Source: Candidatus Thorarchaeota archaeon (GTDB lineage Archaea; Asgardarchaeota; Thorarchaeia; Thorarchaeales; Thorarchaeaceae). Taken from it: 64,000 bases of DNA. Under the pieces are notes generated by a model. The model was not told where the DNA came from. It did not search any database and saw nothing but the letters and a program-made list of their open reading frames with translations. The DNA is taken from the NCBI GenBank assembly GCA_048882045.1, contig JBHLRZ010000001.1, forward strand, positions 1 to 64,000, given 5' to 3'. Shown here piece by piece: positions 1 through 64,000 of this stretch. The position numbers were made by a program, and so were the translations under genes. How positions within the stretch are numbered: the stretch's first letter is position 1; each line of letters starts with the position of its first letter.

Positions 1-462
1 GCAAACTCGCACATGGAAACATATGGAATGAATATCGTGATGAGCCACTGCTGTAATGTGTTCGGTTATGACCCATTCTCAAACAGGATTATTCCGAACG
101 TTGTCAAGAAGTGCCTACAAGGTAAGTCGCCTCTGATTTTTACAAATGATGACTCTATCAGGGAATACGTCTATGTAGAGGACAAGGTGAACGCCATACA
201 GCAGCTTATGAATGATCACTCGAAAAAGGGCTCATTCAACATCTCAACCGGTTGGGTCTTTAATCAGAAAGAGATAGTCCTCAAGATTCTAGAATTCTTT
301 GAAGGGATTGAACCTGAATATGTAGAATCGAAGCTTCCAGCTCAAATCAAGAAGCAATCCCTCAAGTCTGTACGTTGGGATTGGAAGCCCTCTTGGAACT
401 TTGAGGACGCACTCGAAAAGACGATAGAGGGTTTCAAGAAATACAGAAACGACTGGAGCTAA
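1..462 (+). CDS. NAD-dependent epimerase/dehydratase, C-terminal part (5' truncated by window)
   Basis: Extended-SDR motifs CCNVFG, RIIPN, SIREYVYVED, FNISTG; frame open to the window edge. Confidence 0.8.
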   Translation, partial: ANSHMETYGMNIVMSHCCNVFGYDPFSNRIIPNVVKKCLQGKSPLIFTNDDSIREYVYVEDKVNAIQQLMNDHSKKGSFNISTGWVFNQKEIVLKILEFFEGIEPEYVESKLPAQIKKQSLKSVRWDWKPSWNFEDALEKTIEGFKKYRNDWS

Positions 463-467
463 TTGTG

Positions 468-1319
468 CTATTCACTGAGCGCAGTCTCTGCTTCTTCTAT
501 CCCTTTCAGGTCATTGACAGGTATCCACGTTTTTGCAGGAATATTGATTGCGGATAGTCTGTCCTCTCGTGCAATGACTGGACAGACAACATTCTCGAAT
601 GACGACTCGACATCCAATGAAACAAGTCTTCTGAAATAGCTAAAGACCTCTGGGTCAAAAATTGTTATCCCAGTGTGAGCAGGAATGGCAATTGGAGGAT
701 ACTTTGTAATATCACGGACCTTGCCATTCTGAATGATTAGTCCTGAATATTGAAACGGCGTTTCAGGGACAACAACGAAAGTACCGATGCATCCTTTCTT
801 GCAGCCCTTTAGGTGACCTTCCAGAAAGACATCGCAATATGGTCGGTCCATACGAACGATCATGTCATCTGGATTGTGAACAATCGCAGTCATTTTGTCA
901 TTGATAGTTCCGTTATTCAATCCGTTCAAGATTGCGCCAGCGTTTCCGACCTTTTTCCCACCAGGATCCTGTGAGTATTTGATTGTGACGTCCCATCTAG
1001 ACCCGTCACCCAAGTGTTCCTCGACCTTGTCAGCAAGAAATCCCGTGAGGACTACGAACTTGGTTATTCCACACCTAGAGTAGTCCTCTACCAATTTCTC
1101 TATCATGCTTCTCTTGCCATCAATCTTGATCATGACCTTGTTGATCCCCTCACTATGGGTTTCAGCTCTGATTCGTGTTCCTTTACCTCCAGCAGGCATC
1201 ACAACGACCGTTTCTGCCTTGAGTTTTTCAATCTCCTCTTGAGAGATCCTAGTGGTAGTGTCTTCGGTGTTAATCCTCTCACGGAGTTCAGCCATGATTG
1301 ATTCTAGAGTATCGGTCAT
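468..1319 (-). CDS. Sugar-phosphate nucleotidyltransferase (NTP_transferase family)
   Basis: VMPAGGKGTR..K signature; HLGDGSRWDVTIKYS; GNAGAI. Confidence 0.85.
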   Translation of the reverse strand: MTDTLESIMAELRERINTEDTTTRISQEEIEKLKAETVVVMPAGGKGTRIRAETHSEGINKVMIKIDGKRSMIEKLVEDYSRCGITKFVVLTGFLADKVEEHLGDGSRWDVTIKYSQDPGGKKVGNAGAILNGLNNGTINDKMTAIVHNPDDMIVRMDRPYCDVFLEGHLKGCKKGCIGTFVVVPETPFQYSGLIIQNGKVRDITKYPPIAIPAHTGITIFDPEVFSYFRRLVSLDVESSFENVVCPVIAREDRLSAINIPAKTWIPVNDLKGIEEAETALSE

Positions 1320-1436
1320 TAGTGCTCAACTGAATCCTAATCATCGTGCTTCAAAAGTCTTGTCAGGTCACTCCTCCAGTTCCATCCGAGCCATCTCTTC
1401 GAACAAAGCAAGTGTCTTCTTGTGATGTGAACTCGT

Positions 1437-2540
1437 TCAACTCACATGGTGATAGTAGACACCTAGCTCGTCAGCCTTGGCGAATGCGACGTCCATCTCC
1501 TGACGTGAAACTGGTCGTGCAATGTCAGAGAACCTGTCCTTCTCCCGAGGGACCCTGTTGGCAGGTCTGTACTGACCCATGATGTTCACCATGCAGTTAG
1601 GCATATTCTCAGAGATCCACTCCAGAATGGGGATTGTACAGCACTCTACATGATGTGGCATCACGAGATGACGAACGATGACCTCACCAAAGTTGTATGC
1701 CATCAGGTGGTTTCTGGAAACTACATCGAAGTAGTTCTCCACACCAGACAGTCGTTTGGCACATGCATTGTTTCCATACTTGAAGTCCGGAAGCCAGACA
1801 TCGAAGACATCCACGAGAAGTTTCATTGTTTCTTCTGAGCAGTATAGATTGGAGTTCCAGAGTTGCGTCATGTTCGAGGTCTGATGAACAAATGATGCTA
1901 TGATGGTATGAGTGTTGGGAATCGGGTCGCCCCCGACATAGTTGATGTTCAGTGCACCCTGCCTGAAGAGCGACTCGGCGATGGATGCCAACCCTTCGGG
2001 GCCCACTGGTTGTCCGGAGTTTGGATTAGTGGAGATGTCTTCGTTCTGGCAGAAGACACAACCAAAGCAGCAAGAGGAGAAGAATATTGTCCCACTAGGA
2101 ACCAGAGGAGCTTCCTCACCTGTGTGAAGGAACGCAGACGATACCCTTGAGGTGGATCCTAGTTTACACCAACCTTTCTCATCACGTGTCCTGTCAGCTC
2201 CACACCTCCTCTCGCAGAAGTGACAGTCTGCAAGAATCCTGTGAGCGAGCTCGATCTTGAGGTTGAGGAAGTTGCGTTTATGAGATGGGAGGGGTTTAGG
2301 AACCTCTCTACTGACATCGGTACTCTTTACAAACTCCGTGAAACTGTCTGAGATCTCTTGGTGCGCCTTCCAGAGCTCATCAGAGGAGGAGTCAAGATCA
2401 ACATCACAAGCCTGCGACTTGGCAAGCAGATACCTAGCACTCCTCTTCTGGTCAATGATGTCCCTGTATCTTGAAAGCCTTTGGACTACATTTGGTTCAC
2501 TCCATGCTCTTTTAGCATCGGGTCGAATCAGTCTCCACAT
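1437..2540 (-). CDS. Radical SAM protein, PflX-like
   Basis: CHFCERRCGADR, GEEAPLVPSGTIFF, CCFGCVFCQN (CxxxCxxC), LPDFKYGN, VRHLVMP. Confidence 0.85.
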   Translation of the reverse strand: MWRLIRPDAKRAWSEPNVVQRLSRYRDIIDQKRSARYLLAKSQACDVDLDSSSDELWKAHQEISDSFTEFVKSTDVSREVPKPLPSHKRNFLNLKIELAHRILADCHFCERRCGADRTRDEKGWCKLGSTSRVSSAFLHTGEEAPLVPSGTIFFSSCCFGCVFCQNEDISTNPNSGQPVGPEGLASIAESLFRQGALNINYVGGDPIPNTHTIIASFVHQTSNMTQLWNSNLYCSEETMKLLVDVFDVWLPDFKYGNNACAKRLSGVENYFDVVSRNHLMAYNFGEVIVRHLVMPHHVECCTIPILEWISENMPNCMVNIMGQYRPANRVPREKDRFSDIARPVSRQEMDVAFAKADELGVYYHHVS

Positions 2541-2584
2541 GACACCACATCAAATGTAGACTCTCGATAAAAGGTCTGTGAACT

Positions 2585-3562
2585 TCAGATGATGAAAGAG
2601 GGAGAGTCAGAGGATGATGTTTCCACAAGATAGGCCAAGGTAGCGACGAGTATGGAGACTCTCTCCATTATCCACAAATCAGTAGTGTCTTGTTGTGTCC
2701 CGAGAACTTTGCGCGAGGCCAATAGACCAGGGTTTGAATAAGGGAGGCTAGCAAAGACCACATTGGCTGGTAGACTGTCAAAATACCAATCCTTGAACTC
2801 TTGTGCTGTTTCTTGATTCCTCTCAGGATGGTTGAAGTCGTCTAGTCGCATCCAGTTCAGTGCAAAGACAGCGTCCATGTCCTTGAATGATCCTTCAAAC
2901 TCGTCCATTTCTTCATACAGAACATTACAGCATTGTGAGGTGTCCTCCGCAACTCTCCTCACGCGGTTGAGAAAAGAAAACCGGGATGGTGCAACGAGAC
3001 GGACATGTGCTCCAAAGGCAAGGGCACTAATCAGCATGCTGTTGGCTGGTGCAGGACTCGTAAACGAATCACCGAAACCCCAGGTGATTGCAATCCGTTT
3101 TCCAGCCAATCCCCCCAGATGAGCATCCATACCAAGGAGAATCGCAAGTGCAGACTGCCACGCGTACACGTCATCATGTAGACTGGCGAGGGGCACAGTG
3201 GACGTCTGTGCAAACTGCTTGGTGAGCATCCGGCCCTCACCAAAGGTTTCAGTACTAGAGAACGCAGTCAACAATATGTCTGATGCTTTTGATGCCATCC
3301 TTACTGTATCCAGTAGCTCCTCTGTGGACTTCGAATCTGCATCTGTCCAACCTAGGTCGACGACTGTCTTTCTAAGACGTCCTGCGGCCATCGAGGAGAT
3401 CTGGGGTTCATAATGTGCCTCTCTGTGCAGCAGTCTACCGATGATTCTAACAGGACCTAAGACATCCTGCAGTGAATCGAATCCATTCTCGTTTACAGAT
3501 TTAGCAATCTGAAAGATTCTGTGGAGTGTCGGTTTACTGGGGAGGTCGTCGCTGTTCGTCAT
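2585..3562 (-). CDS. Divergent carbamoyltransferase-fold protein (YgeW/knotted type-like), catalytic motifs degenerate
   Basis: GLAGKRIAITWGF..S, FGAHVRLVAP, FKDMDAVFALNW resemble the ATCase/OTCase C-domain; no STRT/HPxQ/HCLP. Start uncertain (ORF extends to 3679). Confidence 0.6.
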   Translation of the reverse strand: MTNSDDLPSKPTLHRIFQIAKSVNENGFDSLQDVLGPVRIIGRLLHREAHYEPQISSMAAGRLRKTVVDLGWTDADSKSTEELLDTVRMASKASDILLTAFSSTETFGEGRMLTKQFAQTSTVPLASLHDDVYAWQSALAILLGMDAHLGGLAGKRIAITWGFGDSFTSPAPANSMLISALAFGAHVRLVAPSRFSFLNRVRRVAEDTSQCCNVLYEEMDEFEGSFKDMDAVFALNWMRLDDFNHPERNQETAQEFKDWYFDSLPANVVFASLPYSNPGLLASRKVLGTQQDTTDLWIMERVSILVATLAYLVETSSSDSPSFII

Positions 3563-3678
3563 TTCCAACGCGCATCCATCGCATTGGTTGATAATAGTTT
3601 CCAAATAGTGGTACAACTGACTACTCAAGGGAAGGCTTATGTTTGGATTGGCTTGCACCCCAGTCAGAGGCATCATCA

Positions 3679-4977
3679 ATGAGCCGCTATGAAGATCTTC
3701 TCAACAAGATAGAACGCAAAGATGTCAGGGTAGCAGTAATTGGACTTGGTTACATTGGACTACCGACTGCCATCTTCTATGTGATGCGAGGAATTGATGT
3801 CTTGGGTATTGACACCAATTCAGAGCTTGTCGACCTCCTGAAGAAAGGAAAGGTCCCAATCCATGAGGAAGGTCTGGGGGAATTAGCATCAGAGTATCTT
3901 TCAAAGATAGATCTGCAGACAACCTATGATGATGTAGAAAATGCTGATGTTTGTGTTCTGTGTCTTCCGACACCTATTGAAAAGAGTGGCAAACCAGTCA
4001 CAAAATTCCTTGAGAATGCTGTTGTGGATATCGCGAAACGGATGAAGCAAGGATGCCTGATTTTGAATGAGAGTACAGTCCCAGTCGGAACGACTCAATC
4101 ACTCTTCAAACTCTTCATCAAGGAAAGTAATTTGGATGACAAAGAAATCTGGTTTGCTCACTGTCCTGAAAGGGTGCTCCCCGGGAAGGTCGTTGAGGAA
4201 ATGGACACAAACCATCGTCTCGCAGGGGGTACGAGTGAGAATGCTACAACTCTTGCAGTAGCATTTCTTAAGTCAGTCTTCAAGCCTGAGCTCATTCATC
4301 CGACATCCTCTGGTGTGTCTGAAGCTGCGAAACTGGCTGAGAATGCCTTTCGTGATGTGAACATAAGCTATGCAAATGAGTTGGCCAAGCTATGTACACA
4401 CATGTCAATAGATGTTTCAGAAGTCATCAAGCTGGCGAACCTCCATCCGCGAGTTTCAATCCTGAATCCGGGTCTGGGAGTCGGAGGCTACTGTCTTCCC
4501 AAGGATGGTTGGATCCTGGTAGAGTCAGCGAAAGCAAAGGGTGGACAAGCGGAACTGATTCCAGCAGCACGTCATGTCAACGACAGCATGCCTACACATG
4601 TCGCTGTGAGAATCAAGGATGAAGTCATGACGAGAAAAGAAACAACAAAAGTTGGACTTCTGGGTCTGGCCTTTAAGGAGAATGTATCAGACACACGGAA
4701 CAGTCCGACTGTGGAGTTGTTGAAGTCCCTTACATCTGCTGACATCGATGTCATTGTCTACGACCCACTTGTAGCTGATTCTTTCGGGGCAAGGAGAGCC
4801 AAGGACATGGATGATTTTCTGAAATCTTCAGACATAGTTGTGATGTGTGTGGGACATGATCAGATACGGGATGAACTAAAGTCAAAGGACCTAACGGACA
4901 AGGTCTTCTTTGACCCAAGGCATCTGCTACCCGAGTTGAAGCCGGGTGTGAAGAAGTACATCGGGTTGAGTGTCTGA
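3679..4977 (+). CDS. wecC: UDP-N-acetyl-D-mannosamine dehydrogenase (nucleotide-sugar dehydrogenase)
   Basis: IGLGYIGLPTA, ESTVPVGTT, HCPERVLPG, ENAFRDVNI, GVGGYCLPKD, GLAFKENVSDTRNSP. Confidence 0.88.
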   Translation: MSRYEDLLNKIERKDVRVAVIGLGYIGLPTAIFYVMRGIDVLGIDTNSELVDLLKKGKVPIHEEGLGELASEYLSKIDLQTTYDDVENADVCVLCLPTPIEKSGKPVTKFLENAVVDIAKRMKQGCLILNESTVPVGTTQSLFKLFIKESNLDDKEIWFAHCPERVLPGKVVEEMDTNHRLAGGTSENATTLAVAFLKSVFKPELIHPTSSGVSEAAKLAENAFRDVNISYANELAKLCTHMSIDVSEVIKLANLHPRVSILNPGLGVGGYCLPKDGWILVESAKAKGGQAELIPAARHVNDSMPTHVAVRIKDEVMTRKETTKVGLLGLAFKENVSDTRNSPTVELLKSLTSADIDVIVYDPLVADSFGARRAKDMDDFLKSSDIVVMCVGHDQIRDELKSKDLTDKVFFDPRHLLPELKPGVKKYIGLSV

Positions 4978-5054
4978 TAGATTCTGGGCAAACCTAATCA
5001 GGCTTGAAGAATTCACACAACATAGTTCCTACGTGGTTAAGTGAGTGAATCAAC

Positions 5055-5822
5055 ATGAAGAAATTGCAAGTTACGCTGACACCATCTGAAGGCAAACGAC
5101 TGATAGCAAGAGGTTTACTTGCTACTGAGGCAGTCCAAAATGCACTGAAGAACGGATACCTCTGCATAACAATGGGAACGACATCTTCGTATCTCGCTGA
5201 GGAGATTCTTGGAGAGTACGACAAGACACGCCACATTGCTGGGATAACTGTCCCGAAGGGGCTCGCTGTGACTGAGAAAAAAAGCAGAGCCTTTGATGCA
5301 ATTTTCCACAAAGGCGAATACATAGACAGCAAAAAGGTGATTGATGTGATCGACAAGATGGGATCTAATGATGTCATCATAAAGTCAGCAAATGCACTGG
5401 ATGAGAACTATATCCCCGTAATCCTTCTAGCGGACGACACAGGAGGAACCATCGGTACGTTTGTTGGTGCTGCTGCTACGAAGAATATCAAGGTCATCGT
5501 TCCGGTAGGGCTCGAGAAGTCAATCCCTGTGGCATATGAGGAGTTTTGTGGTCAGTTTGGAAGGGATGACTGGGACTACGCAATAGGAACTCCTGTTGGT
5601 GCAATTGCTCTGACACAGGGAATTGCATTCACTGAGATAGAAGCTATAGAGGCACTATTTGATGCTACAGCAATCCCAATCGCAGCCGGTGGAGTTAATG
5701 GAGCAGAGGGCTCAGTGACACTCTTCATCGAAGGTGGTGACGAGGAGATAGCCAGGGCACACGAGTTCTTTGTTGACCTCAAGGGCGAACCTCCGTTCCC
5801 CAAAGTTGATAGAGTGAAGTAG
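5055..5822 (+). CDS. Conserved hypothetical protein
   Basis: 255-aa ORF co-oriented with ABC genes; LTPSEGKRLIA, GTT, KSANALD, PVGLEK, AAGGVNGAEGS look like an uncharacterised anaerobe family. Confidence 0.7.
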   Translation: MKKLQVTLTPSEGKRLIARGLLATEAVQNALKNGYLCITMGTTSSYLAEEILGEYDKTRHIAGITVPKGLAVTEKKSRAFDAIFHKGEYIDSKKVIDVIDKMGSNDVIIKSANALDENYIPVILLADDTGGTIGTFVGAAATKNIKVIVPVGLEKSIPVAYEEFCGQFGRDDWDYAIGTPVGAIALTQGIAFTEIEAIEALFDATAIPIAAGGVNGAEGSVTLFIEGGDEEIARAHEFFVDLKGEPPFPKVDRVK

Positions 5823-5838
5823 TCTTGGAGAAGTCAAG

Positions 5839-6606
5839 ATGCAGGGCGACGTTGTCATCAGGACCGAGGGTCTGACAAAGATCTTCGAGAAGGGAAAAAA
5901 GCACGAAGTGACAGCACTAGACAATGTCAGCCTTGACATTCGTCGAGGCGAGGTGTTTGGACTCCTAGGACCCAACGGGGCAGGGAAGACAACACTGATT
6001 CGAATTCTCGTTGGCCTGCTCAGCCCAACGAAAGGGAAAGCCTCCGTCCTTGATCTGGATGTTGTGGCTGAAATTGACCAGATCAGGAATAGGGTCGCAC
6101 TCCTTCCCCAAGAAGCAGGAATCTATGAACGTCTCACAGCAAGAGAGAACCTTGTATACTATGGCGGCATGTATGGGATTCCTGAGGACGTCCTCAATGA
6201 CAGAGCGGACGACCTATTGGACATTGTCGGGCTGAGAGAGAAGGAGCACTATCAGGTCAAGGGGTTCAGTGGCGGGATGAAGCGCAAGGTGCTTGTAGCC
6301 CGTGCACTCATCATCGAGCCAGAGATCATATTCATGGATGAACCAACAACTGGTGTGGACACAATAGGAGCTAGGGTTGTAAGAAATCTACTGAAAAAAC
6401 TGAGTGCTGAGAGAGACCAGACCATCATTCTTACGACACATGACCTCAATGAAGTGTCTGAGCTCTGCGACAGGGTTGGAATTCTTTACAACGGGGAACT
6501 CGTTGCTATTGGAAAGCCCTCAGAGCTGGAGCAGAAATATAGGGCAGCCAATCTCGAAGAAGTGTTCACAGGACTTGTCACTGGTGAGGGGGTGTACAGT
6601 GAATGA
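5839..6606 (+). CDS. ABC transporter ATP-binding protein (ABC-2/NatA-like)
   Basis: Walker A GPNGAGKTT, signature FSGGMKRK, Walker B IFMDEPT, H-loop TTH. Confidence 0.93.
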   Translation: MQGDVVIRTEGLTKIFEKGKKHEVTALDNVSLDIRRGEVFGLLGPNGAGKTTLIRILVGLLSPTKGKASVLDLDVVAEIDQIRNRVALLPQEAGIYERLTARENLVYYGGMYGIPEDVLNDRADDLLDIVGLREKEHYQVKGFSGGMKRKVLVARALIIEPEIIFMDEPTTGVDTIGARVVRNLLKKLSAERDQTIILTTHDLNEVSELCDRVGILYNGELVAIGKPSELEQKYRAANLEEVFTGLVTGEGVYSE

Positions 6607-7841
6607 AGAGCAGGAAAAAGACCTCCAACAATGGAAAAAAGACAGTCTGGCTTTTGAAGAAAGAGGTCAAATCAGTCCTACGCTCAAGATGGCTCCTCTT
6701 CGGATTCATGATCAGTCCCCTGTTCGCCTGGCTTTTCCAGGGAGTGTTCCTCAACTTTCTCTTTGCCACAGCAGTGGAACCAGAGTTTGTTTACATTACA
6801 AACGAGGATGGCCTTAGTGGCAACAGTACGTGGGGAGACTATCTGTACAATAGTATCCACGCTCGGTTTGAGTATGAGAAGGGAATTGCTGACGAACAGA
6901 AGTGGCTGAACTATAGGAACCTCACGACCGTCAGTTCAAGTGATGGGATGGCGTTATGGGACAATAGAACAGCGGCTGTCTGGATACTGATACCTGCAAA
7001 CTTCACAGAAGTCTTCGAGAACTTCAATGTTACAACGCTAACCATCTATGTCAATTCAGGAAGCTTCAGAGCTTCAGCAGCGTTCGAAAGAACCAAGAGC
7101 TTTACACAGTACTTGATGAGAGCTACTGACCTCTTGGTACAGCAGATCAGTCCCCCTTCAACTGAAGCGAGCTACGGGCATCAACTTGCCATCTTTCTTG
7201 TCATGATAACTTCTGTCATGGCACCAAGTCCCTACATCAGCAAGTCGTTTGCAGGAGAGAGAGAGCAACACACTCTAGAGGCATTGCTCGTGGTCCCAAT
7301 AAGTAGACTGAGGATTCTAGGTGCGAAACTTGCAGCAGGACTGCTCCTGACAATGATATATTCATCTTTTACAGTTGTGGGGATATTACTATACAATGCT
7401 TTGGTTGCAGTCAGAGGTGCTGGAAGTCTAAATGCTGAGAGTCAGATTGGGTTCTACAGTGTTGCACCTGCTAACATTCCCCTGATCTTCTTCTGCCAGT
7501 TCTTGATACTTCTCTGCGCAATCGGGATTGGTGTAGTCATCTCAACCATGGCAAAAGACCAAGCGACTGCAGAGTCAATCAATAACTTGGTACTCCTTGT
7601 TCCAACAATGGTCATTGGAATACTTGGCTTTGCAGGCAGTATCAGTCAGGTTGGTGGGTTGTTTGGTCTGTTTGTGTACTTGATACCGTTCAGTCATGCG
7701 ATAATGTTTCTCAATGGAGTGTTGTCACCAGCTCCGAACGCTTTTCTATTGACCATTAACGTGGTTTACATGCTAGCTTTCACGATGGTCTTCCTGATTA
7801 TCGGAGCTAAGGCGTTCGAGAGAGAGGCCATCATTGCCTAG
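6603..7841 (+). CDS. ABC-2 type permease (NatB-like)
   Basis: Overlaps ATPase stop (ATGA); N-terminal TM, extracellular loop with N-x-S/T sites, GEREQHTLEALLVVP motif, several TMs. Confidence 0.88.
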   Translation: MKSRKKTSNNGKKTVWLLKKEVKSVLRSRWLLFGFMISPLFAWLFQGVFLNFLFATAVEPEFVYITNEDGLSGNSTWGDYLYNSIHARFEYEKGIADEQKWLNYRNLTTVSSSDGMALWDNRTAAVWILIPANFTEVFENFNVTTLTIYVNSGSFRASAAFERTKSFTQYLMRATDLLVQQISPPSTEASYGHQLAIFLVMITSVMAPSPYISKSFAGEREQHTLEALLVVPISRLRILGAKLAAGLLLTMIYSSFTVVGILLYNALVAVRGAGSLNAESQIGFYSVAPANIPLIFFCQFLILLCAIGIGVVISTMAKDQATAESINNLVLLVPTMVIGILGFAGSISQVGGLFGLFVYLIPFSHAIMFLNGVLSPAPNAFLLTINVVYMLAFTMVFLIIGAKAFEREAIIA

Positions 7842-9238
7842 GATATTGGCCACTTCGGACTGATGTCAATTCCAGCCCTGTCCAAGAGAATCTCAGCATG
7901 TTCCACAGCTCGATCCTTGACTGTTTCCTCATCCAAGGTGAGCAGTTTCTTCCCACGCATCAGGACCTTCCCGTTGACAATGACTGTGTCCACAGCGTCA
8001 CCTGATCCCGAATAGACCAAGTTTGAAACCGGATTGGATGCTGGAGTCACGCTGAGGCCTCGGAGTCCGATTAGAATGATGTCAGCAAGCATCCCAGGCT
8101 CTATTGAACCGACCCGATCAGCGATTCCCATTGCTACAGCACCACCCAGTGTAGCCATTTCGATGGCTTGCTCTGCTGTCACAACGAGTGGATCACCAAC
8201 ATACGATTTATGGATGAGTGCAGCCAATCTCATCTCTCGGACCATGTCATAGGTGTTGTTACTGGGACCCCCGTCGCAGCCAAGCGATACTGGAACTCCG
8301 GTTTCAAGCATCTGAGGAACCTTAGCGAAACCAGATGCAAGCTTCATGTTACTCGAAGGACAGTGAGAAATGTTGGACTTACTCTCAGCAAGAACTTTCA
8401 GCTCCTCATCCTCGAAATGGATGCCATGAGCAAAAACCATGTCTGGACCTAGGAGGTCGTGGTCTTTAGCGAAGGTGGTCAGATTGGTCCCGAAATTATC
8501 CTTGACATAACGTACATCATCAACGACCTCTCCGAGGTGCATTGTCATCCTTGTCTTCTTCTCTCGCGTCCTACGTGCTACTTCCTTGAACAGGTCTGAG
8601 GTCACAGCACCAAGAGAACGCAAACCATACCAGACCTCGACTCGGCCATCAGCCTTGCCATGCCACTTCCTATACATCTCATCAGTCTCGGCTAGACAGG
8701 CTTCAGCGTCTTCCACCATTCCAGGGTACATGATGTCAGGACTGTCTGCATATCCAGTAGAGTCCATGATGATCTTGGAAAGTGCAGCTCGCATTCCCGC
8801 CTTTTCGGCAGCCAGGGCAATCCCATCAAAGCCATACCGAGTGTGAATCATGCACTCAACAAATGATGTGGTTCCTGTGCGAATCATCTCAGCCATACAG
8901 AGTTCAGCAGAAACTCTGCCATCATCCTTGGTGAAGTTGCCTTGAAGAACCCAGACGTACTTCTTGAGCCAGTCCACCAGGGAAACATCATCAGCACAAC
9001 CTCGGATTAGTGCTTGGGCGAGATGAGTGTGGGTGTCAATCAATCCAGGCATCACAATCATGTTCTTTGCATCGATGACCAGTTCGGGCTTGTGGTTCTT
9101 TAGTACCTCAGCTTTACCAACCTCTACAATCTTTTCATTCTCGATGTATACAGACCCATTTGTGAGGATGTCACGCGTAGGGTTCATTGTAAGGACGTAT
9201 CCATTCTTTATGAGAATCGATTTTGCAGACAACAGCAC
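7838..9238 (-). CDS. Metal-dependent amidohydrolase, MtaD/SsnA/TrzA deaminase family
   Basis: PGLIDTHTH, MHLGE, AHGIH, HCPSSNMKLASG, LGCDG; start approximate (GGAGG upstream). Confidence 0.88.
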   Translation of the reverse strand: MLLSAKSILIKNGYVLTMNPTRDILTNGSVYIENEKIVEVGKAEVLKNHKPELVIDAKNMIVMPGLIDTHTHLAQALIRGCADDVSLVDWLKKYVWVLQGNFTKDDGRVSAELCMAEMIRTGTTSFVECMIHTRYGFDGIALAAEKAGMRAALSKIIMDSTGYADSPDIMYPGMVEDAEACLAETDEMYRKWHGKADGRVEVWYGLRSLGAVTSDLFKEVARRTREKKTRMTMHLGEVVDDVRYVKDNFGTNLTTFAKDHDLLGPDMVFAHGIHFEDEELKVLAESKSNISHCPSSNMKLASGFAKVPQMLETGVPVSLGCDGGPSNNTYDMVREMRLAALIHKSYVGDPLVVTAEQAIEMATLGGAVAMGIADRVGSIEPGMLADIILIGLRGLSVTPASNPVSNLVYSGSGDAVDTVIVNGKVLMRGKKLLTLDEETVKDRAVEHAEILLDRAGIDISPKWPIS

Positions 9239-9298
9239 ACTCCTCCGATGTAGGGGAGCATCATCAGTTTCGTGACATAACACTTACGGTGAACCCGT

Positions 9299-11098
9299 TT
9301 ATTCAGCGATGGAGAACTTGACCTTGATCTTGAGACCTTGGGCGGGGTTGCCCTTGACCCTGTCGACTACCTGTGGTGTACTTCCATACTTCTCAGCTAG
9401 TCGTCTGACAAGGTGAAGGCCCACACCCCCATAGCGACGCGTAGGTTCGAACAACTCCCTCTTCTTTGTATCATCAAGTCCAGGCCCATTGTCTGAAATG
9501 GTCAACCAGAACTCATCTGATTTTGCCCTGCCACCGACTTTAACCATCTTCTCTGAGTCATCCTTAAGGTTGTGAACGACTGCATTTTCAAGAAGGTTCC
9601 ATACGAGCTGGCTGACTGCCTGATCAGCAAGCACCATGATCTTCTCCGGTAGCTTCTCGATATCGACCTTGACACCTCTCTGTTTGAAGAGAAGCTCCGA
9701 CTCAGCTCTAATCACTTGAGCTATATCCACAGGACCCAAGGGTTCGGTCTTTGCCTCCTCAGCCTTTCGGACCTTCTGAATGAGCTCGAGACAACGCAAG
9801 GCCCCATCCATGACATATCGTTTTGACCTCATGATCTGATTCGGAGGAGCATCTTTCTCCAGAAAGTCTCCACCAGCTAAGATAAGCTGGAGCTGGTTTC
9901 CAATATCATGAAGCAGAAGATCCAGTAAGAAGTAGACCTCAGCCTCCGCATTCTTCACGTCAGAGATGTCTGTAAAGATGGCGAGACTACCAATGTATTC
10001 ACCGTCAGGATCAAAGAGGGGAGAAGCGGATATCATAACAGGGATGAGAGTCCCTGACTTATGTTTAAGCAGAGCATCATAGTGTTCGATCTTGCCTCCT
10101 TTTCGTTCCTCCATCTTCTCTTGGACCTTGTTCTCTGTCCAACCATGTAGGATGTCGGTGATTGGTACTCCAATCAGTTGCTCTACATTGTCACATCCCA
10201 ACATTCTACAAAGTGCCTCATTTGCAAGGACCATCATTCCTTCTGTATTGTCCACAGCCAACCCTGAGTCCATAGTTTCTATGAGTGACCTGTACCGACG
10301 CTCGCTCTCTTGTAGCGCACGAGCACTGAGTTTCTCGTCAGTGATATCAACCAACTGTGCGGTAGTTTTGATCTTTCCATCCTTGCCACGGATGGTGCCT
10401 ACATTCATCCGTATATCAACCACAGACTCATCCTTTCGCACTATCTTGAACTCATACAATGAAGGGACTGATTCGCCCTTCTGACGTTTCCTATACCTTT
10501 CTGCAACAAGGTCTACATCGTCTGGATGAACAAACTCACGGAAATCATGGCCAAGTATCTCACTTCTTCTCCGTCCAAGAAGGTCACACATCTTGTCATT
10601 CACATACTCGAATTTGTATTGATCATCAACAACTATCATTCCAGCAAAGCTGTAGTAGTCGACCATGAATTCCAGGATTTCCTTCTGCTCGTCGATCTTA
10701 TCTTCAATAGATTCTCGACGACTCAGGTCTAGTGCATAGACCACGAATCCGATAATCTTGCCTTGCTCAGTGATTGTGTTTGTGTAGACCTGTGTTGGAA
10801 CCTTGACTCCATCTCCCCTGACAACTCTGAGAGACATGGAAACTGACGGGACACCCTTCCTGAGAGTTCGCAGACCATCTTCAACCTGTGCAAGCTGCTC
10901 TGAAACCACTAGGTCTGGAACGGAAACTCCCTCTTTCAGAATGTTCTTGTCAAGTTTCAGAAGCTCAATTGCTGGACCATTTGCGTATGTCAACACGAAG
11001 TTCTCGTCCAACTCAATGACAGGAATCAACATACTGTCTGCTACTTCGTGGAACGATTTCCTCTTGGGGGACGTCTTACTCTTGAATGACTGTTTCAT
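9299..11098 (-). CDS. Cytoplasmic PAS-domain sensor histidine kinase (three PAS repeats)
   Basis: PAS repeats (YAN/YVN/LAN...); H-box LLHDIGNQL, N-box NLLENA, G1 DNGPG, G2 GVGL. Confidence 0.88.
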   Translation of the reverse strand: MKQSFKSKTSPKRKSFHEVADSMLIPVIELDENFVLTYANGPAIELLKLDKNILKEGVSVPDLVVSEQLAQVEDGLRTLRKGVPSVSMSLRVVRGDGVKVPTQVYTNTITEQGKIIGFVVYALDLSRRESIEDKIDEQKEILEFMVDYYSFAGMIVVDDQYKFEYVNDKMCDLLGRRRSEILGHDFREFVHPDDVDLVAERYRKRQKGESVPSLYEFKIVRKDESVVDIRMNVGTIRGKDGKIKTTAQLVDITDEKLSARALQESERRYRSLIETMDSGLAVDNTEGMMVLANEALCRMLGCDNVEQLIGVPITDILHGWTENKVQEKMEERKGGKIEHYDALLKHKSGTLIPVMISASPLFDPDGEYIGSLAIFTDISDVKNAEAEVYFLLDLLLHDIGNQLQLILAGGDFLEKDAPPNQIMRSKRYVMDGALRCLELIQKVRKAEEAKTEPLGPVDIAQVIRAESELLFKQRGVKVDIEKLPEKIMVLADQAVSQLVWNLLENAVVHNLKDDSEKMVKVGGRAKSDEFWLTISDNGPGLDDTKKRELFEPTRRYGGVGLHLVRRLAEKYGSTPQVVDRVKGNPAQGLKIKVKFSIAE

Positions 11099-11283
11099 AG
11101 TCCCACTTCTGTGTCTGGTTATACCTATTCAACAACGCGCGACAAATCAACATCTGGAAGGGCGTGTGCATGACTAGGAATCAGGCTAATAACCATTAGT
11201 AAGATGTATTGAGTGAAAGGGCAACATCTTAAAGTGGTAAATGCTTGGGAGTGAAGGCTGAACCACATACGGAGAGTCGACCT

Positions 11284-11775
11284 GTGAAGAGCATACTTGT
11301 CATCGATGTCAACAAGTGTACTGGTTGTAGAAATTGTGAACTAGCCTGCTCAGCCAAGCACACTAACTCGTTCAATCCAAAGAGGTCGAGGATTCAAATC
11401 CTCAAGAACGAGGCGCAGAATATGATCCTACCAATGGTCTGTCTGCACTGTGAGGTGCCACTCTGTGAACAGGCATGCCCTAATGGTGCCTTGGTCTACA
11501 ATGAGAAAGGAACACTATATGTTAAGAGCAAAGTGTGCATCGGTTGTGGAAACTGCGTCACAGCATGTACATTCGGTGGTATTGAGATTGATCCGATGAC
11601 AAGAAAGGCCATCAAGTGTGACCTATGTTGGGGGAATCCAGCCTGTGTCAAGGCGTGTGATTATGGAGCCATTAGTATGCTAGAGGCCAAGAAAAAGGGA
11701 CTGATGGCGAGAAAGAATGGTACAGACCCGGTAGTTCAGATATTAGGACTCAATACAGGAGAGGTGCAACAATGA
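11284..11775 (+). CDS. 4Fe-4S dicluster electron-transfer subunit of AOR-family enzyme
   Basis: CTGCRNCELAC, CLHCEVPLCEQACP, CIGCGNCVTAC, KCDLC; GTG start after GGAG; stop overlaps AOR start. Confidence 0.88.
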   Translation: MKSILVIDVNKCTGCRNCELACSAKHTNSFNPKRSRIQILKNEAQNMILPMVCLHCEVPLCEQACPNGALVYNEKGTLYVKSKVCIGCGNCVTACTFGGIEIDPMTRKAIKCDLCWGNPACVKACDYGAISMLEAKKKGLMARKNGTDPVVQILGLNTGEVQQ

Positions 11776-13700
11776 CATTTCCATACAAAGGATATGCAGG
11801 ATACTATCTGGATGTTGATCTGACGAGTGGAAAGATACACAAGAAGGAAATGGAGAAGGAATGGGCACGACTCTATCTTGGTGGGAGTGGAGTCGCAGCA
11901 AGGATACTCTGGGAACGTACTGGACCTGAAACGAACCCTCTTGGACCAGAAAATGTCCTTGTCGTTGGAACAGGACCACTTACAGGTTCAATGTTCTCGC
12001 CTTCTGGACGTTTCATGTTTGCAGCTAAGGGACCACTTACTGGAGTCTGGGCGGAAAGTCATGTTGGAGGTTTTATGGGTCCAGAGATCAAGTATGCAGG
12101 CTTCGACTTCATAATCTTCAATGGACGCTCAGAGAAACCCGTGTATCTCTTTGTCAAGGATGGAGATGCTGAGCTCCGTGATGCCTCACATCTGTGGGGC
12201 AGGGAGACAGATGTTGCAGCACGTATGATTCGAGAGGAGATGAGGGATCCGACCGTTGAAGTAGCAGTAATAGGACCTGGTGGCGAGAATGGCGTCCTAT
12301 ATGGAGCAATCATTGTAGACTTCTATCGCGCCGCAGGTCGTGCAGGACTCGGTACAGTCTTGGGATCAAAGAATGTCAAGGCTATCGCAGCGAGCGGGGC
12401 TCTGGGTATCGAGGTACATGACATGGAGAAGTACCTTGAAGCTAATGATGTCGAAATGGAGAGGCTAAATGATCCTCTCTGGACTGATTCACTTGCCTCT
12501 CTGAGAAAGTATGGAACCACGGACTTAGTTGCGATAATAAACGAAATTGGACGCTTGCCTACGAAGAATCACTGGACTGGCTTCTATGAGAGTGCAGATG
12601 ATATAGGTCCCGAAACTATTAGGGAGGGATATCGAATTGGTCAGGAAGCCTGCCATGGGTGTGCAATTGGTTGTAAATACATCATCCGTGTGACCAATAG
12701 CAAATACAATACAGGTCCAATTGGAGGACCAGAGTATGAAACTCTTATGGCATTTGGTTCGAACTGCATGAACAATGATGTAGAGTCTGTTTTCCATCTA
12801 GGAAAGCGGTGTGATCTATTAGGCCTAGACACAATCAGCTGTGGGAAGTCGATAGGATTTGCTATGGACCTATGGGAGCAAGGAATCATTTCTGCGCAGG
12901 ACACAGATGGACTTGACCTTAGTTGGGGTAATGCTGAGTCTCAAGCCGCCCTAGTGGAGAAGATCGCAAAACGTGAAGGATTTGGAAAGATTCTAGCTGA
13001 AGGTGTCAGGAAAGCGGCTGAGAAGATAGGTGGAGAGGCTTGGAAGTATGCTGTCCACGTCAAAGGGCTAGAAGCATCAGGACAGGACCCAAGAGCGCAC
13101 CAAAGCATTGGACTCACCTATGCGACCAATGTCAGAGGTGCTGACCATCTCAGAAGCCTCTCTAGTCTTGAAGAGCTAGGTTATCCCAGCATCGTGACTG
13201 ACAGGTTTGGAAAAGAAAAGACTGAGGCTATCCTTGACATCATGTCACCTGAGCACAAGGGTGAACTTGTCTGGGACATGGAAGACTTGTACGCACTCGT
13301 AGACTCGAGCGTCATCTGCAAGTATGGAACGATGTGGCCTCCGGTCTATTACTTCGACACTTTTGTCAATGTCATACCTCACCTCACAGGTATGGAGGAG
13401 TGGGGAAACCCGAAGTTTGTACGACGGACCGCAGAGAGGATCAGTCATCTGAGGAGGGCATACAACCACAGGTTGGGTATCACTAGAAAGGATGAAACAC
13501 TTCCGAAGAGGTTGCTTGAGGATCCTATGCCGACCGGGCCATCCAAGGGCGGTCTCCCAGACCTAGATATTATGCTCGACGACTACTACAAGTTTCGGGG
13601 CTGTGACAAGGAAACAGGTTATCCACTGGAATCCAAGCTAAAGGAATTGGAGCTTGATTTTGTAATTGAAGACTTGAAGCCTCGTGGAATGGTTCGATAA
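11772..13700 (+). CDS. Aldehyde:ferredoxin oxidoreductase family (W/Mo-bis-pterin) protein
   Basis: ESHVGG, AAGRAGLGTVLGSKNVKA, CHGCAIGC, EYET, GLDTISCG, RGADHL. Confidence 0.93.
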   Translation: MTFPYKGYAGYYLDVDLTSGKIHKKEMEKEWARLYLGGSGVAARILWERTGPETNPLGPENVLVVGTGPLTGSMFSPSGRFMFAAKGPLTGVWAESHVGGFMGPEIKYAGFDFIIFNGRSEKPVYLFVKDGDAELRDASHLWGRETDVAARMIREEMRDPTVEVAVIGPGGENGVLYGAIIVDFYRAAGRAGLGTVLGSKNVKAIAASGALGIEVHDMEKYLEANDVEMERLNDPLWTDSLASLRKYGTTDLVAIINEIGRLPTKNHWTGFYESADDIGPETIREGYRIGQEACHGCAIGCKYIIRVTNSKYNTGPIGGPEYETLMAFGSNCMNNDVESVFHLGKRCDLLGLDTISCGKSIGFAMDLWEQGIISAQDTDGLDLSWGNAESQAALVEKIAKREGFGKILAEGVRKAAEKIGGEAWKYAVHVKGLEASGQDPRAHQSIGLTYATNVRGADHLRSLSSLEELGYPSIVTDRFGKEKTEAILDIMSPEHKGELVWDMEDLYALVDSSVICKYGTMWPPVYYFDTFVNVIPHLTGMEEWGNPKFVRRTAERISHLRRAYNHRLGITRKDETLPKRLLEDPMPTGPSKGGLPDLDIMLDDYYKFRGCDKETGYPLESKLKELELDFVIEDLKPRGMVR

Positions 13701-13797
13701 CGAAGTAGATAATGATGGGAGTAGCTTTAAGTGAGATATTAAAGCTCGACCAAACGTAAATTGACTGTTCCCATCAGACAGAAGGCGAAATTCGGAA

Positions 13798-15603
13798 ATG
13801 ACTGAAAGAGAATCGGTGAAAAGACAGATAGTCCTGTATTCGTCTGGAGCTTTGATTGGCGTGGTTTCAGGATTCGCTGCTATTTTGTTCCGAATGCTTA
13901 TTCTCGGTTTTAGTACACTCTTCCTCACACTGCCGCAAGTGATTGGTACTCTTGGATGGGTGATAGCTCCAATCGTAGGAGGCTTGATTGTTGCATTTAT
14001 CGTAGTGAGATATGCACCTGAAGCAAAGGGACATGGAGTACCAGAGGTGATAGAAGCATATGCACTGCGCGAGGGGAGGATACGTTTTCGTGTACCCCTT
14101 CTAAAGAGTCTAGCCTCAGCAATTTGCATTGGTTCAGGCGGTTCATGCGGGCGAGAGGGACCAATTGCGCAGATAGGTGCGGGTGCAGGGTCCGCGGTAG
14201 CAACTGCACTCAAGTTCGATAAGAGAGAGAGAAGAACACTTGTGGTGTGTGGACTCTCATCAGGGATTGCTGCAACTTTCAACGCCCCCTTGGGTGGGGC
14301 TCTCTTTGGAATTGAGGTCTTGGCAGGAGGAATAATAGGATTCTCAATCCTTCCGGTCATTTTGGCATCGGTGGTTGCAACAGCACTTGCAGATTTCGTG
14401 CTCGGGACATCCGTGTCATTTCAAGCTCCTCTCTTCTCTATGGGTCACCCACTCGAGCTTCTGTTCTACCTTGTACTCGGAATCATATTTGGGGTGACTA
14501 GCGTCATCTGGATGAGGGGATTCTATACCATAGAGGATTTGTTAGAAAAAATACGTGTTTCAAAATACTTCCTTCCAGCGGTCGGGGGCCTGCTTGTTGG
14601 AATTCTTGCTGTGGCGTCTATATATTTGGAGGGAATGTTTGCATACGCTGGGGAATTCTCAGCAGCCCGTCCCTATTATCCTGTAATGATGGGTGTGGGT
14701 TACGCATTCATTGACGCAACTCTATTGGGGGGTGTAGCAATAGGAGCACTCTTCATATTTGGCATCTTCAAAGTTCTAGCAACCAGTTTTACTCTTGGCT
14801 CCGGAGGTTCTGGTGGTGTGTTTGCACCGACTCTTTTCATGGGAGCTGGATTTGGCGGAGCGTTTGGATTGGCATTTTCAATAGTTGCTCCGTGGGCAGT
14901 TCCACAACCAATGGCTTTCGCATTAGTTGGTATGGCGGCACTGTTTGCTGGAGCGGGGCGAGCTCCGATCACATGCATCGTTATGCTTATGGAAATGACG
15001 GGTGATTATTCCTTGATACTTCCACTGATGATTGCAGTTTCTGCATCATATCTGGTTTCGTCGCTTATAGAACCCGAGAGCATTTACACACTCAAACTAT
15101 CCAGAAGAGGGGTCAGACTACAAAGGGGAACTCATGTCGAAGTTCTCAAGACCATTAGGGTTGGAGATGTGATGACAAAAGACCCAACAGTTCTGCATCC
15201 TACAATGACTACAACCGAAGTGTTTGAAATCATCGACAGGACCCATCACACAAAATACCCGGTCATTGATGACTTTGGCAATATTATAGGAATAATGATT
15301 GCAGAGGATTTATTCAGGAAATCTGAGGAAACAGATAGAGACCTTCAGGTAAGAGAACTCATGAATCCAGATTTTCTGCATCTTGCTCCAGAGTGTACTA
15401 TGGACAGCGCGCTTCAAGCCATGATCAAGCGCGATGAGGGTCATGCAGTTATTGTTAGTCCAACAGAACCCAACAAGATGATAGGGTACATCACAAAGGC
15501 TGATGTTCTCAAAGCATATGAGATAGCCATTATCAATTTGCAGAAACGGGGTACTGATGTGGAAGACATTGATCCTGCGGATATCATCGATGTAGGTGAC
15601 TGA
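13798..15603 (+). CDS. ClC-family chloride channel/antiporter with tandem CBS domains
   Basis: GHGVPE, GREGP, FNAPLGG, GGVFAP motifs; C-terminal CBS pair. Confidence 0.93.
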   Translation: MTERESVKRQIVLYSSGALIGVVSGFAAILFRMLILGFSTLFLTLPQVIGTLGWVIAPIVGGLIVAFIVVRYAPEAKGHGVPEVIEAYALREGRIRFRVPLLKSLASAICIGSGGSCGREGPIAQIGAGAGSAVATALKFDKRERRTLVVCGLSSGIAATFNAPLGGALFGIEVLAGGIIGFSILPVILASVVATALADFVLGTSVSFQAPLFSMGHPLELLFYLVLGIIFGVTSVIWMRGFYTIEDLLEKIRVSKYFLPAVGGLLVGILAVASIYLEGMFAYAGEFSAARPYYPVMMGVGYAFIDATLLGGVAIGALFIFGIFKVLATSFTLGSGGSGGVFAPTLFMGAGFGGAFGLAFSIVAPWAVPQPMAFALVGMAALFAGAGRAPITCIVMLMEMTGDYSLILPLMIAVSASYLVSSLIEPESIYTLKLSRRGVRLQRGTHVEVLKTIRVGDVMTKDPTVLHPTMTTTEVFEIIDRTHHTKYPVIDDFGNIIGIMIAEDLFRKSEETDRDLQVRELMNPDFLHLAPECTMDSALQAMIKRDEGHAVIVSPTEPNKMIGYITKADVLKAYEIAIINLQKRGTDVEDIDPADIIDVGD

Positions 15604-15657
15604 TGTCAAGCCTTGAGTAGTCGAACACTTTATGTTTGAGATGTCAAAAAGCACAGT

Positions 15658-16752
15658 ATGGCAGATATCAGTACTGAGTTTGCAGGAATCAAACTAAAGA
15701 ATCCAGTCATGACTGCAGCTGGTCCTACCTCTCGAGATGGAATAACTCTGCTGAATGCAGCAGCAGGAGGAGTAGGGGGTCTTGTCGCCAAAACTGTAAG
15801 TGTCAAACCTGCAGATGTCCCCCGACCAAACATGGCCGCTCTGAACCACGGGAGAGTTGGCTCACGAAGAGGAATTCTTAATGCTGAGCTCTGGAGTGAG
15901 ATTTCGGTCGAGCAGTGGTTAGAGAAGGAATATGCGATAGCTCTTAGCTCAGGACTGCCACTCATTGCCAGTGTGGGATACACGCCTGAAGAGGTTTCAC
16001 AGTTGGCACCGAAGATCGAGAAGGCTGGAGCGAATGCTATCGAGTTCAGCACACACTATGTCGGTGGGCATACAGAAATCGCCAAGGCTCTGAAAGAGGT
16101 CGTTGAGATTCCAATCTTTGCCAAACTCAGTCCAAAGGTCGATGTCGCTGAAATAGCCAAAGCACTTGAACCTCATGTGGACGGCATTGTCGGAATAAAC
16201 AGCTTCGGTCCATGTCTGAGGATTGATATCGAGTCGGGAAAACCTCTGTTGGGGAGCAGTGACGGATATGGATGGATGAGTGGAGCCGCGATAAGACCGT
16301 TAGCGATACGATGCGTATCAGACATTGCACGAGCTGTGAGTGTTCCTGTCATTGGTGTTGGTGGAGTGACCTCGGGAGAGGATGTAATCGAGTTCACAAT
16401 GGTCGGTGCCTCAGCTGTAGAGATCTGCACTGCGGCCATTCTTGAAGGCAATACAGTCTACGGTAAGATTGCAATGGAAACCTCTGACTGGCTGGACCAG
16501 CACGGGTATGACTCCTTGGATGACATCAGGGGGAAGGCACTTACTCATCTTGACGGTAGTGCGACGCTTGAACCACCTCCCAGTGTGGACATGACGAAAT
16601 GCACCTTCTGTGGGCTCTGTCCCAAATCATGTGTATACGATGCAATTACTGTGGACAAGAAGAAGGAGATTTTTGAGATAGATGATACGCTCTGCCAAGC
16701 ATGCGGAATGTGCATCTCCGTGTGTCCGTATCATGCATTGAGTCCAGGTTAA
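15658..16752 (+). CDS. Dihydroorotate/dihydropyrimidine dehydrogenase-family FMN enzyme with C-terminal 2x4Fe-4S (PreA-like)
   Basis: LKNPVMTAAGP, AKT, AKLSP, INS, GWMSG, IGVGGV, GASAVEICTA; CTFCGLCPKSC...CQACGMCISVCP. Confidence 0.8.
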   Translation: MADISTEFAGIKLKNPVMTAAGPTSRDGITLLNAAAGGVGGLVAKTVSVKPADVPRPNMAALNHGRVGSRRGILNAELWSEISVEQWLEKEYAIALSSGLPLIASVGYTPEEVSQLAPKIEKAGANAIEFSTHYVGGHTEIAKALKEVVEIPIFAKLSPKVDVAEIAKALEPHVDGIVGINSFGPCLRIDIESGKPLLGSSDGYGWMSGAAIRPLAIRCVSDIARAVSVPVIGVGGVTSGEDVIEFTMVGASAVEICTAAILEGNTVYGKIAMETSDWLDQHGYDSLDDIRGKALTHLDGSATLEPPPSVDMTKCTFCGLCPKSCVYDAITVDKKKEIFEIDDTLCQACGMCISVCPYHALSPG

Positions 16753-17933
16753 ACCCACAACCTCGTGTCAAGGTTCCTAGTGAGTATTTTCGCCTTGCCT
16801 TGCGTCACAGCATAGTCATTCTCCAACCTGACACCACCAATCTTCTCAAAGTAGACACCAGGCTCAATGGCCATGACATTTCCCTCATCAAAGTGTGTTT
16901 CGTGATTATACATGCTTGGTTGTTCATGGACTTCCAGTCCAATGCCATGGCCCAGACCATGGGTCATTCCATCCTTTGCATCAGGATTGAGTCGTCTTGA
17001 GTCAAATCCAAGTTGCTTCAGTTTATTAACGCAGGCTAGGTTTACATCATCAATCTTCGCACTATCTGTCAAGGAGTCCACCGCTGCATCGATTGCTGCT
17101 TCAGTTGCTTCAAACATCTCCTTTACTCTCTTGGGAGGAGTTCCCTTTACGATAGTCCGAGTGACATCAGCAACATAGCGTTCAATCTTGAGTCTTGGAA
17201 AAACGTCTAGGATGATTGGAACTTCAGCCTTTAGCCTGTCATTAGATGCACCAAGATAATGCCAGTCAAACGCCTTCTCACCCACAGCGAGAATTGTATC
17301 CTCTGAAGATTCACTGGTCCTGTCAACAAGACAGTGTTCCATGGCCATCTTGAGTTGACCTACTTTCAGTGGTTTGCCATTTCGCATCAGTGTCTTGTTG
17401 GGACCCACGTCTGAGTCCTTAATCATCTCAACTACCTCTTTGATAGCCCCAACTGTGGCATCTCCGGCTTTCTTAATCATCTTGATTTCTTCAGCAGACT
17501 TTGTGGCTCGCGCCTGGGGCACCAATTCTTCTACAACTTTTACATTATATCCAAGTTCTTGCAGGACTACAAGGATGCTTGCAGGAATCTCGTCTGGAAC
17601 ACCGAGTGTTGCTCCAGAAAACTCGTCACGGAGCATAGCTCTGATGAGTACATCTCTGTACTCATTCACAACTTTGTTCTCTTTGAGTAGCTGGATAATA
17701 TGATCGCTCAAATCATAGGTCCGTTTTACAATACTCTCTTTCTTGACACGGTCGATTTGATTGAAATAGCCTCCAATGACGCCCTCTTCACCTCGGTTCT
17801 TCAGATAAAGAAGGTTGTCACTAGTTCGCATTCCTGTCAACCAAAGAAGATTTGGAGAACGGAATGGACTATCAAATGTAAAGAGTCCATCAATCTCATA
17901 CTTGTCCATGAGAGCATCGGTATCTTTCAGCAA
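16749..17933 (-). CDS. Xaa-Pro aminopeptidase (M24B)
   Basis: DVTRT, HGLGHGIGLEVHEQP, IEPGVY, GGVRLEND. Confidence 0.9.
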   Translation of the reverse strand: MLKDTDALMDKYEIDGLFTFDSPFRSPNLLWLTGMRTSDNLLYLKNRGEEGVIGGYFNQIDRVKKESIVKRTYDLSDHIIQLLKENKVVNEYRDVLIRAMLRDEFSGATLGVPDEIPASILVVLQELGYNVKVVEELVPQARATKSAEEIKMIKKAGDATVGAIKEVVEMIKDSDVGPNKTLMRNGKPLKVGQLKMAMEHCLVDRTSESSEDTILAVGEKAFDWHYLGASNDRLKAEVPIILDVFPRLKIERYVADVTRTIVKGTPPKRVKEMFEATEAAIDAAVDSLTDSAKIDDVNLACVNKLKQLGFDSRRLNPDAKDGMTHGLGHGIGLEVHEQPSMYNHETHFDEGNVMAIEPGVYFEKIGGVRLENDYAVTQGKAKILTRNLDTRLWV

Positions 17934-17984
17934 TTCGCTCGCCCTAAGCTCGTCAGGTTATGTGTCAATGAAAAAGGCTTCTGT

Positions 17985-18881
17985 TCAAGCTGGAAGATAA
18001 GATCGCATTCTTGTTTCAATCTTGACACGATCAGGTATACCATAGGGACCAAAAGTCTCAGCATTGAACGATGCACATGTGGCGGCGAATAGACCAGCTC
18101 GGGAAATGTCGAGAGACCTCATATACTCCAAGAGAAACCCTATTGCATACGTGTCCCCACAACCAGTCGAGTCGACCTGATTCTTGGAAAGCACAAGAGG
18201 AATGTCAACCTGAGAGTTGCGAGTGTAGATTGTTGATCCACGATGGTCTCTCGTGACGACGACGATGATTGGACCTAAGTCCAATATATGACTAACAGCT
18301 GAGAGTTCAGATTCAGAGGAATCAGTGAGTCGGAGTTCTGAGTCATGGAACTTGATAACATCCACCTTGCTGAGTATCTTGTCCCGATCGTTCCATCTTC
18401 TAGGAGAAACCAGACCATCTTCCCCAACATGTCTAAGATACCCTTGTACATCAAGAGAAGTGAGAGCACCTTCTTCTGGAGCAGTTTCAAAACATTCTGG
18501 TTCGATCTCATCAGGGGTTAAGGGGGAAAAGTGGATGATCTTGGCATCTTGGTGCACTTCTCTGAAGTTAGATGGAGTGATGGATGGTGCGACTGATTCA
18601 ATTCTTTGAACACGTGTTCCAAGTAAGTCGTATTCATTGACAAAACGAGTCGATTTCCCATCCGTTATACGGAGTCCTGCGAGATCCAGTCCACTTGATT
18701 CCAGTGCCCTCCTATACCCCTCTTCAAAGTCCAATCCAACATTAGAGATGATAGCAGCTCCAAATGCGCCAATAGCGGGAGCCAGCATGGCATAGGCAGT
18801 CCCACCTCCCAGAGCCTCACGTCTGGTCTCAGGTGTAATAATTAGGTCTCTGCTCAGGTTTCCAACAACAACTATCTCCAT
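17985..18881 (-). CDS. PfkB/ribokinase-family carbohydrate or nucleoside kinase
   Basis: GGG N-terminal motif, DVQG, DSTGCGDTY anion-hole motif. Confidence 0.88.
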   Translation of the reverse strand: MEIVVVGNLSRDLIITPETRREALGGGTAYAMLAPAIGAFGAAIISNVGLDFEEGYRRALESSGLDLAGLRITDGKSTRFVNEYDLLGTRVQRIESVAPSITPSNFREVHQDAKIIHFSPLTPDEIEPECFETAPEEGALTSLDVQGYLRHVGEDGLVSPRRWNDRDKILSKVDVIKFHDSELRLTDSSESELSAVSHILDLGPIIVVVTRDHRGSTIYTRNSQVDIPLVLSKNQVDSTGCGDTYAIGFLLEYMRSLDISRAGLFAATCASFNAETFGPYGIPDRVKIETRMRSYLPA

Positions 18882-18986
18882 CTTCTAACTGCATCTGCGC
18901 AAGCTCTCTCCTATAACTTCTGTGCTCCAACGTCAGAAGGCAACGGTTAAAATCTGAAATTCCATCTGGGGTCATAGGGTGTAAGA

Positions 18987-19265
18987 ATGGCACGAGTCTT
19001 AGCTAAGTTCTTCGCAACAGTCCGGGAGGTCACAGGAGTCCGGAGCGCTGAGTTTGATGTGAAGGACATCAAAGAACTACTCGAGATTCTGTCAAAGACT
19101 TATCCCAAGTTTTCTGAGACAGTACTAAAGGATGGTACACTCGAGCTCAAGCAGTTCTTCTCATGCATGGTCAATGGTAAGCGTATCGAACTCTTGAACG
19201 GTTATGACACGATACTCAAGAATGATGATTCGGTCGCACTCTTTCCTCCAGTCGGAGGGGGATGA
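18987..19265 (+). CDS. moaD: MoaD/SAMP ubiquitin-like sulfur carrier
   Basis: KFFATVRE, MVNG, ALFPPVGGG C-terminus. Confidence 0.88.
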   Translation: MARVLAKFFATVREVTGVRSAEFDVKDIKELLEILSKTYPKFSETVLKDGTLELKQFFSCMVNGKRIELLNGYDTILKNDDSVALFPPVGGG

Positions 19266-20672
19266 ATGAGTAGCACCTTGACATCTGAGTTTAGAAAACA
19301 GTCAAGAGGCGTAGTAGACCTCGTAGTGAGGAATGCCCGACTCCTCTTAGAGTCAGGGGAAACACGAGGAGGGATAGGAGTTTCTGATGGGAAGATAGTT
19401 GTCATTGCCACTGACGAACACCTTCCTGATGCTTCAAAGGTGATTGATGCAGAGGGTAAAATCCTAATGCCTGGACTCATTGATGCACATGCTCACATTC
19501 ATGATCCGTCGATGTTGGAACATGAGGACTTTACCACCGGGTCACAGGCTGCTGCTGCAGGGGGAATCACAACTATCATTGACATGCCATTGACAAACCA
19601 AGTCGACTCGATAGAGGTGGTTGACGAGAAGATTGCTCAGGGAGAGTCTATGAGTGTCATTGATTTCTCGTTTTATGGAGGCATGATGAACTCCGACAAT
19701 ATGGGCATAATCCCAGACCTGATTCAAAAGGGAGTTGCCGCTTTCAAGGCGTTTACCTGCGAACCGTATGAAACCAATAGAGGAGTGATAGTGAAGTGTC
19801 TGAGCGAGGTCTCGGAGTACGGAGGTCATCTCACAGTACATGCAGAGGACCAAGGGGTGCTTGATGAGTTTTCAAAAGAGATGGACGGGAACTGGGATGC
19901 ACCCATAAGTCACTCACTGGCAAGACCCAACATTGCAGAAGAATTAGCTATCAGGTCTTGTATTGACATTGTCGAGAAGACAGGAGGGCATCTGCACATT
20001 GCTCATGTGACGACCAAAGAGGGAGTTCTGGAAATAGAAAAGGCAAGACTTAGAGGGAATATGGTGACCACAGAGGTCTGTCCACACCACTTGGTCTTCT
20101 TCCGGGATGACATGAATAGACTGGGGCCAAAGAGTAAGATGAATCCTCCATTGAGAACAAAGGAGGACAGAGCTGCATTGTGGTCAGCATTCCTAAGAGG
20201 ATCCATTGACATGGTAGTAAGCGACCATGCACCATGTCCAATCGAGAAGAAAGAGGCTGGCTCAGAGGACATTCGAGAAGCATGGTCTGGAATTGATGGA
20301 ACACAGATGATTCTTAGAGTTCTCCTTTCAGAAGGGATCAACAAGGGGAGGTTGCCTCTCTCACGTCTGTTAAGAGTTGGTTCTAGAAATCCTTCAAGGA
20401 TGTTCGGACTCTATCCAAAGAAAGGAGTTCTACGGATAGGTTCGGACGCAGACTTTGTAATTGTTGATCAGACAAGAGAAGAGAAGATCACAGCAGACAT
20501 GATGTTCTCCAAGAGTGGCTGGACTCTCTATGATGGAATGATGATGAAGGGTGTTCCACTGATGACTTTTTCAAGGGGATTGCAGGTGTACAAAGAAGGA
20601 GAGATTACAGGAAAAGCAGGACACGGAAGATTCCAAGCAATGGGGAGCGGAAGCAGACCTGACGGAGAGTAA
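19266..20672 (+). CDS. Cyclic amidohydrolase (allantoinase/dihydropyrimidinase/dihydroorotase family)
   Basis: PGLIDAHAH, AAAAGGITT, FKAF, VHAED, HIAHV, EVCPHHL, KMNPPLR, SDHAP. Confidence 0.88.
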   Translation: MSSTLTSEFRKQSRGVVDLVVRNARLLLESGETRGGIGVSDGKIVVIATDEHLPDASKVIDAEGKILMPGLIDAHAHIHDPSMLEHEDFTTGSQAAAAGGITTIIDMPLTNQVDSIEVVDEKIAQGESMSVIDFSFYGGMMNSDNMGIIPDLIQKGVAAFKAFTCEPYETNRGVIVKCLSEVSEYGGHLTVHAEDQGVLDEFSKEMDGNWDAPISHSLARPNIAEELAIRSCIDIVEKTGGHLHIAHVTTKEGVLEIEKARLRGNMVTTEVCPHHLVFFRDDMNRLGPKSKMNPPLRTKEDRAALWSAFLRGSIDMVVSDHAPCPIEKKEAGSEDIREAWSGIDGTQMILRVLLSEGINKGRLPLSRLLRVGSRNPSRMFGLYPKKGVLRIGSDADFVIVDQTREEKITADMMFSKSGWTLYDGMMMKGVPLMTFSRGLQVYKEGEITGKAGHGRFQAMGSGSRPDGE

Positions 20673-20677
20673 AAGCC

Positions 20678-21166
20678 TTGGCCGAACTGAAGTTTGTATT
20701 TGGTGACCCTCGCGTGTGCTCTGGATGTATGACCTGTTCGAACACATGTAGTATGTATTATTACAAGGTGATTAGCCCAGAACGCGCACGGAACAGAGTC
20801 GTGAGAATTGAACCAGCTCTCGACTTTCCTCTCTTCTGTAGGAACTGCGAAGATACTCCGTGCTTGGCAGCATGTCCAGAACAAGCCATATCTCGGACCT
20901 CAAAGGGGATTGTTATCATCAACAACAAGAAATGCGTCGGTCATGGAGAGTGTGTCAAGGCTTGTCAATACTATGCAATTAGAATCCATCCAGACACTGG
21001 AAAGGCGTTCAAGTGCATTCAGTGTGGGCAGTGTGTGGATCGTTGCCCCGCCGATGCTATTTGGATTACAACCGAGAAGGAGCTCGCTGAGAAGGACAAG
21101 GATGGAAGTATTATGGCACTCTATGACGAGTATAAAGATGAGATCTATGCAAAGGAGGGGTGGTAA
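20678..21166 (+). CDS. 4Fe-4S dicluster electron-transfer subunit of AOR-family enzyme
   Basis: CSGCMTCSNTC, CRNCEDTPCLAACP, CVGHGECVKAC, CIQCGQCVDRCP. Confidence 0.88.
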   Translation: MAELKFVFGDPRVCSGCMTCSNTCSMYYYKVISPERARNRVVRIEPALDFPLFCRNCEDTPCLAACPEQAISRTSKGIVIINNKKCVGHGECVKACQYYAIRIHPDTGKAFKCIQCGQCVDRCPADAIWITTEKELAEKDKDGSIMALYDEYKDEIYAKEGW

Positions 21167-23040
21167 TGATATACGGAGTTGGTGGACACATTCTGTGGGT
21201 GGACCTTACCAAGGGATCCATTGAGAAGAGGCCATTGGAAGAGGACATGGTCGAGGAATATCTTCTCGGGGCAGGATATCTTTCTCGGACACTCTTTGAT
21301 CATATACCTGTTGGAATCGACCCGTTTAGCGACAAGAATGTCCTAGGGATTGCTACAGGTCTTCTCACGGGTTCTATGTTCCCACAGGCTTCAAGACATG
21401 TTGTTGCAGGCCTCTCGCCACTCACTGAAGTCTGGGGTGAGAGCCATGCAGCTGGATTCTGGGGTGCAGAACTGAAGTTTGCGGGATATGACGCCATCAT
21501 CTTCACTGGGGCATCATCAGACCCGGTCTATCTGAATATCAAGGATGATGTCGTAGAGCTATTGGATGCAGAGGCTGTAGGTGTTTGGGGGAAAAATGTC
21601 TTTGAAACAGATGACATCCTGAAGCAGAAGCATGGGAAGAGGTGCAGGACACTTGCGATTGGACAGGCTGGAGAGAACCGGGTCAGGTTTGCCGCTGTGA
21701 TGAACGACAGAGACCGAGCCTCAGCACGCTCGGGACTCGGAGCTGTGATGGGCGCAAAGAAGATCAAAGCGGTTTCAGTCAGAGGAACTGGAAAGCTGGA
21801 AGTTGCAGAACCCAAGATATACCTAAAGGAGATAGATGTGCTTCACAAGCGAATGATGGCTAATCCATTCATGGAGGGTCGTGTGAAGTATGGAACCACG
21901 AGTCTTGTTGAACTTATGCAACACATAGGAAGGCTACCCAGCTACAATATGAAACAAGGAGTATTTGATGGATTCGAGAAGATAAGCGGCGATGCAATCA
22001 ATCAGAAGTACCTGGTCAAAGCCAGAGCTGACTTTTCCTGCTTGCAACGTTGCGGGAGGTATACAGCTGTTAGGACAGGTCCTTATGCATATGAGGGCGG
22101 AGCACCAGAGTTTGAAACCCAGTCATCCATGGGATCAAGATGTGGAAATGACAACTTGGAGTCAGTACTCTTCGGACATCATCTGGCTAATCAGTACGGG
22201 ATGGACACGATCTCTCTAGGAGCCACGATATCGTGGGCAATGGAAGCGTGGGATGAAGGTCTACTCACTGCCGACGACACCGGAGGAATTGACCTCAGTT
22301 GGGGTAATCATGAAACTGTTGTCAAACTGACCAAGATGATAGCTTTACGAGAGGGGTTCGGCGATGTGCTGGCAGAGGGTAGTGCACGTGCCGCCCAGAG
22401 GATTGGCAGGGGAACTGAGAAGTTCGTCATGGCTGTGAAAAAACAGGAAATTGCTGGTCAAGAACCGAGAGCGCAGAAGTCCATGGGACTTGCTGCAGTG
22501 ACAGCAGCACGAGGAGCTGACCACCTATACTCATTCCCAGTCCTTGATGAAGCTGGATTTGATGATGAAATCAAGGAACGTTTCGGAAAACAATACCTAC
22601 CAGAGATTGCAGACCGCCTCAATCCAAAGTACAAGGGTCTCATGGTGAAGGAGTGCGAAGACTTTATGGTCATGGTAGAGAGTGTGGGTCTCTGTAAGTA
22701 TGGCACACAGATCCCTCCTGAGTTCTTCTATGACGATGTTGCATTGGCTCTGAGAATTCACAACGGTCTCGAGGTCACTCGTGAAGATCTTCAGACAATC
22801 GGAGAACGAATTGTGAATCTCAACAGGCTGTTCAATGCTAGACTCGGTATCACAAGAAAGGATGACTGTCTGCCTGAGAGACTCACCCAGGAGAAGGCTC
22901 CGCTGGGACCTTCAGCTGGAGAGGTTGTCGAGATAGACCAGATGCTTGACGAGTACTACACTGAACGTGGTTGGGACCTCAAAACAGGACTACCCTTGGA
23001 GGAAACTCTGAAGCGGTTGGGCCTTGAAAATGACACTTAG
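21166..23040 (+). CDS. Aldehyde:ferredoxin oxidoreductase family protein (second paralog)
   Basis: ESHAAG, SGLGAVMGAKKIKA, PEFET, GMDTISLG, RGADHL. Confidence 0.93.
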   Translation: MIYGVGGHILWVDLTKGSIEKRPLEEDMVEEYLLGAGYLSRTLFDHIPVGIDPFSDKNVLGIATGLLTGSMFPQASRHVVAGLSPLTEVWGESHAAGFWGAELKFAGYDAIIFTGASSDPVYLNIKDDVVELLDAEAVGVWGKNVFETDDILKQKHGKRCRTLAIGQAGENRVRFAAVMNDRDRASARSGLGAVMGAKKIKAVSVRGTGKLEVAEPKIYLKEIDVLHKRMMANPFMEGRVKYGTTSLVELMQHIGRLPSYNMKQGVFDGFEKISGDAINQKYLVKARADFSCLQRCGRYTAVRTGPYAYEGGAPEFETQSSMGSRCGNDNLESVLFGHHLANQYGMDTISLGATISWAMEAWDEGLLTADDTGGIDLSWGNHETVVKLTKMIALREGFGDVLAEGSARAAQRIGRGTEKFVMAVKKQEIAGQEPRAQKSMGLAAVTAARGADHLYSFPVLDEAGFDDEIKERFGKQYLPEIADRLNPKYKGLMVKECEDFMVMVESVGLCKYGTQIPPEFFYDDVALALRIHNGLEVTREDLQTIGERIVNLNRLFNARLGITRKDDCLPERLTQEKAPLGPSAGEVVEIDQMLDEYYTERGWDLKTGLPLEETLKRLGLENDT

Positions 23041-23041
23041 A

Positions 23042-23278
23042 CTAATCACATGTGGCACATACATTTGTAATGGTGTCCTTGACACCATCCACCCTCCTCA
23101 AGTCGTTTACCACAAATGAGCTCAGTGCCTCAGGTGTCTTGAAGACGCATTTGATCAGTAGGTCGTACGCCCCATAGATGAGATAGGCCTCTTCAACTTC
23201 ATCGAGATTTCGCACTTGGTCTAGTATTGCTCGTGACTTCGTTGACTCGACCTTGGCCATTATGAATGCGATAATCAT
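23042..23278 (-). CDS. Lrp/AsnC ligand-binding (stand-alone RAM) domain protein
   Basis: VEEAYLIYGAYDLLIK...LRRVDGVKDTIT; 78 aa, no HTH. Confidence 0.85.
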   Translation of the reverse strand: MIIAFIMAKVESTKSRAILDQVRNLDEVEEAYLIYGAYDLLIKCVFKTPEALSSFVVNDLRRVDGVKDTITNVCATCD

Positions 23279-23403
23279 TCTGAAACACCGTTAATGTACC
23301 ACATTCTTAACCACGCATAAAACTCTTGCTTAATCTATGAATTGCACAATTCATAGACTATTCTTACGATTCCAAGACCCTCCGTATAAAGAAGGTTAGA
23401 TTG

Positions 23404-24696
23404 TTAGATTCTATTCAGCCTTAGATGATATGAGGTCCCAGTCACACTGAGGTCTTCGACATTGTCCGAAACTACGAAGGGAATTCCGCAAAGAGAGGTG
23501 ATGCCCTTAATAAGAAGCACTCCAAGGCCAACAAGAGGGCGGTCTGAGCGGGATAGGCCATTTTGTGAGTTCAGGAAGTTCTTAATCCCTTCAGGAAGTC
23601 CATCACCTCTGTCACTGATCACTAGTTCAATGCCATTGGAAGGAGCTTCTCGACACTTGACAGAAATTGAAGGGCTTCCATGTTTGAAAGCATTATCAAA
23701 GATGTTCCATAGAAGTTCATCTATCAATCTAGAGTGTTCAATCATGATGTGTTCTGGAATTTGGATTTGAACCTGTTCCAGCGCAAGTTTGTACTCTTTA
23801 ATTACTCGTTCCTTAGCTTTCTCTACAGTTACCAAAAGGAGAATGTTCTCCTTGGGTGCCTTAAACTGGCTGATCGATACAGAGATATCTCGCATCTCAT
23901 CCACAAAATGACCGGCATCTGTTAAGACCTCTGTAGCGATGTTGATCCAATGGTTCTCTATGATGTCATTCCTCTCTGTGAGCTCAAGAGCATGTTGAGC
24001 GGTCTGGATATAGTTCCGGATGTCGTGCTGGACAAGACCGGCGATGACCTGTGATATTTGGTACTGTGTTTCGAGATCATTGGTGACTGTTCTTGTGAAG
24101 AGTGTAAGCATTGATGATCCCGCAATGATGACTCCAAGAGCTTGTAGGATTATGAAGAACTGGAAGAGTTCAAAATCAAGTATTGTTAGAGGCGCGACAA
24201 GCCAAGACGCCGCCCAGAGCAGGAACCCAATGACAAGCCACCAGTTTGCTATTTTTCCAACATTCTCAAAGCCAATTACTATTCGAGAAGATGCAACACA
24301 GACATAGATGATATAGAAGCCCAAAGGCATGAAGACATACTGAAATCCAATGTTGAAGAGAAGTCCTAGAGATAGTAGGCATGCAAAAAAGATGCTTCCA
24401 ACCAGATAGAACTGCAATCTCTTCCTTGTCAGCTGTGTTGCACGTAATCCATCTAGGATGAGTGTGCCTCCGATGAACATAGTGGTTATTGCAATGACGT
24501 CAAGAGGAGAGAGACCTGCTGCTGATGATGCAAATCCTCCTTGTAGTGCTCCAACAGTGTAGACCAACCAACCTGCTGCCCAAATTCTATATCCCTGTCT
24601 CTTTGAGTAGCGAATCAGACCCCATAAAACAGTCGCATAGAACGTGATGAATGCAAAGTATAGAACCATTTCCATCACAAGTTCTGTTGCCTGCAT
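23404..24696 (-). CDS. Membrane-bound (about 7 TM) sensor histidine kinase
   Basis: Multiple N-terminal TMs; H-box VQHDIRNY, NIFDNAFKHG, SDRGDGL, GLGVLL. Confidence 0.85.
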   Translation of the reverse strand: MQATELVMEMVLYFAFITFYATVLWGLIRYSKRQGYRIWAAGWLVYTVGALQGGFASSAAGLSPLDVIAITTMFIGGTLILDGLRATQLTRKRLQFYLVGSIFFACLLSLGLLFNIGFQYVFMPLGFYIIYVCVASSRIVIGFENVGKIANWWLVIGFLLWAASWLVAPLTILDFELFQFFIILQALGVIIAGSSMLTLFTRTVTNDLETQYQISQVIAGLVQHDIRNYIQTAQHALELTERNDIIENHWINIATEVLTDAGHFVDEMRDISVSISQFKAPKENILLLVTVEKAKERVIKEYKLALEQVQIQIPEHIMIEHSRLIDELLWNIFDNAFKHGSPSISVKCREAPSNGIELVISDRGDGLPEGIKNFLNSQNGLSRSDRPLVGLGVLLIKGITSLCGIPFVVSDNVEDLSVTGTSYHLRLNRI

Positions 24697-24919
24697 CAAA
24701 TTGAAACTCCACCAAGTCAGTTTTTCAAACACGGTCTAACAAAAATCGAATCTGAAAGTACAGATATAGATAGTTATGACATATTCTCACAATTTTACTG
24801 GATTATTTGACCAAGATTATACAAATTTGATTGCAGGGTCTGGCGAGTTTCTGTCACATTCTGGAATGCTACGATAGAACTATGAGTGTGTTTCTCATCC
24901 AGAGTTGAAGGTTAGGAAC

Positions 24920-25582
24920 ATGAAGCTTGGAGAACTAATTGATGAGGAACACTTTCCATTCTGGGGATTTGCAGGATCCATTGTTGGTCTTGTCTTTATT
25001 GTGACTCCGCAGTTCTTCTATACAGGAACTCTCGGAGAGCCCTTTTCAATGTTCAACCACGCTGTTTCGGAACTTGGAGAGCTGGGAGTGTCAGAACTGG
25101 CTTGGATGTTCAATAGTGGAATGTTCCTAGCGGGGATTCTCTATATTCCTTTCATGGTTGGACTTGGATTGTATCTTGACAACATCATCAGCAAGATAGC
25201 TGCCATCGGGGGAGTGTATTCAGCAGTGTCTATAGTATTGGTCGGAGTATATCCAATGAACTACATGTACCAGCATTCCGTGGCTGCGATTTCATTCTTT
25301 CTCAGTGGCATGGTCATGACTCTCCTTTGGGCAATAGCAATCCTTGTCCAGAAAGAGGTCCGAATTCACAAGGGCATGGCATTAGGCGGATTCATCAACA
25401 TGACTGTGTTTGCACTCTTCCTATTTGGGCCATGGGAGAGTTTGGGAGGACCAAGACCAGAGTTTTCAATGAGACTGACCCTTGAATGGGCGATATTCTG
25501 GGTAATCGTTGGATATTTGCTGGCTCTGACCATCTATGTTTGGAGAAAAGAGAGGAGTCCGGTGTCAGACTCACTACTCTAA
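24920..25582 (+). CDS. DUF998-like membrane protein
   Basis: NHAVSELG...FNSG, GVYPM..H motifs; 5-6 TMs. Confidence 0.7.
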   Translation: MKLGELIDEEHFPFWGFAGSIVGLVFIVTPQFFYTGTLGEPFSMFNHAVSELGELGVSELAWMFNSGMFLAGILYIPFMVGLGLYLDNIISKIAAIGGVYSAVSIVLVGVYPMNYMYQHSVAAISFFLSGMVMTLLWAIAILVQKEVRIHKGMALGGFINMTVFALFLFGPWESLGGPRPEFSMRLTLEWAIFWVIVGYLLALTIYVWRKERSPVSDSLL

Positions 25583-28474
25583 GAATAATGAAACTCGACC
25601 CGGAAGTGCAAAACGTGCCTTGTTTTGTGGGTCATATTCAGTGCTTTCAGGGGCGTGAATGACAATTTCAAGGCCCAACTCTGAACCCATATAGGTTGCT
25701 GAGTCTTGTAACGCAGTCATCTCAGCCTTTGAGCTGAGAGCATAGTCCCAAAGACCATTCTCTTTGGCAATACGATCTACAATGCCCTTGACCTGTTTCC
25801 CATGTTTCCTAAACTCATCATCAGACATCAAATACTTCATTATGTCTCCGACGATAATCGGCAGGTTGGCTTTCCGAATACTGTTCATGGCCTTGAACAT
25901 CCATTCAGGAGCAATGTAGACATGTGCCTTCGTGGGTTTCTTGTCCTTCAGCAGCTTCACAATCTCTCGAATGTCTTTGACCGTGGATTCCACCACCTCT
26001 TGAGCCCTCTCAATTGATGGATCAATCAGATTCTTGTCAGCTATTGGCCAGTCAGCCAGTGAAACATAGCCATCACCATTCATTTTGGACCAGAATTCTT
26101 CACTCGTGTGGGGAATCATAGGTGCAGTCAAACGAACCCATTTTTCGCACACATATCCCATTGTTCCCTCTAGTTCCTCCTTGGGCACATTTCGTTTCTC
26201 ATATTGACTGATTGATCGAATCATTTCAGACAGGACTGTGATTGCGTAGTCACGTATCTTGAAGTTGTCCAGATGGTCGGTACACTCTTGAATAATGGAG
26301 TTCACACGAGATAGGATCCATCGAGTGATAGTGGTTGCGTTCTCCTTCTTAGTAAACACTCTAGGTGTCTTCTTTGAGTACTTCTTCATGATTTCCTTGA
26401 ACTGACGTATACGGTTCCGTACAGTCGGGACGTCTTTCTCCCGCCAGTCCATCAGTGTTGCAGGTTCCGCAGCTGACAATACATAGGTCCTGAAGACATC
26501 CGCTCCATGTGTCTTAGGAATCTCTCCTAGGGGTATGGTATTCCCCTTACTCTTGGACATCTTTCTGCCTTCCATATTCATATGTTCATTCAGACTAATA
26601 CATTGTATCCAGTGCTTCTTTGGGAATATCGCAACATGATGAAAGATTGCGAAGCTCAAGTGATTGGAGATGTGTGACGGGGCAGTATGTCTTTGGTCGT
26701 TGGGATACCAATACAGAAACTCATCACGCATCGACTTCAGGAGATTGGATGAAACGCCTGTTTCTTTCTCCACTTTCTCCACCTTTCCTTTGCCTAGAAA
26801 GACGTGGTCAAAGAAACTCAGTGTCAGTTGTTCTGGTTTCAATTTGTTCTGAGTGATTTTGTGAGAAATTGTGTAGAAAGCCATGTATATAGTGGAGTCA
26901 GACAGAGCTTCTATTATCCAGTCTGGATCAAATGGAAGTGGCGTCCCGATTCCCCTCTTCCTTGCACAAGGCCGCTGGGCTAACCAGTCGAAGGTTGACT
27001 CGAACAAAATGCGGAAGTTTTTCGGGATGATTTCCATGGAGTTTAACGCATCCCATGCTTTGTCTTTCCAACCAGGGCTCTCATAGTCCAAGAACCATTG
27101 TCCAGCTAGAACTGCAATCTGCACATCCGTACCACATTTGCAGATGACTGGTCGTTCATCGGGTTCAAAGAAAACATCACCTCTATTTTGTGACTTTAGC
27201 CATTCAACGACATCATCCTTTACTTCACTGACCTTTTTGCCTGCAAAGGGACCGCAGTTGGCCATCATGGTTCCTTCATAGTACTCGGCCTTGTAGACCT
27301 CTTGGGTTGCCTCTTCAAGCTTCTCACCATCATTTTGAGACTCCACACCGATTTTTTCTACAACATCCTTCGTCAGGAACTCGCTGCCACCCTCAATAGA
27401 TATCATCATGACAATCTCAATATCACGTACATCGTCGGGTGAGATCCCGTATTTTTTCAGTGCCGACGGGTCCTCCCACAGGTCTCTTAGTGCAATGTAG
27501 TCAAAGGGAGCATGCCCAGGTACTGAGTAGACAACACCTGTTGCATTGGTTACATCGACAAAGTCAGCAGGCAGAATCAGCTTGCTACTCTCGTCGTGGA
27601 CTGTTTTGAATGTCTTTCCAATCAACTTGGAGCCTGAAAATGTTTCCAAGACTTCAATCTCTTTCGCTTGTAGCTTCAACTTCTCTGCAGCTATGGATGA
27701 AACAATCCACTTTTCACCATTCACATTAGCTTTGACATACTCTTCCGATGGATTGATCCACAAGTTCGTAATGCCGAACGTGGTTTCAGGTCTCAGTGTT
27801 GCGGCAATCAGAAATCCATCCTCGAAAGGATATTTGATTGTAGTAAACTCTTTGACCTTCGCCGTGGTGCCTTCTAACAAATCATCTTCGCCAACGGGAT
27901 TCCCACAATTTGGACAGTACAGTAATGGATAGGATCCCTTCTTGATGTAACCCAAGTCCATGAACTTCTGATATTGCCAAGTGATGAACTGATTGTAGAT
28001 ATCGTCACCTGTGGTGAAATTGCGACGCCAATCGATGCCATAACCTAGAGCCTTGAAATCCTTCAAAATAACATCTGCGAAGAATTTGACCGTCACCCAC
28101 GGGTCTGTGAACTTCTTCAGCTGAGCCTGAATTTTTTCCTCATCGTCCATATATACACGCATGTCTCGTGTGTACGATTCAATAGCAAATGGATCTCCAT
28201 TCTCTAGTCTATCAACCATTCCTAGAATAGGTGTTCCAGTTATATGGGATGCCATCGGGAACAATACATTATATCCTTGCATTCGCTTGTAACGAGCTAT
28301 TAAATCTCCCAAAGTATACGTTCGGCCATGACCCATGTGCAGTGCACCGTTAGGATATGGATATGGAACGGTAAGAAAGAACTTCTTTCTTTTAGGGTCG
28401 GGGTCAGCCTCAAAGATTCTGTCTTTGCTCCATCGTTTTTGCCATTTCTGCTCGATTTTAGCGAAGTCACTCAT
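25574..28474 (-). CDS. leuS: Leucyl-tRNA synthetase (archaeal/eukaryotic type)
   Basis: PYPYPNGALHMGH (HIGH), ATLRPET, KMSKSKGN, CP1 editing SVPGHAPFDY. Confidence 0.96.
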   Translation of the reverse strand: MSDFAKIEQKWQKRWSKDRIFEADPDPKRKKFFLTVPYPYPNGALHMGHGRTYTLGDLIARYKRMQGYNVLFPMASHITGTPILGMVDRLENGDPFAIESYTRDMRVYMDDEEKIQAQLKKFTDPWVTVKFFADVILKDFKALGYGIDWRRNFTTGDDIYNQFITWQYQKFMDLGYIKKGSYPLLYCPNCGNPVGEDDLLEGTTAKVKEFTTIKYPFEDGFLIAATLRPETTFGITNLWINPSEEYVKANVNGEKWIVSSIAAEKLKLQAKEIEVLETFSGSKLIGKTFKTVHDESSKLILPADFVDVTNATGVVYSVPGHAPFDYIALRDLWEDPSALKKYGISPDDVRDIEIVMMISIEGGSEFLTKDVVEKIGVESQNDGEKLEEATQEVYKAEYYEGTMMANCGPFAGKKVSEVKDDVVEWLKSQNRGDVFFEPDERPVICKCGTDVQIAVLAGQWFLDYESPGWKDKAWDALNSMEIIPKNFRILFESTFDWLAQRPCARKRGIGTPLPFDPDWIIEALSDSTIYMAFYTISHKITQNKLKPEQLTLSFFDHVFLGKGKVEKVEKETGVSSNLLKSMRDEFLYWYPNDQRHTAPSHISNHLSFAIFHHVAIFPKKHWIQCISLNEHMNMEGRKMSKSKGNTIPLGEIPKTHGADVFRTYVLSAAEPATLMDWREKDVPTVRNRIRQFKEIMKKYSKKTPRVFTKKENATTITRWILSRVNSIIQECTDHLDNFKIRDYAITVLSEMIRSISQYEKRNVPKEELEGTMGYVCEKWVRLTAPMIPHTSEEFWSKMNGDGYVSLADWPIADKNLIDPSIERAQEVVESTVKDIREIVKLLKDKKPTKAHVYIAPEWMFKAMNSIRKANLPIIVGDIMKYLMSDDEFRKHGKQVKGIVDRIAKENGLWDYALSSKAEMTALQDSATYMGSELGLEIVIHAPESTEYDPQNKARFALPGRVSLFLE

Positions 28475-28681
28475 GACTGATATCCTCCCTTGATGTTAAG
28501 GGACTGAAACTTTCCAAGATGGATTCCTCTATAAAGGACTCGCAAAAGGAGTGTCTGTTAGTTATCGAGAACCCGATCCATCCTGGTTCACTCTCTCCAT
28601 CCATGGTGTAAGGTCGCCCTTATTAGCCCTATGGTCAAATGGGATTGACTAGAAAAGACGAACTACTGAGTGTTTTGAAGC

Positions 28682-29308
28682 ATGGCCCGTCGAACCGAGT
28701 ATATGGATGTGCACAACAAACTACTCCCCTATACGGTAATTCATCTCTTCTTCCTAGGGCTTGAGCGGAAAGGTGATCTGAAGTCATACTGCGATGGAGC
28801 GAATGCTGCTGGCAGATGGATTTTTCAGATATTCAACAAGGAGTTTGTGAATGAGTTGGCACAGGTGCTCAACAGAGCTCTGGGTCGACGGAAAAAGAAA
28901 CCACCAGTCCTCGAAGTGATGAGTGGGGACGGACGACTCACTGAGTTTCTTCAGCCCTTACTCAAGAGGCAGATAATTGCGACTGACAGTAAGGATGGAC
29001 GCTACAACATTGGATATCCAAAGTGGGTTGAAACCATGGATGCCTTAGAAGCAGTAGAGAAGTATTCACCCTCCTTTGTGATCATGTGTTGGGAGCCCTA
29101 TCTCTCAATGACCGGAATTGAGATAGTGAATGAGGGGATTCCTCTCGCATGGATTGGAAATCCTGTCATGTGTGGTCACACCGACATCTTTGACCGACCT
29201 CACATTCCTCTCGAGAGTAAGCACGCTCTGAGCAGGCATGATTTCTTCGCTGAGAAAGAGTACAAATCAGACGTCTTCTTTTTCAACTGCAAACCAGATT
29301 GGATCTAA
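28682..29308 (+). CDS. Hypothetical protein with SAM-methyltransferase-like motif
   Basis: VLEVMSGDGRL...IATDS resembles class I MTase motifs I/II. Confidence 0.55.
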   Translation: MARRTEYMDVHNKLLPYTVIHLFFLGLERKGDLKSYCDGANAAGRWIFQIFNKEFVNELAQVLNRALGRRKKKPPVLEVMSGDGRLTEFLQPLLKRQIIATDSKDGRYNIGYPKWVETMDALEAVEKYSPSFVIMCWEPYLSMTGIEIVNEGIPLAWIGNPVMCGHTDIFDRPHIPLESKHALSRHDFFAEKEYKSDVFFFNCKPDWI

Positions 29309-29384
29309 TATTATTTCTAGGTCTTACACTGCTTCATATTTTTGTAGAATATAATCAACTCAGAAGTTGAAAGAAGGTGTTGTA

Positions 29385-30326
29385 ATGGTAAAGGCTGTGG
29401 TTGATGCCGTAGACATTGATCCTAAGACAGGGACAACATTGGGCTACTATACATTCGGTGGGGAGCGGCCCAATATCATGATCGTTGCTGCATTTGATGG
29501 ACGGTCTGCCACAGATGTTTATGCGAGCTACCTCATTATGAAACATCTTGAGGGACTCGAACGGATTGATGGTTCTGTCACTTTCTTACCTGTGGCAAAT
29601 CCACTTGCCTTCAGACTCGGGGCTCGGGTGTCTGCACTCGATTCGAAGGACCTAGACACAGTCTTTCCTGGGAACGAATACGGAACCGTGACAGAGAGGA
29701 CTGCGTGGGAAATCTGGCGTCGAGCATCTACTTCAGACTATGTGATCCAGCTTCGAACAGGATGGCAGAACTGTACCAGCCACATCGTTGCAATGCACAG
29801 GGATTACATCCATGTCAGAAACTTGGCTTCACAGATTGCTCTTCCGTTTGCTGCTCAATCTGCAGGATTACGTGGCGCACTCACTACTGAAGCAGCACAC
29901 GAAGGCATCCCGGCAGTCTCAATAGAGATGCGAGGGGACACAGACCAAGTCGACTCACAAGCAGCAGTCGAAGTCAAAGAGGCTCTCCTGAATCTGATGA
30001 GAATAAAGGACATGATACCTGGAGAGAAGATTGAGGCATCCAACAAGCTTGTTGGGAGGTTACAGCAAATCAATGTTGACACAGAGGGTTTCTTCATCCC
30101 CAAGGTCAATCTCGGGGAGTATGTGAAGAATGGAGACGTCATAGGCCAAGTGCAAGACAAGACAGAGGTCGTTTCACAGTTTGATGGAGCTATGATCTCC
30201 CTGAGCCGCATCAACTATGTCTTCGAGGGAGATTCAGTAGCACGAATAGCATCCCCACTAGGGGACCATTGGGTTTCCAAAGAGGATGAAAAGGAAGATG
30301 ACGCACCAAAAAGAAGAAAGTGGTAG
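29385..30326 (+). CDS. Succinylglutamate desuccinylase/aspartoacylase (M14-like) family protein, Zn ligands missing
   Basis: FLPVANPLAF, DLDTVFPG, GIPAVSIE, C-terminal lipoyl-like domain; HxxE replaced by DGRS. Confidence 0.75.
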   Translation: MVKAVVDAVDIDPKTGTTLGYYTFGGERPNIMIVAAFDGRSATDVYASYLIMKHLEGLERIDGSVTFLPVANPLAFRLGARVSALDSKDLDTVFPGNEYGTVTERTAWEIWRRASTSDYVIQLRTGWQNCTSHIVAMHRDYIHVRNLASQIALPFAAQSAGLRGALTTEAAHEGIPAVSIEMRGDTDQVDSQAAVEVKEALLNLMRIKDMIPGEKIEASNKLVGRLQQINVDTEGFFIPKVNLGEYVKNGDVIGQVQDKTEVVSQFDGAMISLSRINYVFEGDSVARIASPLGDHWVSKEDEKEDDAPKRRKW

Positions 30327-30331
30327 TCTAC

Positions 30332-30913
30332 TCACCAGAGTTTGGGGAATATGAAACCTGCAGTCTTCCTGTATTCAAGGTATTCCTCACCATAGTGCTT
30401 CACGAGCTTTCGCTCCTCAAAGTATGCTCCAATCAAGGTATAGAAAATCATGCACAGAGCGAAGACGACCACCTTGGAAAAGGGGTACAGGAGTGCCAAG
30501 GCGGAGAAAACCAGAAACGTTGCCAAATAGAGAGGATGTCGAATCCTTGAGTAGATACCATCAGTAACTAACGAAGCCTTTCTGTCTGTTCGCATGTCAG
30601 CAACTGTACTTACTGAGATCACTCGTGATGCAATCATTGCCAGAATCATCCCTCCAAGAGCCAACACAATTCCAAGTATGAATAACACTGGCTGTATCAG
30701 AGTAGGCTGGGTGATGAAATAGATCCAGTCCCAAAAGTTCATTGACAGGAACGCGATGAGGAGAGTTAGAACACTTGTTAATTTGAAGAAACGGGCATAT
30801 CCCTCCTTACCCCATCTGTCAATTGTCCATTCTTTTACTCGAAGCGTCGACAGTCCACTATGCTGGATTCCAAATAATGTAGATGCTAGAATGATGATGA
30901 CATACTCAACCAT
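30332..30913 (-). CDS. Isoprenylcysteine carboxyl methyltransferase/PEMT-family membrane protein
   Basis: LVTDGIYSRIRHPLY, EERKL..YGEEYLEY. Confidence 0.85.
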   Translation of the reverse strand: MVEYVIIILASTLFGIQHSGLSTLRVKEWTIDRWGKEGYARFFKLTSVLTLLIAFLSMNFWDWIYFITQPTLIQPVLFILGIVLALGGMILAMIASRVISVSTVADMRTDRKASLVTDGIYSRIRHPLYLATFLVFSALALLYPFSKVVVFALCMIFYTLIGAYFEERKLVKHYGEEYLEYRKTAGFIFPKLW

Positions 30914-31008
30914 TGAAACCAACGACTCGATTCTATGTCATTAACCTTATAAGTTAACTATTGTGTATTTAACAATAGTTAATACATCCTTAACAGGGTG
31001 AATAATGA

Positions 31009-31581
31009 ATGATAGAAGCAAGCAAGAATCCTTTCTCCCCAATGGAGATGTGGGACGATACAATGGTCACCGTAAATGAAGGTGAAGAGAAGAAGAAAGT
31101 AGATGCCAAGCGTTACAGGATTCGCTATTTAGTAGGAGAGAGTGAAGACAAGAGATTTGTCGATGGCGGTGAAGACATCACTGAACTGTCAGAGAAAACT
31201 ATCTTCCTAGCACCGTCAGTTCACAGACTCTCAGGAGATCCATTCCACTACGATCACTCCAGAATTGAGAGTATAAGTGGAAAGACACGGATATCTGAGA
31301 GAACCAAGGAACTGCACAGACATCCAGCATGTGAGGAACACAAGACTGTTGAGGTCATCTTCGAGAGTCCTGGTGTCGAGTGCTGCGCAATGTCAAAGGA
31401 GCAGGCTGATGAGATGCGAGTTCCTCTCCAGTACTTAGCAGGATACATGCTAGGCAAAAACGACGGGATGTTGAAGGTAGCACTCTCCAAGACGGTTGTC
31501 GAAGAGGGGGACACAGAATACTACGACAACATACACATCATACCAGAGTCTGCAGTCAAGCAGCTGTCTTGTCTAGAGTAA
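31009..31581 (+). CDS. Hypothetical protein
   Basis: 190-aa ORF with GGGTGA SD; no recognised family. Confidence 0.65.
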   Translation: MIEASKNPFSPMEMWDDTMVTVNEGEEKKKVDAKRYRIRYLVGESEDKRFVDGGEDITELSEKTIFLAPSVHRLSGDPFHYDHSRIESISGKTRISERTKELHRHPACEEHKTVEVIFESPGVECCAMSKEQADEMRVPLQYLAGYMLGKNDGMLKVALSKTVVEEGDTEYYDNIHIIPESAVKQLSCLE

Positions 31582-31596
31582 TCTGCGAATAACCAA

Positions 31597-31675
31597 GAGG
31601 TTGAACGCTCGATCATCTCCTTGATCCAGCTGCCCCCACACAGCTAGACATCCTTTCGCTTCGGGCGTTCACCTC
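31597..31675. other. Intergenic stem-loop between convergent genes (candidate structured RNA/terminator)
   Basis: gaggttgaacgctcga (31597-31612) pairs with tcgggcgttcacctc (31661-31675); inner cagctg/cagct hairpin. Confidence 0.55.
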
Positions 31676-31697
31676 ATCCCTATTTATTTTCAACCAG

Positions 31698-32015
31698 TCA
31701 CAAATCGGATAGGTCCACAGCTGACCCTCGTATACAGTAATAATCCCAACGAAGACTCATCGTTTTCGTTATTGAGCAATCCGAGCACATGCAGCCCTTT
31801 TGTTCTTTATTCATTTCACTGACTCCGAACGTACAATAGACGGCGTTAATGTCTCCTGTTTCACAATTTGTAAGACATTTACTACATTGGCAAAGATGAA
31901 GGACTTGTTCTGCGCTTCTCTTGATATCGGCCTCAGACATTTGACCCATCATTGCTTTGTACTTAGCTTCGAAAGTGTCAGTTGCCCATGTTTCGATGTC
32001 GGCCATAGTTTTCAC
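31698..32015 (-). CDS. DUF2769-like Cys-rich protein
   Basis: CQCSKC...YC..G...GCMCSDC...YYC pattern. Confidence 0.7.
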   Translation of the reverse strand: MKTMADIETWATDTFEAKYKAMMGQMSEADIKRSAEQVLHLCQCSKCLTNCETGDINAVYCTFGVSEMNKEQKGCMCSDCSITKTMSLRWDYYCIRGSAVDLSDL

Positions 32016-32105
32016 TACGATTTCTGTCGTCTAACCATCGTAAATATCTATGTCAGGTAAGAGTGTAGGAAAACGGGACGGAATTTGTGCAAATTCAGAA
32101 ACAGA

Positions 32106-32888
32106 TTATTTTTCACAGATGAAGAACAGTATCGATGCTGATTTGTAGCCAGTAGACTCTAGTTGCTCCATGAGTTGCTTGGCTTCGTGTTCAAGATTCT
32201 CTGCTCCTGGAATGGACTTTGCTCTTTGAAGATGCTTCTCAAGCTGTTCCCGACCTGTTTCAAGGTTGTACTCACTTCTCGGATCCTCACACCTTTGGGA
32301 ATCATCACAGAAGATGCAATGCAATCCCCATGATGATTCAAAGGCTTCGACGTTACTCATTCCTAGTCCATGTACGAGGTCCATGAGATGCTTCCTTGAG
32401 TATGTGTCATAGTGAGGGATGCCTTCTAGTCTGTCCAATTTGGCGTCCAAGTGATGTGTCAGTGTTTCAGTATGTTGAGCGTTATTCTGGTTGCCATCAG
32501 AAAACATCTCCTGAATGAGTAGATGCCCACCTGGTCTGAGAACACGTACTATCTCTTCTAAAACTGCATTCACTTTCTCAAGATGATGGATGGAATATGA
32601 TAAACAGACTGTGTCGAAGGTCGCATCATCGAACGTGAGCTGTTCGCCGTTCATGAGTTCAAAAGAAACGGATCCATCCCTGACAGCCTCTTTCGCCTTT
32701 TCTAAGTCAGCTTCTGAGATATCTATTCCTACAAAAGATTCGTAGTCTTTCATGGATTTCATCAGTGTGGTGATAAAATCCCCATGTTGAGTGCCAACAT
32801 CCAAGACTCTTCCACCTGAAACGGATGACAGTCTATCCCGAATCTTGAGAACTCCAGAGTTTCTAATGCTATCAGTCAGGTTCTCCAA
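32106..32888 (-). CDS. Class I SAM-dependent methyltransferase
   Basis: VLDVGTQHG, GIDIS, FDDATFDTV, RVLRPGG. Confidence 0.88.
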   Translation of the reverse strand: MENLTDSIRNSGVLKIRDRLSSVSGGRVLDVGTQHGDFITTLMKSMKDYESFVGIDISEADLEKAKEAVRDGSVSFELMNGEQLTFDDATFDTVCLSYSIHHLEKVNAVLEEIVRVLRPGGHLLIQEMFSDGNQNNAQHTETLTHHLDAKLDRLEGIPHYDTYSRKHLMDLVHGLGMSNVEAFESSWGLHCIFCDDSQRCEDPRSEYNLETGREQLEKHLQRAKSIPGAENLEHEAKQLMEQLESTGYKSASILFFICEK

Positions 32889-33175
32889 CTAGATTCTCCC
32901 TCACTCCGCCCGAGTATGCTTTGCCTTAAAGGCTATCTTATGAAAGCAAAAGCATGCAAACCACATCAGAATATCATACGTATGTATGAGGATAATGTGT
33001 TTTCTTGAGAAAATGCCACTAGGAAATTCGTACAGCAGCTCACTCATGCTTAGACTTATATATGTAAATAATAGCGCTTGGGAAAGCATTCTCCTTGGGC
33101 TGCTATTTTGCACATGTTTGTCCATGCATATCGGCGGCTATATTTCAAGGGGAACGACAAAGGTGATCAAACAAG

Positions 33176-34120
33176 ATGGCTAGACCAGTGCGTGCCAACC
33201 AGCAGCATCAGAAGGGCTTGGCAGTCTGTTCTGTTTGCGGTGGCAGTGATTTTTATGAAGACTTGACACGCGGCGAACACATTTGCACTTCATGCGGATG
33301 TGTATTGAACGAACGACTCCTAGACACAGGACCAGAGTGGAGGGCTTTCACAGCTGAAGAGAGAAATGCTAGAGCCAGAACTGGTTCTCCTATGACATTG
33401 ACAATGGCGGACAAAGGTCTTGCCACTACAATTGGCTGGAGCGATAGAGATGCGAATGGTCGTGCGATTGCTGCAAGCAGTCGTGCTGCGATCTACCGAA
33501 TGAGGAAATGGCAGATCAGAACATTAGTGCACAGCTCCCAGCACAGGAACCTCAGCATTGCTATGAGTGAGATGGACAGATTGACATCCCAACTTGGTGT
33601 CCCACATGAAACCAAGGAAACCTCAGCACTCATCTATCGAAAGGCTCTATCAAGGCGCCTCGTCAGAGGTAGGAGCATCGAGGGCATGGTGGCTGCAACC
33701 ATCTATCTATCATGCCGAATCCACAAGATTCCACGACAACTCGATGAGATAGTCACAGAGGCAAGGGTCAACAGGAAAGAGCTTGGACAGTGTGTCCGAC
33801 TCATTCTCCGCAATGTTGACGTCAAGGTGCCAATTCCTTCAGCAAACGACCTTATGCCAAGGATCTCTGCAGACCTTGGACTTGATGGAAAGACTGTCCA
33901 GACCGCGATGAACATCATCAACGATGCTAGAGAGAGAGGCATCACAGCTGGTAAAGATCCAGGTGGTCTTGCAGCCGCAGCCCTCTACATCGCAGGCATC
34001 ATCGAGGACGATAGAAGGACTCAGAGAGAGATTGCTGAGGCTTCTAATGTTACAGAAGTGACTGTTCGAAACAGGTATAAAGACCTGGCAAACAGCCTTC
34101 AGATTACAATCAAACCATAG
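33176..34120 (+). CDS. tfb: Transcription initiation factor IIB (TFB)
   Basis: Zn ribbon CSVC..CTSC, GPEWRAF B-reader, two cyclin repeats, TEVTVRNRYK. Confidence 0.95.
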   Translation: MARPVRANQQHQKGLAVCSVCGGSDFYEDLTRGEHICTSCGCVLNERLLDTGPEWRAFTAEERNARARTGSPMTLTMADKGLATTIGWSDRDANGRAIAASSRAAIYRMRKWQIRTLVHSSQHRNLSIAMSEMDRLTSQLGVPHETKETSALIYRKALSRRLVRGRSIEGMVAATIYLSCRIHKIPRQLDEIVTEARVNRKELGQCVRLILRNVDVKVPIPSANDLMPRISADLGLDGKTVQTAMNIINDARERGITAGKDPGGLAAAALYIAGIIEDDRRTQREIAEASNVTEVTVRNRYKDLANSLQITIKP

Positions 34121-34158
34121 TGGTTGGGATTTCTCCCAACTACTCCTTTCCTATTTTT
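34119..34158 (+). terminator. Hairpin plus pyrimidine/T tract after tfb
   Basis: agtggttggga/tcccaactact stem followed by cctttcctattttt. Confidence 0.55.
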
Positions 34159-34299
34159 CCATTAGATTCATTTGTGTAGAAAACTGACATCCTTAGGATT
34201 CAAATGAACAAGCTCATTCTCGCACTCTGTGGTTTCCCTATAGAGAGTGTGAGTGACATACTTCTCGATAGATTGAGAGAGTTATTTTGAGGAGATTTA

Positions 34300-34563
34300 A
34301 TGACAGACCTGTATCTAGAAGACTATGGGTCCAAAGAAAAGGAAGATATCTGTTGGCAAACAATAGGTGTTCTCTGTGTGGTCATAATTGGGTTTGTCTT
34401 GTTCTATATGGTCTATACATCACTCTGGGAGCTGATGCTTCCAGCAATTTCAGATCGTGGTCTTGAACTAACAAGTCTAGGATTGATTTTTGGAGTAATA
34501 TTAGTAGTCTATATTGTCAGAAGCAAGTCACTAGAGAAAAGGAAGATAATGGCGGCTTCCTAA
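34300..34563 (+). CDS. Small 2-TM membrane protein
   Basis: GAGGAG SD, two hydrophobic segments; last codons overlap the 3' end of the tRNA-Sec antisense. Confidence 0.6.
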   Translation: MTDLYLEDYGSKEKEDICWQTIGVLCVVIIGFVLFYMVYTSLWELMLPAISDRGLELTSLGLIFGVILVVYIVRSKSLEKRKIMAAS

Positions 34564-34640
34564 GAGAATCGAACTCTCAACGCTTGCACCTTCACGGGTT
34601 TGAAGTCCGTGGGACCAGACCACCGTTCCTGTAGAAGGCC
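34550..34640 (-). tRNA. selC: tRNA-Sec (anticodon UCA), 9/4 fold, probably degenerating
   Basis: GGCCTTCTA-CA-GGAACGG TGGT CTGGTCC-CACGGA CTTCAAA CCCGTG-AAGGT GCAA GCGTT-G-AGAG TTCGATT CTCT-TAGGAAGCC-GCCA: 9-bp acceptor, 7-bp D stem with 4-nt loop, long variable arm, 4-bp T stem, G discriminator, encoded CCA. Confidence 0.92.
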
Positions 34641-34666
34641 AGGACTATCTGTGAAAGGGAACTAAT

Positions 34667-35314
34667 CTAAATGTAACGACCAATAATGTTCTGAGTTTCC
34701 CGTTTCCATTCTATACTCTTCTTAGCGAGTTCAGAAGCGATATTTCCAGGCATTGTTTCATCACGAGGAAGTGATTCGATTTTCGATAGCCATGCTGCAG
34801 TTGTGAGTGTGGTTGACGGGATACTCTCCTCACCCTCGGTTGCTTTGATTATCATCTCCCTCCCATGTGCCACCTGAACATAGACATCGTTCACAGGGGC
34901 TTTAGCGAGAATTTCTTTGATAACTCTGTCCCAACAGGTCTTTGCAACCAGTGCTTTCTTGAGTTTGGATCTGTCATTCTCAGATAATGCCTGATACTTT
35001 GAGAGTGTAGCATCCATTGCTTGGATGTGATCATCAACATAGACTGAGAGTGCGACCTCATCATGTCCCATTGCTGTTAGTTCAACAGCAGCCTGTGCTT
35101 TTGTCACTTGAATCGCAGCATGTGCTTCTTCACCTGCAATTCTGAGGGAAAACTTTGCAGACCCGTGGAAATCCTGACTCTCTGCCTCACTATGTTCTTC
35201 TAAAATCAGATTGGGTTTGGATGCAACAACATACCAAGCCAGTCTGAAAACAATGTCAGGATCAACGCTGCTGTAGTTGAGTTTGCGAGAGACCTCGGTC
35301 ATTTCTTCATTCAT
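34667..35314 (-). CDS. Hypothetical protein inside the Sec locus
   Basis: Intact 215-aa ORF, GGGAGGG SD; no recognised motif. Confidence 0.7.
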   Translation of the reverse strand: MNEEMTEVSRKLNYSSVDPDIVFRLAWYVVASKPNLILEEHSEAESQDFHGSAKFSLRIAGEEAHAAIQVTKAQAAVELTAMGHDEVALSVYVDDHIQAMDATLSKYQALSENDRSKLKKALVAKTCWDRVIKEILAKAPVNDVYVQVAHGREMIIKATEGEESIPSTTLTTAAWLSKIESLPRDETMPGNIASELAKKSIEWKRETQNIIGRYI

Positions 35315-35346
35315 TCGACTTGCCCTCCCTCAAGGGTTCCCCTAGT

Positions 35347-35430
35347 CTACTTACTGGCCTCCTTATAGAGTTTAGTTGTGGCTGTCTCCACATCGTTTTT
35401 TGAGGCGCCAATGGCTGCATTCATAACAAT
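35347..35430 (-). pseudogene. spcS: C-terminal remnant of O-phosphoseryl-tRNA(Sec) selenium transferase (SepSecS) fused to the selB fragment
   Basis: IVMNAAIGASKNDVETATTKLYKEASK* resembles the SepSecS C-terminal (Y)IVMNAAIG-x4-D-[VI]-x5-KL motif as recalled from methanococcal/eukaryotic enzymes; not SelB-like. Confidence 0.7.
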
Positions 35431-35740
35431 GTGTTCTCCAGTTTGGACCATTGGACCTTCATCTGCTGCAATAACAATGATTGCTCCATCAATAATGTTG
35501 GCACCAGCAACGACACTCCTGATAAGATCAGCGTGTCCTGGAGCGTCAACTAGAGTGACTGGAATCCGTCAAGTTCCAAAATTGTAAAGCCAAGATAGAT
35601 GGTAATTCCCCGTTTCTTGGCTTGAGGGTGTTTGTCCAGTCCAGCGGTTGAAACTTTCTTGCGCATTGCTTTTGCTAAGGCGTTTTACCATGGTCAATGT
35701 GACTCATGAGCCCAACATGCACTGGAACGAGACTACCCAT
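35425..35740 (-). pseudogene. selB: Selenocysteine-specific elongation factor SelB/eEFSec, N-terminal G-domain fragment with two frameshifts
   Basis: Reconstructed: MGSLVPVHVGLMSHIDHGKT/ALAKAMRKKVSTAGLDKHPQAKKRGITIYLGFTILELDGF/VTLVDAPGHADLIRSVVAGANIIDGAIIVIAADEGPMVQTGEHIV; ends before NKxD. Confidence 0.9.
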
Positions 35741-35825
35741 TTCTGAACTTCAAATGTGGCTGGTGGAATTGAACATAAAACCAGTGTCAGAGGACTTTAT
35801 TGGGACGATTGCTGAATCAAAGGCT

Positions 35826-36251
35826 ATGGTATCACGGTCGTTAGAGAAGATGTTGCTTATTGCAATAGGTCTCTCGACAGCAGTCATTATTGGTGTTCCA
35901 GTCTTGTTGTATGCTATTGAAACGATAAACACGACCACTCAGTTGCAGGAAGCACAATTGGCAGCAGAACTGATTCATAATGCCACAAACACAGTAGATA
36001 CTGGAATCTCCAATTCAACTGCAATCACCATTTGGATCCCCAGAGGAGCGGTTGTATCAGCTGTGGGGAACACTCTTACAGTATCTTTCGCAGAAATAAC
36101 AGAATCATGGACTGAAACATACAATCATGAAATATCAGTTGATGACCCTCCGTTTAATCCTGAAGGCCAATTACTCTATACGATAGAAGTTGTCATGATT
36201 GGAGATGTCATTCACATCGCCTTTGACGCAGTCCCAACATACCGTACTTGA
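35826..36251 (+). CDS. Archaeal pilin-like / class III signal peptide protein
   Basis: MVSR|SLE followed by a hydrophobic helix, then a small beta-rich domain with N-x-T sites. Confidence 0.5.
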   Translation: MVSRSLEKMLLIAIGLSTAVIIGVPVLLYAIETINTTTQLQEAQLAAELIHNATNTVDTGISNSTAITIWIPRGAVVSAVGNTLTVSFAEITESWTETYNHEISVDDPPFNPEGQLLYTIEVVMIGDVIHIAFDAVPTYRT

Positions 36252-36325
36252 ACTCGATGGAGCACAACGTTTTTAATCTAGGCTCAGGTTCTCGCGCCAA
36301 CAGCACCCAGCGAGGACTGAATTCA

Positions 36326-37387
36326 ATGGCAGAAGATGCCGATTATGTCGATGAAACTAGCAATGACGAAGAAGAGTCAGAGCTAGAAGAAGACATTCTC
36401 GTGGAAGCAGAAGCAGAGGGGAAGAAAGAGAGCAGGAAATTTGTTCTTTCGTCGAATCCTCTCGGACTAATTCTGAATCTCAGAATGTTGCGAAGGATAG
36501 TCCAGATTGTGTTCTTCATCGGAGTGAATGGATACATTCTGCTGGCATGGTTCCATATGCCAAACGTCCAAGCATTCTGGCTGTCCATCTGGAATAATTT
36601 ACCATCTATTCCTATTCTTGCGCCACTTGAAGCTCCTTTTGCAGCTATAGCTGGGTCATTTGACACTTTACAGAGGGAGTTATCGTCTGGTATCTTTCCA
36701 TTCTTTACAATCGGTGCCATGCTGATCATTCTCATCATCGTTGGACGTGCTCCATGTGGTTGGCTCTGTCCAATAGGTACAATTCAAGACTTCGTGACTC
36801 TCCCTAAGAGGACCAAGACTCGACCAACACATAATGCGGAGAAAGAGCTGAGACGGGTCAAGGCGTACATTTTCGTTGTAGCAGCATTCTTCGCAGTCTG
36901 GGTGGGATTTGCACGTGCAACCGGCTCAGCAGATTCCCTAGAGGCAACTCTCGGCGATTTGTTTCGAGAAGACGTCTTTGCGCCTCTCAATCCAGCATAC
37001 ATTCTTTTCGTCGAGCTGCCAAAACAAGTGTGGCCTACAGATTTGAACACTCTCTGGTACTTCACTCAGTGGGGATTGCCATTTTTCCAAATGGCATTCG
37101 TCATTCTCATATTCGTCATTTCATTCTGGGTACCAAGATGGTTCTGTAGATGGGTATGCCCAGCCGGATGGCTCTATAGCGTCTTTTCTAGAGATGCTAT
37201 GATAGGAATAGGAAGAAATCCAGCGCGATGCACTCCAGACACGTGTAATGTCTGTGAGGTGGTCTGTCCTATGAATATCAGGATTAGGAAATTCCCATAC
37301 CAACACATGCACAGCCCAGATTGTATCATGTGTCTTGAGTGTAAGAGTCACTGTCCAAACAAAGCAATAGTAATCAGGTTTTCATAG
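36326..37387 (+). CDS. Membrane 4Fe-4S protein (NapH/MauN/FixG-like)
   Basis: GRAPCGWLCPIG, RWFCRWVCPAG, CNVCEVVCP, CIMCLECKSHCP; several TMs; acidic N-terminus. Confidence 0.85.
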   Translation: MAEDADYVDETSNDEEESELEEDILVEAEAEGKKESRKFVLSSNPLGLILNLRMLRRIVQIVFFIGVNGYILLAWFHMPNVQAFWLSIWNNLPSIPILAPLEAPFAAIAGSFDTLQRELSSGIFPFFTIGAMLIILIIVGRAPCGWLCPIGTIQDFVTLPKRTKTRPTHNAEKELRRVKAYIFVVAAFFAVWVGFARATGSADSLEATLGDLFREDVFAPLNPAYILFVELPKQVWPTDLNTLWYFTQWGLPFFQMAFVILIFVISFWVPRWFCRWVCPAGWLYSVFSRDAMIGIGRNPARCTPDTCNVCEVVCPMNIRIRKFPYQHMHSPDCIMCLECKSHCPNKAIVIRFS

Positions 37388-37741
37388 ATCCAGTTGCTCA
37401 GACTTCTTGAGAACATCGTTGAAAGCGTCGTTTACTGAAGAGTAAAGATTCATGAGCTCTAGACCATGCTCTGTAACTCTGGCACCTCCACCTCCCTCCG
37501 TTCCACCCTTATAGGTTTCAACCAGAACCACATCGAGCTCTTTCTCTATCTTCTTGATGACACCCCAAGCATAACGATATGACATCCCGAGCTTCTTTGC
37601 ACCATTGGTGATGGTCCCTGCTTCATGAACTGATTTGAGTATGGCATATGCTCCAGGCCCGAAGATGTACTTGCCATCCCTCTCTAGCCACAACTTATAG
37701 TTTGGTTCTAACTTGAGGGTTCGTTTACCCTTCGGACTCAA
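37382..37741 (-). CDS. ModE-like winged-helix regulator (N-terminal domain only)
   Basis: KLWLE...FGPG, LGMSYRYAW, GGTEGGGARVT. Confidence 0.85.
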   Translation of the reverse strand: MSPKGKRTLKLEPNYKLWLERDGKYIFGPGAYAILKSVHEAGTITNGAKKLGMSYRYAWGVIKKIEKELDVVLVETYKGGTEGGGGARVTEHGLELMNLYSSVNDAFNDVLKKSEQLDL

Positions 37742-37785
37742 TCAAACTCCTCCTAGAGGAATGTCTTGTCAACAAACAGTCTGAT

Positions 37786-38010
37786 TCAATGACCCCATCG
37801 AAGGCGTTCACCTTTTGTGTCTTTCTTGAATACTTTCTTCACTGTTTTCCAATGATCCGCACACAGGTAGATTGTCCTGGATTTTGCGTCCTTTACTTTG
37901 AGACTAGCATTAGCTACACTTTCAGCAATCCTGTCTCTTTTCATGGACCTCTTTGAGGGCTTTCTACAACCAACTATACTGCAAATCTTTTCCGTTGACA
38001 ATTCCGACAC
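37786..38010 (-). CDS. Small basic Zn-binding conserved archaeal protein
   Basis: CSIVGC...RS...YLCADHWK pattern, very basic. Confidence 0.65.
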   Translation of the reverse strand: MSELSTEKICSIVGCRKPSKRSMKRDRIAESVANASLKVKDAKSRTIYLCADHWKTVKKVFKKDTKGERLRWGH

Positions 38011-38058
38011 TTCAAGACAGTACCACTTGTGAGGCATTATAACTATAACGCATGGATA

Positions 38059-39051
38059 TCAAGAGTTTGCATTCTTTGGAGTTATTACACCGCCCTTGGA
38101 GAAATCGAATAAGACTCTCTCATCATCTCCCAGTCGGAGTCTTACTGTCTTGGAATCATCAACTAATCCTATCACTGTTGATGTCAATTCATGTTTGGAA
38201 ACAATATCTTGGAGTTGACTCAGGTCATCTCTTTGTGTCGCTACGAGAAAACCAAGAGATATGTACATCCGAATCCAATCTTCTAAGTCGATATCAAGTG
38301 GTTTTGAGGAGTCGATTACATCGAGATCGATTGTTCCACCTCTGCCCGAGTATTCAAGCATCATCGCAGCAGTACCTATGACTCCTGCTACAGACACGTC
38401 CTTAGAGGCTGTGAGTATTTGTTCACTGGCAAGAGTATTCATGACAGAGAGTCTTTTGACCACTTCATCCGAAGTTCTATTCGTCACTGAGTCCCAACCA
38501 AGTGTGTAACTTTCTCCTCTTTGTCCTACTGTGTCGAAAATGAATACGAGCAAGTCATCAACTTTGGCACCGCCTGCTGTGAGTAGATGGTTTACTTTCA
38601 CGGTTCCAGTTGTAGATCCAACAACATATGTTGAACTAGATGCAGGATTCGTGTGGCCTCGTACAATCGGAACACGGAATGTATGTGATCCTGCAATCAG
38701 TCCATCAAGAAGGGCTTCACCTATCTCTGGGTCAGAATACGAGAGGGCAACAGCAAAAGACGTGGGTGTACCTCCAGCAGCATAGATATCCATCACATTG
38801 GCAAGTACAGCATTGAATCCAGCTGCTCGTGGATGATTTAGACACAGGTCCTCAACTATTGCGTCTGTTGTGAGCAAAACCGAGTCATCAGACCCGGTGT
38901 CAATTACTGCTGAATCTTCCCCTAATCCGTGAGGTGTATTTCCATTGAAGGATTCTAAACGTAGTTTGTCAATGATTGAGGGAAGAACGAACTTGCGAGA
39001 GATGCCATCAAAACTCACGAGGAGTTTGACTATCTCATCAAGACGGCTCAA
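38059..39051 (-). CDS. AIR synthase/PurM-like superfamily protein (methanogenesis marker 2/sll0787-like)
   Basis: GEDSAVI, LTTDAI, ANVMDIYAAGGTP, GHT, SKDVSVAG. Confidence 0.78.
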   Translation of the reverse strand: MSRLDEIVKLLVSFDGISRKFVLPSIIDKLRLESFNGNTPHGLGEDSAVIDTGSDDSVLLTTDAIVEDLCLNHPRAAGFNAVLANVMDIYAAGGTPTSFAVALSYSDPEIGEALLDGLIAGSHTFRVPIVRGHTNPASSSTYVVGSTTGTVKVNHLLTAGGAKVDDLLVFIFDTVGQRGESYTLGWDSVTNRTSDEVVKRLSVMNTLASEQILTASKDVSVAGVIGTAAMMLEYSGRGGTIDLDVIDSSKPLDIDLEDWIRMYISLGFLVATQRDDLSQLQDIVSKHELTSTVIGLVDDSKTVRLRLGDDERVLFDFSKGGVITPKNANS

Positions 39052-39072
39052 ATCAAATCACTCGATGCCTAG

Positions 39073-39198
39073 CTATGGACCAGTAAGAAAACCTAGTGCA
39101 AATGCAGCTTGACCTAATAGGACACCAATTCCTAAGAGTGATATCCCGACCATGAAATAGATGAGTGCCCTCATGGAGGGACGGATTTCTTCGAACAC
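39073..39198 (-). CDS. Unannotated 41-aa single-TM microprotein
   Basis: AAGGTGA SD then GTG; MFEEIRPSMRALIYFMVGISLLGIGVLLGQAAFALGFLTGP*. Confidence 0.6.
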   Translation of the reverse strand: MFEEIRPSMRALIYFMVGISLLGIGVLLGQAAFALGFLTGP

Positions 39199-39258
39199 TG
39201 CAGTTCACCTTTGCGTGACTGCGAATTGGGTGTCGCTTATAGACATTGTGCAACAAGG

Positions 39259-39564
39259 CTACTTTCTCTTTTCTCTGAACTTCTTCGCAATTTCCTTGGG
39301 CATCGCGTCGGGATAGGGGGCATCGAGTCTGACGTCAGATGTGACTTGTACAGGCTGTTTTGCCCTCATGCACTTCCCATCTTGCGACAACTTTCGTTCA
39401 GCGCACTTGGAATGAACGCACCATCCTTGGTCACATTCTTCGTCAATCCAAGTACACCATATTTCCTTATTGTTCCCGCGCTTCCTAATCTGTAGCGCCG
39501 GAGGTTTCTTCGTACAAATGAAACTCTTACAGAGAGCTGAACAATCTACATTACTGCTAGTCAT
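39259..39564 (-). CDS. Small Cys-rich hypothetical protein
   Basis: CSALCKSFIC...WCTWIDEECDQGWCVHSKC...C; GGTGAG SD. Confidence 0.7.
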   Translation of the reverse strand: MTSSNVDCSALCKSFICTKKPPALQIRKRGNNKEIWCTWIDEECDQGWCVHSKCAERKLSQDGKCMRAKQPVQVTSDVRLDAPYPDAMPKEIAKKFREKRK

Positions 39565-39595
39565 AGCTCACCGCTCCAATTTCGAATTTTGTCAT

Positions 39596-40387
39596 TCACC
39601 TCTTCTCAGCCTGACGGATTAGAGCTTCTAGTTTTGCTCTTCCGCCTTTCAAGATTCTGATGTTTCGCTCAAGTCGATACTTCGATGATTCGTATGTATC
39701 CCTTGATATGTCCCCAATTTTGAACTTGGCATTCACCCTACTGATTTCCTTCTCAAGATCCTTCAAAGTCTTCTTGATGCCACCATCCCACTTTTTCGCG
39801 GCCTTAATGGCATTCTTCAGATTCTTCCGGAGCTCTTTCAAAGTGGCAACAATCTCAGTCCTCTGTTCATTATAGACATCTTTGTCTACAGTCCCAGAAA
39901 TGCTATCGAGTTTTGAGAGTCGACTCTCATGTGTGTCAAGAGCCTCAATGAGTTGCTCAAGGACAAATGGAGTTCCTACTGCTTTGAGTTCTCTCCGACG
40001 AGTCTTTGTCTTTTCAAATTCCGACCGTAGCTCCTCAGCGCGAGTGGTCAAAACGGACTTGTCTGCTTGTTGAAGCTGGAGAGCTTGTCTAGTCGCTTTT
40101 GTCTTATCAATGAGAATGTCTAACTCCAAATCGACGACCTCAAGCTCAGCTCTGGCTAGTAGGACAATAGCAGCCTCATACTCCATGTCTGCGATGGTCA
40201 CATCAAAGTGAGGGTAAGAGGTCTTTGGAGTAGGTTCCAAATCGATAGGCATCTCGGGCTCTTCGACATCCGATGGCTCAGGAGATGGAGTGTCACCTGG
40301 ATGAAGCGGTTTACCACACAACTTGCAAAACCGTCCATCTGGGACTTCCATGTTGCAGAAAGGACACGTTACCAACGGTTCAGACAT
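39596..40387 (-). CDS. Double Zn-ribbon plus long coiled-coil protein
   Basis: CPFC..FCKLCG, Pro/acidic linker, heptad-rich helices ending in KIGDISRDTYE. Confidence 0.7.
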   Translation of the reverse strand: MSEPLVTCPFCNMEVPDGRFCKLCGKPLHPGDTPSPEPSDVEEPEMPIDLEPTPKTSYPHFDVTIADMEYEAAIVLLARAELEVVDLELDILIDKTKATRQALQLQQADKSVLTTRAEELRSEFEKTKTRRRELKAVGTPFVLEQLIEALDTHESRLSKLDSISGTVDKDVYNEQRTEIVATLKELRKNLKNAIKAAKKWDGGIKKTLKDLEKEISRVNAKFKIGDISRDTYESSKYRLERNIRILKGGRAKLEALIRQAEKR

Positions 40388-40449
40388 GGTTCAGGACCAT
40401 CCATAACCAAAGTTCTCGGGATCACGCCCGATTCAATCTTGCATTCTTT

Positions 40450-40767
40450 CTATGCCAAAGTACCTAATCGTACACTCACTTCATCTAGCTGTGCTTTAGT
40501 GGTGACAATTGTGCTTACACCATATGTAGGAAGTACTTTTAGCTCCTCCACAAGTAAAGCAATTGCCTTGTTCGCGTCAATCTCCTTTTGATCGAGTGAG
40601 CCATCAGGAAAAGTGAGGGATGCCTCGACCCAATTTTTCTTTGTTTCGTCAGAAGGAAACAGACAGTAGATGTAGTCTTCATTGCTGCAGATAAATGAAG
40701 GAGTATTCTCCCAGGCTTTAGCCAACAGCATACCAAAAGCCTTTGCATTTTCAGCCTTATCAGCCAT
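40450..40767 (-). CDS. Conserved hypothetical protein
   Basis: 105-aa ORF with GAGGA SD in a minus-strand gene run. Confidence 0.7.
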   Translation of the reverse strand: MADKAENAKAFGMLLAKAWENTPSFICSNEDYIYCLFPSDETKKNWVEASLTFPDGSLDQKEIDANKAIALLVEELKVLPTYGVSTIVTTKAQLDEVSVRLGTLA

Positions 40768-40836
40768 CAGGATTCATCCTCGGGGGCTAGATGTTAGCAA
40801 GGACAATGAAACTGCGAACTTAAGGTTTTTGCGAAC

Positions 40837-41397
40837 TTATGGTCGATGCCAGACGAACGAGTAGTAGGCAATCTCATGATTTTCCTTTACCGTAGCTATG
40901 ATGAACTTCTTACGAACACTTGTTGCGAGGCGTCCAGCTCTCACAATGTCTAGTGGGACAACTCCTTTCTTCTGGGGAATCACATGCACCAGAAATGGAG
41001 CGTGGTCCTTGCCAGGTCCATGTTCATAGACCGCGAAATCAGTCCCAAACTTCAGACCTGGGCGGACTACATACCCACGTTTTCGCAACTGAGAATATAC
41101 TAGAAACCTGTCTCTGAACTCATCTGAGAGAGTTTCACCGAGATCGAGCAGATTGTCAACAGTGAGTGCTTTTCCAGCCTGATCCATGACACTGATCTTG
41201 TTCTCTTGAGTCAAATATGCGCATTCAACCAATGAGAGTTCCAATGGTTTATCAAAGACTGAAGATTTCGGTTTTCGAATTCCTACTGGCTGACCAAAAT
41301 AACCCTCATCGTACAGTTTCATGCCATGTTCAGAATCCCACACAATTCCTCTGTCCCCCACAAGGCTGGCATGTGCGAGAGGGATTTTAGGATTCAA
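40837..41397 (-). CDS. endA: tRNA-intron endonuclease, catalytic subunit
   Basis: LELSLVECAYL, GLKFGTDFAVY, DHAP, RLATSVRKK (Tyr/His/Lys triad present). Confidence 0.92.
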   Translation of the reverse strand: MNPKIPLAHASLVGDRGIVWDSEHGMKLYDEGYFGQPVGIRKPKSSVFDKPLELSLVECAYLTQENKISVMDQAGKALTVDNLLDLGETLSDEFRDRFLVYSQLRKRGYVVRPGLKFGTDFAVYEHGPGKDHAPFLVHVIPQKKGVVPLDIVRAGRLATSVRKKFIIATVKENHEIAYYSFVWHRP

Positions 41398-41412
41398 ATC
41401 ATGGCACCGGCT

Positions 41413-42054
41413 CTATCTACTGTTTAGTGTTAGTGAGAGTGTACGAATGGTTAAGGCCGCATCCTCACTGAAGTTGGCCATATCCTCGAGCATATTTATG
41501 AAATCTCGAAACCTCAACATTACTGCTATTGGTATTTCTAGAGGATAAAGCAGAGTCACAATCTCACGCTGTACAACATCGATTTCCTTCTCAAGTCTAC
41601 AAATCTCGTCTGCGTGCTTCATGGAGGATTCCATGTTTATTGAAAGAAACCTGACAGCCTCCCTCTGTTGTGAGACCTGAGAAGAAATCAGCTCTCCGAG
41701 CTTTGCTATCTTCTCTTTCAGTTCATCTTCAGGAGTCCATGCACCCACGACAGATGCCAGATGGTAGCAAGCTATCTCAGAACCATCAATCACCTTGTCG
41801 TTGTAGAATACAAGTTTGAGAAGGTCTTCTCTCTGCATCAGGGCGTTTGCTTCAGCAAGTTCATTGAGGATGGTCCGCTTCAATTTGTCACCCACTTCTT
41901 CAAGTTCGGTGATCTTGTTTAGTTCCTTCTCATCAATGGATTTCTTCCCTTCAAGCCAATCGGAGATGGCGTTGCTAACAATCTTGTTTGCAGATACAGC
42001 TTTACGAAAATGTTCATCCAGCATCTGAGTGATGTTGCTTAGTTCAGAGCTCAT
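41413..42054 (-). CDS. DUF47/PhoU-like phosphate transport regulator family protein
   Basis: LEEVGDKLKR, REDLL..D, LEKEIDV, LEDMANFSEDAA. Confidence 0.8.
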   Translation of the reverse strand: MSSELSNITQMLDEHFRKAVSANKIVSNAISDWLEGKKSIDEKELNKITELEEVGDKLKRTILNELAEANALMQREDLLKLVFYNDKVIDGSEIACYHLASVVGAWTPEDELKEKIAKLGELISSQVSQQREAVRFLSINMESSMKHADEICRLEKEIDVVQREIVTLLYPLEIPIAVMLRFRDFINMLEDMANFSEDAALTIRTLSLTLNSR

Positions 42055-42162
42055 GAAGCGACCATTATCAAGCACCATATTATATTACACCCTATAAGCT
42101 GGAGTCGATTGGAGTAGCTTTTTAATTCTTCTGGACATCCAGCCAGAGGAGGACACAAAGAC

Positions 42163-42951
42163 TTGGAGCTCTGGCAGATTATTGTGGCGATGTTACAGGG
42201 ATTGGTCGAGTGGCTACCAATAAGTAGCGAAGGTCAGGTCGTCCTGTTTCTGTACAACTTCACTCCAGTTCCTTTAGAGGACATTGTTTCTTTGGTTGTA
42301 TGGCTCCATCTTGGTACAGCTCTGGCGGTGATTATCAGATATCCAAGAGTGATTCTCGAGATTCTTAGTCTGAAGGACAGACATCTATTTAGACTCCTAC
42401 TCATTGCTACTCTGAGTACTGCTATAACTGCAGTTCCTTTGTACTTCTTTCTCAGGGACACTCTCATATCATTTGAAATCGTCAATGTATTGGTTGGCGT
42501 ATTGTTGCTGATTACAGCTATTATCCTCTATCTTCCCACTAAGTCTAGAGATGACCACGAGAAAACAGCTAAGGACATAGAAGACCGAGAGGCTGCTTCC
42601 ACAGGACTTGTTCAGGGATTAGCTGTTCTTCCGGGACTCAGCAGATCTGGAGTGACCATTTCAGCACTCCTGATGCAACGGATTGACAAGGAAACAGCCA
42701 TGCGATTCAGCTTTCTGATGAGTGTTCCAGCAGTTCTCGCAATATTCATCCTTGATCTGCTATCTGGAAGGACATTACCACCCACAGTTGGAACTCTTGA
42801 CCTCATTTTGATTGAAGGAATAGTATTCGTTACGGGTCTATTATCAATGGAATTTCTTTTGCGATTGGCACGTAGAATCAGCTTCTGGAAACTATGTTTG
42901 GCTCTAGCCATCATTGCAATCGTGTTCGGGATTCCATCTCTGATTCCTTAG
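42163..42951 (+). CDS. uppP: Undecaprenyl(polyprenyl)-diphosphate phosphatase (BacA family)
   Basis: QGLVEWLPISSEG, HLGT, QGLAVLPGLSRSGVTI, FSFLMSVP. Confidence 0.9.
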   Translation: MELWQIIVAMLQGLVEWLPISSEGQVVLFLYNFTPVPLEDIVSLVVWLHLGTALAVIIRYPRVILEILSLKDRHLFRLLLIATLSTAITAVPLYFFLRDTLISFEIVNVLVGVLLLITAIILYLPTKSRDDHEKTAKDIEDREAASTGLVQGLAVLPGLSRSGVTISALLMQRIDKETAMRFSFLMSVPAVLAIFILDLLSGRTLPPTVGTLDLILIEGIVFVTGLLSMEFLLRLARRISFWKLCLALAIIAIVFGIPSLIP

Positions 42952-42957
42952 AGACTG

Positions 42958-43677
42958 TTACTCTTCACGTTTCTGGAACATGATAGCTATGGGAGCATTT
43001 GCCTTTCGCCACTCTGCGAGCTTTCCTTCATAGTTGAGGGGAATGGGGTGGCGACCATGGTTTCCGGCAACGATGAAAAGAGTACCGACTCGTGCTTGCT
43101 GATACAGAATCTTGATCCAGTTGTCCGTTCTCCGAACAATCTTCTCCAGTAGTGTCTTAGGAGGTGTTCGATGTCCATATTGTGCATACAGGCTCTCAAA
43201 GTCTAGAAAGTGGAGATATAGCAGATCACTCTTGACGATATGTTTTGTAGCCTCGATATAGGTAGCCATGTCATCACGGGGTTGAACAGTGTACTCTGGA
43301 TCAAACTCACAATGTTCCATGTCTTCTTCCCGGCATATGACTCGTGTTTCCTTCCCATTGTTCTTGATATGTTGAATGAGGTGGAAGTCAGGCCGGTGTC
43401 CTTTCAGGAGTCTTTTGATTAGAGGTAATGCATACGGGTCATTGGTATCAAGAAGTGCTAAGACTTCCATGTTCTTGATCAGTGCTTCTGGTTTATACAC
43501 CACAGCTTCAAAGAGACCAAAATTGTCTATCATTATGATGACTATGGCCTTTGGATCGAACTTCTTGAGCAGCTCCATATTCGGAGCAAAGAGTCCTTCA
43601 GGAACCTCTAGTCCAAGCAATGCTAGAACAGTGGCAGGAAATTCAAGTGCTGTAGTGCGAACCTGTGGAAACGACAT
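42958..43677 (-). CDS. Alkaline-phosphatase-superfamily-like protein (divergent)
   Basis: IMIDNFG, LHFLDFE, IVAGNHG resemble AP-core metal motifs. Confidence 0.55.
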   Translation of the reverse strand: MSFPQVRTTALEFPATVLALLGLEVPEGLFAPNMELLKKFDPKAIVIIMIDNFGLFEAVVYKPEALIKNMEVLALLDTNDPYALPLIKRLLKGHRPDFHLIQHIKNNGKETRVICREEDMEHCEFDPEYTVQPRDDMATYIEATKHIVKSDLLYLHFLDFESLYAQYGHRTPPKTLLEKIVRRTDNWIKILYQQARVGTLFIVAGNHGRHPIPLNYEGKLAEWRKANAPIAIMFQKREE

Positions 43678-43784
43678 TCCTCTTCCTCGTAAGGTGTTGT
43701 TTTAACCTACTCATCTACTTAACACTATGGCCTATGGAAGAGTTAAAAAAGTCACCCGAGGGACCACCCCAAAGAGGACAGTTA

Positions 43785-44747
43785 ATGACTCTACGAGATA
43801 TCATTTACAAAGACACAGTAAAGTTCATTCTCTCAGGTGGCAAGGGCGGAGTAGGAAAGACCAGCTCAGCTGGAGCCATGGCGGTCTTGTCTGCAAAACA
43901 TGGTTTTCGAACCCTAGTACTCTCGACCGATCCTGCCCATAGTCTGAGTGATAGCTTTGATCAAGACCTCTCAGGTGGAGACATCATACCAATCGAAGGT
44001 TTTGACAATCTATGGGGAATGGAAATCAATACTGAGAAGGGAGTAGAACAGTTCCAACAGGCCATGGGAGACGGTGCTGTGGGACCCGAAGCTCAAATGG
44101 CAGCAGGACTGATGGGTGACATGACAGGAATGGCACCTCCTGGTTCAGATGAGGCGATGGCCTTTGGTAAGATTCTCGAGTTCATTGAAGACTCCTCATA
44201 TGATAGGGTGATTTTTGACACAGCTCCAACAGGACATACTCTAAAATTGCTTGAGTTACCTGATCTTCTCGATAGCTGGCTTGGAAAGATACTGACTTTG
44301 CGACAGAGATTGAGCTCAATGATGTCAGGACTTCGTGGAATGTTTGGTGGAGGAGACCAGGAAGAAGACTCGTGGAAAATGATTCAGCATACAAAGGACA
44401 AGATCCGTGCTGCCAGAATTGAGTTATCAGATCCAGACACTACGCAGTTTGTCGTAGTAATGATACCTGAAGCGATGGCTGTCTTTGAAACCCAGAGGTT
44501 GCTGACTAGTCTTGGTTCTTGGCACATTCCAGCAACACATCTTATTGTGAACCAACTGGTCCCACCAAACCCAGACTGCAAATTCTGTTCAAAGAGATAC
44601 GAAATGCAACAGACAAACATGAAGGACATTAGAGAACTCTATTCAGACATGGACTTGACAGAGGTACCTCAATTCGATGGAGAAATAAGAGGGTTGGAAG
44701 GTCTTACAAGACTTGGTAAGATTCTGATTGGAGAAGCGGAGGAATAG
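43785..44747 (+). CDS. Get3/TRC40-like (ArsA family) ATPase
   Basis: GGKGGVGKT, STDPAHSLSD, PGSDE, DTAPTGHT, Met/Gly-rich helical insert, CKFC dimer Zn motif; single ATPase domain. Confidence 0.9.
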   Translation: MTLRDIIYKDTVKFILSGGKGGVGKTSSAGAMAVLSAKHGFRTLVLSTDPAHSLSDSFDQDLSGGDIIPIEGFDNLWGMEINTEKGVEQFQQAMGDGAVGPEAQMAAGLMGDMTGMAPPGSDEAMAFGKILEFIEDSSYDRVIFDTAPTGHTLKLLELPDLLDSWLGKILTLRQRLSSMMSGLRGMFGGGDQEEDSWKMIQHTKDKIRAARIELSDPDTTQFVVVMIPEAMAVFETQRLLTSLGSWHIPATHLIVNQLVPPNPDCKFCSKRYEMQQTNMKDIRELYSDMDLTEVPQFDGEIRGLEGLTRLGKILIGEAEE

Positions 44748-44749
44748 AT

Positions 44750-44848
44750 ATGAGATATGCAACCAAGAGGAAACTGATGTCGATATGCATGGTCTTATTG
44801 TTCCTGGCTTCATTTGCTATTGCAATATACCTAATTTACAGACCTTGA
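44750..44848 (+). CDS. Unannotated 32-aa single-TM microprotein directly downstream of get3
   Basis: ATG 2 nt after the get3 stop; MRYATKRKLMSICMVLLFLASFAIAIYLIYRP*. Confidence 0.55.
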   Translation: MRYATKRKLMSICMVLLFLASFAIAIYLIYRP

Positions 44849-44863
44849 TCCAATCAAGTAGAA

Positions 44864-45007
44864 CTAGACGCCTTTTACTCGCTTGACGACTGGTGGGCGT
44901 ATCTTGTAGAGGATTCGACCTCCGCAGTATGGACATTTTACTCCTGGGAGAGTCTTCAGACCTTCAGGTGTAACCTCTCTATGACATTTGTGACATACGT
45001 AAACCAT
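44864..45007 (-). CDS. rpoP: DNA-directed RNA polymerase subunit P (Rpo12)
   Basis: MVYVCHKC...VKCPYCGGRILYKIRPPVVKRVK. Confidence 0.92.
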   Translation of the reverse strand: MVYVCHKCHREVTPEGLKTLPGVKCPYCGGRILYKIRPPVVKRVKGV

Positions 45008-45090
45008 TCCAGCCACCAACTGTTGTCGCGGAGCAGGGCAATATGAAGCTTTTCTTAGGACACATGTAATCTGATTATCGCGACTGTTCT

Positions 45091-45399
45091 TCAAGTTCTT
45101 GGATTCGGAAAGTGGAACTGCCAAACGTCGGCTTCGTCAGATAACTGAGCAGCGATATCTTTAGGTTGTTTAGGATTGAACATCACGATGCTACATTCTT
45201 CACAAAGAAGTCCAATTCTAACTGTTGAGTATGTGAAGGCGCCACAACCAAACAGTGGTTTTCTTCTTTGGAATACAGGACCCCAAGGCCAACTCTTCTT
45301 TGGATTCTCGACCCATTGAACGGAGATCCATCTACCACGCACCTCAATTCCACCCCTTCTGAGAGTATTACCGCAATATGGACATTTGTCAAATTCCAA
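45091..45399 (-). CDS. Small Zn-ribbon protein
   Basis: KCPYCGNTLRRG...LCEECSIVMF. Confidence 0.7.
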   Translation of the reverse strand: MEFDKCPYCGNTLRRGGIEVRGRWISVQWVENPKKSWPWGPVFQRRKPLFGCGAFTYSTVRIGLLCEECSIVMFNPKQPKDIAAQLSDEADVWQFHFPNPRT

Positions 45400-45459
45400 T
45401 ATTCAAACCCCCTTCAAAATTAGCTTGTTACGTAATTAGATAAAGAAATTGACTTGTAG

Positions 45460-47052
45460 TCATTCGATGTCATGCAATATCTCACCAGCAATCAAACCAC
45501 TACTCAAGACTTGAGTGACTCTCACAAAAAGAAATGTGCCAGGAGAAAATCCACCTTGGACCGTCATGAGTGGACCCTCCTCAAGAGGATAGACCATGGT
45601 GAATCCGTGATGGGTCCTTGAGGGCTCAGCAGCGATTCCACGGACAATGTTTCCCACATACTGTTCCTTCTTCTGGCGATTGATCTGCTCAGCCTCCTTC
45701 CGAAGTCTGATTCCATATTCGCTCCTTGTCGAGGACTCAGGGAATTCAGCAAATGCGGATCCAGGCAACGCGCGGAATCCATAGAGGATTATCCTCTCTG
45801 CACCAGCCTCACTCACCTGTCGCATCATCCTGATGGACTCCTTGGTAGTTTCATCATCTTCTCCAGGGAGATCATAGATGAGGTAAACAAATGGTCTCAT
45901 CCCATACTCTCGAGCAATCTTGACTGCACGAATGACATCACCTGAACTTCCGCACTTCCCAATCTGTTTCATGTGATAGTCGGAACCGGTTTCGAGGCCA
46001 ATATTTGGCGAACTGGATATCATTGACTCCTTCAGTGTCTTGGCCACATCCTCGGTGAACAGACATGCCTTCATGTTTTCGATTGCTATGTGCACCCTTC
46101 CCTCCTGTACTTGAGGGATGGAGTTTAGTCCATCGAGAAGTAATCTAATTGCTCTAAGATTCGCAGGTGGACTACATGGATCGGTGAGAGGTTCTGAACC
46201 ACGCATATAGTCTAAAAATCCTGGGGCTTCGAGAACTATTCTATGGACATCAAGGTTCACAAGTTCTCTGACCTCCTTGATGATTGATTCTGTAGACCGA
46301 CTTCGAGGTGGACCCCACGTGCCTGGGACACTGCAGAAACCACATCCAGGTGGTATGGTTTCAGGACAATCCATTCGCAGACTGGCATCTTCAGAGTTAC
46401 AGTTCGAGCAGTCAGTGCACTCTCTACCATCGGGCAATGAGAGGTTGGTCCGCCTGAAGTTTGAACAACCTCTGAGTATCTCGACATACACCTTACTAGC
46501 TTGATATACTGGATAATCCACTATTCGTACTGTTGAAGGAGTGTACTTCTCTGAGAAAACTACAGAGGAGAGCAAAGGACGAGGTCCTGTTACTACATCC
46601 GTGCCAGAATCTGTGAAGGCAATACCAAGGATGTCAGATAGAGGAGCAGAACCACTAAGAAATCCCTGTTTCAAGAGGTCATCAAGTGTGGCTTCCCCTT
46701 CACCCATTACTACAACATCAGGTCGGATCTCTCTGAGAATCCTTTCAGGTTCTGAGGTGATTGGTCCACCGATGATCACTTTGCCCTTTGGTTTCGTTTG
46801 TCGCCATATCTGGACTAGTTTCTGGGTTGCAACCCAATCCATTGTCATAGCACTGACTGCCAAGTGGTCAAACTTACGAAGTAGTCCACGCTTGGCAAGA
46901 AGATCCTCCACTCTATGGATTCTGCTGTCAAGACTGTGTTTTTCAAACACCCCAGCAACCGTACGGGGACCACAGCCAATAGAGTCACGCGAGCTCCTTC
47001 GCTGACCAGTTCCAGCACTTAGTGCATCCACTATCAGAATTCTGGCTGTCAT
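45460..47052 (-). CDS. B12-binding radical SAM protein with C-terminal TRAM-like domain
   Basis: IIGGP, GEGE, EILRGCSNF...GCGFCSVP (split motif with Cys-rich insert), IGLETGS. Confidence 0.85.
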   Translation of the reverse strand: MTARILIVDALSAGTGQRRSSRDSIGCGPRTVAGVFEKHSLDSRIHRVEDLLAKRGLLRKFDHLAVSAMTMDWVATQKLVQIWRQTKPKGKVIIGGPITSEPERILREIRPDVVVMGEGEATLDDLLKQGFLSGSAPLSDILGIAFTDSGTDVVTGPRPLLSSVVFSEKYTPSTVRIVDYPVYQASKVYVEILRGCSNFRRTNLSLPDGRECTDCSNCNSEDASLRMDCPETIPPGCGFCSVPGTWGPPRSRSTESIIKEVRELVNLDVHRIVLEAPGFLDYMRGSEPLTDPCSPPANLRAIRLLLDGLNSIPQVQEGRVHIAIENMKACLFTEDVAKTLKESMISSSPNIGLETGSDYHMKQIGKCGSSGDVIRAVKIAREYGMRPFVYLIYDLPGEDDETTKESIRMMRQVSEAGAERIILYGFRALPGSAFAEFPESSTRSEYGIRLRKEAEQINRQKKEQYVGNIVRGIAAEPSRTHHGFTMVYPLEEGPLMTVQGGFSPGTFLFVRVTQVLSSGLIAGEILHDIE

Positions 47053-47195
47053 AAGATACCTGAAACATATCCTCAGTGGGTTATTTACTGTTCCTAGAAA
47101 GCGATTTTGCCTTAACTCATAGCACTTATATGGCGCTAGGAACACATCTCAGTCTGGCGATAAGTAAAAGCCAAAACTAAGGAGTAACATGCTAC

Positions 47196-47540
47196 GTGAG
47201 TGACGACGAAGGCGGAATTTGTCCGAACTGTGGATTGCCTCAAGACCTGTGTGTCTGCGAAACGATTGCACAGGAAGAGGCAAGGATTACTGTAACTGTA
47301 GAACGACGAAAATGGGGTCGATTGACGACTGTTGTTGAAGGTTTTGACAAAAACATTGACCTCGGTGATTTGGCCACGAAATTGAAAGGAAAGCTGGCCT
47401 GTGGTGGTGCTGCAAAGCACGGTCATGTGGAGCTTCAAGGAGACCATCGTGGAGTCATCCAAGACGTACTTGCAAAGCTTGGATTTCCGGAAGAGATGGT
47501 CCAAGTTGATTGGTCATTCCAAAGATCAGGAAGAAGATAG
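47196..47540 (+). CDS. Translation initiation factor aIF1 (SUI1)
   Basis: CPNCGLPQDLCVCE, LKGKLACGG, ELQGDHR; GTG start. Confidence 0.92.
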   Translation: MSDDEGGICPNCGLPQDLCVCETIAQEEARITVTVERRKWGRLTTVVEGFDKNIDLGDLATKLKGKLACGGAAKHGHVELQGDHRGVIQDVLAKLGFPEEMVQVDWSFQRSGRR

Positions 47541-47605
47541 TTGTTCTATAGTCCCTAGTGGATATTAGATTTTCAAGCTGCTACGTCTAGTCATCTTAAG
47601 ATGAA

Positions 47606-48592
47606 TTAACCCAGACTCATCGAATCAATTCCCAGTTTCTTCACTATTTCCTTGTATCTGTTACGAACAGTCACTTCTGTGACTCTAGCTACTTCAGCAA
47701 TCTCTCTCTGAGTCCTTCTCTCGTCCAACATGATTGAAGCTACATAGATAGCAGCTGCCGCCAGACCAAGGGGGTCTCGACCTATTGTGAGACCGATGTC
47801 TCTACTTCTCTGCAGAATCTCAACTGTTCTCAGCTGAACCGGACTCGAGAGTGATAATTGGGATGCAAAACGGGAGATGTAATCAATGGGATTGCTCAGT
47901 GGTATCTTGATGGCCAGACTCCGAGTAAGGAGTCGATAACATTGTCCGAGCTTCTTCTTGTCAACGCGGGACGCATCAGCCACCTCATCAAGAGGACGAG
48001 GTTTTAGTCTGATACGACAGGCAGCATAGAGTGTGGCTGCCACCATAGCTTCGATGGACCTACCCCTAACAAGTTTCTGGATGATCGACTTCCTATACAA
48101 GAGTGCAGCAAGCTCACGAATTGGCCCAGGAATTCCCAGCTGGGAAGCAAGTCGCTCTAGTTCCGACATTGCCTGAGCTAGGTTCCGATCCATACTTGAA
48201 TGAACCCTAGAACGTATCTGCCATTTTCTCAGTCGATAGATCTCAGACCGTCTGGTTGGACTGAGTTTCTTTCCTGATGTGTCCCGGTCTCTCCAATCGA
48301 TGACAGTCGAGAGACCCTTGTCATGCACCGTATAGCGGACAGGTGCACCAACCCTGCTCCGAGCATCACTCTCTTCAGCACTGAAAGCACGCCACTCAGC
48401 ACCAGTATCGATTCGATGGTCTGACAGGACAAGACCACAACCTCCGCACACCCTCTCCCCGCGGGTCAGATCCTCTACAACAGATGAAGATCCACACTCA
48501 GAACAAGCTATATGCTCTATACTTGCATCAGAGATAGTATCCTTTCTATCAGTAGCTCCACGCGCACGGTCCACTGTCTCTCTCTCCTCCAC
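47606..48592 (-). CDS. tfb: Transcription initiation factor IIB (TFB), second paralog
   Basis: CSECG..CGGCG Zn ribbon, GAEWRAF, HDKGLST, two cyclin repeats, TEVTVRNRYKE. Confidence 0.95.
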   Translation of the reverse strand: MEERETVDRARGATDRKDTISDASIEHIACSECGSSSVVEDLTRGERVCGGCGLVLSDHRIDTGAEWRAFSAEESDARSRVGAPVRYTVHDKGLSTVIDWRDRDTSGKKLSPTRRSEIYRLRKWQIRSRVHSSMDRNLAQAMSELERLASQLGIPGPIRELAALLYRKSIIQKLVRGRSIEAMVAATLYAACRIRLKPRPLDEVADASRVDKKKLGQCYRLLTRSLAIKIPLSNPIDYISRFASQLSLSSPVQLRTVEILQRSRDIGLTIGRDPLGLAAAAIYVASIMLDERRTQREIAEVARVTEVTVRNRYKEIVKKLGIDSMSLG

Positions 48593-48758
48593 GTGGCTTA
48601 ATCCGGATCAAAACCGCCAGAATTCACTGCCAAGTCATAGTATTTACGACAGTCTCCCGGTAACCCACTAGAAGCCAAGGGGAAAATTTTCTTTTAATTG
48701 TTCTGAATTCAGTCGATGAGGGTTTCAGCGGATTTAGACGCTTGTTTGCAGATGCACA

Positions 48759-49688
48759 TTATGTTGTTCTTTCATGTCCCCGTTCAGTGATGATGACTGT
48801 ATGTTCGTGCTGCGATACTAATTCACCCTTCTCTTCTGCAAGGATGTTGTGACCGAAGAGAGCACCATTCTTCTCGAGTTCTTTGATTGCCATCTCGAGT
48901 GATGCGGGGGACATACGTTCAGCAATCCAACGCTTTGCGAATGGAAACTCCTTGTACTCTTTTCTGGCAATCCCTAAAAACTGCTTTGTCCCCTTGAAAC
49001 GTACCGGTACTCTCACAGGGAGGAGCTGATAGATAAGGGGTCGTGGTAGGTCGGAGATATTCCCAGAACCGGTACTGGCAAAAGTTTCGATAGCATACGC
49101 TTCGCCCTCTTCAACAAGGACCTCAGATTTCCCTGAAACACATGGCACCTGTTTGTCCGCATGCAGCTCATATTCCTTCAACTGATGGCCTGAGAGCTGT
49201 TTGATTGGCTCAAAACCAGCGGATTGTATAGTATCCTCGATCAGCGCTCCAATTGTATTGAGTTTCGCACCTGGACGCATCATCTGGATGGCGACGTTTG
49301 TTGCATCCACCGATGCCTTGACGAGAGATTCATGGTCAGGGTTCAGTGCAATAGTGAAGGCAGTGTCTGCGATGCACCCCTCAACATGAGCGCCACAGTC
49401 AACTGTCACAAGATCTCCTTCCTCGATGACGGTTTCATCATTTAGTGGAGACGTGTAGTGTGCAGCAACATTGTTCAGAGCCACGTTGCACGGAAATGAA
49501 GTGCCAGAAGAGTTCTCACGAATGTAGTCCTCTACTGTGTTGATTATGTCAAGAACTTTAGTCCCAGGCTTTACCATTGGTCGTGCAAGGTCTAGAGCTT
49601 CTCGAGCTACAACTCCTGCTCGACGCCAGTTTTCCCAAGGATCTTCTGACTCATCTTCTGATTTCTCAACGGGCTTATCATCTGCCAC
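48759..49688 (-). CDS. map: Methionine aminopeptidase type II
   Basis: FPCN..AAHYT, DCGAHVEGCIADTAFT, LSGH, AIETFAS, QHEHTV. Confidence 0.93.
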   Translation of the reverse strand: MADDKPVEKSEDESEDPWENWRRAGVVAREALDLARPMVKPGTKVLDIINTVEDYIRENSSGTSFPCNVALNNVAAHYTSPLNDETVIEEGDLVTVDCGAHVEGCIADTAFTIALNPDHESLVKASVDATNVAIQMMRPGAKLNTIGALIEDTIQSAGFEPIKQLSGHQLKEYELHADKQVPCVSGKSEVLVEEGEAYAIETFASTGSGNISDLPRPLIYQLLPVRVPVRFKGTKQFLGIARKEYKEFPFAKRWIAERMSPASLEMAIKELEKNGALFGHNILAEEKGELVSQHEHTVIITERGHERTT

Positions 49689-49740
49689 AGTATCACCAAC
49701 TCTTTGGGCCCTCTTGTGCAAGCAAGATAAAAGTGACGCT

Positions 49741-50136
49741 CTAGGATAGAACCTTCTCAATCTTCTTAGCGATGCGGGTCATCATAAAGAACATGTAACC
49801 GATGTTGGCGCGTTTGTTTGTAAGAGCGGAAAGAATGGCATCGGCTCCAGCATCGCAGATGATGACGTAGCCTGTTTCTCCCTCAATGAGCGTTCGAACT
49901 AATGCCCCACGCTTGAGCTGCTTGAAGACTTTCCGAGTCGCCTCTTGGATTTGAGTGGTACGACCAGCAATGACATCCTCATCAGGAATCCTTGCCTCTT
50001 CCACGCCTTCTGGAATGTGAGTGCAGATTGTAAGGCCCTGTGATTTGGAAATAATCGCGCTTGCCTCTACATTTCCTTGTGATGCGCGACTTAAATCGAT
50101 AAGAAGCTCATTCAACATCTCGGTCTTTGAGGACAA
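49741..50136 (-). CDS. Roadblock/LC7 domain protein
   Basis: VEASAIISKSQGLTI, LKRGALVRTLIEGETGYVII..AG..AIL, NIG. Confidence 0.85.
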   Translation of the reverse strand: MSSKTEMLNELLIDLSRASQGNVEASAIISKSQGLTICTHIPEGVEEARIPDEDVIAGRTTQIQEATRKVFKQLKRGALVRTLIEGETGYVIICDAGADAILSALTNKRANIGYMFFMMTRIAKKIEKVLS

Positions 50137-50184
50137 TTTGTTGCACCTCCAAGGCGTCTTTTAGTCAAAAAGGATGTCAAGTAT

Positions 50185-50958
50185 TTAAACTCTCTTGGCG
50201 CCAGCATTCTTGAGACCCTTGACGATCTTAGCGAGCCCCTCGCCACCATCCTTTTGAACATGTTTTTCCAAGTAGGTTCCTTGAACCACAATTGAAGCTC
50301 CAGACTCCACAGCTGTGACCACCGATTTCTCGTCATTGAAACCTCCTCCAGTGATTAAAGGAATGTCAATGAACTTGGAAACTGTGGCGATCATCTCAGG
50401 GGGCACTCCACCGCCCTCTGCTCCGCTACCAGCTTCAAGATAGACAAGTTTCATCCCTAGGAGTTCAGCAGCAATAGCATACATAGCAGGTAGTTTTGGT
50501 TTGTCTCGCAGGAAGGGCTTTGCATCACCTACCCAAGATGCGGTTTTACCAGGAGCTACTATCAGATATGCCATGGGAATTGTTTCAATCCCAGTGAGTT
50601 TAATCTTTGGGGCAGCAAGAGCTTGAGCACCAATGATATAGTAGGGATTTGTGCTGTTGAGAAGTGTCATGAAGAACATCGCGTCTGCATGTTCGGAAAC
50701 ACCTGTGATGTTGCCTGGAAATAGAATGGTTGGAATATCAACTGCTTCCTTGATCTTTGCCACAGCATCATCTATTACTCCAAAAATAGTACTTCCTCCG
50801 ATCATGAGTGCGTCGCTACCAGCCTTCTCAGCAAGAGAGGCAATCTCCACGACACTCTCTATAGTCATAGATAATGGATCAGGATCAAGAAGTGAGAAGT
50901 GGCAGGCACCTTCAGACTCAAGTTTCTCAGTGATGTACTTCCAAACCTTACCAGTCAT
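50185..50958 (-). CDS. Geranylgeranylglyceryl phosphate synthase
   Basis: LLDPD, MIGGS, ILFPG, YLEAGSG, GGG motifs. Confidence 0.92.
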   Translation of the reverse strand: MTGKVWKYITEKLESEGACHFSLLDPDPLSMTIESVVEIASLAEKAGSDALMIGGSTIFGVIDDAVAKIKEAVDIPTILFPGNITGVSEHADAMFFMTLLNSTNPYYIIGAQALAAPKIKLTGIETIPMAYLIVAPGKTASWVGDAKPFLRDKPKLPAMYAIAAELLGMKLVYLEAGSGAEGGGVPPEMIATVSKFIDIPLITGGGFNDEKSVVTAVESGASIVVQGTYLEKHVQKDGGEGLAKIVKGLKNAGAKRV

Positions 50959-51182
50959 CCTTTTAGTCTCCAGTCTAGGACAATTCCTTCGTGACGTACT
51001 TTTTACGCTTTTGGTGAATCAGTCATGGTGGCTTATTTGACAATGTAGGATATTCTCTATCACAAGCGTATTCTCGTTTGAAAATGAAATATCGTGAAGA
51101 GATTCTGACCGTTATTCTCAACCTTTATTACCAATACTGATTGAAGCTCGCAAGTTGTGTTCTGCTGAACGAGGACCCCTAT

Positions 51183-53741
51183 ATGACCTCAAGTGACCCC
51201 AAAGGACAGGCTGAATCAGCCGAAATCGAGGTAGTGTCTACTGATTCCGAACTACGTATCGGTGTGTTTCCTTGTATGTGTGGTAAGAACATCGGTGCAG
51301 TTGTTGACATAGAAGCTGTGGCCGAGTACGCACGGACACTCCCAGGAGTCGTATTTGTTCAGGTGAATCGTTACACCTGTGCTGACCCTGGTCAACGAGA
51401 AATAGAGGATGCAATCAAAGAGTATGGTCTCAATCGAATAGTAGTTGCATCATGCAGTCCAACTATGCATGAAGACACCTTCCGAAAGGCAGTGAGATCA
51501 GCGGGACTCAACCCATATCTATGTATCATGGCAAACATCCGTGAACATGTTTCATGGGTACATCGAGAAGATCCTGTTGCTGCAACAGAGAAGGCGAAGG
51601 ATTTAGTTGCCATGTCTGTAGCTAAGGCTGCAACACTAGAAGCGCAGAAGGAGCTGGATGTTCCAGTGACTCAAGCTGCGCTAGTTGTAGGAGCTGGTGT
51701 TGCAGGTATGCAAGCAGCTCTTGACTTGGCGGATTCTGGATTCAAAGTCAACTTGGTTGAAAGAGAACCCACGATAGGCGGCATAATGGCGATACTGGAC
51801 AAAGTGTTTCCACAGAATGACTGTTCCATCTGTATCCTAGGACCTAAAATGGTAGATGTGGCCAAGCATCCAAATATCAATCTGATAACATTGGCTGAGG
51901 TCGAGTCCATTTCAGGATATGTAGGAAACTTCGACGTCAGAGTGAAGCAACGGGCGCGTTATGTAGATATCGACAAGTGTACAGCATGCGGGGATTGTGT
52001 CGAGGTTTGTCCAGTGGATGTTCCCAGTAGGACTGATCAGAGTCTGACTTGGCAGAAAGCGATCCAAATCCCATTTCCACAAGCTGTCCCATCATCTTAC
52101 TTCATTGATCATGATTCTTGTCTTGGAATGGACCTGATTAGATGCGGAAAGTGCATCGACAGGTGCGAACAGGAAGCGATTGTGTCGTCGGACACTGCAC
52201 GCTACATCGATTTCGAAGTTGGTGTCATCATTCTGGCAACAGGATTCCATCCTGCTAGTCCAGAGAAGATACCACGCCTTGGATGGGGCAGATATCCCAA
52301 CGTCATCACCTCGCTCGAGTTTGAACGTCTGATCAACGCTGCAGGACCTACTGAAGGAAAGCTTGTGAGACCCTCAGACCTGGCAAAGCCACAATCTGTA
52401 GCAATTGCTCAGTGTGTCGGGTCACGCAGCATAGACACGCGAATCAATTGCTCGAATTTCTGTTGTGCGGAGTCGATTAAGTGTGCACTTCTCATTAAGG
52501 AACACTATCCTGACACTGAAGTCACAATATACTATCAGGATCTGAGGATGCATGGCAAGTATTTTGAAGAACAGTATCTCAAGGCCCGAGAAGAGGGGAT
52601 CAAATTTGTTCGGGGTCGTGTTGGAGAGATACAACAATATCCCAAGACAAAGAACCTGAGAGTGAGTGTAGAAGACACGACTCACAACAAGTTAGAGATG
52701 CTTGAGTACGACATGGTAATTCTGTCTATGGGTGCTGAAGGCCAGTCAGGGAACTTCCCTATACCGATATCCTGCACCTCAGACTCATTCTACATTGAGT
52801 CACATCCCAAACTGAGACCCGTTGATACGAGCTCAGCAGGAGTGTTCATTTGCGGAGGAGCTGAAAGTCCCAAGGACATTCGTGACTCGGTCATTCAGGC
52901 GAGTGCTGCGGCAGGACGCGCTGCGATTATTCTACAGAAGGGCAGATATCCCATCGAAGCACTCAGCGCTCGTATCATGCAAGACAAATGCAATCGTTGT
53001 GGTACATGTGTGAAGCGATGTCCGTACGGTGCTATCTCACAGGATGGTACAGGTAAGTACACAGTGACAGGGGCTCTCTGTCAAGCATGCGGCACATGTG
53101 CTGGAGACTGTCCACAAGATGCCATTTACATGCCCAATTTCACAACCCAACAGATTGAGGCTCAGATAGAGATCGCTCTTGCTGAGAATCCTGAAAAGAA
53201 GATAGTGGCCTTCGCATGCAACTACTGTTCCTACCGGGGATCTGACCTCGCAGGTGTTTCAAGGATGCAGTATCCTACCAATGCTCGAGTCATACGAACG
53301 ATTTGTTCAGGGAGGTATTCTACCAAGTTCGCTCAGAAGGCCTTCGAGCTGGGTGCTGGTGCTGTGCTCTATTCAGGTTGTCACCTTCCAGCAGACTGTC
53401 ACTTTCAAACGGGAAACCATTGGATGGCCAAGCGAGAGCCACGGATTAGAGGTTGGATGAAGCGGAATAACATTGATGATGAACGATTTAGAGTTGAGTG
53501 GGTTTCTGCAAGTGAGGGAAAGAAGTGGCAGGGCATCATGACAGAGTTGGCGACTGTAGTTGAGAAACAAGAGATGAGTAAGCCTAAGCCAAAGAAGCCG
53601 ATTACAAAATCCAAGAAGAAGACACAACCAAAAACGAAGGAAAAGCCGAAGAAAAAGACAGCAACTAAAGCGAAAAAGACGACGAAGGCAAGGAGTGTTG
53701 GTGTTAAGAAGACGAGTACGACTAAGAAAGGAGGGAAGTGA
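51183..53741 (+). CDS. hdrA: Heterodisulfide reductase subunit A fused to MvhD, with Lys-rich tail
   Basis: CMCGKNI, CSP..HE..FR, GAGVAG, DKVFPQNDCSIC, QCVGSR, ESHPKLRP, PKDI; MvhD part FACNYCSY..D, CSGR, GCH..DCHF. Confidence 0.93.
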   Translation: MTSSDPKGQAESAEIEVVSTDSELRIGVFPCMCGKNIGAVVDIEAVAEYARTLPGVVFVQVNRYTCADPGQREIEDAIKEYGLNRIVVASCSPTMHEDTFRKAVRSAGLNPYLCIMANIREHVSWVHREDPVAATEKAKDLVAMSVAKAATLEAQKELDVPVTQAALVVGAGVAGMQAALDLADSGFKVNLVEREPTIGGIMAILDKVFPQNDCSICILGPKMVDVAKHPNINLITLAEVESISGYVGNFDVRVKQRARYVDIDKCTACGDCVEVCPVDVPSRTDQSLTWQKAIQIPFPQAVPSSYFIDHDSCLGMDLIRCGKCIDRCEQEAIVSSDTARYIDFEVGVIILATGFHPASPEKIPRLGWGRYPNVITSLEFERLINAAGPTEGKLVRPSDLAKPQSVAIAQCVGSRSIDTRINCSNFCCAESIKCALLIKEHYPDTEVTIYYQDLRMHGKYFEEQYLKAREEGIKFVRGRVGEIQQYPKTKNLRVSVEDTTHNKLEMLEYDMVILSMGAEGQSGNFPIPISCTSDSFYIESHPKLRPVDTSSAGVFICGGAESPKDIRDSVIQASAAAGRAAIILQKGRYPIEALSARIMQDKCNRCGTCVKRCPYGAISQDGTGKYTVTGALCQACGTCAGDCPQDAIYMPNFTTQQIEAQIEIALAENPEKKIVAFACNYCSYRGSDLAGVSRMQYPTNARVIRTICSGRYSTKFAQKAFELGAGAVLYSGCHLPADCHFQTGNHWMAKREPRIRGWMKRNNIDDERFRVEWVSASEGKKWQGIMTELATVVEKQEMSKPKPKKPITKSKKKTQPKTKEKPKKKTATKAKKTTKARSVGVKKTSTTKKGGK

Positions 53742-53745
53742 GCGA

Positions 53746-54243
53746 ATGGCAGACGAAAATTACAGCCAGAAGATTGAAGAACTCCAAAAAGCTGGTCGCC
53801 CATGTTTCCAATGTGGTATTTGTGCGTCGTCATGTCCAGTCTTCAGAGTTGCACCTGAGATGAACCCAAGGCTAGCAGTTGACTCTGTAGTATCGAAGGG
53901 AGATGTCCCTGTCGAGGGTAATGAGTGGTTATGTTCGTATTGTTTAATGTGCGAGGAACGTTGTCCAATGGGAGTGTCACTCGCAGAGATTCTCATCGGT
54001 ATCAAGAACATATCCTCGCGTAAGGGCCATGCTCCAAAGGACTTTGTAGAGTCTGGCGAGGCGCTACTGGCAAAGGGGTGTCTGTCCCCACAATCAAACA
54101 GGTCTGACAAGAAACGAGTTGAATTGGGTCTTCCAGATCTACCACAACCAAACCTAGAGCAGGTCAAACTCATCTTTGAAGCAACTGGAGCATATGAAGT
54201 TCTCAAAGCAAATAGGGCAGTGTTGGAGGAGGAAGCGGAATGA
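53746..54243 (+). CDS. hdrC: Heterodisulfide reductase subunit C
   Basis: CFQCGICASSCP, WLCSYCLMCEERCP. Confidence 0.9.
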   Translation: MADENYSQKIEELQKAGRPCFQCGICASSCPVFRVAPEMNPRLAVDSVVSKGDVPVEGNEWLCSYCLMCEERCPMGVSLAEILIGIKNISSRKGHAPKDFVESGEALLAKGCLSPQSNRSDKKRVELGLPDLPQPNLEQVKLIFEATGAYEVLKANRAVLEEEAE

Positions 54244-55133
54244 GGTACGCGTTCTTTCCTGGTTGCACAATGGCAAACAGACTGCAGTTTGCAGAGAAAT
54301 CAGTCCGCATGGTAGTTCCCGAGTTTGATGTTGAGTTAGTGGATCTTGCATTCACATGTTGTCCGGAACCAAATGCAGTGAGGTCTCTGTCCGAGGAAAC
54401 GTGGGTCACATTTGCAGCTAGAAACATTGCACTTGCTGAATCGGAGGGTTTGGACATTCTTACAGCTTGTGCAGGTTGTCATGAATCATTGACACTGGCA
54501 AAGCACGAACTCGATACGCGTCCTGATTTGAAAGCCAGAGTGAATGAGATTCTAAAAGGAATGAACTTGGAGTACAAAGACACCTCATCAATCATTCACG
54601 TTCACCAACTTCTGTTCGACGAGATAGGTCTGGAAACAATCTCGTCCAAGGTGATAAGACCAGTACCAATCAAGGTTGTCACACACACTGGATGCCATCT
54701 ATTGAGACCACACAAGATAATGCAGGTGGATGATGCTGAAGCACCTGCTAAACTCGATTTGTTATGTAATGCGCTTGGGATGGAGTCCCTCGAGTATATG
54801 GACAAGGTGATGTGTTGCGGAGCTGGAGTACGAAAAGCCGACAACGAAACCTCGTATGCGATTCTGAAAGAAAAGATGACCAGTATGACGATGGTTGAAC
54901 CAGACGCGATAGTAGTGTTCTGTCCAACCTGTTTCATCACTTTTGAGTCTGGTCAGAAGATTACCAATCGTCTGTTTGAAACTGACTTCAAACTACCAGT
55001 ATTCTATTACACAGAACTTCTTGCAGTTGCTATGGGACTACCTGACACAGACAAGCTTCTGGCTGATCACAGAGTAAAACTCGAACTTCCTGAACCATCC
55101 GAAGCAAAGAGTGGTGAGTCAATTTCTGTTTAG
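54240..55133 (+). CDS. hdrB: Heterodisulfide reductase subunit B
   Basis: FFPGC, TCCP, CAGC, HTGCH, CCGAG, CPTC (CCG domains). Confidence 0.92.
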   Translation: MRYAFFPGCTMANRLQFAEKSVRMVVPEFDVELVDLAFTCCPEPNAVRSLSEETWVTFAARNIALAESEGLDILTACAGCHESLTLAKHELDTRPDLKARVNEILKGMNLEYKDTSSIIHVHQLLFDEIGLETISSKVIRPVPIKVVTHTGCHLLRPHKIMQVDDAEAPAKLDLLCNALGMESLEYMDKVMCCGAGVRKADNETSYAILKEKMTSMTMVEPDAIVVFCPTCFITFESGQKITNRLFETDFKLPVFYYTELLAVAMGLPDTDKLLADHRVKLELPEPSEAKSGESISV

Positions 55134-55155
55134 GACGATAATTGAGGCTGTGAAT

Positions 55156-55776
55156 GTGGAGAAGCCTACTGTCGCAATTCTTGCAGGTGGAAACTCAAAG
55201 AGATTTGGTTCAGAGAAGGCACTTGCGGAGTTTAGAGGACACGCCCTTGTATCACATATGGTCGAAATTGCCCATAAGATATCAACTGAGGTCATGATAG
55301 TTGTGTCAGACGACGAGCAAGAAGACCTTCTTCGAAAGGTCGTTTCTGATGTCCGAATAGTCGTTGACCCGCCAGGAGAAACCAAGTGTGCTTTGGTTGG
55401 AGCTATTACTGCATTTGAATACACATCAACAAAACACGTCCTTCTCCTACCTGTAGATGCACCTTTGGCAAATACTGAACTCCTAAGATTGCTGTTGGAG
55501 ATTTGTGAAGGTCATGGTGCCGTAGTACCTTCATGGCCTACGGGGTACATTGAACCGCTCCACTCTGTATATCTAGCTGAGCATGCATATTATCACGGAC
55601 TTAAGGTTGTAGAGAGTGGCCATTACAAGATGCGAAACCTCCTCGAGAGGCTTAAGAATGTCCTGTACATCTCTACTGAAACGTTGAAGCAGTTTGATTC
55701 AGACCTCTCTACGTTTACAAATTTCAATACTCAAAAAGAACTCAAAGATGCAGAAAGAAAGAGTCGAAAAAAGTAG
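55156..55776 (+). CDS. mobA: Molybdenum cofactor guanylyltransferase
   Basis: ILAGGNSKRFGSEKAL, PVDAP, EPLHSVY, FTNFNT. Confidence 0.88.
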   Translation: MEKPTVAILAGGNSKRFGSEKALAEFRGHALVSHMVEIAHKISTEVMIVVSDDEQEDLLRKVVSDVRIVVDPPGETKCALVGAITAFEYTSTKHVLLLPVDAPLANTELLRLLLEICEGHGAVVPSWPTGYIEPLHSVYLAEHAYYHGLKVVESGHYKMRNLLERLKNVLYISTETLKQFDSDLSTFTNFNTQKELKDAERKSRKK

Positions 55777-55797
55777 GTGTCATTCAAGATTCTCATA

Positions 55798-56106
55798 CTA
55801 TTCGGACTGTAAACCCTCAAGGATTGCCAGTGCTTCTCCCACAGTTATTGAAAGTTTATGAGCTAATTCCTTTGCTGAGATTTTAGGATTCTTTTCTAGA
55901 ATGTATTTTTCCGCATATGCAACATTTCCAGGATACAGTGGATTGTCTCTTGCGGTTTCAAGAAGAAGTGACCATAATGGATGGGTCTTGAAGTCTGCAA
56001 TGTTGATATCAATAGTTCTGCCTGATTTACCATTCTTGACCCTTTTTACAGGCTTTGGATCAATAGCATCCTTCTTTTGTTTATCGAGTCTCTCTTGCTT
56101 GATCAA
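55798..56106 (-). CDS. Hypothetical protein with C-terminal HTH-like segment
   Basis: ISAKELAHKLSITVGEAL. Confidence 0.55.
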   Translation of the reverse strand: MIKQERLDKQKKDAIDPKPVKRVKNGKSGRTIDINIADFKTHPLWSLLLETARDNPLYPGNVAYAEKYILEKNPKISAKELAHKLSITVGEALAILEGLQSE

Positions 56107-56329
56107 GGCGGCGTCCCAACCTCAGTTCCCGGCGAACCCAACGAAAAGTTGGCTCCTACTTGAGAGTTGAGAATTGCGATATAAGCCTTGGGGAGCTTTT
56201 TTGGAAATCATTCATAATCAAACTGATTGGTGTTTTTTGTGATTGAAGACCGCGCCATTCCCAAGTCGCAAGGTTTAACAAGGAAGGTCTAGAAAGCGGA
56301 CGAGATGAACACGACCTTCGGGTCACATT

Positions 56330-56641
56330 ATGGGGAATGAATTATTGCCTCATGGCATTAGAAGAATTGTTCTTGATGTATTGAAACCTCACAGTCCTCG
56401 TCTGACTGACCTCTCTCTCATGCTCGCAAGAGATGAGCGAGTAAATGGACTGAACATCTCATTAAAAGAGGTAGACCAGAACACGGAGAGTATCACCATT
56501 ACTCTTGAGGGCGATGATCTCAGCTTTGACTCAATCAAAGAGATTCTTGAGCAGGCTGGAGCCGTGATTCACTCAATCGATCAGGTTGTTGCAGGAAGAC
56601 GGTTTGTTGAGGAGGTCACTCTTCAACCAGAAAATTCCTAG
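56330..56641 (+). CDS. DUF211 family protein
   Basis: IRRIVLDVLKPH.P, GAVIHSIDQVVAG. Confidence 0.85.
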   Translation: MGNELLPHGIRRIVLDVLKPHSPRLTDLSLMLARDERVNGLNISLKEVDQNTESITITLEGDDLSFDSIKEILEQAGAVIHSIDQVVAGRRFVEEVTLQPENS

Positions 56642-56645
56642 TCAA

Positions 56646-57263
56646 TCACTTACGTCCGGAGAGCTGATCAGTCAGCCTCTTACTCTCTTCCTCAATCTTA
56701 CGTCGTACAAGATTGTGAATCTCCTGTTCGAAGATGGATGGAACAATCTTTACCACATTACAGAGACGATCAACAATTGTTTCAGCGAGTTGTTTGTATG
56801 ATGGTGCATTACCTGTAACGATACCTCGGACTACGACCTCGCCGACACTTGCACTGACAATTGAATCGAGAACACTGGCAATCGTACCCTTGGGATCCAT
56901 GAAGAAGGGAAGGTGTGTCTTGTCGTGTAATATATTGAATCCAAGCTTCTCGGTGACGCTCTCTGTGTACCATTCAAGACTTGATTCCTTCATTCGAAGT
57001 TTTGATGCAAACTCTGTCTTGGTGAGGGGATTGGGATGACTCCAAGGATGACGAGTGACTATGTATAAGGCAGCACCAAAGAAGGGATCCACCTCACGTG
57101 GGATTCCCTCTCTTGAAACGAATCGTCGAACAAGATCCAATGCGAGGTTCTCATATCTCTCGTCAACCTTGTTCGCTTTGTAAAATTCATGAGCGTCTCG
57201 GACAACACTGACGATTTCTTGGGGGCTTGCAGCCAAGTGTTCATCGTCAAAGCGTGTAACCAT
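56646..57263 (-). CDS. TFB-like protein with a single cyclin-fold/HTH repeat
   Basis: FGAALYIVTRH...PLTKTEFASKLRMKESSLEWYTESVTEKLG aligns to TFB repeat AAAIYVA...RTQREIAEVARVTEVTVRNRYKEIVKKLG. Confidence 0.5.
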   Translation of the reverse strand: MVTRFDDEHLAASPQEIVSVVRDAHEFYKANKVDERYENLALDLVRRFVSREGIPREVDPFFGAALYIVTRHPWSHPNPLTKTEFASKLRMKESSLEWYTESVTEKLGFNILHDKTHLPFFMDPKGTIASVLDSIVSASVGEVVVRGIVTGNAPSYKQLAETIVDRLCNVVKIVPSIFEQEIHNLVRRKIEEESKRLTDQLSGRK

Positions 57264-57377
57264 TGTTCCCGCTCCAGAATAATCGCGCGCTCAGAGAGTC
57301 GTCTAGATTGCTGAGTTCTGCTCCAGCTAATTAACTCTTTTGCAATAGAAACAGAGGTGGGGAAAAACGCGCCATAT

Positions 57378-58007
57378 CTATCTTGGACGATAGATCTTGT
57401 CCAGAGCCCACCTCAGAGTTCTCTGAATCTCTTCCAATCTTGATTCGGGCCCATAGTTAGTTATGAGTATCTCGTCGAGATTATTGTCTTCCGACTTTAA
57501 TTCGAAGTCGAAAGTGTCATCCCAATCAATCTCCTTATTCTCGGCTCTAAGTCTGTCTTCTTCTTGAAACTTCCCTAGAATCTCCTTAAGGAAGAACTTG
57601 GCAAAGGCTCCGCGAGTGATATTATAGACCGCATGGTCAGCAGGCACTATCCGTAGATTCTGGTCTATAACTTCAATGGTGGCCAACTCGAGATCACCAG
57701 CCTTGTTCATCACAAGGATGCTTCTTGGTTCACCAGTAGTTTCGATTTCTTCTGTTGGTGTTAATTCGGGAGATTGCTCAGGCATTCCCAAAGCTGTATC
57801 AGCTGTGACAAAGCTGGCCTTTCCAATTGTAACATCAAGAACTTGGATGAATTCCTCTAACCGATCAATACTCTCTCTAAGTCTGTCAATCTCTTCTTCG
57901 AGTTTTGTACGCAGATCGAGCAACACTTGTATGTTTGGACTTGCCACCTCATTCACCAACATGTCATGCGGATACCTGCGAAGGATATCCAATGATATAT
58001 CATTCAT
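57378..58007 (-). CDS. Hypothetical protein with N-terminal coiled coil
   Basis: 209-aa ORF; LLDLRTKLEEEIDRLRESIDRLEE; C-terminal RWALDKI. Confidence 0.65.
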   Translation of the reverse strand: MNDISLDILRRYPHDMLVNEVASPNIQVLLDLRTKLEEEIDRLRESIDRLEEFIQVLDVTIGKASFVTADTALGMPEQSPELTPTEEIETTGEPRSILVMNKAGDLELATIEVIDQNLRIVPADHAVYNITRGAFAKFFLKEILGKFQEEDRLRAENKEIDWDDTFDFELKSEDNNLDEILITNYGPESRLEEIQRTLRWALDKIYRPR

Positions 58008-58032
58008 TGTAATATTATAGCGCCCCTCTATT

Positions 58033-58257
58033 TCACTCTTCCAGTGCAGCTACAGAAATAGCGAAATCTGGGCACTCCAATTCACAAAGTTTGCACACCT
58101 TGCATGCGTCAAGATCTGCTACAATAGGTAGAAAGAATCCTCTGTTGTCCACGACCTCAGACTTTCGAAGGACACCGTGGGGACAGACAGAGATACAGAT
58201 ATGGCAGCCCTTGCACATCTTCGGGTCAACGACGATTGCTTTTGCCTTCTTAGCCAT
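58033..58257 (-). CDS. 2x[4Fe-4S] ferredoxin (KorD-like)
   Basis: CKGCHICISVCP, CKVCKLCELECPDFAI. Confidence 0.88.
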   Translation of the reverse strand: MAKKAKAIVVDPKMCKGCHICISVCPHGVLRKSEVVDNRGFFLPIVADLDACKVCKLCELECPDFAISVAALEE

Positions 58258-58374
58258 AACAGGAATCTCCGAATCCTCCCCCAATTAAATCGTGATATAA
58301 CGGTTCTCATCTGACAGAGAAGAGCGAGCATTAAATATGTCCGAAATGATGAGAGTGTAGTAGGTGTCTGGTTA

Positions 58375-59079
58375 TTGAAACCGTTTCTCGTATTCAAGTG
58401 TCCACAGTGCAAGAATTTCACAAACGCACCAGCTGGTCAGAAGAGAAGAAGATGTAGCTATTGTGGATCAATCATTGACATCACCAAGGCTGCATGTGCT
58501 ATTTTTGATTCTTCGAAGCAGGCTTTAATAGCGGTGAAGGAGTTCAATGCAGCTCGGGGAGGAGATGAGTTTCAAAAATCAGTGGAACGGTCTCGAGAGA
58601 GAGTTCTTGCATTAATGCCCAAAGAAACTGTGACCGCTTCAGACATCTCTGACGGAGAAGCTACGCCACTCGGCAAAAGGAAACGCCTCATGTCACTCTT
58701 AGAAAAAGAGGCTACGAAAGCACCGATATCACTCGACAGAATCGAAGAACTCTGTCTAAAGTATGAACTGGATTGGAAGTGGGTAGAAAGTCAATTGGAG
58801 AGTTTATCCAACAGTGGAACCGTCATATTTCCTAGACCGTGGTCAGTCCAGCTCGTAGTAACAGAAGACAAAGTGAGTGGAGATGACACGGTGAGGGATG
58901 TTACTACAGATATACTCGCCTTGCTTTCTGAGTCAGGCGAAACAATCAGAATAGTCGACCTCATCAAGAGATTCGAACAGAAAGGGATAGGCGAATTATC
59001 AGTTGTTTCGTCACTTGAGAAGCTGATGCAGAAAGGAGAGATATTCGAACCCAAAACTGGGCATGTTCAGCTGGTGTAG
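58375..59079 (+). CDS. Zn-ribbon (DUF1922-like) protein with C-terminal winged-helix domains
   Basis: CPQC..RCSYCG; C-terminal LEKLMQKGEIFEPKTG. Confidence 0.65.
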   Translation: MKPFLVFKCPQCKNFTNAPAGQKRRRCSYCGSIIDITKAACAIFDSSKQALIAVKEFNAARGGDEFQKSVERSRERVLALMPKETVTASDISDGEATPLGKRKRLMSLLEKEATKAPISLDRIEELCLKYELDWKWVESQLESLSNSGTVIFPRPWSVQLVVTEDKVSGDDTVRDVTTDILALLSESGETIRIVDLIKRFEQKGIGELSVVSSLEKLMQKGEIFEPKTGHVQLV

Positions 59080-59129
59080 ACTTTTCGATTGGTTGAAATG
59101 GACTCAGGAGACCTAGTAGTTGGTACAAA

Positions 59130-59519
59130 ATGCCAATAGTAGAACTCGTTGCAAAGAAGACCTTGGAGCTCAATCCAGACATGGGTCTCGATGTGGTCGA
59201 TTTGATTGTTCTGCTTTGGATGTATTCGAATCCGTATTCTAGCCACAGACGACAGTTGAGTTCTATGAGGAATGTCCTGAAGATGTCCGAAACAATCCAA
59301 GTTCCAGGAGGAGGACTGGATGTTTCAGAAGAAGAATTGACACAGATTGTACTTGGAAGTCTTAAGAAGCTAAAGGGAAAAGGACTCGTATACATTCAGT
59401 CAGCAGGTGTGCATTACATTAAAGGAACTCTTACAGAGAAGGGAGTGGATCTGATCAAAGCTTCTGTGAGGACCCCAGTTCTTAGAAGAGTGACTGCTGA
59501 GTTTGGGGACAATCCATGA
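59130..59519 (+). CDS. Winged-helix hypothetical protein
   Basis: SLKKLKGKGLV...GTLTEKG. Confidence 0.65.
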   Translation: MPIVELVAKKTLELNPDMGLDVVDLIVLLWMYSNPYSSHRRQLSSMRNVLKMSETIQVPGGGLDVSEEELTQIVLGSLKKLKGKGLVYIQSAGVHYIKGTLTEKGVDLIKASVRTPVLRRVTAEFGDNP

Positions 59520-59541
59520 GTTTCATAGACAAGTGACAATC

Positions 59542-59549
59542 TTTAAATG
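59542..59549 (+). promoter_or_regulatory. Putative TATA box of the ribosomal protein operon
   Basis: TTTAAATG just after the upstream gene, ~210 nt before the rpl22 ATG. Confidence 0.45.
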
Positions 59550-59556
59550 CGAAACT

Positions 59557-59752
59557 CTTCCGAAACCGGACTGCTGCTCAGCAGAAACAGCTGTTTCAGT
59601 ACCGATGGAAGCAGTGCAGACAACTAGTTCTGCTCGCGAGAACAGTCTGCAGACGTGTGCCGGTAGGTCCTGGAGTGGTTGCGAGAGCACAAACACGACT
59701 TTACAGCTTCAGACAGACAAGCTGTTGTAAGTCCCCACAAAGCGGAAGTGAG
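59557..59752 (+). ncRNA. Candidate structured 5' leader/ncRNA upstream of rpl22
   Basis: Multiple helices: tgcagac/gtctgca with gttct/agaac, gactt-acagctt/aagctgt-aagtc, actgct/agcagt, cttccg/cggaag; palindrome gaaacagctgtttc. Confidence 0.5.
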
Positions 59753-59757
59753 GCATA

Positions 59758-60222
59758 ATGCCAACATATGGATATTCAATCATAGGCATTGACCCGGATA
59801 GGACTGCTATTGCTAGCGGAAGACACATGCGAGTTTCTCCAAAACAGTGTAGAGAAGTTTGCAATGAGATCAAGGGAATGATGCTAGACAAAGCCATTGA
59901 ACTTCTTGAACAGGTGATCGAAGAGAAAGCTTGGATTCCCTACCGACGTCACAAGAAGAAACGAGGACATCATTCGGGGATGAAAAAATGGCCTTCAGGA
60001 GGTCATCCTGTAAAGGCATCAGAACATATCCTGGGCATCCTAAAAAACGCAGAAGCCAATGCCGACACCAAGGGTCTTGACATCGATAGACTGCGAATCA
60101 TTCACGCAGCAACTCAAAGGGGAAGGACCTACAAGAAGTACATCGAAAGAGCATATGGGAGAAGCAGTCCGTATTTCGAGAACACTTCACATGTGGAGAT
60201 AGTATTGGAAGAGGTGAGCTAA
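59758..60222 (+). CDS. rpl22: 50S ribosomal protein uL22
   Basis: RVSPKQCREVC, WPSGGHPVKA, NAEANA, RAYGRSSP, HVEIVL. Confidence 0.95.
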   Translation: MPTYGYSIIGIDPDRTAIASGRHMRVSPKQCREVCNEIKGMMLDKAIELLEQVIEEKAWIPYRRHKKKRGHHSGMKKWPSGGHPVKASEHILGILKNAEANADTKGLDIDRLRIIHAATQRGRTYKKYIERAYGRSSPYFENTSHVEIVLEEVS

Positions 60223-61139
60223 TGTCAGCTGTGAAGTATTTTATTGAACAGAACTCCCGAAGATTGGCAATTGATGAGTTCTTGGCAACTGAGCTCAACG
60301 CTGCAGGTTATGGTGGTGTTGAGATACGAAAGATGCCTATGAAGACAGAGGTCGTTATTCATGCCTCTCGGCCAGGAGTCGTCATTGGTCGTCGTGGTGC
60401 TAAAATCAGGGAACTCACATACATTCTAGAAAACGAATTTGGTATCGAGAATGTGCAGATCGAGGTTAATGAGATTGAGAACCCTTGGTTGGATGCCGCT
60501 GTGATGGCTTCACGGCTAGCCAGACAGTTAGAAAGAGGTGTTCGCTTCCGCAGAATGGCCTATTGGATTCTCAGACGTGTTATGAGAGCAGGAGCAATAG
60601 GCTGTGAAATCATTGTAAAGGGCAAACTTTCAAGCAGGAGAGCCCGATATCAGAAGTTCAAGCAGGGAACCATCGCAAAAACTGGTGAACCTGCAGATGT
60701 CTTTGTGGACCATGCCAACGACCTAGCTGTTCTCAAACCAGGGGTGATTGGGATTACTGTCCGAATCATGAGACCTGATGCCAAACTCCCTGGTGTCATT
60801 CAGATTAAACCGCCGAAGCCTCGCAAGAAGGAAGAGATTGAACTGGTCAAGAAACCAGATGATGAGGAGTCTGTTGAGGAAGAGGTTGGTGTCGAAGACA
60901 CACTCGAAGGCATCACAGACATAGACGAGTTAAGAGAACTTGAAGAGCTTGACGGTCTTGAGCTAATTGATGAACCATTTGAGCCAGCTCCAGAAGATGA
61001 GCCAAAGCCCGAAGTCAAAGAAGAACCTCCAGTGGAGGAGAAGACTGAGGCTGAGAGTGAGCCAAGTGAACCAGCTGAAGATGCAATCGTGGAGGATCTC
61101 AAGGAACTAGACGAGTTAGATGAGGGAGGAACTGAATAA
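60222..61139 (+). CDS. rps3: 30S ribosomal protein uS3 with acidic C-terminal extension
   Basis: AGYGG, RPGVVIGRRG KH motif, GCEIIVKGKL, KPGVIGITVRIM. Confidence 0.95.
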   Translation: MSAVKYFIEQNSRRLAIDEFLATELNAAGYGGVEIRKMPMKTEVVIHASRPGVVIGRRGAKIRELTYILENEFGIENVQIEVNEIENPWLDAAVMASRLARQLERGVRFRRMAYWILRRVMRAGAIGCEIIVKGKLSSRRARYQKFKQGTIAKTGEPADVFVDHANDLAVLKPGVIGITVRIMRPDAKLPGVIQIKPPKPRKKEEIELVKKPDDEESVEEEVGVEDTLEGITDIDELRELEELDGLELIDEPFEPAPEDEPKPEVKEEPPVEEKTEAESEPSEPAEDAIVEDLKELDELDEGGTE

Positions 61140-61351
61140 TGCCCGAACTTAGTGCGAAGGATCTTCGTAAACTCACCCAGGCTGAACGACAAAGGAAACT
61201 AGAGGAACTCTACGATGAGATGTCCTCCATCCGAATCGAGATGGCTACTGGTGGTGGTACTGAGAATCCCTACAAGATTCGAAACGTGAGAAGAGCAATT
61301 GCTCGTATTCTGACAATCAATCGAGAAGAAGAGTTGGAGGCGTCCGAATGA
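61139..61351 (+). CDS. rpl29: 50S ribosomal protein uL29
   Basis: ENPYKIRNVRRAIARILTI. Confidence 0.93.
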   Translation: MPELSAKDLRKLTQAERQRKLEELYDEMSSIRIEMATGGGTENPYKIRNVRRAIARILTINREEELEASE

Positions 61352-61632
61352 AAATAACTCCTCAGAATATTGTGAATCATGAGCTTGTTGGGTTGCAGAC
61401 TCACATAGTTGAATCAAAAGACCCCAATCATGTTTGCACGAGAGGTACAATCCTTGGAGAAACTAAGGAGATGATGGAAATTGACACAGGTAAAGTAACC
61501 AAAGCAGTTCCGAAGAATATCTGTGTCTTTGAAATAACACTCCCAGATAGTACAGTAGTCCGTGTAGATGGTGGACTACTGGGGGGAAGACCAGAGGACA
61601 GAATGAAGAAGCGCCTCAACAGGAGCTGGTGA
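61348..61632 (+). CDS. rnp1: Ribonuclease P protein subunit 1 (Rpp29/POP4)
   Basis: ITPQNIVNHELVGL, ET..M, VPK, GRPEDR; canonical position. Confidence 0.92.
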   Translation: MKITPQNIVNHELVGLQTHIVESKDPNHVCTRGTILGETKEMMEIDTGKVTKAVPKNICVFEITLPDSTVVRVDGGLLGGRPEDRMKKRLNRSW

Positions 61633-61634
61633 TT

Positions 61635-62003
61635 ATGGTTGAAACTAAGAACAAGGTTCGTAACATTGGCATTCCAAATGTGGAACCTCCTGAGAAGACA
61701 TGTGATGACAGGTATTGTCCGTTTCATGGACATCTGTCAGTAAGAAGCAAAGTCAGGGAAGGAATCGTTACCAGTACCCGGATGTACAAGACAATAGTGT
61801 TTCAGACTGACTTTCTCAGTCTTATCAAGAAATACTCGCGATACGAGAGACGTAGAACAAAGAGGCTGGCACATCTACCTCCCTGCATAGATGTGAAAGT
61901 TGGTGACACAGTGAAGGTTGTTGAGTGCAGACCCTTGAGTAAGAACGTTTCAGCTGTTGTCGTGGCAGTGAGTCCAGCTGAAGTGAGAACCGAGGAGGAG
62001 TAA
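61635..62003 (+). CDS. rps17: 30S ribosomal protein uS17
   Basis: CDDRYCPFHG, KYSRYERR, AHLPPC, ECRPLSK. Confidence 0.95.
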   Translation: MVETKNKVRNIGIPNVEPPEKTCDDRYCPFHGHLSVRSKVREGIVTSTRMYKTIVFQTDFLSLIKKYSRYERRRTKRLAHLPPCIDVKVGDTVKVVECRPLSKNVSAVVVAVSPAEVRTEEE

Positions 62004-62006
62004 TCA

Positions 62007-62429
62007 GTGTCAAGAAAAGTTGGAAGAGGAATCAGAAAATTCATACCTCGAATCGCTCGAGGGCTCCCAATAGGTGCCAAGATTTTGTGTGCCGACAATT
62101 CAGGAGCAAAGGAACTCAAACTGATCACCGTCTTTGGCTACAAAGGTAAGTTGAGAAAGCTGGGAAAGGCAGGCATAGGTGACATGGTCAACGTGTCAGT
62201 CACCAAAGGAAAGCAAGAACTTCGTAAACAGGTATTGCAGGCAGTCATAGTGAGACAGAGGAAACCATACAGACGACCTGATGGGACTTGGATGCAGTTC
62301 GAGGATAATGCAGCAGTTCTGGTAAAGCCAGGGGGTGAACCTCAGGGTTCTGAACTGAGAGGACCAATGGCAAGAGAAGTGACTCTGAAATGGCCAAGAG
62401 TTTCTGCTATTGCTTCAAAGATAGTGTGA
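62007..62429 (+). CDS. rpl14: 50S ribosomal protein uL14
   Basis: CADNSGAK, VRQRKPYRRPDG..FEDNAAV. Confidence 0.95.
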   Translation: MSRKVGRGIRKFIPRIARGLPIGAKILCADNSGAKELKLITVFGYKGKLRKLGKAGIGDMVNVSVTKGKQELRKQVLQAVIVRQRKPYRRPDGTWMQFEDNAAVLVKPGGEPQGSELRGPMAREVTLKWPRVSAIASKIV

Positions 62430-62438
62430 GGGTGGAAG

Positions 62439-62828
62439 ATGGTAAAGAAACCAGTAACAAAATCACCTAGGAAACAGCGACGGCGTGTTCGAAACGCACC
62501 TCTTCATGAGAAGAAGAACTTACTCAAGTGTCGACTTGATGAGTTCCTTCAAGAGGAATACGGACTACGTTCTCTTGTGGTCAAGAAAGGAGACCTCGTG
62601 AAAATCATGAGGGGGCAGTTTCGAGATACTGAAGGAAAGATAACTGCTGTAAGCTACAGGAAAGGCCGTGTGTATCTGGACAATGCCACACTTACCAAAG
62701 CAGATGGCAAAGAAGCCGCAGTACCGATTCATCCATCAAACCTCATGCTAGTGAAGCTGGAAATTGATGATGAAAGAAAACAGCTCATTGAGAGAAAGGT
62801 AATGAAAAACACGGAGGGTGATGAGTAA
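62439..62828 (+). CDS. rpl24: 50S ribosomal protein uL24
   Basis: SPRKQR..NAPLH, KKGDLVKIMRG, IHPSN. Confidence 0.95.
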   Translation: MVKKPVTKSPRKQRRRVRNAPLHEKKNLLKCRLDEFLQEEYGLRSLVVKKGDLVKIMRGQFRDTEGKITAVSYRKGRVYLDNATLTKADGKEAAVPIHPSNLMLVKLEIDDERKQLIERKVMKNTEGDE

Positions 62829-63574
62829 TGGCTAGAAGAGGTCAGAAGAAACATCTCAAACGTCTTCCAGCGCCCAGACATTGGCCAATCAAGAGGAAGG
62901 AAGCAAAATTCACAACTCGTGTTATCCCTGGTCCACATCCAAAAGAGCACAGTCTGAATCTCGCCCTGATTCTTAGAGAGATTCTCGGATATGCAGAGAA
63001 CATGCGGGAAGTAAAGGCTATTCTCTCAACTGGTCAGATCAAAGTCGATGGTGTAGTCAGAAAGAATCCACGATTTCCAGTTGGACTCATGGATGTGATT
63101 GAGATCATAGATTCCAACGAGCGCTTTAGACTTCTACCCAAATTGAATGGTGGTCTTCGGCTTGTTAGCGTAAATGAGGATGAGGCAGGATTCAAACTCT
63201 GCCGGATTGAGAACAAATCCTTGGTCAAGGGTGGCAAGGTTCAGCTTGGACTTCATGATGGTCGGACCATCCTTGTAGAACCTGAGAAAGCAGCAGATTA
63301 CAGTACACTTGACACTCTAAAGATGGGTATACCGAAACAAAAGCTGATGAAGTCAATCAACCTGGATAAGGGAGTTTATGCCATTGTGACGAGAGGAAAG
63401 AACATTGGCATTGAAGGCAAGGTCTTAGAGATATCAAAGCGAATCGGCACACATGCAAGCACAGTGACTATCCAAGATCCTGAAGGCAACAGGTTCGAAA
63501 CTGCTCTCGATTATGTGTTTGCGGTTGGAAAGACTAAGTCAGAGGTCACTCTTGACGGAGGTGGATCTGAATGA
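62828..63574 (+). CDS. rps4e: 30S ribosomal protein eS4
   Basis: HLKRLPAP, PGPH, VDGVVR..FPVGLMDV, LHDGRTI. Confidence 0.95.
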   Translation: MARRGQKKHLKRLPAPRHWPIKRKEAKFTTRVIPGPHPKEHSLNLALILREILGYAENMREVKAILSTGQIKVDGVVRKNPRFPVGLMDVIEIIDSNERFRLLPKLNGGLRLVSVNEDEAGFKLCRIENKSLVKGGKVQLGLHDGRTILVEPEKAADYSTLDTLKMGIPKQKLMKSINLDKGVYAIVTRGKNIGIEGKVLEISKRIGTHASTVTIQDPEGNRFETALDYVFAVGKTKSEVTLDGGGSE

Positions 63575-64000
63575 GCATCGAGAATGAAGAGATCACAGAA
63601 GACGTCTTTCTAGAGGACTGGAAAGCCTTTCCGATGAGAGAACCATTCATTGCTAAAGTTGTCGTAGACATGTGTACTGGCGGTGGAGAAGCATTGACCA
63701 GAGCCTCCACAATCTTGGAGGAACTCAGTGGTCAGACCCCAACCCAATCAAGAGCTCGTCAGACAGTACGAGACTTTGGAATTCGTAGGAAAGAACCTAT
63801 CGCCGTACGAGTTACTCTCAGACACAAGAAGGCAGAAGAATTTCTGGTTAAAGCTTTGAAAGCCAAAGAGAACATCTTGCTAATCAAGAACTGGGACCTC
63901 GATGGTAACTTTGCATTTGGTATCGCAGAACACATCGACATTCCAGACGTGAAATACGATCCACAGCTTGGAATCCAGGGGATGAACATCACAGTATGTA
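63571..64000 (+). CDS. rpl5: 50S ribosomal protein uL5 (3' truncated by window)
   Basis: PMREPFIAKVVV, GQTP, FGIRRKEPIAVRVTLR, GNFAFGIAEHID, YDPQLGIQGM. Confidence 0.93.
   Translation, partial: MSIENEEITEDVFLEDWKAFPMREPFIAKVVVDMCTGGGEALTRASTILEELSGQTPTQSRARQTVRDFGIRRKEPIAVRVTLRHKKAEEFLVKALKAKENILLIKNWDLDGNFAFGIAEHIDIPDVKYDPQLGIQGMNITVC

Follow-up and report, generated by a model that had tools for sequence, protein, structure and literature searches.

The locus described here raises the question of whether an archaeon can be seen in the act of giving up selenocysteine (Sec), and of what remains of the genes when it does. It lies in a window of 64,000 nucleotides (the whole stretch of DNA that was analysed) from a Candidatus Thorarchaeota of the genus of SMTZ1-45 and AB_25, the assembly of which (G000) is a MAG of 3.63 Mb in 93 contigs, 93.4% complete and with 2.8% contamination. 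Loss of Sec is well known from bacteria, fungi, plants and insects. The Asgard Sec machinery (SelB/EFSec, SepSecS, PSTK, SelD and tRNA-Sec) was reportedly catalogued by Mariotti and co-workers in 2016. Among the Thorarchaeia 77.4% use Sec and about 23% are without it, and some lineages "might have lost" Sec (Huang et al. 2024, PMC11227280); pseudogene relics are described neither in that paper nor in a 2026 review (PMC13188914). The explanation that we favor for all of the observations together, with a probability of roughly 0.9, is that this is the orthologous Sec locus of a Thorarchaeota species that recently gave up Sec.

Relics of the Sec genes and the intact cluster of relatives

In relatives with an intact cluster, selB, spcS, Sel_Asgard and the tRNA-Sec gene lie in this order on one strand with pstK convergent to them, and the cluster is flanked by an opposite-strand small membrane-protein gene and by TFB. 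Among 65 Thorarchaeota loci with Sel_Asgard, most have this intact cluster, and the ancestral Thorarchaeota Sec gene order is thereby fixed. The relatives' SepSecS has 439 aa (458 bits to TIGR03531) and their PSTK 249 aa (best match TIGR03574 at 150 bits, together with Pfam KTI12). The relics in the window occupy the orthologous position, with the same neighbors as in more than 50 relatives (Table 1).

Table 1. Features of the Sec locus in window coordinates, with the evidence for each.
Feature	Position	Strand	Description and evidence
PSTK relic	34204..34290	(+)	matches to relatives' PSTK (249-257 aa) in tblastn and blastn; translation
87-aa predicted membrane-protein ORF	34300..34563	(+)	between PSTK relic and tRNA; not a Sec gene
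tRNA-Sec(UCA) relic	34551..34640	(-)	Rfam RF01852; cloverleaf; encoded CCA
Sel_Asgard gene, 215 aa, intact	34667..35314	(-)	NCBIfam NF045535 "putative selenocysteine system protein"
Spacer, old SepSecS stop to Sel_Asgard start	35315..35349	(-)	carries GAGGGAGG Shine-Dalgarno-like motif
SepSecS C-terminal tail, codons ~412-439	35350..35433	(-)	tblastn against relatives, nucleotide alignment
Deletion junction, selB codon ~108 to SepSecS codon ~413	35425..35433	(-)	blastn breakpoints against G002, G004 and G023; alignments
selB stub	35428..35740	(-)	GTPase-domain start, codons 1 to ~108 of 464; three-frame translations, codon alignments

The selB stub begins with an ATG at 35740, and its translational-GTPase G1 motif is recognizable. 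Three frames are needed to read it; alignment to five relatives places two 1-nt deletions at 35682/35681 and 35564/35563. Residues that are otherwise invariant in SelB are altered in the stub, for example GHIDHGKT to SHIDHGKT. A SelB of family TIGR00475 would be a full-length GTPase with domains I-IV in one open frame and a score of at least 242 bits; relatives' SelB scores 290 bits over 464 aa, and no such full-length reading exists in G000, where the stub gives a partial match whose best segment reaches 53.7 bits. At its 3' end the stub is joined in frame to the SepSecS tail by one deletion of ~2.3 kb with a shared ATTGT microhomology, and in DNA alignments against the relatives G002, G004, G022 and G023 selB nucleotide ~318 is followed directly by SepSecS codon ~412. 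The tail consists of the final 27-28 codons, shares 79-89% identity with residues 412-439 of the relatives' SepSecS (tblastn), and reads on from the junction in frame with the stub, finishing in HIVMNAAIGASKNDVETATTKLYKEASK before the SepSecS stop codon at 35347-35349.

The PSTK relic on the plus strand had been overlooked in the first-pass annotation of this DNA. It has 28 codons, of which codons 1-12 (MNKLILALCGFP) continue in frame into the final ~16 (IESVSDILLDRLRELF) and the original TGA stop; ~0.7 kb is gone from inside pstK, and the Walker A P-loop with it. The ORF that follows the relic has its sole homologue at the same place in G004, with 42% identity over 90 aa (tblastn, E 2e-18).

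The tRNA-Sec relic keeps its UCA anticodon, acceptor and T stems of 9 bp and 4 bp, and a long GCAA-capped variable arm. It scores 46.0 bits against RF01852 (E 2.6e-7), below the gathering score of 47, compared with 52-64 bits in relatives with intact loci; 23 of 27 congeners have a tRNA-Sec at 55-61 bits. When folded as a 9/4 cloverleaf, 4 of its 31 stem pairs are mismatched, one each in the acceptor (C4.A84), D (A15.G26), anticodon (A35.C43) and variable (G51.G60) stems, at plus-strand positions 34637/34557, 34626/34615, 34606/34598 and 34590/34581 respectively. The 19 intact-locus relatives have zero to two mismatches each, 14 of them none, and the cloverleaf energy is -31.2 kcal/mol in the relic versus about -40 kcal/mol in relatives. 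ARAGORN called no tRNA in the window, a blank that we set aside, as Rfam does detect the tRNA-Sec. Lying 1 bit under the Rfam threshold, the relic could still be foldable and transcribable.

The first-pass annotation had recognized a frameshifted, truncated selB, a SepSecS-like C-terminal scar and a tRNA-Sec(UCA) with damaged arms, and had proposed that an Asgard cluster of ancestral order selB-...-spcS-orf-selC was inactivated by deletion and is decaying. That relatives have this very order intact bears out the account for a Thorarchaeota genome, and convergent pstK is to be added to the order.

Sec genes and selenoproteins in the rest of the genome

The first-pass reading of a loss also stands when the rest of the genome is considered: a search for intact selB, spcS, pstK, selD and a second tRNA-Sec found none elsewhere. 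No SelB above the cut-off is present in the genome, the best matches being aEF1-alpha and aIF2-gamma. The SepSecS catalytic core (PF05889) has zero matches genome-wide, the tail alone being left, and the whole-genome search of this 93.4% complete assembly found no SepSecS at another site. PSTK (TIGR03574 or Pfam KTI12) is without a match in the genome, and the relic is the sole tRNA-Sec-like match. A SelD with at least 125 bits to TIGR00476 and the N-terminal G-(U/C)-x-x-K motif was likewise not found in the genome, where the best score is 87 bits; this match was rejected as a PurM-like paralogue, one that relatives have in addition to a true SelD. On another contig, the syntenic site (G000:C9:7326-7650) has selD deleted: its neighbors, a 246-aa gene and an RtcB-like gene, are 324 bp apart compared with about 1.37 kb in relatives, and the scar retains the upstream 5' flank, the last six codons and the 3'UTR hairpin.

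SelD and the FrhA/VhuU part of a hydrogenase make up most of the selenoproteins of Thorarchaeia (PMC11227280), and our selenoprotein check covered the five families known in Asgard archaea. Of 28 genomes in the genus, 24 encode SelD, in most cases with a single in-frame TGA, and some relatives have two selD genes (also PMC11227280). The hydrogenase, which in this genus has the separate VhuU-like peptide ...RCYDC[U]LSCGAH... of a [NiFeSe] hydrogenase, is present in 26 of the 28, the two without it being G000 and G002. Searches of G000 by tblastn for VhuA, the small subunit and VhuU found nothing, and on contig C18, where the syntenic site is bracketed, the place of the G004 Hdr-Mvh operon is taken by two small membrane-protein genes. 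In a MAG that is 93% complete, absence of the hydrogenase operon cannot be proven, nor can absence of further selenoprotein families. The FlpD/HdrA and AhpC-TSA genes of the genus have no in-frame TGA, even among the Sec-positive relatives examined per family. A conserved element of 58-83 nt that follows vhuU was weighed as a candidate SECIS relic; the same element is also found behind unrelated tandem genes.

Two explanations would leave the organism with a working Sec system. That the lesions are artefacts of assembly or binning, and that the organism has an intact Sec locus, is extremely improbable. Contigs from Logan, representing two studies and four samples, agree with the window over 34560-35900 (tRNA, Sel_Asgard, junction and both frameshifts) with 0 differences and 0 gaps, one being a 4232-nt contig of the second study and others coming from two further samples. 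Over 34100-34587, which other contigs span, a single SNP was seen; among the matches listed the stretch is present in eight runs of four studies, and four runs of two studies were compared with the window. The assembly errors that the first-pass annotation had named as a way for its reading to fail are thus not seen, as the contigs of two studies reproduce the lesions exactly. Mis-assembly is possible in MAGs and related Sec-positive Thorarchaeota share the samples, and there are indeed 776 extra bases at the place of pstK in one X3 contig, as well as minority tRNA variants at 34606 and 34610; however, the variant contigs that carry pstK, or a tRNA with intact pairs, diverge at ~6% of positions or more, which marks them as co-occurring Sec-positive species. 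The deletions are also clean, with conserved flanks, at three separate loci, and the same pattern appears in other species' assemblies. The other explanation, that the locus is a decaying redundant duplicate and that a functional Sec system and its selenoproteins lie in the unassembled 7%, can point to the completeness of 93.4% and to the relatives with two selD genes. It is nonetheless very improbable: the stubs occupy the orthologous position rather than a second one, the syntenic site of selD has itself lost that gene, and SelB, SepSecS, PSTK, SelD, tRNA-Sec and VhuU would all need to fall in the missing fraction together.

Under the preferred reading of an orthologous locus that lost Sec, the course of events is as follows. 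A ~2.3-kb microhomology-mediated deletion took out everything from selB codon ~109 to SepSecS codon ~412; nearly all of pstK went in a second deletion, and selD, on the other contig, in a third. Afterwards the selB stub gained its two 1-nt deletions and tRNA-Sec its pair-breaking substitutions. The genus's two known selenoprotein genes, for the Sec-containing SelD and the VhuU-like peptide, both appear to be missing from G000. Once the hydrogenase client was lost, the machinery would have served SelD alone and SelD the machinery alone; selection on the whole Sec set would then lapse, and any deletion in the compact cluster would be neutral, while Sel_Asgard would have been kept by selection for a Sec-independent role. 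G002 has the entire machinery and SelD(U) and no hydrogenase, and an order in which the client went first and the machinery later, from a stage like that of G002 where Sec serves its own synthesis, is plausible for G000, with gene trees in conflict on whether G002 or G004 is closer to it. The locus gives a base-level record of an archaeon dropping a genetic-code expansion, by a few microhomology deletions and then by point decay of the tRNA.

Age and recurrence of the loss

After correction of the frames, the selB stub shows a pN of 0.095-0.13 to relatives, compared with 0.06-0.12 for the intact gene of G004, which amounts to an excess of non-synonymous change of only ~3% (~0.03); synonymous sites between these species are saturated (pS 0.6-0.85). 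Of the 90 positions of the tRNA relic, 8 are changed relative to G004, whose tRNA-Sec is identical to the genus consensus, and four of these substitutions are absent from all 20 relatives (~4% lineage-unique change). The small pN excess and the few changes unique to the tRNA argue that the inactivation is young relative to the species' divergence, and the first-pass wording "caught in progress" is fair.

The same annotation had called the locus a "rare fossil", a description that does not hold, as the locus has collapsed independently in no fewer than four or five further species of Thorarchaeota. In G020 (bin66) selB is gone, a longer frameshifted SepSecS tail starts from residue ~366-383, the tRNA-Sec has five mismatches, there is no pstK and selD is reduced to its last 27 codons. 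G012 (E44_bin77) is without selB, tRNA-Sec, pstK and selD, and its SepSecS tail is more decayed. G029, of another genus, has the same layout and no SelD or SepSecS, both of which are present in its congener G077. In G088 (CSMAG_1051) selB 1-101 is fused to SepSecS 318-439 and PSTK is limited to residues 1-57, with SelD(TGA) still there, and in G089 Sel_Asgard is present and SelD and SepSecS are absent. The breakpoints are different in each species, and the deletions are therefore independent. G020 is also placed among Sec-positive species in both trees, and an ancestral deletion shared by G000 with G020 or with G012 was rejected on the ground that the breakpoints differ at both loci. Sec collapse has thus been repeated within one Asgard family, and G000 is a clean but non-unique case of a known kind of gene loss.

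We consider it unlikely that the loss is old and common to the sister species G012, with G000 merely slower to decay. G000, G004 and G012 form an unresolved trio in the locus-gene tree and by RtcB identity (91-92%), and G012 likewise lacks selB, spcS, pstK, tRNA-Sec and selD; against a common loss, the breakpoints of the two genomes differ at selB-spcS and at selD, each keeps sequence that the other lacks (in G012, parts of SepSecS and of the selD flank), and a non-synonymous excess of ~3% despite synonymous saturation is hard to reconcile with neutral decay from an early divergence onward. The contig with the G012 locus, moreover, measures just 3.2 kb, and its bin has 9% contamination. A first inactivating event common to G000 and G012 is made less probable by the youth of the G000 stub. 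The affinity of G000 to G002 versus G004 varies between gene trees; LeuRS, which joins G000 with G002 and another genus, was rejected as a species tree, RtcB and the locus genes disagreeing with it.

The Sel_Asgard gene and comparison with known Sec systems

The one gene of the cluster that the first-pass annotation had listed as intact and unknown is indeed intact and is not unknown: its protein matches NF045535 (Sel_Asgard) at 211.9 bits over residues 17-211, above the cut-off of 132, and the relatives' ~217-aa counterpart between spcS and tRNA-Sec likewise matches NF045535 (212 bits). It retains 48 of 48 invariant residues, its pN/pS of ~0.17-0.19 is not above that of intact-locus pairs, and Sel_Asgard has a full open frame in every collapsed locus. 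In an AF2 model (pLDDT 89.8) the N-terminal part is an alpha+beta domain and the C-terminal part a four-helix bundle. Foldseek of this model against the PDB found nothing at E <= 0.001, and a search of the ESM Atlas gave TM values of at most 0.48, with no decisive structural relative. The C-terminal four-helix bundle of Vps28 was the best VIA-align match (Z 11.4) and was not taken as decisive, since this score is in the range usual among helical bundles.

The GAGGGAGG motif of the spacer lies ~10 nt upstream of the Sel_Asgard start and is kept in intact and collapsed loci in the alignment. A conserved TATA-like motif, CTCTATAAGG, is found within the SepSecS tail ~50 nt upstream of Sel_Asgard, and the final ~30 nt of SepSecS (AAACTCTATAAGGAGG...) are conserved at the nucleotide level across genera, even where the remaining SepSecS is lost or decayed; the nucleotide alignment of this region took in four collapsed loci. 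We infer that the CTCTATAAGG/AAACTCTATAAGGAGG region is a TATA box and GAGGGAGG the ribosome-binding site of Sel_Asgard. The SepSecS scar probably persists since it carries the promoter of its neighbor, and would thus be retained because selection acts on the adjoining Sel_Asgard.

Unlike what the family name suggests, Sel_Asgard is intact and conserved in G000, G012, G020, G029 and G089, which have no Sec system. The Sec link that the NF045535 name implies rests on gene neighborhood, and from these sequences the retention of the gene in Sec-negative genomes speaks against an exclusive link. A broader reading, on which we would place an even bet, joins three parts: Sel_Asgard would be no dedicated Sec factor, being under purifying selection in at least five Sec-less Thorarchaeota species, four of them with demonstrably different deletions; its promoter would preserve the scar; and Sec would collapse in this clade after a SelD-only stage, as G002 indicates. 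Two points are new, both modest: Sel_Asgard is retained independently of Sec, and the locus has collapsed repeatedly and independently. The collapsed loci are natural "knock-outs" for asking what the role of Sel_Asgard is. They also call for caution in annotation, in that a near-threshold tRNA-Sec or a Sel_Asgard match does not imply use of Sec.

Compared with the Sec machinery described for Asgard archaea (PMC11227280), the G000 stubs are orthologous, and the relic has the archaeal 9/4 tRNA fold with UCA and the long variable arm. In keeping with what is reported for Thorarchaeia, the relatives of G000 encode a SelD with Sec and a hydrogenase peptide of the VhuU/FrhA type. G000 differs from that machinery in that none of its components appears functional as judged from sequence, and the catalogue papers score presence or absence, without breakpoints or cluster order.

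In insects, selenoproteins have gone extinct independently and have left relic machinery behind (Chapple and Guigo 2008, PMC2500217); Helicobacter pylori has partial Sec-gene remnants (PMC4607533). The Thorarchaeota cases are like these in that a small selenoproteome comes first, selection relaxes, losses occur in separate lineages, and a tRNA-Sec or single machinery genes are left over. They are unlike them in being archaeal and in that the genes are clustered, such that one or two deletions disable the system, and in that the relics and breakpoints of G000 are all readable against intact sister loci.

A probable and a possible SECIS remnant

At the selD deletion site of the source genome (G000), the final six selD codons are retained together with a 3'UTR hairpin, GAGGACUGCUGC-UGCAA-GCAGCUGGUCUCC, which matches the putative SECIS hairpin 3' of the Sec-containing selD of the congener G002 and is probably a SECIS fossil. 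A 58-83-nt element adjoins vhuA/vhuU, the [NiFeSe] hydrogenase genes, as full-length copies in most congeners. Three partial copies lie on contig C18 of the source genome, where they come after the stop codons of two tandem membrane-protein paralogues (559 and 598 aa); they share 91-97% identity with the sequence that flanks the Sec-containing vhuU of congener G004 on its 3' side. For this element, both a SECIS relic and a shared terminator are possible.

Coordinates of the features described
Feature	Location	Strand	Remark
selD deletion scar	G000:C9:7326-7650 = L193:1827-2151		
Partial copies of the 58-83-nt element (n=3)	G000:C18:26391-26459, 28192-28249, 29821-29852 (L204)		
SelD-domain open frames	selD loci of G001, G003, G013 (L057-L059)		
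PurM/AIR-synthase-like protein, 330 aa	window 38059-39051	-	
Predicted membrane protein, 87 aa	window 34300-34563	+	between PSTK relic and tRNA
Leucyl-tRNA synthetase (LeuRS)	window 25574-28474	-	
Collapsed Sec locus, Thorarchaeota CSMAG_1051	L160, 4294-6781		

SelD forms and genes of the window

Three congeners (G001, G003 and G013) carry a 743-750-aa open frame with a complete SelD domain (391-403 bits) and without an in-frame TGA; this SelD form differs, being fused, of the Cys type or of another kind. The PurM-like protein encoded in the window, which is kept in all relatives, is not SelD, and its match to the selD model is weak (39 bits); its top match is TIGR03267 "methanogenesis marker 2" at 234 bits, under the cut-off. 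The 87-aa ORF overlaps the 3' end of the tRNA-Sec relic by 13 nt and is common to the source genome and G004 only, with 42% identity.

LeuRS of the source genome shares 86% identity with its G002 counterpart, 75-80% with those of another genus's members and only 68% with those of most congeners, whereas RtcB and the Sec-locus genes point to the opposite relationship. This conflict suggests that leuS moved by transfer or recombination inside the family.

A second collapsed Sec locus

The Sec locus of Thorarchaeota CSMAG_1051 is a second collapse "in progress". There, a fusion joins selB 1-101 to SepSecS 318-439, PSTK is shortened to 57 residues and a blastn search for tRNA-Sec found none; despite this collapse, a selD with TGA remains in the genome.

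Follow-up and report, generated by a model that had tools for sequence, protein, structure and literature searches.

The window, by which we mean the whole stretch of 64,000 nucleotides that was analyzed (contig JBHLRZ010000001.1 of the Candidatus Thorarchaeota assembly GCA_048882045.1, genome G000 in our comparisons), carries an archaeal-type tRNA-Sec on its minus strand at 34640..34550, with a UCA anticodon, a 9/4 fold and a G73 discriminator. Its position is orthologous by synteny to that of intact Thorarchaeota tRNA-Sec copies: it lies 3' of the Sel_Asgard gene, which ends 26 nt upstream, and the same arrangement is found in the relatives. The features of the locus, in window coordinates, are as follows.

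34192..34239, plus strand: weak PSTK remnant, first ~16 codons
34550..34640, minus strand: tRNA-Sec(UCA) relic, 87-nt body plus discriminator G and encoded CCA, 91 nt in total
34637/34557, minus strand: C4.A84, pair 4 of the acceptor stem
34626/34615, minus strand: A15.G26, middle pair of the D stem
34606/34598, minus strand: A35.C43, pair of the anticodon stem that closes the loop
34590/34581, minus strand: G51.G60, variable arm
34667..35314, minus strand: Sel_Asgard (NCBIfam NF045535, "putative selenocysteine system protein"), intact, 215 aa
35347..35424, minus strand: SepSecS scar, last 25 codons and stop codon, in frame with the selB stub
35425..35740, minus strand: selB pseudogene stub, first ~105 codons of the GTPase domain

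A tRNA-Sec cloverleaf with four broken pairs

Written out as a cloverleaf, the relic consists of a 9-bp acceptor stem, a 2-nt linker, a 7-bp D stem (positions 12-18 with 23-29) with the 4-nt loop UGGU, a 6-bp anticodon stem, a variable arm made of a 5-bp stem and a GCAA loop, and a 4-bp T stem. The UCA anticodon occupies tRNA positions 38-40 (window 34603-34601) within the 7-nt loop CUUCAAA, and the acceptor and T stems have the 9/4 (13 bp) geometry in the same register as in 29 relatives. A UCA anticodon, a G discriminator, the 9/4 fold, a 7-bp D stem with a 4-nt loop and a long variable arm are shared with known archaeal tRNA-Sec (RF01852; Methanococcales and Lokiarchaeota type); the defining features are as published (PMC4989117, PMC5330540) and recur on our alignment. 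Compared to the Lokiarchaeum gene, the relic has no T-loop intron and its CCA is encoded.

Exactly four pairs of this cloverleaf are non-standard: C4.A84, A15.G26 in the middle of the D stem, A35.C43 and G51.G60. No change has reached the T arm, any of the loops, the anticodon, G73 or the encoded CCA, and each of the four mismatches is a single substitution away from the sequence of the sister species G004, which has C15, G35, C51 and G84. A first-pass annotation, made from the letters of this DNA, had described a 9/4 Sec fold with a UCA anticodon, one mismatch in each of four arms, and the repairability of each by one substitution. We recovered the same four pairs and none besides, and all three descriptions stand.

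The fold was examined on an alignment of 31 orthologous sequences. Both sides change in 16 of the 31 pairs, and 97.8% of the cells are paired; by arm, two-sided changes in the relatives affect 6 of 9 acceptor pairs, 2 of 4 T pairs and 5 of 7 D pairs. None of 500 shuffles and no slid register came near the real pairing and covariation values, so the fold is not a chance resemblance.

Detector scores and predicted stability

Rfam RF01852 aligned the relic end to end with 46.0 bits (E 4.4e-8 in the 601-nt stretch searched), one bit short of the gathering score of 47 bits. The comparison with intact copies that the first-pass annotation had proposed placed the relic below all of them, as the 29 intact Thorarchaeota genes score 52.1-64.4 bits. 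A lineage covariance model, R1, trained solely on those 29 genes, gave the relic 86.3 bits and the tRNA-Sec copy of a second genome, G020, 76.4 bits, compared to 99.6-109.1 bits for the intact members tested. Rfam and R1 were also used to look for further selC copies, and neither found a second tRNA-Sec in the genome.

At gathering thresholds, neither ARAGORN nor Rfam calls an RNA gene in the window, and an E-value scan alone recovers the tRNA. ARAGORN called tRNA-SeC in all four intact copies tested (G004, G022, G001 and G003, with 0 to 2 mismatches), including G001 with two mismatches and G003 with an A.G mismatch; it called neither the relic nor the G020 copy.

The free energy of the relic cloverleaf is -23.6 kcal/mol, which is ~15 kcal/mol weaker than that of the sister G004 (-38.7 kcal/mol) and outside the range of the intact set (-31.4 to -50.7 kcal/mol). 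The minimum free energy (MFE) prediction for the relic is an unrelated fold and not the cloverleaf (z = 0.11). MFE folding also misses a few pairs in several intact relatives, however, and it is therefore not diagnostic by itself.

Comparison with 29 intact genes

From 60 related genomes we obtained 29 tRNA-Sec genes above the Rfam cut-off, all from genomes that bear SepSecS. Every one of them is 87 nt long, so the alignment is gap-free. Twenty have no mismatch, eight have one and a single gene has two, as compared to four in the relic. The sole other sub-threshold copy, that of G020, has five, and SepSecS is likewise missing from its genome.

Whether the same non-canonical pairs are conserved in Sec-positive relatives had been raised in the first-pass annotation, and the answer differs among the pairs. 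C4.A84, A35.C43 and G51.G60 occur in 0 of the 29 intact genes, an outcome in favor of the relaxed-selection inference, and none of these genes has a mismatch anywhere in the anticodon stem. On the other hand, A15.G26 is also present, as a single occurrence among the 29, in Sec-positive G003, which retains selB and SepSecS, and a mismatch in the middle of the D stem is found in 6 of the 29. That pair is therefore not evidence of decay.

At the level of single columns, G31, G35 and C51 are invariant in 29 of 29 intact genes, which span ten genera, and so is C43. Two further regularities emerge from these genes: the anticodon stem has a wobble pair, G31.U47, in all 29 without exception, and a GCAA tetraloop closes the variable arm in 26 of them. 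Judged from the alignment, G31.U47, the GCAA tetraloop and the D-stem mismatches are candidates for features that mark the identity of Thorarchaeota tRNA-Sec or show what it tolerates.

Substitutions on the G000 branch

In a tree computed from 1809 columns of seven flanking proteins, G000 is the sister of the Sec-positive G004 (SH-aLRT 99). The tRNA-Sec genes of G004, G016 and G022 are all identical to the genus consensus. Against G004, the relic carries eight substitutions: C15A, U28C, G31A, U32C, G35A, A46G, C51G and G84A. Four of them break pairs, and pairing is maintained or strengthened by the other four: U28C and G31A each make a Watson-Crick pair out of a G.U pair, and U32C and A46G jointly replace U-A by C-G, the same swap being present in four intact relatives. 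G31A, G35A and C51G fall in columns where the 29 intact genes show no variation. The seemingly harmless G31A thus abolishes a G.U wobble that every intact gene conserves.

With eight changes on the G000 branch and 0 on the G004 branch, the binomial p is 0.008; elsewhere in the 10-species clade, intact members have 0-2 substitutions. For the selB stub, counted at sites conserved in outgroups, there were 26 lineage-specific changes in 227 sites, as compared to 10 in the functional gene of G004. The proportion for the tRNA (8/87) does not differ from that of the stub (26/227; Fisher p = 0.69), which indicates that the tRNA is evolving like the adjoining pseudogene.

At 4-fold sites, K relative to G004 is about 1.0, far above the 0.09 changes per site of the tRNA. 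Neutrality over the full length of the branch would have left the tRNA much more diverged than it is. Either the loss is recent, therefore, or some constraint is left. We infer that the tRNA has been free of selection for about the final fifth of the branch, or for a shorter part of it, an estimate that assumes all eight changes to postdate the loss, although the structure-preserving ones may predate it.

Loss of the selenocysteine machinery

Gene order was compared in detail in five genomes (G022, G004, G023, G001 and G020). The order at Sec-positive loci is selB, SepSecS, Sel_Asgard, tRNA-Sec, with PSTK on the opposite strand and then a TFB-like gene. The profile scores of the relatives are 308 bits for selB (TIGR00475) and 472 bits for SepSecS (TIGR03531).

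What is left of selB in the window has two 1-nt deletions (at about 35681 and 35563), a G>S change in the P-loop and a G2 motif altered from GITID to GITIY. It was recognized by a TIGR00475 fragment match of 53.7-56.6 bits within a 73-aa open frame and by nucleotide alignment to intact selB genes. The SepSecS scar, which continues the stub in frame, matches the C-termini of SepSecS in G004, G002, G022 and G009. The two meet at an ATATTGT microhomology, and blastn blocks against G004 put the deletion at ~2.3 kb. On the other side of the tRNA, tblastn with the PSTK proteins of relatives detected the weak remnant of that gene (best E 4e-5 over 16 residues). The remainder, ~0.7 kb between the tRNA and the TFB-like gene in relatives, is deleted, and the spacer there is ~300 nt as compared to ~980 nt in G004.

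Genome-wide, in an assembly that is 93% complete, SepSecS (TIGR03531), PSTK (TIGR03574), full SelB and SelD all gave no match above cut-off. SelD-like matches of 87, 53 and 39 bits were considered and rejected; they are under the cut-off, the best has no N-terminal Cys/Sec motif, and they were assigned to other PurM-superfamily proteins. The selD genes of G004 and G002 have one in-frame TGA, in a THGUSCK motif, and hence encode a selenoprotein; selD is the one verified selenoprotein gene of G004. In G000 its two flanking genes adjoin (contig C9, 7299-7650; L084), which shows that selD was lost by deletion at its syntenic site. TGA terminates 40% of the long ORFs, more than any other stop codon, so it serves as an ordinary stop codon. 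Together with the deletions in situ, these absences support the earlier suggestion of relaxed selection after loss of SelB and SepSecS.

We also considered whether other selenoprotein genes had been converted. The HdrA-MvhD fusion at window 51141-53741 (plus strand) was rejected as a Sec-to-Cys conversion, as its orthologues in Sec-positive congeners likewise have no in-frame stop. An HdrA-like match in G004 with "2 TGA" looks more like the boundary of two adjacent genes than like Sec codons. Among the matches listed, the FlpD/MvhD domains of the genus contained no in-frame TGA. The large subunit of NiFe-hydrogenase (PF00374) was not found in the G000 genome, as compared to two in G004, and hydrogenase genes may have been lost along with Sec. 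A hydrogenase/Hdr cluster on contig C10 of G004 has no close counterpart in G000.

Independent contigs reproduce the locus

The source is a metagenome-assembled genome of 93 contigs, and Sec-positive Thorarchaeota relatives are present in the same samples, so one might suspect errors of sequencing, assembly or binning behind the mismatches and deletions. Four runs belonging to two studies yielded Logan contigs that match 34100-36300 with zero differences in tRNA, scar or stub, and one of the matching runs bears no flag as a possible source. The same samples yielded separate contigs with intact-type bases, for example G35 and G31; the co-resident relatives were thus resolved apart from this genome, and the deletion junction lies inside a long contig. 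We regard an artifact as so improbable that it can practically be set aside.

Over window 34534-34715, runs X1, X2, X5 and X6 contain contigs of other Thorarchaeota with an intact-type tRNA-Sec. Sec-positive and Sec-negative relatives therefore co-occur in the same sediment samples.

A graded series of decay in the genus

G020 falls in a different clade (support 99) from G000. Its tRNA-Sec copy, at L059:6001-6087 on the minus strand, has five mismatches and ten substitutions and scores 37.6 Rfam bits, and its genome has no SepSecS apart from a frameshifted tail. It is an independent and more advanced relic. The only substitution shared between the two relics is G35A, which in G020 is compensated by C43U.

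Three more genomes were searched next to Sel_Asgard with Rfam, nhmmer and model R1, and SepSecS is missing from all three. In G012 and G029, no remnant of the tRNA lies in the interval that separates Sel_Asgard from the next gene, and no relic was detected at the G064 locus. The Sel_Asgard of G012 is closest to that of G004. Across the genus, a tRNA-Sec above 52 bits is always accompanied by SepSecS, and SepSecS is absent with both sub-threshold copies. The genus thus presents a graded series in which the tRNA is intact, decaying (G000, then G020) or gone (G012 and G029). These patterns of gene content and relationship indicate that Sec has been lost at least three times, independently, in this genus.

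Sel_Asgard outlives the pathway

The Sel_Asgard protein of the window scores 211.9 bits against a cut-off of 132 and is similar in length to those of Sec-positive relatives (215-240 aa). The gene is intact in five genomes without SepSecS (G000, G020, G012, G029 and G064; also L059, L069, L070 and L071), which suggests a role beyond Sec. It thus outlives the Sec pathway and probably has another role. In G000, G020 and G012, three independent deletions each left in place the final ~20-45 codons of SepSecS, which lie close upstream of Sel_Asgard and perhaps carry expression signals for it. A comparison of upstream promoter regions showed a conserved CGTTACATTTAGATT motif that overlaps the Sel_Asgard stop codon, with a spacer about 20 nt shorter here. 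The AlphaFold model of the protein is confident (pLDDT 93), and a Foldseek search of it against the PDB returned nothing significant (best E 0.01, TM about 0.3).

Interpretation

It is observed that pairs are broken, that the breaks are specific to the lineage, that the partner genes were lost in situ and that the substitution rate is raised. The feature is very probably a selC (tRNA-Sec) pseudogene that came under relaxed selection after its partner genes were lost. With PSTK, SepSecS and SelD gone, the tRNA cannot be converted to Sec-tRNA, and with SelB gone it cannot be delivered. Moreover, the tRNA has been deleted in the Sec-minus G012 and G029 while Sel_Asgard was kept, so the relic is dispensable.

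The order of events was probably as follows. The ancestor of this species used selenocysteine, as most of the genus still does, from a locus with selB, SepSecS, Sel_Asgard and tRNA-Sec on one strand and PSTK on the other. A single microhomology-mediated deletion took most of selB and SepSecS, and further deletions removed PSTK and the Sec-containing selD. Left with no kinase, Sec synthase, selenium donor or elongation factor, the tRNA was free of selection and drifted, breaking one pair in each of four arms and altering otherwise invariant positions. The relic RNA is now probably functionless, surviving probably only for want of a deletion so far, 26 nt behind a gene that is still under selection.

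Several observations speak against the pseudogene reading. The T arm, the loops, the anticodon, G73 and CCA are untouched, half of the eight substitutions do no harm to pairing, the tRNA has diverged far less than the 4-fold sites, relics persist in two independent Sec-loss lineages, and functional relatives tolerate single mismatches, A15.G26 among them. One could imagine that the relic is still transcribed and kept for a job independent of Sec, either as a tRNA-like element for 3'-end processing or stability of the Sel_Asgard transcript or as a ligand of Sel_Asgard. Its position just downstream of an intact, conserved Sel_Asgard, a placement repeated in G000 and G020, would fit such a role, as would the unaltered T arm, loops, G73 and CCA and a divergence well under that of 4-fold sites; if true, co-transcription with Sel_Asgard and a selenium-independent role would account for relics in two Sec-loss lineages. 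However, G012 and G029 retain Sel_Asgard with no tRNA remnant, and none was detected at the G064 locus. The substitution rate equals that of the neighboring pseudogene, the cloverleaf has been destabilized by ~15 kcal/mol, the predicted MFE structure is a different fold, and the two relics share G35A alone, which gives no sign of convergence on a new structure. We consider this role unlikely.

It could also be speculated that the tRNA still functions, is serylated and weakly reads UGA as Ser or Sec, its mismatches being tolerated; a weak UGA reader, if the tRNA were still transcribed and serylated, had been suggested in the first-pass annotation. In favor of this, the relic still has its UCA anticodon, G73, long variable arm and CCA, and one or two mismatches are tolerated in functional relatives. 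The 13-bp acceptor/T helix of tRNA-Sec, however, keeps it off the general elongation factor, and SelB, PSTK, SepSecS and SelD are all gone. General suppression would be harmful where TGA is the commonest stop of long ORFs (40%). No intact copy has an anticodon-stem mismatch, and G35, C43, G31 and C51, invariant there, include positions changed here. Since no SelB is left and other Sec-minus relatives have deleted the tRNA, we do not retain this suggestion, which appears even less probable than a Sec-independent role. Decay of selC following loss of its partners remains the reading that we prefer.

Relation to known cases of selenocysteine loss

Compared to known archaeal tRNA-Sec, the relic differs in its four broken pairs, in a sub-cut-off score below those of 29 intact relatives and in having no partner enzymes. 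It is a well-resolved archaeal case of a known kind of gene decay; it is not a new kind of RNA and reveals no new mechanism.

The closest parallels come from animals. Among insects (D. willistoni, B. mori and T. castaneum), a pstk pseudogene has been described together with retention of SecP43 and SPS1, and selenoprotein-less species with divergent tRNA-Sec predictions are on record; the same study found mostly clean deletions (PMC2500217). Plant-parasitic nematodes have lost Sec and retained SecP43 (PMC4114682). Common to the insect (PMC2500217) and nematode (PMC4114682) cases is repeated, independent loss of Sec under relaxed constraint. They resemble the present case in that tRNA-Sec, EFsec, SecS and pstk are deleted or, rarely, left as pseudogenes, and in that accessory genes outlast them, SecP43 and SPS1 in the animals and Sel_Asgard in the present genus. 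In contrast to them, the present case is archaeal (Asgard), and a compact cluster holds the relic tRNA, the selB stub, the SepSecS scar and the PSTK remnant side by side. A sister species, moreover, permits the changes to be polarized base by base.

According to a survey of Asgard archaea (PMC11227280), 77.4% of Thorarchaeia use Sec, and loss in several lineages was suggested. SelD is the commonest selenoprotein in that survey, as in G004. In those of its passages that we searched, Sec loss was deduced from presence and absence, with no mention of pseudogenes. Compared to that treatment, the loss of Sec is documented here locus by locus, with at least three independent losses within a single genus and successive stages of decay.

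Recurrent loss of the 21st amino acid is known, and fossils of its dedicated tRNA are rarely caught. This genus amounts to a natural mutagenesis experiment on tRNA-Sec, with the constrained positions G31.U47, G35-C43 and C51-G60 invariant in functional copies and a Sec-positive sister species that lets every change be polarized.

Follow-up and report, generated by a model that had tools for sequence, protein, structure and literature searches.

The selB-spcS junction

The window analyzed in this study is a stretch of 64,000 nucleotides (positions 1 to 64,000 of contig JBHLRZ010000001.1, assembly GCA_048882045.1) from a Candidatus Thorarchaeota archaeon, whose genome is referred to as G000. Pieces of two selenocysteine (Sec) genes are joined on its minus strand. 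The first is a selB relic (35431–35740), which begins with an ATG at 35740–35738 and covers the first ~105–107 codons, from the P-loop of the G domain to QTGEH. The second is a relic of spcS, the gene of SepSecS (35347–35424), which consists of the last 25 codons (MNAAIG..KEASK), including a conserved AAACTCTATAAGGA motif, and the stop codon TAG. Between them lies the hexamer ATTGTT (Ile-Val, 35425–35430), which may stem from either parent; the breakpoint falls within ~35424–35432. Hexamer and tail together amount to 27 codons plus the stop (35347–35430), exactly where an earlier note, made from the sequence alone, had placed them.

The minus strand from 35740 to 35431 is read in three successive frames, namely VPVHVGLMSHIDHGKT, then ALAKAM..STAGLDKHPQAKKRGITIYLGF, and then VTLVDAPGHADL..ADEGPMVQTGEHIV. 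The third frame runs past QTGEH via Ile-Val into MNAAIGASKNDVETATTKLYKEASK and stops at TAG (35349–35347), in agreement with the earlier observation that the similarity to SelB ends at QTGEH-IV and the same frame goes on. By tblastn with the SelB of G004, a genome of the same genus, residues 2–33, 24–63, and 65–110 are recovered in the three frames, and the three segments are 66–89% identical to residues 2–110 of that protein, with 77–89% for the selB part in one of the searches. The last segment also matches Pfam GTP_EFTU (E = 1.2e-12). Nucleotide alignment with 15 relatives locates two 1-nt deletions in the relic, near 35681 and near 35563, and after correction of both there are zero in-frame stops. 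Substitutions include a change of the first Gly of the P-loop to Ser and of GITID to GITIY. The fragment shares with SelB/EFsec (TIGR00475) the translational GTPase G domain, from the P-loop region through DxPGH to QTGEH. An uninterrupted reading frame with domains II–IV, which provide tRNA-Sec binding and the C-terminal extension, is absent.

The 27-residue tail is 78–93% identical by blastp to the C-termini of all of the more than 20 SepSecS proteins fetched from the genus (best E = 4.7e-19). The matched proteins are 444–463 aa long, and the alignments end at their last residue or at most 4 residues before it. The longest ATG-led ORF spanning the junction has 34 codons and aligns with positions 418–442 of the 444 positions of NCBIfam TIGR03531 (SpcS); the E value of 0.062 is weak because the matched piece is so short. 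The archaeal SepSecS ending given in the earlier note is borne out by the Methanococcus maripaludis structure (PDB 2z67), which ends ..YIVMNAAIGVRTEDI..KLEK. The C-terminal motif MNAAIG..D[VI]..KL, also present in 2z67, places the tail with SepSecS/SpcS (TIGR03531; PDB 2z67, 3hl2), and the identification of the tail proposed earlier is thus upheld by both the relatives' C-termini and the TIGR03531 alignment. The C-terminal segment is all that is left; the PLP catalytic core (fold-type I, about 390 residues) is missing.

Alternatively, the tail could be the natural continuation of a truncated EF-Tu-like or SelB protein. A hydrophobic stretch and a glycine after QTGEH fit the pattern of the EF-Tu family, in which hydrophobic residues and Gly follow xTxEH, and a Pfam search of the 34-aa junction ORF gives no family match. 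This null result says little, because the Pfam SepSecS model stops before most of the tail. At the corresponding place, the SelB proteins of nine genomes of the genus and of the WOR8 contig described below read VLQSMG or VLSSMG, never MNAAIG. The identity of the tail to SepSecS C-termini, the common stop position, and the alignment to the end of TIGR03531 leave this alternative practically without probability. The fusion of a selB fragment to a SepSecS tail is a match far beyond chance. No SelB-SepSecS chimera can be produced from the selB start, since the selB fragment carries two 1-nt frameshifts. Compared with the intact genes, ~23% of selB and ~6% of spcS remain, SelB domains II–IV and the SepSecS PLP core being gone, and both pieces are relics, not functional members of their families.

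Support for the assembly

Independently assembled contigs of four public runs, which belong to two studies, span the junction as well as the two frameshift sites, and none of them shows a difference or an indel. They cover window positions 34560–36290 (run X1), 34560–36300 (X2), 34686–36300 (X5), and 35313–35570 (X6). The support consists of assembled contigs (Logan), which conceal rare alleles, and some of the runs may be the source of the assembly itself.

The genome is a metagenome-type assembly of 93 contigs, in which a chimeric join, a binning error, or a collapsed repeat might be suspected of producing the junction. Such an artefact is highly improbable. The repeat of 4–8 nt is too short to collapse an assembly at k = 31, the synteny on both flanks of the junction is perfect, and another contig of the same genome holds further relics of the loss of the Sec trait. 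Because the contigs of four runs cross it without difference, the junction is taken as genuine.

Gene order in relatives and the deleted DNA

The closest intact relative, found by a metagenome scan, is the contig WOR8_10002848 (L125, hereafter the WOR8 contig). It shares 81–87% nucleotide identity with the window, and 89% protein identity for the neighbouring gene. Its SelB (TIGR00475, 302.6 bits), SpcS (TIGR03531, 442.1 bits), and tRNA-Sec (RF01852, 58.7 bits) all score above the curated thresholds. The order conserved in relatives (ten 20-kb loci) is 4Fe-4S protein, ~140-aa protein, selB, spcS, 222-aa protein, tRNA-Sec, small ORF, PSTK, and TFB, and it is collinear with the window. In relatives, selB typically encodes ~465 aa and spcS ~445 aa, with spcS overlapping the end of selB. 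The adjacency of the two genes in this order, on which the earlier reading depended, is found on the same strand in all nine 20-kb loci examined for it and in the WOR8 contig, with an overlap of 8–77 nt and nothing between them.

Alignment to Sec-positive relatives, as suggested with the earlier note, yields both the breakpoints and the deleted content. By blastn, nt 1–2592 of the WOR8 contig correspond to window 38007–35426, nt 4885–6080 to window 35432–34235, and nt 6740–7994 to window 34237–32975. The left alignment (ending at 35426) and the right one (starting at 35432) overlap by 7 nt at the junction. The missing DNA measures 2299 bp against the WOR8 contig and G004, and 2308 bp against eight other relatives. 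It comprises selB codons ~108–460 and spcS codons 1–~412 only. The possibility raised earlier that pstK or other genes had been lost in the same gap is not borne out, for the gap held selB and spcS alone.

Microhomology at the breakpoints

A short repeat stands at both parental breakpoints, and one copy (ATTGTT) is left in the window. In the WOR8 contig, the selB site reads GAACAT GTTGTA GTA and the spcS site AGCTAC ATTGTC ATG. In G004 the two sites read GAACAT ATTGTT GTT and AGCTAT ATTGTA ATG, and the junction in the window reads GAACAC ATTGTT ATG. The sequence common to both parental sites is TTGT in the WOR8 contig and ATATTGT in G004. Judged from these sites, the exact microhomology of the nearest intact relative is 4 nt, and that of the ancestor may have been up to 8 nt; a microhomology of 6–8 nt requires that the ancestral selB read ATT, as in G004. 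The probability that a random junction shares at least 4 nt is ~1.6%, from the sum of (L+1)(1/4)^L(3/4)^2 for L ≥ 4, and therefore a microhomology-mediated deletion is the best reading. The removal of most of selB and most of spcS by such a deletion, as first suggested in the earlier note, agrees with the repeats at the parental sites and with the 7-nt overlap of the alignments.

The Ile-Val hexamer fits both parents, SelB having QTGEH[I/L/V][V/I]V and SepSecS having SY[I/L/F]VMNAAIG. Since the Ile/Val-Val codons common to the two genes stand in the same phase, the fusion is bound to be in frame. Microhomology-mediated deletions that make chimeric pseudogene remnants are a general phenomenon of prokaryotic genome reduction. 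As in those deletions, a direct repeat lies at the breakpoints, one copy is lost together with the intervening DNA, and an in-frame fusion arises by accident; no mechanistic difference was found. What is particular to this scar is that the repeat happens to encode Ile-Val in both of two unrelated proteins, with no difference in codon phase.

In the sequence of events that we propose, the ancestral cluster would have carried selB, spcS, the Sel_Asgard gene, and tRNA-Sec on one strand, with pstK and the small ORF on the opposite one. Some 2.3 kb, comprising selB codons ~108–460 and spcS codons 1–~412, would then have been deleted, and the ends would have been joined at the short repeat (A)TTGT, in the same codon phase of both genes. 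Replication slippage or microhomology-mediated end joining is the likely mechanism.

That all of this DNA was lost in one event, as the earlier note had it, is the parsimonious view and falls short of proof, since nested deletions would give an identical single junction. Two or more successive deletions, of which the present junction is only the last, would accord with the typical erosion of pseudogenes in archaea and bacteria, which proceeds through numerous small deletions, and at least two further independent deletions occurred in the same cluster. Against this, both flanks align to the intact relative up to a single microhomologous junction, with no filler and no leftover islands, and the selB relic is young. 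A stepwise loss is therefore considered unlikely, and a single deletion of ~2.3 kb is preferred.

Other lesions of the Sec system

The genome is 93% complete, and the Sec loci themselves are present with scars. In G000, SepSecS is absent: PF05889 has no match at E ≤ 10, and tblastn recovers only residues 418–445. SepSecS is present in 21 of the 24 sampled genomes of the genus. PSTK is absent as well, TIGR03574 having no match genome-wide, and searches of this genome reveal no true SelD and no second copy of SelB.

The PSTK relic (34204–34290, plus strand) is a 28-codon ORF in which ~12 N-terminal codons (MNKLILALCGFP) are joined to ~14 C-terminal ones (..ILLDRLRELF). It arose by an internal deletion of its own, of 662 bp by blastn against G004 and the WOR8 contig, of which nt 6081–6739 are absent from the window. 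With the PSTK of G004 as a tblastn query, residues 5–20 and 240–257 are matched. Between PSTK and tRNA-Sec, an 87-aa membrane-protein ORF of no family (34300–34563, plus strand) is intact; it shares 67% identity with a 90-aa ORF at the same place in the WOR8 contig and aligns with G004 too. Its 3′ end overlaps the tRNA-Sec gene of the opposite strand.

The tRNA-Sec relic (34554–34640, minus strand) retains the UCA anticodon, and pairs are broken in its acceptor, anticodon, and variable arms. Its Infernal score with Rfam RF01852 is 46.0 bits, below the gathering score of 47, whereas relatives score 55–61. Infernal thus still detects the relic, and ARAGORN makes no tRNA-Sec call there. The minimum free energy fold lacks a cloverleaf (−26 kcal/mol, z = −0.35), compared with −37.7 and z = −3.2 for the WOR8 tRNA-Sec.

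On contig C9 of the same genome, the selD ORF (~1 kb) has been excised between the same two neighbours as in relatives. At C9:7299–7650, where its neighbours are a 257-aa gene and rtcB, the cut follows the limits of the ORF almost exactly, and ~85 nt resembling the 3′ end of the G004 selD and its 3′ flank are left; of the ORF itself, only about 20 nt of the end, besides the 3′ flank, are detectable there. This leftover might hold an orphan SECIS element. Relatives carry a TGA-containing or a fused selD: G001, G003, and G013 (L057–L059) have a fused SelD of ~745 aa that lacks an in-frame TGA, and the others a ~345-aa Sec-containing SelD. It is the only gene in which an in-frame TGA was seen. 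None was observed in FlpD/MvhD, the NiFe(Se) hydrogenase large subunit, or AhpC/Prx of the Sec-minus genomes G000, G012, and G020 and the Sec-plus genomes G004 and G002, the FlpD gene chosen in G000 having no HdrA neighbour.

Taken with these lesions, the stretch at 35347–35740 is very probably a non-functional deletion scar, one of several, within the cluster of Sec genes of an Asgard archaeon of the Thorarchaeia type, in which the Sec trait is lost. The use of Sec would have been abolished jointly by this scar, the internal deletion of pstK, the excision of selD, and the decay of tRNA-Sec.

Age and order of the lesions

Lineage-specific changes at codon positions 1/2/3, counted with G004 and G002 as outgroups, number 6/5/16 in the selB relic and 2/1/9 in the selB of WOR8. 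Constraint on selB has been relaxed during no more than a small portion of the branch, and the loss is therefore fairly recent. At positions invariant in the genus, the selB relic has changed at 6 of 169 (other genomes 0–4) and tRNA-Sec at 4 of 65. The corresponding rates of 3.6% and 6.2% are compared by a Fisher test (p = 0.47) that has no power to order the lesions. The spcS tail has changed at 0 of 24 positions, with ~0.9 expected at the rate of the selB relic, and its intactness in G000 alone is no evidence of constraint.

The earlier note held the selB-spcS deletion to be probably the initial knockout. This goes beyond what the relics can tell. Besides it, five or more lesions are present (the two frameshifts in selB, the PSTK deletion, the selD excision, and the tRNA-Sec substitutions), and because their decay is statistically indistinguishable, the order of the lesions is unreadable. 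The loss of two essential genes by a single deletion would be enough to abolish Sec use, and the selB frameshifts, the decay of tRNA-Sec, and the deletions affecting PSTK and selD could all be a later neutral clean-up. All of the relics are young and differ little in age, which is compatible with any order, including this one. Nevertheless, nothing sets the selB-spcS deletion apart from the other lesions, which together with it number at least six. If anything, the tRNA-Sec relic has diverged a little further than the selB relic, the two selB frameshifts could equally predate the deletion, and in G012 and G020 the locus was trimmed by several different deletions after or during Sec loss. A first, trait-killing role of the selB-spcS deletion in particular is accordingly rather doubtful.

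Retention of the Sel_Asgard gene and the spcS 3′ end

Downstream of the scar lies an intact gene of 215 aa (34667–35314, minus strand), which matches NCBIfam NF045535, 'putative selenocysteine system protein', with 211.9 bits at a cut-off of 132. This Sel_Asgard gene is present in 26 of 28 genomes of the genus and is intact in all three Sec-minus genomes. Its lineage-specific changes at the three codon positions are 11/2/35 in G000 and 15/7/35 in G012. The bias toward third positions implies purifying selection on the gene without a Sec system, and its retention in three Sec-minus genomes suggests a Sec-independent role.

The motif AAACT[C/T]NATAAGGA occurs ~50 nt before the start of the Sel_Asgard gene, inside the last codons of spcS; the putative promoter motif within the spcS end can also be written CTATAAGG. 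It is kept with few variations in 26 of 26 aligned genomes, the Sec-minus G012 and G020 included. Between G012 and G004, the window from −60 to −31 with the TATA-like motif is identical at 28 of 30 positions, and identity falls to 17 of 30 at −120 to −91. TATA-like words are enriched genome-wide in G000 at −60 to −41 of SD-led starts. From this conservation and position, the motif is likely to be the BRE/TATA promoter of the downstream gene. None of the three losses (G000, G012, and G020) extends to the downstream gene or to the 3′ end of spcS, and this end has probably survived because it carries the promoter of a gene that is still needed. In the spcS relic of G020 (L075, G020:C387, about 8650–8720), the ACCAAACTCTAT portion of this putative motif is also repeated by a tandem duplication of 22 nt.

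Repeated loss of Sec within the genus

Two other species of the genus, with the genomes G012 and G020, lost the system independently and are also without SepSecS, PSTK, and SelD. In both, selB is wholly gone and the spcS 3′ end is kept in a decayed form (residues ~377–445 in G012 and ~389–444 in G020). The tRNA-Sec is lost in G012 and persists as a relic of 37.6 bits in G020. The breakpoints differ among G000, G012, and G020, and the three states are not nested.

A tree built from two genes places G020 with the Sec-positive G016 (support 91/93) and unites G000, G004, G012, and G002 in one clade (support 96/96). Every bootstrap tree requires three changes of the Sec-minus label, of which at least two are imposed by branches with good support. 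Protein identity pairs G000 with WOR8 (89%) and G012 with G004 (83%), WOR8 and G004 being Sec-positive. A broader scenario, which we put forward tentatively and hold to be slightly short of an even chance, is that the Sec system collapsed at least three separate times in one Thorarchaeia genus (G000, G012, and G020), by different deletions each time and always sparing the Sel_Asgard gene together with the last ~35–85 nt of spcS as its promoter. Sel_Asgard would then be Sec-independent, and the Sec trait near-dispensable in the clade.

Sec loss in Asgard archaea

Independent loss of Sec is established in many lineages (Mariotti et al. 2016, PMC4989117). In Thorarchaeia, 77.4% have been reported to use Sec, and loss has been suspected in some lineages (Huang et al. 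2024, PMC11227280). These surveys deal with the same phylum and the same components as the present study. They score presence and absence, whereas here scars, breakpoints, and the order of neighbours are resolved, together with three separate losses within one genus. The word 'pseudogene' is absent from PMC11227280, and no description of these scars was found in the literature searched.

The scar is an ordinary, clean example of Sec-trait loss, a known kind of event seen in unusual detail, and it leaves existing knowledge of Sec biology unchanged. That the 21st amino acid has been lost is usually deduced from tables of presence and absence. In this Asgard archaeon, with an intact sister sequence at hand for comparison, the physical steps of the loss are visible at base-pair breakpoints. 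It offers a dated, young case of a multi-gene recoding system dismantled by several precise deletions rather than by slow point decay. The 34-codon chimeric ORF and the 28-codon ORF that joins the head and tail of PSTK are scars, not genes, and should be regarded as such in annotation. The locus also hints, in a way open to testing, that Sel_Asgard is no dedicated selenocysteine protein.

Flanking genes

Two neighbouring genes on the plus strand appear to be listed with starts too far upstream. For the 4Fe-4S-type protein (36248–37387), the ATG at codon 27 is likely the true start instead of the listed TTG, because many relatives have a TGA at about codon 22 and all align from MAEDxD. The single TGA scored in the homologues of relatives was considered as a Sec codon and rejected, being a stop upstream of the true start. 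The 181-aa ORF (35706–36251), divergent from selB and of no family, probably starts near 35820, since the versions in relatives are shorter (135–144 aa). The part of the listed ORF upstream of that start overlaps the selB relic of the opposite strand.

Follow-up and report, generated by a model that had tools for sequence, protein, structure and literature searches.

Losses of the selenocysteine (Sec) utilization trait have occurred in bacteria and eukaryotes generally, as well as in Asgard archaea. Most Asgard archaea use Sec, with parallel loss in some clades (PMC11227280, ISME J 2024). An Asgard-only hypothetical protein, MBD3157761.1, is associated with the Sec pathway and has secS, efSec, and pstk as its neighbors (PMC11227280). 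Archaeal SelB, also known as EFSec, is represented by the family TIGR00475, by the domains PF00009, PF03144, and PF21440 (aSelB_III), and by the structure 4ac9. Here, we analyzed a stretch of 64,000 nucleotides (the window) from Candidatus Thorarchaeota archaeon (assembly GCA_048882045.1, contig JBHLRZ010000001.1, positions 1 to 64,000), in which inspection of the sequence had pointed to a selB remnant with several lesions (the original prediction). The remnant shares with archaeal SelB the order of motifs G1 to G3, the RGITID signature, the sequence DAPGHADLIR, and the syntenic place next to SepSecS. It differs from a functional SelB in covering 23% of the gene and in scoring 56 bits, below the cut-off of 242, i.e., it is a relic by descent. 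From the analyses below we conclude with high confidence that the remnant is a genuine pseudogene of selB (archaeal EFSec), located in a Sec gene island that collapsed in this Thorarchaeota lineage. In the following, G000 denotes this genome, G004 and other G numbers its congeners, and L119 to L124 metagenomic relatives.

Reading frames, lesions, and identity of the selB remnant

The reverse strand of 35425 to 35740 corresponds to codons 1 to 106 of archaeal SelB, spread over three successive frames (Table 1). Both frameshifts consist of one base lost relative to every intact ortholog, and no homopolymer longer than 2 occurs at either site. They had been predicted after HGKT and after LDGF, and alignment to 19 intact orthologs locates them in codons 21 and 61. 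At codon 61 the placement of the gap is ambiguous, with a pairwise aligner putting it a few bases off, at 35567/35568; the frame B stretch can also be written LAKAM...LDKHPQAKKRGITIYLGFTILELDGF, preceding the 2-base remnant of this codon.

Table 1. Features of the collapsed Sec island and its surroundings in the window
Feature	Position	Strand	Basis
PSTK remnant, ~12 to 16 N-terminal codons joined to ~18 C-terminal codons	34192-34290	+	tblastn; blastn to L120
Small hydrophobic ORF, 87 aa, intact	34300-34563	+	87 to 90 aa in L071, L072, L120, and L122; omega ~0.19
tRNA-Sec, anticodon UCA, decaying	34554-34640	-	RF01852, 46.0 bits (gathering score 47)
Sel_Asgard, 215 aa, intact, "putative selenocysteine system protein"	34667-35314	-	NF045535, 212 bits (cut-off 132)
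SepSecS, last 25 codons MNAAIGASKNDVETATTKLYKEASK and its own stop (35347-35349), in frame with frame C	35347-35424	-	tblastn
Deletion junction ATTGTT (Ile-Val), common to SelB codons 105-106 and SepSecS codons 412-413	35425-35430	-	Alignment to orthologs
selB remnant, codons 62-106, frame C, VTLVDAPGHADLIR...QTGEHIV, including G3 DAPGH	35425-35559	-	TIGR00475, 56 bits; PF00009
Broken codon 61 (Leu/Met in orthologs; CA remains), second 1-nt deletion	35560-35561	-	Alignment to intact orthologs
selB remnant, codons 22-60, frame B, LAKAM...RGITIYLGFTILELDGF	35562-35678	-	TIGR00475 as sole family match
Broken codon 21 (Ala, GCC to CC), first 1-nt deletion	35679-35680	-	19/19 intact orthologs read HGKT-A-LA
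selB remnant, codons 1-20, frame A, MGSLVPVHVGLMSHIDHGKT	35681-35740	-	tblastn to G004 SelB aa 1-30
TATA-like GGTTTTATG, ending 33 nt upstream of the selB ATG, predicted promoter	35774-35782	-	Alignment

Two residue changes read from the sequence, SHIDHGKT for GHIDHGKT in the P loop and RGITIYLGF for RGITIDLGF in switch I, were recovered as G13S and D49Y, each at a column that is invariant in the 19 intact congeneric SelBs. Altogether, 6 of 73 invariant columns are replaced in the stump (G13S, S27R, D49Y, M54I, F55L, and L89I), compared with zero to three violations (median, 0) per intact ortholog in a leave-one-out analysis of the 19 SelBs. Regarding the GTPase motifs, G1 reads SHIDHGKT and switch I reads RGITIY, G3 (DxPGH) is intact, and G4 and G5 are deleted. 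The absence of G4, which is TKxD in the genus, and of domains II to IV had been noted as well and follows from the fact that SelB homology stops at 35425, after codon 106; domains II and III are thus missing together with the tRNA-Sec-binding domain IV of archaea. With a mutated G1, two breaks in the frame, and no G4, G5, or domains II to IV, the stump cannot encode a GTPase. Programmed recoding, in which translation would pass both frameshifts and yield a short but functional protein resembling a GTPase, has the contiguity of the three pieces in its favor and nothing else. We regard it as barely credible, given the replacement of the first P-loop glycine and of the D in RGITID, the absence of G4, G5, and domains II to IV, the lack of a frameshift at these sites in any ortholog, and the deletion of the pathway partners.

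TIGR00475 (selB) is the top NCBIfam match for frame B (18.5 bits) as well as for frame C, GTP_EFTU is the sole Pfam match of the stump, and the top PDB match is 4ac9, the SelB of Methanococcus maripaludis. Piece by piece, the stump shows 63 to 89% identity to G004 SelB, encoded at the exact syntenic position in this congener; the upper value belongs to codons 62 to 106, aligned by tblastn to amino acids 62 to 107. An isolated piece of 70 amino acids scores nearly equally against the selB and EF-Tu models (56 versus 54 bits), as might be expected of a fragment from another translational GTPase, i.e., aIF2-gamma, EF1A, or a GTPBP1-like protein. Such an origin is nevertheless extremely improbable in view of the identity to the syntenic G004 SelB. 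Moreover, the EF1A (contig C11), aIF2-gamma (contig C2), and GTPBP1-like (contig C3) genes of this genome are intact and 26 to 29% identical to G004 SelB, and in all congeners the nucleotide homology continues beyond the stump into the region upstream of selB. The assignment to SelB rather than to aIF2-gamma or EF-1alpha therefore stands, with selB as best family and PDB match, conserved synteny, and 63 to 89% versus 27 to 29% identity. On contig C3, at 892 to 2556 on the forward strand, lies the paralog L003, a 554-aa translational GTPase with an N-terminal extension of ~120 aa that is possibly GTPBP1-like and is unrelated to selB.

The genome, a MAG, consists of 93 contigs, and the gene could in principle be intact in the organism, with the indels and the deletion being sequencing errors or a chimeric join. 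We consider such an artifact very improbable. The exact Sel_Asgard protein was found in two other NCBI MAGs, GCA_048882745.1 and GCA_048882285.1, and in two Logan assemblies of different SRA runs, SRR24270831 and SRR30758836. Over the 1.7 to 2.2 kb that cover the stump, all four match the window at 99.95 to 100% identity and without a gap. It is possible that the two NCBI MAGs were assembled from samples that also gave this genome; the two Logan assemblies are independent, and the presence of the same indels and the same deletion in all four therefore speaks against an assembly error. In addition, the indels lie outside homopolymers, the six flanking genes are intact, and PSTK, selD, and tRNA-Sec are damaged independently at other places. 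Real pseudogenization, which the original prediction had favored over read error, is thus supported by assemblies of separate SRA runs. The 72-aa "GTP_EFTU" ORF at the stump site in public MAGs deserves to be flagged as a pseudogene fragment.

The ancestral Sec island and the deletion junction

The island has the order TFIIB, PSTK, small ORF, tRNA-Sec, Sel_Asgard, SepSecS, and SelB in 22 of the 25 congeners with the locus assembled, and a collapsed locus was found in G000, G012, and G020 alone. In G004, the locus comprises TFIIB, PSTK (TIGR03574), tRNA-Sec (58 bits), Sel_Asgard, SepSecS (TIGR03531, 445 bits), and a SelB of 460 aa (TIGR00475, 307 bits), beyond which lie the flanking genes p133, NapH-like, ModE-like, and AIRS-like. 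SelB exceeds the TIGR00475 cut-off in 19 of 27 other genomes of the genus, with scores of 267 to 311 bits among congeners. A small ORF of ~90 aa is located between PSTK and tRNA-Sec in L120 and L122, and its counterpart in the window yielded no family match over cut-off. The six flanks (TFIIB, Sel_Asgard, and the p133-like, NapH-like, ModE-like, and AIRS-like genes) align over their full length to orthologs and contain no stops, in agreement with the intact surroundings described earlier. An ORF of 181 aa that is called in public MAGs (35706 to 36251, forward strand) overlaps the start of the selB stump; in its orthologs (133 to 162 aa) the alignment starts only at the ATG of position 35826, and the call is therefore probably too long at its 5' end. 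The ancestor carried the island typical of the genus, with PSTK, small ORF, tRNA-Sec, Sel_Asgard, SepSecS, and SelB, together with a Sec-containing selD elsewhere.

At its 3' end, the selB stump runs directly into the tail of SepSecS, which was compared with the C termini of nine intact orthologs and is 89% identical to amino acids 412 to 439 of G004 SepSecS (tblastn). A "V to M" change after GEHIV, first read as a substitution, turned out to be the position of this junction instead. The sequence missing at 35425/35424 amounts to 2299 nt by comparison with G004 and to ~2292 nt by comparison with L120, where the two alignments overlap by 7 nt, and spans SelB codon 107 to SepSecS codon 411. G004 reads ATT GTT (Ile105-Val106) in selB and ATT GTA (Ile412-Val413) in SepSecS; therefore, a microhomology of 5 to 6 nt, ATTGT(T/A), brackets the deletion. 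This suggests that the deletion of ~2.3 kb, which removed SelB codons 107 to 460 and SepSecS codons 1 to 411 and fused the stumps in frame, was mediated by microhomology.

Remains of the other Sec genes

SepSecS, PSTK, and SelD are deleted in this genome, and tRNA-Sec is degenerate. Family searches of the 93%-complete assembly yielded no selB, SepSecS, PSTK, or selD over cut-off, and tblastn with the SelB, SepSecS, and PSTK proteins of G004 returned stumps only. PSTK has suffered an internal deletion of 659 nt relative to L120, by which the P-loop kinase body was lost; the N-terminal piece of the stump matches amino acids 5 to 20 of G004 PSTK with an E value of 1.7e-5, while the match of the C-terminal piece is weak (E = 0.05, tblastn).

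In the genus, selD is over cut-off in 24 of 28 genomes, the exceptions being G000, G012, G020, and G022, and in 22 congeners it contains an in-frame TGA (motif GUSCK in G004). The syntenic selD site of this genome is assembled on contig C9 (~7300 to 7650), where the flanking genes are intact and 91 to 94% identical and ~1 kb is excised. Low-stringency tblastn over positions 7200 to 7750 of this contig revealed no convincing selD remnant. G022 has an intact PSTK-SepSecS-SelB island and no selD over cut-off, which may be an assembly gap because its assembly is 87% complete.

The tRNA-Sec gene, which scores 58 to 60.6 bits in Sec-retaining relatives, carries five private substitutions compared with its nearest functional relatives. 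Three of these (G35A, C51G, and G84A) break pairs, namely C4.A84 in the acceptor stem, A35.C43 in the anticodon stem, and G51.G60 in the variable arm; changes among functional relatives, by contrast, are compensatory or lead to wobble pairs. ARAGORN reported no tRNA at 34554 to 34640, and the gene was found by the Rfam model alone. The A15 mismatch was considered as a further lesion and rejected, as it is also present in functional tRNAs of the nearest Sec-retaining relatives. In the other Sec-loss genomes, the tRNA-Sec relic scores 37.6 bits (G020) or is deleted (G012).

Matches to the FlpD/MvhD domain contained no internal stops in any genome examined. Two hdrA-frhD clusters of G004 have no ortholog in this genome, where paralog-level matches were found at most. 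G004 (L106 and L111) and G016 (L105, L110, and L115) possess two to three extra small FlpD/FrhD-like genes (168 to 186 bits) beside HdrA-like genes, some of which end with ...K-TGA-Q-stop, with TGA as a putative Sec codon. These extra genes are missing from all three Sec-loss genomes, and G000 has just paralogs of 38 to 50% identity. They may be selenoprotein genes that were lost. The window also contains an HdrA-MvhD fusion (~51183 to 53741) with an open frame of 866 aa, the orthologs of which are uninterrupted (864 to 897 aa) in Sec-retaining G004 and G016, where the positions considered included G004:C4:26308-26667 and its orthologs; its Cys codons are therefore no Sec-to-Cys replacement tied to the loss.

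These remains suggest an order of events in which selection on the machinery would cease once Sec decoding was no longer needed. Besides the fusion of selB and SepSecS, a 659-nt deletion would gut PSTK and ~1 kb with selD would be excised from contig C9. The selB stump would then gain its two 1-nt deletions and six replacements of invariant residues, the first P-loop glycine included, and tRNA-Sec would gain three pair-breaking substitutions.

Selective constraint and age of the loss

Nei-Gojobori dN/dS was determined against G004 and G002 and then against the closer L120 and L122. The pairwise omega of the stump was 0.04 (L120) and 0.11 (L122), with dS saturated at 1.0 to 2.1 over ~106 codons; between this genome and every intact relative available, dS is about 1 or higher. 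The dN/dS near 1 that had been anticipated was thus not obtained with the closest intact orthologs; omega is low because the comparison has reached saturation and mostly reflects changes that predate the loss. The pairwise test was replaced by a three-taxon split (this genome, L120, and L122) together with the leave-one-out analysis of invariant columns. For SelB codons 1 to 106, the split assigned 16.5 nonsynonymous differences to the branch of this genome, 2.5 to L120, and 7.5 to L122. The corresponding values were 17.75, 11.75, and 22.25 for Sel_Asgard and 34, 27.5, and 30 for the NapH-like gene. Hence, there is a roughly 3-fold nonsynonymous excess on this branch in SelB and no such excess in Sel_Asgard or NapH. 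It is this branch excess and the replaced invariant columns, at ~106 codons each, that may point to relaxed selection on the stump.

The excess in SelB corresponds to ~11.5 changes at 236 nonsynonymous sites, i.e., ~5%, and tRNA-Sec agrees with this value (5/87). Accordingly, we infer an age of the loss of ~5% neutral divergence, which is recent relative to species divergence. In L119, whose Sel_Asgard is 92% identical to that of this genome, the SepSecS tail still continues into further SepSecS sequence. This places the loss after the split from L119 and after that from metagenomic relatives in which the island is intact.

Independent losses within the genus

A tree of the six flanking genes placed G012 as sister to the Sec-retaining G004 (support 97) and G020 as sister to the Sec-retaining G016 (support 92), with G000 on its own branch. 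In AU tests, a single clade of G000, G012, and G020 was rejected (P = 0.001), as was a grouping of G012 with G020 (P of about 1e-62), and a grouping of G000 with G012 was weakly rejected (P = 0.036). The deletion end-points differ as well, since G012 and G020 are without any selB and keep a longer, badly decayed SepSecS tail. The Sec-loss lineages of the genus are thus probably independent, with at least two and probably three losses.

Sel_Asgard and the region upstream of the stump

Sel_Asgard, presumably the same protein as MBD3157761.1, is full-length in all three Sec-loss genomes (G000, L027 of G012, and L065 of G020), even though it lost neighboring genes on either side. Its omega is 0.06 to 0.08 in pairs of a loss genome and its retaining sister versus 0.08 to 0.10 in retaining pairs, and 1 to 2 of 66 invariant columns are changed in the loss genomes. 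At the indel density of the stump, a neutrally evolving Sel_Asgard would be expected to have ~4 indels, and none was seen. In a sample of 250 genomes of the phylum, scored by family, SepSecS was absent and Sel_Asgard present in most or all members of f12 (0/19 and 19/19, respectively), f3 (0/4 and 3/4), f15 (0/4 and 3/4), and f21 (0/3 and 2/3); in f16, SepSecS was found in 5/5 genomes and Sel_Asgard in 0/5. The sparing in loss lineages and this family distribution therefore provide evidence against a strictly Sec-dependent role. We lean, with some reserve, toward a function of Sel_Asgard that is independent of selenocysteine and selenophosphate, with the link to Sec being inherited synteny or a moonlighting relation. 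Its repeated survival amid deletions of Sec genes is a genetic argument against labeling it a component of the Sec system.

Neither structure prediction nor fold searches pointed to a function of Sel_Asgard. The AF2 model has a mean pLDDT of 70, with residues 141 to 192 below 50. Foldseek retrieved nothing from the PDB at E <= 0.001 and Pfam gave no match, and VIA-align reached Z <= 6.9 with START/AHSA1/KA1-like alpha+beta domains, a range that reflects a common arrangement.

The stump might also be kept as a transcribed spacer that provides an operon promoter and 5' leader for the downstream Sel_Asgard, while being a pseudogene as a coding sequence. For this speak the TATA-like GGTTTTATG, which is kept in SelB-retaining relatives and still present in this genome, the joining of the stump to the SepSecS tail 32 nt before Sel_Asgard, and the purifying selection on the latter. 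However, G012 and G020 have neither selB nor the TATA-like box and retain an intact Sel_Asgard, so this promoter is not required, and the stump gathers indels and replacements like neutral DNA. A role as spacer is therefore unlikely, although it deserves more weight than the other alternatives, and we retain the reading as a decaying selB pseudogene. Farther upstream, the sequence CCCAATAAA (35790 to 35810, reverse strand), situated in the intergenic region that separates selB from the divergent p133-like gene, is the same in all seven aligned genomes and is kept even in the two genomes with selB wholly deleted.

Comparison with known systems

The loss described here resembles that reported for the Sec trait of other Asgard archaea in that the whole set of SelB, SepSecS, PSTK, SelD, and tRNA-Sec goes together (PMC11227280). 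That study inferred loss from absence at the level of clades, and the word "pseudogene" occurs nowhere in its main text, whereas here the scars are readable. Furthermore, the loss can be placed within one genus, in which the island persists in 22 of the 25 species whose locus is assembled, while the other three have each lost it on their own. The locus is a concrete, datable instance of known gene decay and does not involve a new mechanism. While loss of the 21st amino acid is commonly deduced from missing genes, the present case offers breakpoints, a junction with microhomology, a datable stump, and a tRNA-Sec that is losing its stems. A genus that mostly keeps the pathway thus provides a natural series of states before and after the loss, with which one can ask what permits an Asgard archaeon to dispense with selenoproteins. 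Compared with the Sec neighborhood of Lokiarchaeota and other Asgard archaea, the ancestral island shows the same association of secS, efSec, and pstk with the Asgard-only protein. In contrast to that neighborhood, in this genome as well as in G012 and G020 the Asgard-only protein outlives the deleted Sec genes, and this survival of a neighbor beyond its pathway is the point that the locus adds to the known loss.
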